16,032 bases of DNA, taken from assembly GCA_040758355.1 (NCBI GenBank), contig JBFLWF010000041.1, positions 1-16,032 of the forward strand, given 5' to 3'. Every line of letters begins with the position of its first letter. Position 1 is the stretch's first letter. Shown here piece after piece: positions 1-16,032 of the stretch. The stretch comes from Nitrospirota bacterium (GTDB lineage Bacteria > Nitrospirota > Thermodesulfovibrionia > Thermodesulfovibrionales > Dissulfurispiraceae). The notes below the pieces were generated by a model that was not told the origin of the DNA, did not search any database, and saw only the letters and a program-made list of their open reading frames with translations. Position numbers and translations under genes: made by a program.

Positions 1-6
1 TCTCAT
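1..6 (-). CDS. Probable 5' end (ATG AGA...) of a divergently transcribed gene running off the left edge; product unknown
   Basis: Reverse complement of 1-20 reads ATGGAGGCCTTTAG-ATG-AGA: a GGAGG Shine-Dalgarno (18-14) 7 nt before an ATG at 6-4. Only two codons are visible. Confidence 0.4.
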
Positions 7-76
7 CTAAAGGCCTCCATATGGAATTAAGATGAGATATTTTAACAGGATTTGCGGTAAAAGAAAATCAGAATAT

Positions 77-111
77 ACTCGCAGAACCTTGATTTTCAAG
101 GCTTAGCGAGT
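77..111. promoter_or_regulatory. 35-bp imperfect dyad (candidate operator or RNA hairpin) in the intergenic region
   Basis: ACTCGC(77-82)-AGAA-CCTTGA(87-92)-TTT-TCAAGG(96-101)-CTTA-GCGAGT(106-111); both arm pairs are symmetric about position 94. A TATAAT hexamer lies at 127-132. Confidence 0.4.
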
Positions 112-153
112 TGTTGAACAGGCTAATATAATTTAGGGAGGGAGCGTATTATA

Positions 154-1272
154 ATGCAGAGAACGGTTTATGTGGCTGACGATGTTCCGACAAATATAGA
201 GCTGGTTGAGGCTGTTTTCAGAAACGATTCCAATATTGCCATCAAAAAGGCAGGGGATGGAAAGGAGCTTCTTGACTCGATACAAAAGGACGGCTTTCCA
301 GATTTAATAGTCCTTGACCTCATGATGCCTGTGATGGACGGTTTTGATGTCCTCAAAAAATTAAAGGATACCAGAGAAAAAAATTACTTCCCTATCATTG
401 TTCTGTCTGCGCTTACCGATAAGCAGAGCATTATAAATGCCCTGAACCTGGGAGCGGACGATTATGTGACAAAGCCATTTTTTGTGGAAGAACTCAAGGC
501 AAGGGTTTATAACATGCTCAAACTGAAGGAGCGCGATGAATTCTTAAATACCTCCCTCGATGTCATGGAATCGAACCTCCTCGAAAAACTCCAGATGCTG
601 GAGCACACCCAGCTTGAGATTATAATAAGGCTCGGTAAGGCATCGGAATTCAGGGACGACGAGACAGGAAGGCATATCGAAAGGATATCGGATTACGTGA
701 ATCTCATAGCCGAGGAAATCGGCATGAACCACGAACAGAGCATGATGATGAGATATGCGTCGCCAATGCACGACGTCGGGAAGATAGGTATTCCAGACGG
801 CGTGCTTCTTAAGCCGGGGAAATTGACAGATGACGAATTCAAGATAATAAAACTACATACAGTCATAGGCGGAAAGATCCTCAGCGGGACAACCCTTCCC
901 CTCCTTGAGCTTGCCAGGGAGATCGCATTGAGCCACCATGAACGGTGGGACGGCAACGGCTACCCGCTCGGCTTAAAAGAAAAGGATATTCCAATATCCG
1001 GAAGGATAGTTACTGTTACGGACGTATTCGATGCCCTCACATCTGACAGGATATACAAAGCTGCATGGCCTATTGAAAAGGCGCTGGATTATATAAAAGA
1101 GCAGAGAGGAAAACAATTTGACCCGGATATTGTCGATGCATTTTTTAATATGGCAGACAATATAATACAAATCAAAAAGACAAAGGCTGATGCGTCCACT
1201 GTCAAACCTATAGTTCAGCAGATCATCGACGGCGATGTCAGCATTGAAGAATTAGTGGAGCGGTGGCGGTAA
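154..1272 (+). CDS. Response regulator with N-terminal receiver domain and HD-GYP cyclic-di-GMP phosphodiesterase domain (RpfG-like)
   Basis: REC motifs VADD, IVLDLMMP (phospho-Asp) and DYVTKPF; HD-GYP motifs ETGRHIER, MHDVGKIG, HHERWDGNGYP, DVFDALTS.R.YK. GGGAGGGAG RBS upstream. Confidence 0.92.
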   Translation: MQRTVYVADDVPTNIELVEAVFRNDSNIAIKKAGDGKELLDSIQKDGFPDLIVLDLMMPVMDGFDVLKKLKDTREKNYFPIIVLSALTDKQSIINALNLGADDYVTKPFFVEELKARVYNMLKLKERDEFLNTSLDVMESNLLEKLQMLEHTQLEIIIRLGKASEFRDDETGRHIERISDYVNLIAEEIGMNHEQSMMMRYASPMHDVGKIGIPDGVLLKPGKLTDDEFKIIKLHTVIGGKILSGTTLPLLELAREIALSHHERWDGNGYPLGLKEKDIPISGRIVTVTDVFDALTSDRIYKAAWPIEKALDYIKEQRGKQFDPDIVDAFFNMADNIIQIKKTKADASTVKPIVQQIIDGDVSIEELVERWR

Positions 1273-2924
1273 CCCCTCAACTTCTAATAATCCCCCTCGG
1301 AGGTCTCGAAGAGATCGGTCTGAATATGACCGTATTTCAGTGCTCAGATGACCTCATCATAGTTGACGCAGGCTTGATGTTCCCGGAAGAGGATATGCTG
1401 GGTGTGGACTTTGTTATACCTGACTTTTCCTACATCCTTGAAAACAGGGAAAAGGTAAGGGGAATAGTTCTTACTCATGGGCATGAAGACCATACAGGTG
1501 CACTGCCGTTTCTCCTTAAGGAGATCAATGTGCCTGTTTACGGCACTCCACTGACCCTTGCGCTTGTTAAAGAGAAATTAAGGGAACACAATATAACAGA
1601 CATTTCTCTTGTTCCCATAAAGCCGAGGGATACCATCAACCTCGGTGTATTTGATATAGAATTTATGAGGGTTACCCACAGCATTGTCGATGGTGTGGGA
1701 TTGGGAATTAAAACACCACTCGGAAATATTATCCATACAGGCGACTTCAAACTCGACCCGACACCTGTTGACGGAGAGTTAATGGACTTTCATAAATTCT
1801 CGGAATACGGGGAAAAAGGGACGCTGCTTATGCTATCTGACAGCACCAATGCAGAAAAGGGAGGATTCACATTCTCGGAAAAAGAGGTGCGCCGGGCATT
1901 TGAGGACATATTCTCAAAGAAAAAGGGAAGGATAATCATTGCAACCTTTGCATCGAATATACACAGGATCCAGCAGGTAATCGATGTGGCGCTGCAGTAT
2001 GGAAGACGCATAATAATGTGCGGCAAAAGCATGGTAGCCAATTCACAGATTGCCCTTGACCTCGGCTATCTGAAGATGCCCGAAAACACATGGGTGAGGC
2101 TCGAAAACCTGAAAGACCTGCCTGACGATAAGGTAGTAATAATAACCACAGGCAGTCAGGGCGAGCCCATGAGCGTCCTTTCACGAATTGCCATAGATGA
2201 ACATAAGCACATAAAGATAAAAGAAGGAGATACAGTCATACTCTCTGCAAAGATGATCCCGGGCAATGAGCGATCCATAGGAAGGATCATAAACCACCTC
2301 ATGAGAAGGGGTGCCGATGTCATATACGAAAAGGTCTCGGAGATACACGTATCGGGACATGCCTCAAAGGAAGAGCTGAAGCTCATGATCAATCTCGTAA
2401 GACCAAAATATTTCATGCCCATACACGGAGAATACAGGCATCTCAAATACCATGCAAAATTAGCGGAGAAATCAGGCATACCTCATGAAAATATATTCGT
2501 TATGGAAGATGGAGAAATCCTTGAGATAACAGAGACAGGTGCATCAAAGAACGGAAAGATAAATTCGGGAAGGATATTTATTGACGGCAAGGGCATAGGC
2601 GGTGTGGAGGACATGGTTCTCAGGGACAGAAAGAGACTTGCGCACGATGGAATAGTCATTGTGCTTGTGGGAATAGAAAAGCTCACAAAGAAAATTGTCT
2701 CGGGTCCCGAGATAATATCGAGGGGATTTATTTTTGAGGATGCATCTCCGGATATAATAAATGAGGTCAGAGATTTGATGACGAATACGCTTACTGGTCT
2801 TGAAGACGATATAATTTCGGATATCGGTCTTATTCAGGCAAAATTGAGGTCGACGCTCAAAAAATATCTGAGAAACACAATGGACAGAAAGCCCATGATA
2901 ATGCCTATAATAATGGAAGTATGA
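1263..2924 (+). CDS. rnj: Ribonuclease J (beta-CASP metallo-beta-lactamase fold)
   Basis: IIPLGGLEEIGLNM N-terminus, THGHEDH metal motif, VTHSIVD, HTGDFK, SDSTNA, TGSQGEP, HVSGHA, PIHGEYRH; 553 aa. GTG start overlaps the upstream gene by 10 nt. Confidence 0.95.
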   Translation: MAVTPQLLIIPLGGLEEIGLNMTVFQCSDDLIIVDAGLMFPEEDMLGVDFVIPDFSYILENREKVRGIVLTHGHEDHTGALPFLLKEINVPVYGTPLTLALVKEKLREHNITDISLVPIKPRDTINLGVFDIEFMRVTHSIVDGVGLGIKTPLGNIIHTGDFKLDPTPVDGELMDFHKFSEYGEKGTLLMLSDSTNAEKGGFTFSEKEVRRAFEDIFSKKKGRIIIATFASNIHRIQQVIDVALQYGRRIIMCGKSMVANSQIALDLGYLKMPENTWVRLENLKDLPDDKVVIITTGSQGEPMSVLSRIAIDEHKHIKIKEGDTVILSAKMIPGNERSIGRIINHLMRRGADVIYEKVSEIHVSGHASKEELKLMINLVRPKYFMPIHGEYRHLKYHAKLAEKSGIPHENIFVMEDGEILEITETGASKNGKINSGRIFIDGKGIGGVEDMVLRDRKRLAHDGIVIVLVGIEKLTKKIVSGPEIISRGFIFEDASPDIINEVRDLMTNTLTGLEDDIISDIGLIQAKLRSTLKKYLRNTMDRKPMIMPIIMEV

Positions 2925-3760
2925 ATGAAAAAATTCCGTATCTGCATATAATTTTATTTATCGTCACCTTCTTAACAACTCTTACTGCCGGTGCGCTCCA
3001 AAAGGGTATCAATATAATCAAAGAGCCTATCAGGATAGTAGAAGGACTGCCCTTTGCAGGCACATTGATGACCATACTTTTGTGCCATGAACTATCGCAT
3101 TACATAGCATCAAAGAAGCATCACACAAAGGCAACACTGCCGTATTTTATTCCTGCTCCATCGATAATAGGAACATTCGGCGCATTCATAAAGATGAAAT
3201 CGCCTATAATCACGAGAAAGGCGCTTATCGATATAGGCGCATCAGGGCCGATAGCAGGGTTTATTGTTTCTGTTATAGCCAGTATTGTCGGCCTCAGCAT
3301 GTCGGAGATTGTTTCGGTGTCAGGCACCGAAGGAGCATTGAGTCTCGGAGATTCGATTTTATTTTCTTTTTTATCCAGAGTGACATTGGGCATTGCGCCT
3401 GACAATCATGACATTCTCCTTCACCCTGTCGCGTTTGCCGGATGGATAGGACTTTTCGTTACATCGCTGAACCTCATCCCCATCGGACAGCTTGATGGAG
3501 GTCATGTTGCATTTGCAATCTTAGGGGAAAGGCACAGGTATATATCCATAGCCCTTGTGGCAGTCCTTGCAGTATTGGGAATTCTTTACTGGGAGGGATG
3601 GGCGTTGTGGGCTGTGTTGATGCTCATCCTCGGAATCAAGCACCCGCCTGTGCTTTACTGGGAAGTCCCGCTCGATCCCAAGAGGAGATTCATAGGAATC
3701 CTCACATTTATAATCTTTGTTATCACATTCATACCTTCGCCGTTTAAGTTCCTGCCATGA
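2921..3760 (+). CDS. Site-2 protease family (peptidase M50) membrane metalloprotease
   Basis: HELSH (HExxH) inside a hydrophobic segment, ASGPIAG, NLIPIGQLDGGH (NxxPxxxLDG) and multiple TM segments. ATGA overlap with rnj. Confidence 0.9.
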   Translation: MNEKIPYLHIILFIVTFLTTLTAGALQKGINIIKEPIRIVEGLPFAGTLMTILLCHELSHYIASKKHHTKATLPYFIPAPSIIGTFGAFIKMKSPIITRKALIDIGASGPIAGFIVSVIASIVGLSMSEIVSVSGTEGALSLGDSILFSFLSRVTLGIAPDNHDILLHPVAFAGWIGLFVTSLNLIPIGQLDGGHVAFAILGERHRYISIALVAVLAVLGILYWEGWALWAVLMLILGIKHPPVLYWEVPLDPKRRFIGILTFIIFVITFIPSPFKFLP

Positions 3761-4560
3761 GATTCATCGAGATCACAAGCCCTGCGAATCCAATAATTAG
3801 AGAAGCCTTGAAGATAAAGGAAAAGTACGCCAGATACAGGTATGAGGCATTTCTGATAGAAGGACCGCATCTTATGGAAATGGCAGCAGCATCTCCCGAT
3901 GTGGAGATAAAAAGGGTGTTTTTTACAGAGGAATTTTCAGCTAAAAGGGAAGGCCAGAGGCTTTTAAGGCAGGTAGCAAAAAAGGAAGCTCAGCTAATAG
4001 AAACATCGGGACATATCCTGTCAAAACTTGCCGATACGGAGACACCGCAAGGGATTGTGGCTATTGTATCCTGTAAAATAGCGAACTTGGATAAACTCAG
4101 CTTTAAAGGAATCCCTTTTCTTGTTGTCTGCGACGGCATTCAGGATCCCGGAAACCTCGGCACGATTATCAGGGCATCCGATGCAGCAGGCGCTGATGCG
4201 GTAGTAATCCTTCCCGGGACATGCGATGCCTTCATGCCAAAGACAATAAGGTCGACTGCAGGAAGTTTATTCAATATCCCGATTGTTTATTCTGAGCAAG
4301 AAAGCTTTTTTAATTATCTCGATCTTAAAAATATTACGTTATATGCAGCAGATGTTCATGCTCAGACACCTATTTATGAATTTAATTTTAAACAACCTGT
4401 TGCCATTGCCTTTGGAAATGAGGCCCATGGTGTTAGCGAGGTATTGCTCAAAAGGGCAAAGGGTTTAAAAATTCCAATTGTAGGAAAGGCAGAGAGCCTG
4501 AATGTTGCCATGGCTGCGTCTGTATGTCTGTATGAGGTTGTAAGGCAGAGACTGGATTAG
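3757..4560 (+). CDS. TrmH/SpoU-family (SPOUT) RNA 2'-O-methyltransferase
   Basis: ITSPANP and FLIEG N-terminal substrate-binding domain, TETPQGI, IQDPGNLGTIIR (motif 1), FGNEAHG (motif 2), ESLNVAMA (motif 3). ATGA overlap with the upstream gene. Confidence 0.92.
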   Translation: MRFIEITSPANPIIREALKIKEKYARYRYEAFLIEGPHLMEMAAASPDVEIKRVFFTEEFSAKREGQRLLRQVAKKEAQLIETSGHILSKLADTETPQGIVAIVSCKIANLDKLSFKGIPFLVVCDGIQDPGNLGTIIRASDAAGADAVVILPGTCDAFMPKTIRSTAGSLFNIPIVYSEQESFFNYLDLKNITLYAADVHAQTPIYEFNFKQPVAIAFGNEAHGVSEVLLKRAKGLKIPIVGKAESLNVAMAASVCLYEVVRQRLD

Positions 4561-4573
4561 AGTTTTTTTCTGA

Positions 4574-4603
4574 TTAACATTTTTTAATGTAATTGGTTAT
4601 ACT
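4574..4603 (+). promoter_or_regulatory. Candidate sigma70 promoter for the rplI-dnaB operon
   Basis: TTAACA (4574-4579), 18-bp spacer, TATACT (4598-4603) in an AT-rich intergenic region. RBS AAGGAG at 4628-4633 precedes the rplI ATG. Confidence 0.5.
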
Positions 4604-4616
4604 AACTTATACTAAC
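4597..4616. repeat. Perfect 10-bp tandem duplication TTATACTAAC x2
   Basis: Seen directly at 4597-4606 and 4607-4616; each copy contains a TATACT -10-like hexamer. Confidence 0.85.
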
Positions 4617-4641
4617 AATAGGATCGAAAGGAGAGTTTTGT

Positions 4642-5085
4642 ATGCAGGTTATTCTTAAAGAGAATGTTAAGGATTTAGGCCACATTGGTGATGTGGTGAA
4701 TGTCAAGGACGGACATGCAAGGAATTTTCTGATACCGAAGGGGCTTGCAGTTGAGGCAAACCCTAAGAATATCAAGGCGCTGGAGCACGAAAAGAGAAAG
4801 ATCCATGAGCTTGCAAAAAAGGCAAAGGCATCTGCCGAGGAACTGGCGGCCAGGGTTTCTGGAACATCTGTCACAATAAAGGCCAAGACAGGGGAAGAGG
4901 ATAAGCTATTCGGCTCTGTTACGGCCATTGACATTGCCGATGCACTGAAGAAGGAAGGCATGGACATTGACAAAAAGAAGATCGTACTGGATGAGCCCAT
5001 AAAGAGGCTTGGAAGTTATACGGTTAATGTGAAGATCCATTCTGATGTTACAGCACAGCTCAATGTTCAGGTAGTAAGTGAGTAA
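4642..5085 (+). CDS. rplI: 50S ribosomal protein L9
   Basis: MQVILKENVKDLGHIGDVVNVKDGHARNFLIPKGLA N-terminal signature, KLFGSVT, PIKRLG; 147 aa; adjacent to dnaB. Confidence 0.97.
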   Translation: MQVILKENVKDLGHIGDVVNVKDGHARNFLIPKGLAVEANPKNIKALEHEKRKIHELAKKAKASAEELAARVSGTSVTIKAKTGEEDKLFGSVTAIDIADALKKEGMDIDKKKIVLDEPIKRLGSYTVNVKIHSDVTAQLNVQVVSE

Positions 5086-5186
5086 ATGAGTAAATGGGTA
5101 GAAGAGTAGATGAGTAATTAAGAAAAAGTTAGCAGAAATTAATTGAAATCTCATTAACTCATATACTCATGCACCCATCAACTTCA
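5079..5186. repeat. Inverted array of degenerate 8-bp tandem repeats (TGAGTAAA-type arm followed by complementary arm); predicted long hairpin
   Basis: Left arm: TGAGTAAA TGAGTAAA TGGGTAGA AGAGTAGA TGAGTAAT (5079-5118). Right arm: AAATCTCA TTAACTCA TATACTCA TGCACCCA TCAACTTCA (5146-5186). Confidence 0.85.
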
Positions 5187-5199
5187 TTTGGAGGTAACA

Positions 5200-6594
5200 T
5201 TGAGAGAGGTTGATTTAGGCTCAAGAGATATGCCAAGAGACATGATAGACAAACTGCCTCCACAGAATATAGAAGCAGAGCAGTCTGTCCTTGGCGCTAT
5301 TATATTTGATAACGAAGCACTGCCAAAGGCTCTCGAAGTACTGGGTTCTGACGACTTCTACAAGGAAACCCACAGGCGTTTATACAATGCCATGCTCGGG
5401 CTTTTTGAAAAAAATGAGCCGATAGACATCGTAACCCTGACGGATTATCTGAGAAGGACTGACGAGCTTGAGGCGGTGGGCGGTATTTCGTATCTTTCGC
5501 ATCTCGCAAACAGTATTCCAACATCTGCAAACATACGGTATCACGCAAAGATAGTCCGTGAGAAAGCCCTTTTGAGGTCATTGATACAGACAGCCACGCA
5601 CATTACTTCGAGGGTTTACGAGGACAGTCTCGATGCAGATGAGATGGTGGATTATGCAGAGAGGATGATATTTGACATTGCGGACAAAAGGACAAAGACC
5701 TCTTTTGCGAGCCTGAAGGATGTTATCAAAGACACCTTCAAGATGATAGAGCACCTCTATGACAAAAAGGAGGCCATTACAGGTGTTCCTTCTGGCTTTA
5801 AGGACATCGATGAACTCACATCCGGATTCCAGCCAGGAGATTTGATAATCATAGGCGGAAGGCCCGGTATGGGCAAGACCGCCTTTGCCCTTAACATAGC
5901 CCAGCATGTTGCCATTGATCTAAAAGAGCCTATAGCGGTTTTCAGCCTTGAGATGTCAAAGGAGCAGTTGGCCATGAGGATGCTGTGTGCAGAAAGCATG
6001 GTCAATGCATCCTCTGTGAGAAAAGGGTTTATAAGCAAACAGGACTGGCCCAAACTGACAAATGCAGCAGGAAGGCTTGCTGATGCCCCCATATTCATAG
6101 ACGATTCCTCTGCCATTACAGTGCTGGAGGTTCGTGCCAAGGCGAGGAGATTGAAGATGGAGCATGGAGGATTAAGCCTCGTTGTGGTTGACTATCTCCA
6201 GCTCATGAGGAGCAGGGGCAATTTTGAGCGCAGGGAGCAGGAGATATCGGAAATATCACGATCGCTCAAGGCCCTTGCAAAGGAGCTCAAGGTGCCTGTT
6301 GTTGCACTCAGCCAGTTAAACAGGGCGGTTGAACAGAGGGGTGAGAAGAAGCCTACGCTTGCAGACCTCAGGGAATCAGGCGCAATCGAGCAGGATGCAG
6401 ATGTGATCATATTCCTTTACAGGGATGAAATCTATAATAAAAATAATCCTTCCAACAAAGGCAAGGCAGAGATTATTATTGCAAAACAGAGGAACGGACC
6501 TACCGGAACGGTCAATCTCACATATCTTGCAGACAGTACACGGTTTGTTGATTTTGCGGGTATGTCCTACGAATCAGAAGAGGAAGTTTATTAG
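5200..6594 (+). CDS. dnaB: Replicative DNA helicase DnaB
   Basis: LPPQNIEAEQSVLG, Walker A GGRPGMGKT, FSLEMS, VVVDYLQLM, LSQLNR, LADLRESGAIEQDAD, IIAKQRNGPTG. Start placed at the in-frame TTG at 5200 because GGAGGT lies at 5190-5195; ATGs at 5230 and 5242 are alternatives. No intein visible. Confidence 0.96.
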   Translation: MREVDLGSRDMPRDMIDKLPPQNIEAEQSVLGAIIFDNEALPKALEVLGSDDFYKETHRRLYNAMLGLFEKNEPIDIVTLTDYLRRTDELEAVGGISYLSHLANSIPTSANIRYHAKIVREKALLRSLIQTATHITSRVYEDSLDADEMVDYAERMIFDIADKRTKTSFASLKDVIKDTFKMIEHLYDKKEAITGVPSGFKDIDELTSGFQPGDLIIIGGRPGMGKTAFALNIAQHVAIDLKEPIAVFSLEMSKEQLAMRMLCAESMVNASSVRKGFISKQDWPKLTNAAGRLADAPIFIDDSSAITVLEVRAKARRLKMEHGGLSLVVVDYLQLMRSRGNFERREQEISEISRSLKALAKELKVPVVALSQLNRAVEQRGEKKPTLADLRESGAIEQDADVIIFLYRDEIYNKNNPSNKGKAEIIIAKQRNGPTGTVNLTYLADSTRFVDFAGMSYESEEEVY

Positions 6595-6598
6595 AGAT

Positions 6599-7402
6599 AT
6601 GCATAGGAAACCGGCAGTAGCAGGACAATTTTATTATGGCACTGCATCGAGACTAAAAAGTCAGGTAGGGCAATATATCATTGAAGATGCAGCAAAGGAA
6701 AAGGTCATAGGCCTCATATCTCCACACGCAGGATTGATGTATTCAGGGCATGTTGCAGGGGCTGTATATTCCTCGATACAATTTCCAAAGACCTTTATCC
6801 TCATAGGCCCGAATCATACAGGGCTTGGGGCGAATGTATCCATGATGGCTTCAGGGCAGTGGGAGATACCAACAGGGACATTTTCCATAGATGAAGACCT
6901 GAGTAAAAAGATATTGCAAAAAGTGGCTTATGTATCTGAGGATATGCAGGCGCACATATTTGAACATTCCCTTGAGGTGCAATTGCCTTTTATCGCTTAT
7001 TTTTCGGAAACCGTTAAGATCGTCCCCATAACCGTAATGCAAGCTTCGCTTGAGGAGTGCAGAAAGATCGGGGAAGGGATTGCGGATGCTGTAAAAGAAG
7101 TCGATTACGATGTTGTGATTGCTGCAAGCTCTGATATGAGCCATTATGAGCCTGATGATGTTGCGAGAAGACTCGACAGCCTTGCCATCAACGAGGCTCT
7201 CAATCTGAATCCTGAAGGCTTATATAACATCGTTCACAAGGAGAGGATCTCCATGTGCGGCTTTCTGCCTGCAACTATAATGCTCTATGCTGCAAAGGCG
7301 CTTGGTGCAAAGGAGGCCAGGCTTGTGAAATATGCCACTTCAGGCGATGTGAGCGGCGATTATGAACAGGTTGTCGGATATGCAGGGGTAATAGTTAAAT
7401 GA
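6599..7402 (+). CDS. amrB: MEMO1-family protein (AmmeMemoRadiSam system protein B)
   Basis: RKPAVAGQFY start, SPHAGLMYSG, IGPNHTG, EHSLEVQLPF, ASSDMSHY, SMCG, VVGYAG. Likely start is the ATG at 6599, 4 nt after the dnaB stop, not 6425. Confidence 0.9.
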   Translation: MHRKPAVAGQFYYGTASRLKSQVGQYIIEDAAKEKVIGLISPHAGLMYSGHVAGAVYSSIQFPKTFILIGPNHTGLGANVSMMASGQWEIPTGTFSIDEDLSKKILQKVAYVSEDMQAHIFEHSLEVQLPFIAYFSETVKIVPITVMQASLEECRKIGEGIADAVKEVDYDVVIAASSDMSHYEPDDVARRLDSLAINEALNLNPEGLYNIVHKERISMCGFLPATIMLYAAKALGAKEARLVKYATSGDVSGDYEQVVGYAGVIVK

Positions 7403-7974
7403 CCGGAGTTGTTTTAGCCGGAGGCAAAAATCTAAGATTTCCCACGCTGAAGAGTTTTATAAAAATCGATAACTCCACAATTATAGAGAAAAACCTTGCC
7501 TTGCTTGGAGACATCTTTGATGAAGTGTTTATCAGCACTAATATGCCGGAGAAATATTTTTATCTCGGCGTGCCGCTAATCGGCGATGTGCTTCCTTCAA
7601 GAGGGCCCATGTCAGGGATATATTCGTCATTAATTAATGCAAAGAGTGATTGTATTTTCGTTATTGCCTGCGATATGCCCTTTGTGGAAATGGATGTTGT
7701 TTCTTTTATTTGCAAAAAACACTCCCCCTTTTGCCCTGATGCTACAATACCTATTTATAATGGACAACCGCAGCCCCTGCTTGGTGTATACTGTAAGACG
7801 GCTCTCCCTTATCTTGAGGACTGTGTGTTGAGCGAAAAGACCTCCATGAGGCGTTTGTTAAGCGAAATTAACACTAATTTTATTGGAGAGTCTGATATAA
7901 TGACAATAGACCCGGATGGCAGGTCTTTTGTTAATATAAATACTATGGAAGACTATGAAAAGCTAAGGAGGTAA
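7399..7974 (+). CDS. mobA: Molybdenum cofactor guanylyltransferase (MobA-like NTP transferase)
   Basis: GVVLAGG...R, GPMSGIYSSL, IACDMPF, QPLLGVY, FVNINT motifs; 191 aa. ATGA overlap with the upstream gene. Confidence 0.85.
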   Translation: MTGVVLAGGKNLRFPTLKSFIKIDNSTIIEKNLALLGDIFDEVFISTNMPEKYFYLGVPLIGDVLPSRGPMSGIYSSLINAKSDCIFVIACDMPFVEMDVVSFICKKHSPFCPDATIPIYNGQPQPLLGVYCKTALPYLEDCVLSEKTSMRRLLSEINTNFIGESDIMTIDPDGRSFVNINTMEDYEKLRR

Positions 7975-7977
7975 TGT

Positions 7978-8187
7978 ATGTTCGGTCTTGGAATGCAGGA
8001 GCTGATAATTGTATTGGTGATAATCCTTATCCTGTTCGGAGCAAAGAGATTGCCCGAATTAGCCGGTGGTATAGGCAAGGCGATCAAGAGCTTTAAAAAA
8101 GGGATGTCCGAGCCTGAAGAGATAGATGTGACCCCTAAAAAGCCTGCATCAGAAAGCAAGGAAGGAACAGAAGGGAAAAAGGAATAA
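7978..8187 (+). CDS. tatA: Twin-arginine translocase TatA/TatE subunit
   Basis: [43 protein letters not shown] helix, FG hinge, amphipathic helix and charged tail. AAGGAGGT RBS. Confidence 0.95.
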
Positions 8188-9299
8188 TGAACAGAGGTGC
8201 TGTTGCAGAAATAGACTTAGGTGCTATTTCCAACAACCTCAAAGTCATAAAGAACCTGTCCAAGAATAGTCCTGTCATAGCTGTTGTAAAGGCAGATGCC
8301 TATGGTCACGGAGCAATTGATGTTTCCAGAAGGCTGGTCGATGATGGAGTGGAGTATCTCGCAGTGGCCTTTACAGAAGAGGCAAAGGAATTAAGAAATG
8401 CAGGCATAAACAGTCCAATCCTTGTGCTCTTTGATCCAGATATAAATGATATTTTCACGTATAACCTCATCCCTGTAATCCGCGACAAAAAGACAGCCGC
8501 TGCATTATCAAAGGAGGCTGAAAAGAACAACCGGAGCATTAGCGTGCATATAAAGATCGATACAGGCATGGGCAGGCTTGGCTTTACAGGAGATGCAGCG
8601 AATGAGATATCGGAGATAGCGAATCTGAAGGGCATAATTATTGATGGCGTCATGAGCCATTTCTCAGAAGCAGACCTTTTGGATGCATCCTTTGCCAAGA
8701 TGCAGATCGAGAGATTCAATTCCATTAAGACAGAACTGTTAAATATTGGTCTGCCCAGATCCCATAATGTACGGCTTTTTCATATGGCCAACAGCGCTGC
8801 TATTGCAACACTCCCCGAATCCCATTTCGATGCAGTGAGGCCGGGTATTATGTTATATGGATACTCGCCGATGCAGCAGTCAGCAAAAACCCCTGAACTA
8901 ATTCCTGCAATGACTGTTAAAACAAAGATATTGGCATTGAGGAGACTACCATCAGGCACTCCCATAAGCTATGGCAGGACATTTATTACAAAGCGCGACA
9001 GTCTTATAGGCGTTATACCTGTTGGCTATGCAGATAGTTTCAGCAGGAGATTCTCGAATAATGCAGAATTGCTTGTGAGGGGCAAAAGGGTTCCTGTCGT
9101 AGGCCGTGTTTGTATGGATCTGACCATGCTTGATTTGACCGGTATAGAACAAGTCGAAGAAGGGGATGAGGTTGTAATTATCGGAAGACAGGGAAATGAA
9201 TCCATCGATGCAGCAGAGCTTGCTTTCAGGGCCGATACGATTCCCTATGAAATATTGACATCTCTTGGAAATATGGCTAAGAGGGTTTATAATAAGTGA
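8187..9299 (+). CDS. alr: Alanine racemase
   Basis: AVVKADAYGHG (PLP lysine), HIKIDTGMGRLG, MSHFS, HMANSAA, VRPGIMLYG, ISYG, VGRVCMD, TIPYE. TAATG overlap with tatA. Confidence 0.96.
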   Translation: MNRGAVAEIDLGAISNNLKVIKNLSKNSPVIAVVKADAYGHGAIDVSRRLVDDGVEYLAVAFTEEAKELRNAGINSPILVLFDPDINDIFTYNLIPVIRDKKTAAALSKEAEKNNRSISVHIKIDTGMGRLGFTGDAANEISEIANLKGIIIDGVMSHFSEADLLDASFAKMQIERFNSIKTELLNIGLPRSHNVRLFHMANSAAIATLPESHFDAVRPGIMLYGYSPMQQSAKTPELIPAMTVKTKILALRRLPSGTPISYGRTFITKRDSLIGVIPVGYADSFSRRFSNNAELLVRGKRVPVVGRVCMDLTMLDLTGIEQVEEGDEVVIIGRQGNESIDAAELAFRADTIPYEILTSLGNMAKRVYNK

Positions 9300-9329
9300 A
9301 ATGAAAGACTGGAAGGAGGTGAAGGATCA

Positions 9330-9728
9330 ATGGTGAGGATTCCTTTCATGAAAGAGGTTGCATGGTATCTTATCTTTGCGATGTTTATTATAGGTATTGC
9401 CCCGAAGGTTGAGGCAGGTTTTGCTCCGTCAGAGGCAATTGCACTCTCAAAGGTTGACAGGGCTGCTGATTTAGAAAGAATACAGAAGGTGCTCGAGACA
9501 AAGATGATCAGGGAAAGGCTTGAAAAATTAGGCTTTACACAGGATGAGATTAATAGCCGACTTTCTCAGCTCAGCGACCAACAGATACACCAGCTTGCCC
9601 TTCAGCTTGATGACCTGAAGGTAGGAAAGGACGACGCCCTCGGTATTATTATTGCCCTTCTTGTGATAGCGATACTTGTTATAATAATATTGCAGTTGAC
9701 GGGTCATAGGGTTGTAGTGACGAAATAA
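9330..9728 (+). CDS. PA2779-family exported/membrane protein of unknown function
   Basis: N-terminal signal peptide (..PKVEA), helical core with RL..LG....EI..RL..LSD..IHQLA..LD.L.VG, then a C-terminal hydrophobic helix. Lies directly upstream of a C39-like peptidase, the family's usual context. RBS AAGGAGGTG at 9313-9321. Confidence 0.78.
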   Translation: MVRIPFMKEVAWYLIFAMFIIGIAPKVEAGFAPSEAIALSKVDRAADLERIQKVLETKMIRERLEKLGFTQDEINSRLSQLSDQQIHQLALQLDDLKVGKDDALGIIIALLVIAILVIIILQLTGHRVVVTK

Positions 9729-9733
9729 GATTT

Positions 9734-9867
9734 TAGGCTATGGGCGATAGACCGGCAATAGGCTATAGGCGATGGGCAATAGGTAATATTTTTAATTCTT
9801 CCTCCTATCGCCTCTTGCCTCTTGCCTATCGCCTTATGTTTCTTATAGCCTTTTGCCTTTTGCCGGT
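9734..9867. repeat. Inverted array of degenerate 7-bp tandem repeats (TAGGCNA-type arm followed by complementary arm); predicted long hairpin
   Basis: Left arm: TAGGCTA TGGGCGA TAGACCGGCAA TAGGCTA TAGGCGA TGGGCAA TAGGTAA (9734-9786). Right arm: CCTATCG CCTCTTG CCTCTTG CCTATCG (9804-9831) ... TATAGCC TTTTGCC TTTTGCC GGT (9844-9867). Confidence 0.88.
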
Positions 9868-10435
9868 TATATTATTTTTTCTTTGCTCGTGTTCGACTGT
9901 CGATGTTCAGTTCAATTCAAAACCCATACTCATTAATAAAGTTCCATTCTATCCTCAAGACGACTATCAGTGCGGGCCTGCATCCCTTGCAGGGGTTTTG
10001 AATTATTGGGGTGTGAGTGTTACGCCTGATGATGTGGCAAAGGATATATACAGCGCATCTGCAAGGGGAACGCTTAACATTGATATGTTGTTATATGTTA
10101 ACAAAAAAGGCCTCTATGCCCTGCAATATATTGGAAGCTGGGATGACCTTAAAAAAAAGATAAACAATAAATATCCATTGATTGTCCTTGTGGACTACGG
10201 TTTTTCCGTATATCAGGCTAATCATTTTATGGTTGTTGTCGGTTATAATGATGACGGCGTTGTTGTTAATTCGGGCAAGACGGAGCATATGTTTATCGAT
10301 AAGGAGAAATTTCTAAAGGCATGGAAAAGGGCGAATTTCTGGACATTGCTGATAAAAAAGGAGTCAGCAGTAAGAAGTCAGAAGTCAGACTATCAGAAGA
10401 CAGAAGTCAGACTATCAGAGGACAGACAAAGGTAG
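9740..10435 (+). CDS. C39-like cysteine peptidase (PA2778-family peptidase domain), probable lipoprotein
   Basis: VPFYPQDDYQCGPASLA (catalytic Cys), YPLIVLVD, HFMVVVGY (catalytic His), VVNSG. Hydrophobic stretch ending FLCSC resembles a lipobox. Start uncertain (ATG 9740 or ATG 9836). Confidence 0.8.
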   Translation: MGDRPAIGYRRWAIGNIFNSSSYRLLPLAYRLMFLIAFCLLPVILFFLCSCSTVDVQFNSKPILINKVPFYPQDDYQCGPASLAGVLNYWGVSVTPDDVAKDIYSASARGTLNIDMLLYVNKKGLYALQYIGSWDDLKKKINNKYPLIVLVDYGFSVYQANHFMVVVGYNDDGVVVNSGKTEHMFIDKEKFLKAWKRANFWTLLIKKESAVRSQKSDYQKTEVRLSEDRQR

Positions 10436-10932
10436 TCTGTCCTCTATCTCTTGTCTTATGTTTTCTGTTTTCTGTCCTCTGTTTTCTGTCTTCTGGTTGT
10501 TCCCTCCCTCGCATAATTGTCCTCGACGACCCGCTGACCCCTGAAGAGCATATAAACCTCGGCGTTGCATATGAGAAAAAGGGAGACCTTGATAATGCCA
10601 TCGAGGAGTTTAAAAAGGCATCGAAGAAACTCCACGTTGCTTATCTCTATCTGGGCAATGCATATATGCAGAAGGGAGATCCCGATGAGGCAGAGAAATA
10701 TTACAAAAAGGCAATCAAAAAGCAGCCCGACCTTGCCGATGCCTATAACAACCTTGCATGGCTTTATTATAATAAGGCTAAAGGTTCAGGGCTAACGGCT
10801 GAAGATATAAATGAAATTATTAAAGAAGCAGAAAGGCTTGCACTGAAGGCGCTGGAGCTAAGCCCCTCCAACGAAAACTATAAGGATACTCTTAATAAGA
10901 TTAGAGAATTAAAATCTAAAAATGGGCTATAA
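10321..10932 (+). CDS. Tetratricopeptide-repeat (TPR) protein, probable lipoprotein
   Basis: TPR motifs EEHINLGVAYEKKG...AIEEFKKA, AYLYLGNAYMQKG...AEKYYKKAI, AYNNLAWLY. Hydrophobic stretch ends LSSGC (Cys codon 10498-10500). The only in-frame ATG/GTG/TTG before the h-region is at 10321. Confidence 0.8.
   Translation: MEKGEFLDIADKKGVSSKKSEVRLSEDRSQTIRGQTKVVCPLSLVLCFLFSVLCFLSSGCSLPRIIVLDDPLTPEEHINLGVAYEKKGDLDNAIEEFKKASKKLHVAYLYLGNAYMQKGDPDEAEKYYKKAIKKQPDLADAYNNLAWLYYNKAKGSGLTAEDINEIIKEAERLALKALELSPSNENYKDTLNKIRELKSKNGL
10361..10495. repeat. Inverted array of degenerate 7-bp tandem repeats (AAG(T/A)CAG-type arm followed by CTGTYYT-type arm) with a perfect central stem
   Basis: Left arm: GAGTCAG CAGTAAG AAGTCAG AAGTCAG ACTATCAG AAGACAG AAGTCAG ACTATCAG AGGACAG (10361-10425). 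Right arm: CTGTCCT CTATCTC TTGTCTT ATGTTTT CTGTTTT CTGTCCT CTGTTTT CTGTCTT CTG (10437-10495). Perfect 11-bp stem AGAGGACAGAC(10417-10427)/GTCTGTCCTCT(10435-10445). Confidence 0.9.
10774..10801 (+). repeat. Short degenerate heptamer run inside the TPR gene
   Basis: AAGGCTA AAGGTTC AGGGCTA ACGGCTG; no inverted arm visible. Confidence 0.45.
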
Positions 10933-10967
10933 TGTTTTACTTATTATTTTTTTAAGGAGGATTTTTT

Positions 10968-12158
10968 ATGCTTGCTGAAAGGGTGAAAAAGATTAAGCCT
11001 TCACCGACCCTTGCCATGGATGCAAAGGCAAAGGCCCTGAAGGCACAGGGTTTGGACATTGTGAATTTCGGTGTTGGAGAGCCTGATTTCGACACCCCTG
11101 AACATGTGAAAGAGGCTGCAATAAAGGCTATCAAGGACGGCTTTACAAAATATACTCCTGTGGGAGGAATAGACGAGCTTAAGGATGCCATTGTCGAGAA
11201 GTTCAAGAAGGATAACGACCTTGAATATACAAAAGAGGAGATAATCGTCTCCTGCGGTGCAAAGCACAGCCTTTATAACATTGCTCAGGCTTTATATGGC
11301 CCGGGCGACGAGGTGATAATTCCCTCTCCATACTGGGTATCTTATCCGGATCAGGTACTGCTTAATGACGCGACTCCTGTGTTTGTAAAAACTTATGAAG
11401 AAGACAGTTTTATGTTAAGGCCCGATGCCCTTGAATCAAAGATAACAAAAAAGACAAAGGCAATAATACTCAATTCCCCATCCAATCCTACAGGACTTAC
11501 TTACGATAAAAAGACCCTTGAGGCTATTGCCGAAATAGCCCTTAAACATGATGTCTACATAATCTCGGACGAGATATACGAAAAGCTGGTTTATGACGGC
11601 ACCGAGTTTATCAGCATCGCCTCGCTGAGCAAAGAGGTAAAGGATAAGACGATTGTTGTCAACGGGCTCTCAAAATCCCATGCCATGACAGGATGGAGGA
11701 TCGGCTATGCAGCAGGGCCGAAGGATATTATAAAGGCCATGACAAATATCCAGAGCCAGTCCACATCCAATCCCACATCCATTGCCCAGAAGGCTGCGGT
11801 GGCTGCATTAACAGGGCCACAGGATTTCATATCAGTAATGCATTCGGAATTCGACAAGAGGAGAAAATTTCTTGTTGAGGGACTTAATTCCATAGAAGGA
11901 GTGAGATGTCTGAAGCCCACAGGAGCATTTTATGCCTTCCCAAATGTTTCAAAGCTCTACGGCAAAAAAACAGGTACAAGGCAGATAAATTCTTCCCTCG
12001 ATATGGCGATGTATCTGCTTGAGGATGCAAATGTGGCTCTGGTGCATGGAGAGGCATTCGGAGATGACAACTATATCAGGATTTCATATGCCACATCCAT
12101 GGAGAATATAAAAAAGGGGTTGGATAGAATAAAAGAAGCGCTGGCAAATCTAAAATAG
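10968..12158 (+). CDS. aspC: PLP-dependent class I/II aminotransferase (aspartate aminotransferase-like)
   Basis: GVGEPDFDTP, TKYTPVGG, GAKHSL, PYWVSY, NSPSNPTG, SDEIYEK, NGLSKSHAMTGWRIG (PLP lysine), GAFYAF, IRISYA. RBS AAGGAGG at 10954-10960. Confidence 0.92.
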   Translation: MLAERVKKIKPSPTLAMDAKAKALKAQGLDIVNFGVGEPDFDTPEHVKEAAIKAIKDGFTKYTPVGGIDELKDAIVEKFKKDNDLEYTKEEIIVSCGAKHSLYNIAQALYGPGDEVIIPSPYWVSYPDQVLLNDATPVFVKTYEEDSFMLRPDALESKITKKTKAIILNSPSNPTGLTYDKKTLEAIAEIALKHDVYIISDEIYEKLVYDGTEFISIASLSKEVKDKTIVVNGLSKSHAMTGWRIGYAAGPKDIIKAMTNIQSQSTSNPTSIAQKAAVAALTGPQDFISVMHSEFDKRRKFLVEGLNSIEGVRCLKPTGAFYAFPNVSKLYGKKTGTRQINSSLDMAMYLLEDANVALVHGEAFGDDNYIRISYATSMENIKKGLDRIKEALANLK

Positions 12159-12180
12159 CGATATGTCCTCTTAAATTAAA

Positions 12181-12218
12181 CTAAGCTTTACTTTAAGTTC
12201 GATATAAAGTATACTTAG
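12181..12218 (+). promoter_or_regulatory. Candidate sigma70 promoter overlapped by an inverted repeat (putative operator)
   Basis: TTTACT(12187-12192)-17 bp-TATACT(12210-12215). Dyad TACTTTA(12189-12195)-N9-TAAAGTA(12205-12211), flanked by CTAAG(12181-12185)/CTTAG(12214-12218). Confidence 0.55.
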
Positions 12219-12225
12219 ATTAGCT

Positions 12226-13449
12226 ATGATGACAAATCAGCCAATTTTTGAAAGAATCGTATTAACGGAAATCAAAAAATACCTGAATACGGATGACATA
12301 ATTGTCCTGCATGGAGCGCGACAGGTCGGCAAGACATCCATCCTGTATTATCTTGAAGCAGAACTAATCAGGCAGGGAGAGGAAACTTACTTCATCGACC
12401 TCGAAGATTCCAGATTTGTGAATATCCTTGATTCCGGCGTAGGGGAATTCCTCAAACATCTTGAGGAAGAGGGAAAATCGCCTGAACAAAAAAAGAAACT
12501 CTATGTATTTATAGATGAAATCCAGTATCTTGCAAATCCTTCGTCTTTTCTGAAGCTCGTTGCAGATCATCACAAAAACATCAAACTCATCGTCTCCGGC
12601 TCATCGAGTTTTGCCATAAAGACCAAGTTTAAGGATTCGCTCGCAGGCAGGACTGTAAATTTTGAGATATTCAATCTCTCATTTAATGAGTTTTTGCGGT
12701 TCAGAAAATATCACTTTGAGGAGGGGAAGGCATACTCTGCAAAAAAGATTGATGAGCTTAGGAGTTTATTTAAGGAATATGTCTTGTATGGTGGATACCC
12801 AAAAATTGTTCTTACGCCCGAACTCAGAATGAAGGAAAAATACCTGCAGCAGATTATAGACACCTATGTAAAAAAAGATATCAGGGATTTGGCCGATGTC
12901 AAAGACATAGACAAATTCAATAAACTCCTTGAATCCCTTGCCTCGCAGAGCGGACAGCAATTGAACGTAACGGACCTCTCCAATACAACGAGGATAGCGA
13001 AGCAGACAATAGAGAAGTATCTCTTTATAATGGAGAACACTTATATAATAAAGTTGGTAAGGCCGTTCAGCCGCAATATACGCTCTGAGCTTTTCAAGCT
13101 GCCGAAGATATATTTTTATGACACAGGGCTTATGCAGATGCTCTGGCTGAAGGGGCTGCAGAAAGAGATTATCGGCAATGTGTTTGAAACCGGGATTTTT
13201 GCAGAACTGATAAAAAAATACGATAGAGAATCCGTTTTTTACTGGCGGACAAAGGACAAAAAAGAGATAGATTTCATACTTAAAATAAAAAACAACATTC
13301 TGCCTATTGAGGTAAAGCTCAACTTTGAGCAGTTTAATCCATCGGCAATACAATATTTCAACAGCCATTACGGCGTTGATAAATACAAAGTGGTCGGCTT
13401 AAAAGGCGAACCTAAGAGCAAGTTCTATGTTTACCCGTGGGATGTATAG
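12226..13449 (+). CDS. AAA+ ATPase (AAA_14-type) with C-terminal DUF4143 / PD-(D/E)xK-like domain
   Basis: Walker A GARQVGKT, Walker B VFIDEIQY, IVSGSS, SLAGR, YGGYP, KIYFYDTGL, GNVFE, FYWRTKDKKEIDF...IEVK. Confidence 0.88.
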   Translation: MMTNQPIFERIVLTEIKKYLNTDDIIVLHGARQVGKTSILYYLEAELIRQGEETYFIDLEDSRFVNILDSGVGEFLKHLEEEGKSPEQKKKLYVFIDEIQYLANPSSFLKLVADHHKNIKLIVSGSSSFAIKTKFKDSLAGRTVNFEIFNLSFNEFLRFRKYHFEEGKAYSAKKIDELRSLFKEYVLYGGYPKIVLTPELRMKEKYLQQIIDTYVKKDIRDLADVKDIDKFNKLLESLASQSGQQLNVTDLSNTTRIAKQTIEKYLFIMENTYIIKLVRPFSRNIRSELFKLPKIYFYDTGLMQMLWLKGLQKEIIGNVFETGIFAELIKKYDRESVFYWRTKDKKEIDFILKIKNNILPIEVKLNFEQFNPSAIQYFNSHYGVDKYKVVGLKGEPKSKFYVYPWDV

Positions 13450-13452
13450 ATA

Positions 13453-15910
13453 ATGGAAAACATACATGATATGCATAAAACACAGCCGAATTTGTTTAAG
13501 GATGTCTGGACAACATCGGGCATCTTTTCAAGCCATTATCTCTTAGAACGCCTGCCGCAAGCAGGGCCAAAAATATGGCCTTCTGACGAAGAAGTACTCT
13601 CTGCATATAAAGCTATTCAAGAATTATATAAGAAGAATATAGTCGGCTTGAGAAAAGGAAACGAAGCCAACACCGAAAGAAGATTTATTGACAAAGTTTT
13701 TAATGAATTAGGGTTTGGTTATCTTAATCAGGATAAAATCCCGGAAGCAGAGCGCAGACAAGTGCCGGATTATTTTCTCTATTCTACGCCAGAAGAAGCC
13801 GGCAAAGCTTTTGAACTGTCCCCACATAAGAAATACAAGCTCTCAATCTCAATCGCAGAAGCGAAACGATGGGATCATAACTTAGACCAGCCATCTTCCG
13901 GCAAAGGAAAGGCTCCCGGAGGCAGGTATCCTCATCAGCAGATAAGGGATTATCTGAATGAATCAGAACATATTAAATGGGGAATTCTGACTAATGGCAA
14001 AGAGTGGAGACTTTATTTCAAGGAAGGTCGTTCAAGCAAATTCTTTGAGATAGACCTTGAGGCGTGTCTTGAAGACCTACAGAAGTTCAGGTATTTCTAT
14101 GTTCTTTTCAGGCCTGATGCCTTTATAAAAGACAGTTCTAACAGATGTCTGCTTGATAATATTTTTGACGAATCTCTGAGATTTCAGGAAAATGTAGAAA
14201 AAGACCTCAGAGAGAGAGTCTTTAAATGCGTTGAATGGCTTGGACATGGCTTTTTATCCAGAGAAGAAAACCATTTATCAGAAAAAGACCTTGACTCTAT
14301 ATACCACCACAGTCTGATTCTTTTATATAGGATACTTTTTGTGCTTAATGCAGAGGCGAGAGACCTTCTTCCAACAAATCCTCAGACAAAATATTACAAA
14401 CATTACGGCATCCAGAGAATAAAAGATAGGGTCGGACACGAAAAGGGAGAATTCATAAGCGCTAAAACAGTTTTATATGATGAACTTTCAGCCCTCTTTC
14501 ATTTGATCAACGGAAGCGATGAAAAGCTCAACAGGGATATGAACATACCGAGATACAATGGCGGTCTTTTTGATCCTGAAAGATATAAGTTCCTTGAAGA
14601 AAAGAAGGTCGGAGATGATGTTCTTTCGGAAATAATTTATGAACTCTCCAACCGCACTGATAAAAACGGTGATATTCACAGCATTGATTACAAAGGGCTC
14701 GGTGAGAGACATCTTGGAACTGTTTATGAAGGACTGCTTGAGCATAGGTTTAGTTTCGATAAAGGCAAAGTGGTTCTTAAAAACGACAAGGGCGAACGGA
14801 AAGCAACAGGGGCATATTATACGCCTGACTATATTGTGAAATATATTGTTGAAAACACATTAACGCCGATACTCAAAGAGATAGACGAAAGGATTAAAAA
14901 AGAAAACAAAGGCATTAAAGATAATTTTTTTGCAAAAGAAGTTCTCCAACTCAACATCTGCGACCCTGCGATGGGTTCAGGCCATTTTCTTGTCGAGGCA
15001 GTTCAATATCTTGCGGATGAGATTGCTTACCATCCAACAACAGAGATAAAGACACCAAAAGGCGAAACAGAGGACGAGATTAATTACTGGAAGCGCAAGG
15101 TTGTAGAGTCCTGCATTTACGGTGTTGACATAAAAGAACTTGCAGTTGAACTTGCAAAGCTCTCCTTATGGCTTAAGACTGTTGATAAAAGCCAGCCGCT
15201 TAATTTTTTAGACCATCATCTGAGATGCGGCAACTCACTCATCGGCGCAAGGATAGCCGACCTGAATTATCTGCCTCAGTCAAAAGGAAAACAGAAAAAG
15301 ACAGAGGAACAGGACAGCCAGCTTGTGCTTTTTGATAAATCCCGCTTTAAAGAAGACATTACAACAGTAATAAAAGGCTTCCACTCGATAGAGGAAATGC
15401 CGAGCGAAAAGCTTTCGGACATAAAGGCAAAAGAAAAGACATTCAAAACATTGACTGAGGAACTGGATAGATACAGAGAAATTGCAAATCTCTGGACAAG
15501 TTTATTTTTTGGAAATAATCTTGAAGAAAAAGAGCAGGTATTTGAAGAACTCCTGAAAGACCAGTTCAGGTATCAGATGGACATCTTCGGTTCAGAGACC
15601 GAGGTTGCTGTAAAAAAGAAATCAAATGCAGGCATATCAAATCAGATTTACAGTTTTATTGTAAACTCGCTGCAAAGTCCAGACGGCAAGATGCAACTGC
15701 CAAAACTCGCATCATTGCTTGAGAAATCAGAAGCTATTTCCAAAGACAAGAATTTCTTTCACTGGGAACTTGAATTCCCAGAAGTATTTTTCAATGAAGA
15801 CGGAAGCCCGAAAGAGAATTCAGGATTTAATTGCGTGATTGGGAATCCGCCGTATGATGTTTTGTCAGAACTTGAACAGGGACGAGAGACGCAGCACGAA
15901 AAAGAATTTT
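13453..15910 (+). pseudogene. Type IIG (Eco57I-like) fused restriction endonuclease / N6-adenine methyltransferase, interrupted by an ISL3 insertion (5' portion; ORF reads into the IS and stops at 15924)
   Basis: N-terminal PD-(D/E)xK domain (VPDY...IAEAK, WGILTNGKEWRLY), YNGGLF, LGTVYEGLL, motif X RKATGAYYTP, motif I ICDPAMGSGHFL, IYGVD, FHWELEFPEVF, motif IV VIGNPPY (NPPY at 15844-15855). Later motifs and the target-recognition domain are absent; the final residues WLFV* derive from the IS end. Confidence 0.85.
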
Positions 15911-16032
15911 GGCTCTTCGTGTAATCGAGTGGGTCATTTTATATCTCCTTGAGCATACATGTAAGTATTTTCAGGCGCAGATACTCCTCGTCTCTGAGAC
16001 CGTAAGCCCTTCTCTGTATAACACGAATTTTG
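15911..16032 (-). mobile_element. Right end of an ISL3-family insertion sequence (continues beyond the window)
   Basis: Begins GGCTCTTCG at 15911, the GGCTCT terminus typical of ISL3, directly after an AT-rich target (AGAATTTT). The ISL3 transposase C-terminus lies on the minus strand and stops 28 nt inside the end. Confidence 0.88.
15939..16032 (-). CDS. ISL3-family transposase, C-terminal 30 aa (partial)
   Basis: Manual translation of the minus strand from 16031 gives KIRVIQRRAYGLRDEEYLRLKILTCMLKEI*, matching the ISL3 C-terminal signature (N)KI+vi+RrAYG.r..ey..LKI. Not in the ORF track. Confidence 0.88.
   Translation of the reverse strand, partial: KIRVIQRRAYGLRDEEYLRLKILTCMLKEI

Follow-up and report, generated by a model that had tools for sequence, protein, structure and literature searches.

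Introduction

In the opa genes of Neisseria, CTCTT coding repeats lie in the leader-peptide region (PMC3960869). The locus described here shares with opa a pyrimidine-rich simple repeat in leader-peptide coding DNA, with a unit that is not a multiple of three. As far as the available text of PMC3960869 goes, opa carries a single perfect pentamer tract, whose frameshifts switch a dispensable adhesin family; in contrast, the genome studied here carries degenerate heptamers of many unit types, often with a complementary arm, in frame in essential envelope genes. No perfect frame-switching tract of the opa type is seen at this locus, where array matches are 83–86% and the frame is kept in 51 of 60 orthologues, the rest having their own starts.

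The Rickettsia RPE and the Yersinia YPAL and RU-2 sequences are MITEs or palindromic elements fused in frame (PMC2229807). Like the hairpin of this study, RPE and YPAL are stem-loop elements of 100–170 nt that are read in frame inside conserved genes, and the predicted signal of YPO1552 is partly formed by such an element. However, RPE and YPAL are presented in the available text of PMC2229807 as single conserved families, not tandem heptamers, whereas several unit families appear here to have replaced the signals of dozens of conserved genes. Heptameric simple-sequence repeats are known from Xanthomonas, Nostoc and Beggiatoaceae (PMC4692102, PMC4679880). These too form genome-wide arrays near gene ends, often as convergent stem-loop pairs, with rare coding copies at protein peripheries. 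They are reported, in the text available for both papers, to be mainly intergenic and under-represented in coding regions, and the term "signal peptide" occurs 0 times in the main text of either; in the source genome of our locus, by contrast, open frames hold 247 of the 312 arrays, with 172 in gene interiors and 75 at 5′ ends.

Borg tandem repeats evolve fast, are coding and are enriched in proteins with signal peptides but, as characterized in the available text of PMC9879509, their units are perfect and divisible by three, and they encode disordered mature regions, not the signal itself. In Enterobacterales, signals are gained and lost by wholesale insertion or deletion or by point changes (PMC5952966); the available text of that study gives no repeat-based route (the word "repeat" occurs 0 times) and reports no transposable elements near N-termini. 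Repeats are generally tolerated at protein termini (PMC3315296), and PARCEL, judged from the available text of PMC2996958, is not close to the present arrays. The literature covered, in which subscription papers were thinly represented and supplements lay outside the scope, yielded only partial precedents and no description of heptamer arrays as signal-peptide coding DNA.

Results

A repeat hairpin spans most of a predicted leader

The window (the whole 16,032-nt stretch of DNA that was analysed) is contig C41 of a 2.77-Mb genome in 93 contigs (label G000). The locus is a three-gene unit, or operon, encoding a PA2779-family protein, a C39 peptidase and a TPR protein, with the following features.

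9330..9728, + strand: PA2779-family gene, first in the three-gene unit (NF033919, E 4.9e-23, above cut-off; DUF6627)
9740..10435, + strand: C39 peptidase-like predicted lipoprotein gene (Peptidase_C39_2, E 2.9e-19; NF033920 positions 2-154 of 255, 123 bits, below the 150 cut-off)
9741..9864, + strand: second purine-then-pyrimidine heptamer hairpin, of a different unit, in the leader of the C39 gene (TRF arrays 9754-9788, 9804-9834 and 9848-9864; z −4.29)
10301..10306, + strand: SD-like AAGGAG, weak and with long spacing, 14 nt upstream of the ATG (from sequence; absent from most distant orthologues)
10321..10932, + strand: TPR gene, whole ORF; mature part 10501..10932 (TPR_1/TPR_2, E about 2e-19; NF033920 positions 160-238, E 7e-9)
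10321..10359, + strand: start codon and first 13 residues of the TPR leader, ancestral and free of repeats, overprinted on the conserved C39 end in its +1 frame (only canonical start before Cys60; ATG-making codon kept)
10362..10427, + strand: purine-rich arm of 7- and 8-nt units with a 22-nt higher period, an extended polar n-region in the TPR frame (TRF, translation)
10417..10445, + strand: perfect 11-bp apical stem with a 7-nt loop, the C39 stop codon (10433-10435) lying at the loop/3′ side (folding; terminator-like by consensus scan only)
10435..10497, + strand: pyrimidine-rich heptamer arm, predicted h-region and lipobox residues (TRF, translation; period-7 score 16, shuffle p 0.005)
10498..10500, + strand: Cys60, predicted lipidation site (S-S-G-C; Cys conserved in 60/60 orthologues)

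The C39 gene corresponds to the N-terminal part of the PA2778 family model and the TPR gene to its C-terminal part. Neither is above the cut-off for this cysteine peptidase family (NF033920), the match being split between two genes (123 bits and 35 bits against 150). The TPR start, ATG 10321, sits within the C39 gene, and the DNA for this start and the first 13 residues (window 10319–10359) also encodes the conserved C39 end, the TPR reading being overprinted in the +1 frame. Because the C39 and TPR parts are one in the PA2778 model, the ancestral signal itself may have arisen by overprinting when a fused C39/TPR gene split. The nearest relatives of the TPR protein are titled Nitrospirota or Thermodesulfovibrionales, and more distant ones come from Syntrophorhabdus and other deltaproteobacteria. 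A contig from a possible source sequencing run, which is not independent evidence, covers 9300–11000 with zero differences.

The segment 10355–10502 folds with −58.4 kcal/mol (z −6.82), a value reached by 0 of 200 dinucleotide shuffles. Pairing covers 10366–10501 and joins a purine arm to the pyrimidine arm that follows it, both built of heptamer repeats. Period-7 arrays were found by TRF at 10362–10411 and 10459–10495, the latter stopping 2 nt short of the Cys60 codon, along with a period of 22 at 10373–10426; matches within the arrays are only 83–86%, i.e. the repeats are imperfect. In the TPR frame, the hairpin corresponds to residues 15–58 of a 59-residue leader that ends at the lipobox-like Cys60, and the two arms with the DNA between them account for 44 of the 59 residues. 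Read from ATG 10321, positions 10363–10425 encode VSSKKSEVRLSEDRSQTIRGQ and positions 10438–10494 encode CPLSLVLCFLFSVLCFLSS, followed by Gly (10495–10497) and Cys60 (10498–10500). The leader opens with 13 non-repeat residues; the purine arm then contributes about 25 polar ones, and the pyrimidine arm 21 uncharged ones that run into S-S-G-C. The coding of the two arms had been described in a first-pass annotation of the sequence, which had the purine arm encode a polar, charged stretch and the pyrimidine arm a hydrophobic region ending 2 nt before the Cys codon, and its peptides and coordinates are exact; the non-repeat residues, the reading of the purine arm in the C39 frame and the hairpin in the C39 leader are additions to it. 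In the C39 frame, the purine arm forms a 24-residue C-terminal extension of C39 (10361–10432). No Rfam family came near its gathering score (six matches at E up to 1, the best with 26 bits against gathering scores of 64–100), and the matches for the hairpin region are chance-level hits to miRNA precursors and aspC only. A promoter scan was uninformative (7 sites against 4.2 ± 2.1 in shuffles).

The leader is predicted to be translated as a lipoprotein signal

The only ATG, GTG or TTG between the upstream in-frame stop and Cys60 is ATG 10321, and the next canonical start is codon 115, inside the TPR domain. For comparison, 95 orthologous loci were fetched and 60 were retained after identity and coverage filters; the set excludes 13 duplicates, 5 loci in which the C39 end motif is missing, one locus with a spurious motif (L048) and loci with <43% identity or unmatched from the start. 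All counts over these orthologues treat related loci as separate, kin not being independent. The overlapped start lies 72–234 nt from the Cys. It is in frame with the Cys in 51/60 orthologues, the intervening frame is open in 50/60, and the codon is ATG, GTG or TTG in 47/60; the nine out-of-frame loci and one with a stop each have a later start of their own. Among distinct start-to-Cys lengths, 24 are in frame and 9 are not (binomial p 4e-6 against one third). In 46/60 orthologues, against 17.4 expected from local synonymous usage, the C39 codon before Trp has A as its third base and thereby creates the ATG; this holds for 42/50 open loci versus 4/10 others. By these counts, ATG 10321 looks selected. 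Many long alleles also contain internal starts. The view put forward at first pass, that translation runs through the whole hairpin from 10321, is supported, this being the only canonical start before Cys60 and both frame and ATG being kept in orthologues.

A Cys occurs within 3 codons of the aligned place in every one of the 60 orthologues, with S, G or A at −1 in 58, and none has a charged residue in the 12 positions before it. The comparison of orthologous N-termini that had been proposed as a check has thus been run, and Cys and uncharged stretch are kept at the aligned place throughout. In the window, the predicted h-region consists of about 21 uncharged residues (38–59) with a best 10-residue hydropathy of 3.1, and the Cys stands at +1 after a lipobox-like S-S-G, as expected for a Sec/SPII signal. 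The strict lipobox consensus is [LVI][ASTVI][GAS]C. The window leader departs from it with Ser at −3; as just 33/60 orthologues match it, the family as a whole does not hold to the strict pattern. The n-region is 39 residues long with a net charge of +2 (9 K/R and 7 D/E in residues 1–39). Points against the leader as a signal are its length of 59 residues, the Ser at −3 and the distance of 14 nt to the SD-like site. The leader also scores as non-coding in a dicodon model, in which the core begins at 10510. On the features kept among orthologues, the leader is in all likelihood a translated lipoprotein signal peptide, with export of the protein predicted.

Repeat arrays probably replaced an older signal

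Plain signals of 24–28 residues begin at the same start in 21/60 orthologues, and all of these have period-7 scores of ≤7. An h-region score of ≥8 is found in 14/60, with units that differ between genomes. In a midpoint-rooted FastTree phylogeny of C39 plus TPR for 57 loci (the short pieces L004, L026 and L043 being excluded), which has several weak nodes, the plain-signal loci make up the whole of one side of the root and some of the basal branches on the other, and all 14 leaders with a score of ≥8 fall in one clade with local support of 0.92. The occurrence of plain short signals on the same start, with the array-bearing leaders nested among them, argues that the signal predates the arrays. 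Relative to four same-genus relatives, the flanks in the window are 78–95% identical and the leaders only 51–60%, and BLAST found no match of the window leader to the leaders of L002 or L003. Relatives at this locus have replaced, not empty, sites, and some leader types are common to distant branches (L002, L004 and L009; L001, L006 and L016). Since the signal is older, and since in close relatives its place is taken, in the same frame, by repeats unrelated to those of the window, repeat DNA would rewrite, not create, such signals. By this comparison, an old signal is replaced and lengthened by arrays and is not created by them. Of the earlier suggestion that these elements create or replace secretion signals, the second half fits the divergence of leaders relative to flanks, and the 21 plain signals and the nesting of arrays in one clade speak against the first.

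Length change by steps of three whole units alone was rejected, the lengths occupying all seven classes modulo 21. The hairpin in the C39 leader (window 9741–9864) encodes a near-identical peptide in L002 and L003, next to a TPR leader that is wholly different, so that turnover seems to be episodic and locus-specific.

Three further genes with arrays, BamD and two whose family does not tell their location (HEAT and M16), were checked among relatives, and no case of signal gain was found in them: loci scoring <8 number 12/14 for HEAT, 12/20 for M16 and 22/25 for BamD, and the array-free relatives have hydrophobic leaders by eye.

Heptamer arrays are enriched in signal-peptide coding regions

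The source genome has 312 period-7 arrays versus 3 in a locally shuffled genome, an evident heptameric excess. Other periods give 2–43 arrays (periods 4–6 and 9–12), with 133 for period 8. Genes were called with our own dicodon gene caller (2534 genes), so that gene calls and signal classes are heuristic. By these calls, the 312 arrays comprise 172 inside genes, 75 in the open 5′ frames of 59 genes, 34 upstream and out of frame, 18 across stops and 13 elsewhere. A mainly intergenic distribution is not what is found, since 247 lie in open frames of called genes. The 172 interior arrays are in-frame inserts in 138 genes and are scarcer in the outermost tenth of the ORF at either end.

Of the 59 genes with a 5′ array, 57 were searched against Pfam together, and the two window genes separately. 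The 41 genes with a pyrimidine-rich 5′ array include 21 of clear envelope families, 6 membrane, 9 unassigned and 5 cytoplasmic. The envelope families are BamA, BamD, LptA, LptD, LptE, TolB, SurA, two TolC, two secretins, FlgH, FlgI, RlpA, ApbE, NosL, DacA, SpoIID, TlpA, SLT and FecR; the label "exported" is one that we presume from general knowledge of the Pfam families. Only 1/16 genes with other 5′ arrays is exported. The controls, 80 genes sampled out of 418 neighbours, include 4 with clear or probable export. The control Pfam cut-off was 1e-8 against 1e-6 for the array genes, and all 21 envelope-family array genes also pass the former. The difference between 21/41 and 4/80 is significant (Fisher p 8e-9) and remains so in the worst case, in which 14 unassigned controls are counted as exported and the window genes as misses (21/43 vs 18/80, p 0.004). 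The genome-wide enrichment of arrays in signal-peptide coding regions that the first-pass annotation had put up for testing is therefore found, and it indicates that the window leader belongs to a real, genome-wide pattern.

Counted in 66-nt windows, period-7 repeats occur in 31/218 signal-like N-termini (9/38 of those with a lipobox), 3/1297 internal membrane segments, 35/1436 regions upstream of non-hydrophobic genes, 53/3981 intergenic windows, 103/2521 post-stop windows and 211/27196 interior coding windows; this comparison is partly circular, since the class of 218 genes is defined by hydrophobicity, which the arrays partly supply. Most signal-like N-termini are ordinary (187/218). Lipoprotein candidates have bimodal period-7 scores, 9/38 scoring ≥13 and the other 29 scoring ≤4. 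In many exported genes with arrays, only a few bases separate the start from the upstream stop.

Hairpin polarity and copying between loci

Complementary partners accompany the 175 skewed arrays at 29 loci, versus 7 in the control. The purine arm precedes the pyrimidine arm at 27 of the 29 hairpin loci, and at 15/17 of those outside 5′ frames. Hairpins that are purine-then-pyrimidine on either strand would therefore be read as polar-then-hydrophobic on either strand. The first-pass annotation had argued that a purine arm followed by its complement naturally yields an n-region plus an h-region. The polarity argument holds, because 27/29 hairpin loci have this order and because pyrimidine-rich heptamers, read in reverse complement, give polar peptides with a net positive charge. 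The word "naturally" overstates the case: mean hydropathy exceeds 1.5 in only 22–30% of stop-free heptamers with 5–7 pyrimidines, and several common heptamer units have stops in their reverse complement. We infer that the genetic code supplies a bias and selection the rest.

Modules that resemble the window hairpin occur in the leaders of TolB, AmiC, RlpA and FlgI and in a ComEC loop (same-genus genomes); the TolB and RlpA modules are inverted. Look-alikes at other loci are 71–77% identical over 100–130 nt, a similarity inflated by low complexity. Since low-complexity similarity of arrays inflates BLAST E-values, only non-repeat cores argue for copying. One such core of 18 nt lies between heptamer units of different types at five unrelated loci of the source genome, always in the same frame, and also in the orthologue of the window leader in genome G001; it is present in 3/61 genomes, with 0 hits for the reversed control.

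18-nt core sites: source genome C7:14126, C7:24193, C8:20369, C16:42944 and C32:7411; G001 C6:44132; G023 C14:127574

Its host genes in the source genome include those for LeuRS and a menaquinone-biosynthesis gene. The core looks like a very small, recently spread element, and we infer copying between arrays in addition to slippage. At its five loci it resembles the small dispersed repeats of Nostoc, which Elhai et al. in 2008 reportedly described as very short dispersed inserts associated with heptamer arrays. The Nostoc repeats are not known to be linked to signal peptides.

Discussion

We propose, with a probability of roughly 0.7, that an old lipoprotein signal was overwritten by a member of the lineage's heptamer-repeat families. 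Comparison of orthologues indicates that the start codon of the TPR gene, an ATG, is overprinted on the C39 end and that distant relatives have a short ordinary signal from the same ATG. In one clade of Thermodesulfovibrionales-like Nitrospirota, the stretch from ATG to Cys has evidently been replaced repeatedly by unrelated repeat modules, and frame, absence of stops, uncharged hydrophobic stretch and Cys have evidently been kept through these replacements. Many essential envelope genes of the source genome, to judge from their arrays, behave alike. Repeat modules would reach gene junctions by slippage and by copying between arrays (ectopic conversion). Purine-then-pyrimidine modules would be read as polar-then-hydrophobic, and purifying selection would retain those that leave a working Sec/SPII signal. 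As the leader would be cleaved off, the mature protein would be unchanged, and the RNA hairpin would be a by-product of the module, not a requirement.

An unlikely extension of this proposal is that the arrays are interchangeable signal-peptide cassettes: heptamer modules copied in either orientation, favoured about 10-fold over intergenic DNA by targeting or positive selection, that adjust how essential envelope proteins are exported or expressed and occasionally provide a signal to a protein that lacked one. A difficulty for the main proposal is that pure tolerance offers no obvious account of the approximately 10-fold excess of arrays in signal-like over intergenic windows.

It is improbable, too, that the hairpin is kept for a role at the RNA level (attenuation, termination, RNase III cleavage or stabilization at the C39/TPR junction), with the coding acting as a constraint. 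The fold is strong (z −6.82), the terminator-like apical stem at 10417–10445 holds the C39 stop, 27/29 hairpins share one polarity, and bacterial repeat hairpins with RNA roles are described in the available text of PMC2229807. Hairpins with z ≤−3 in 11/60 orthologues differ in sequence, which selection on RNA structure could also yield; 49/60, including the same-genus L001 (z −0.5), lack a strong one, the C39 stop shifts relative to the hairpin among orthologues, and the T tail is weak, with no Rfam family near its gathering score. The hairpin as a requirement was rejected, as z ≤−3 is reached by only 5/14 array-bearing orthologues and 13/43 array-bearing genes genome-wide (doublet shuffles).

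Distinctly improbable is a tunable or switchable cassette of the opa kind, in which signal-peptide arrays are positively selected or targeted for their effect on export rate or expression. The frequency of arrays in signal-like windows (14% against 1.3% of intergenic ones), the very fast turnover of leaders and the modules common to distant branches and to unrelated leaders would all fit. However, the arrays are degenerate where perfect tracts would be expected, leader lengths change by steps other than whole units, and arrays are also common inside cytoplasmic enzymes (172/312); T-rich h-region codons could simply be better seeds. The arrays also sit in essential genes such as BamA, BamD and LptA/D/E, whose on/off switching would be lethal.

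That signal peptides arise de novo from repeat hairpins, at this locus or others of the genome, as the first-pass annotation had envisaged, is very improbable. The share of the leader taken up by the hairpin (44 of 59 residues), the polarity and the code bias favour it, as does the predicted MITE-formed signal of YPO1552 in the available text of PMC2229807, but 21/60 orthologues have array-free signals, the 21 clearly assigned array genes belong to canonical, anciently exported families, and array-free relatives of HEAT, M16 and BamD have hydrophobic leaders too. It is equally hard to credit that the leader is untranslated junction DNA and that the TPR protein starts later or is cytoplasmic, since, against a non-coding dicodon score, a weak SD-like site and a long n-region, the next canonical start lies inside the TPR domain and frame, ATG, Cys and hydrophobic stretch are conserved.

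If the signal was overwritten as we propose, natural populations would swap whole signals for repeat DNA between genomes with flanks that are about 90% identical, in a part of the protein already known to be loosely constrained, and the signals replaced would include those of BamA, BamD, LptA/D/E, TolB and SurA. Array-bearing leaders score as non-coding, so starts get miscalled, which is a warning to annotators.

Other features of the window

A purine-rich period-8 array lies at window 5073–5117 across the stop of a ribosomal protein gene, which we take to be L9-like, and does not form a hairpin (z −0.79). In the counts by 66-nt windows, signal-like regions have period-8 arrays less often than do post-stop and intergenic stretches. 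Downstream of the three-gene unit, window 12226–15924 holds an AAA_14/DUF4143 ATPase gene followed by a long ORF that by eye resembles a restriction-modification methyltransferase.
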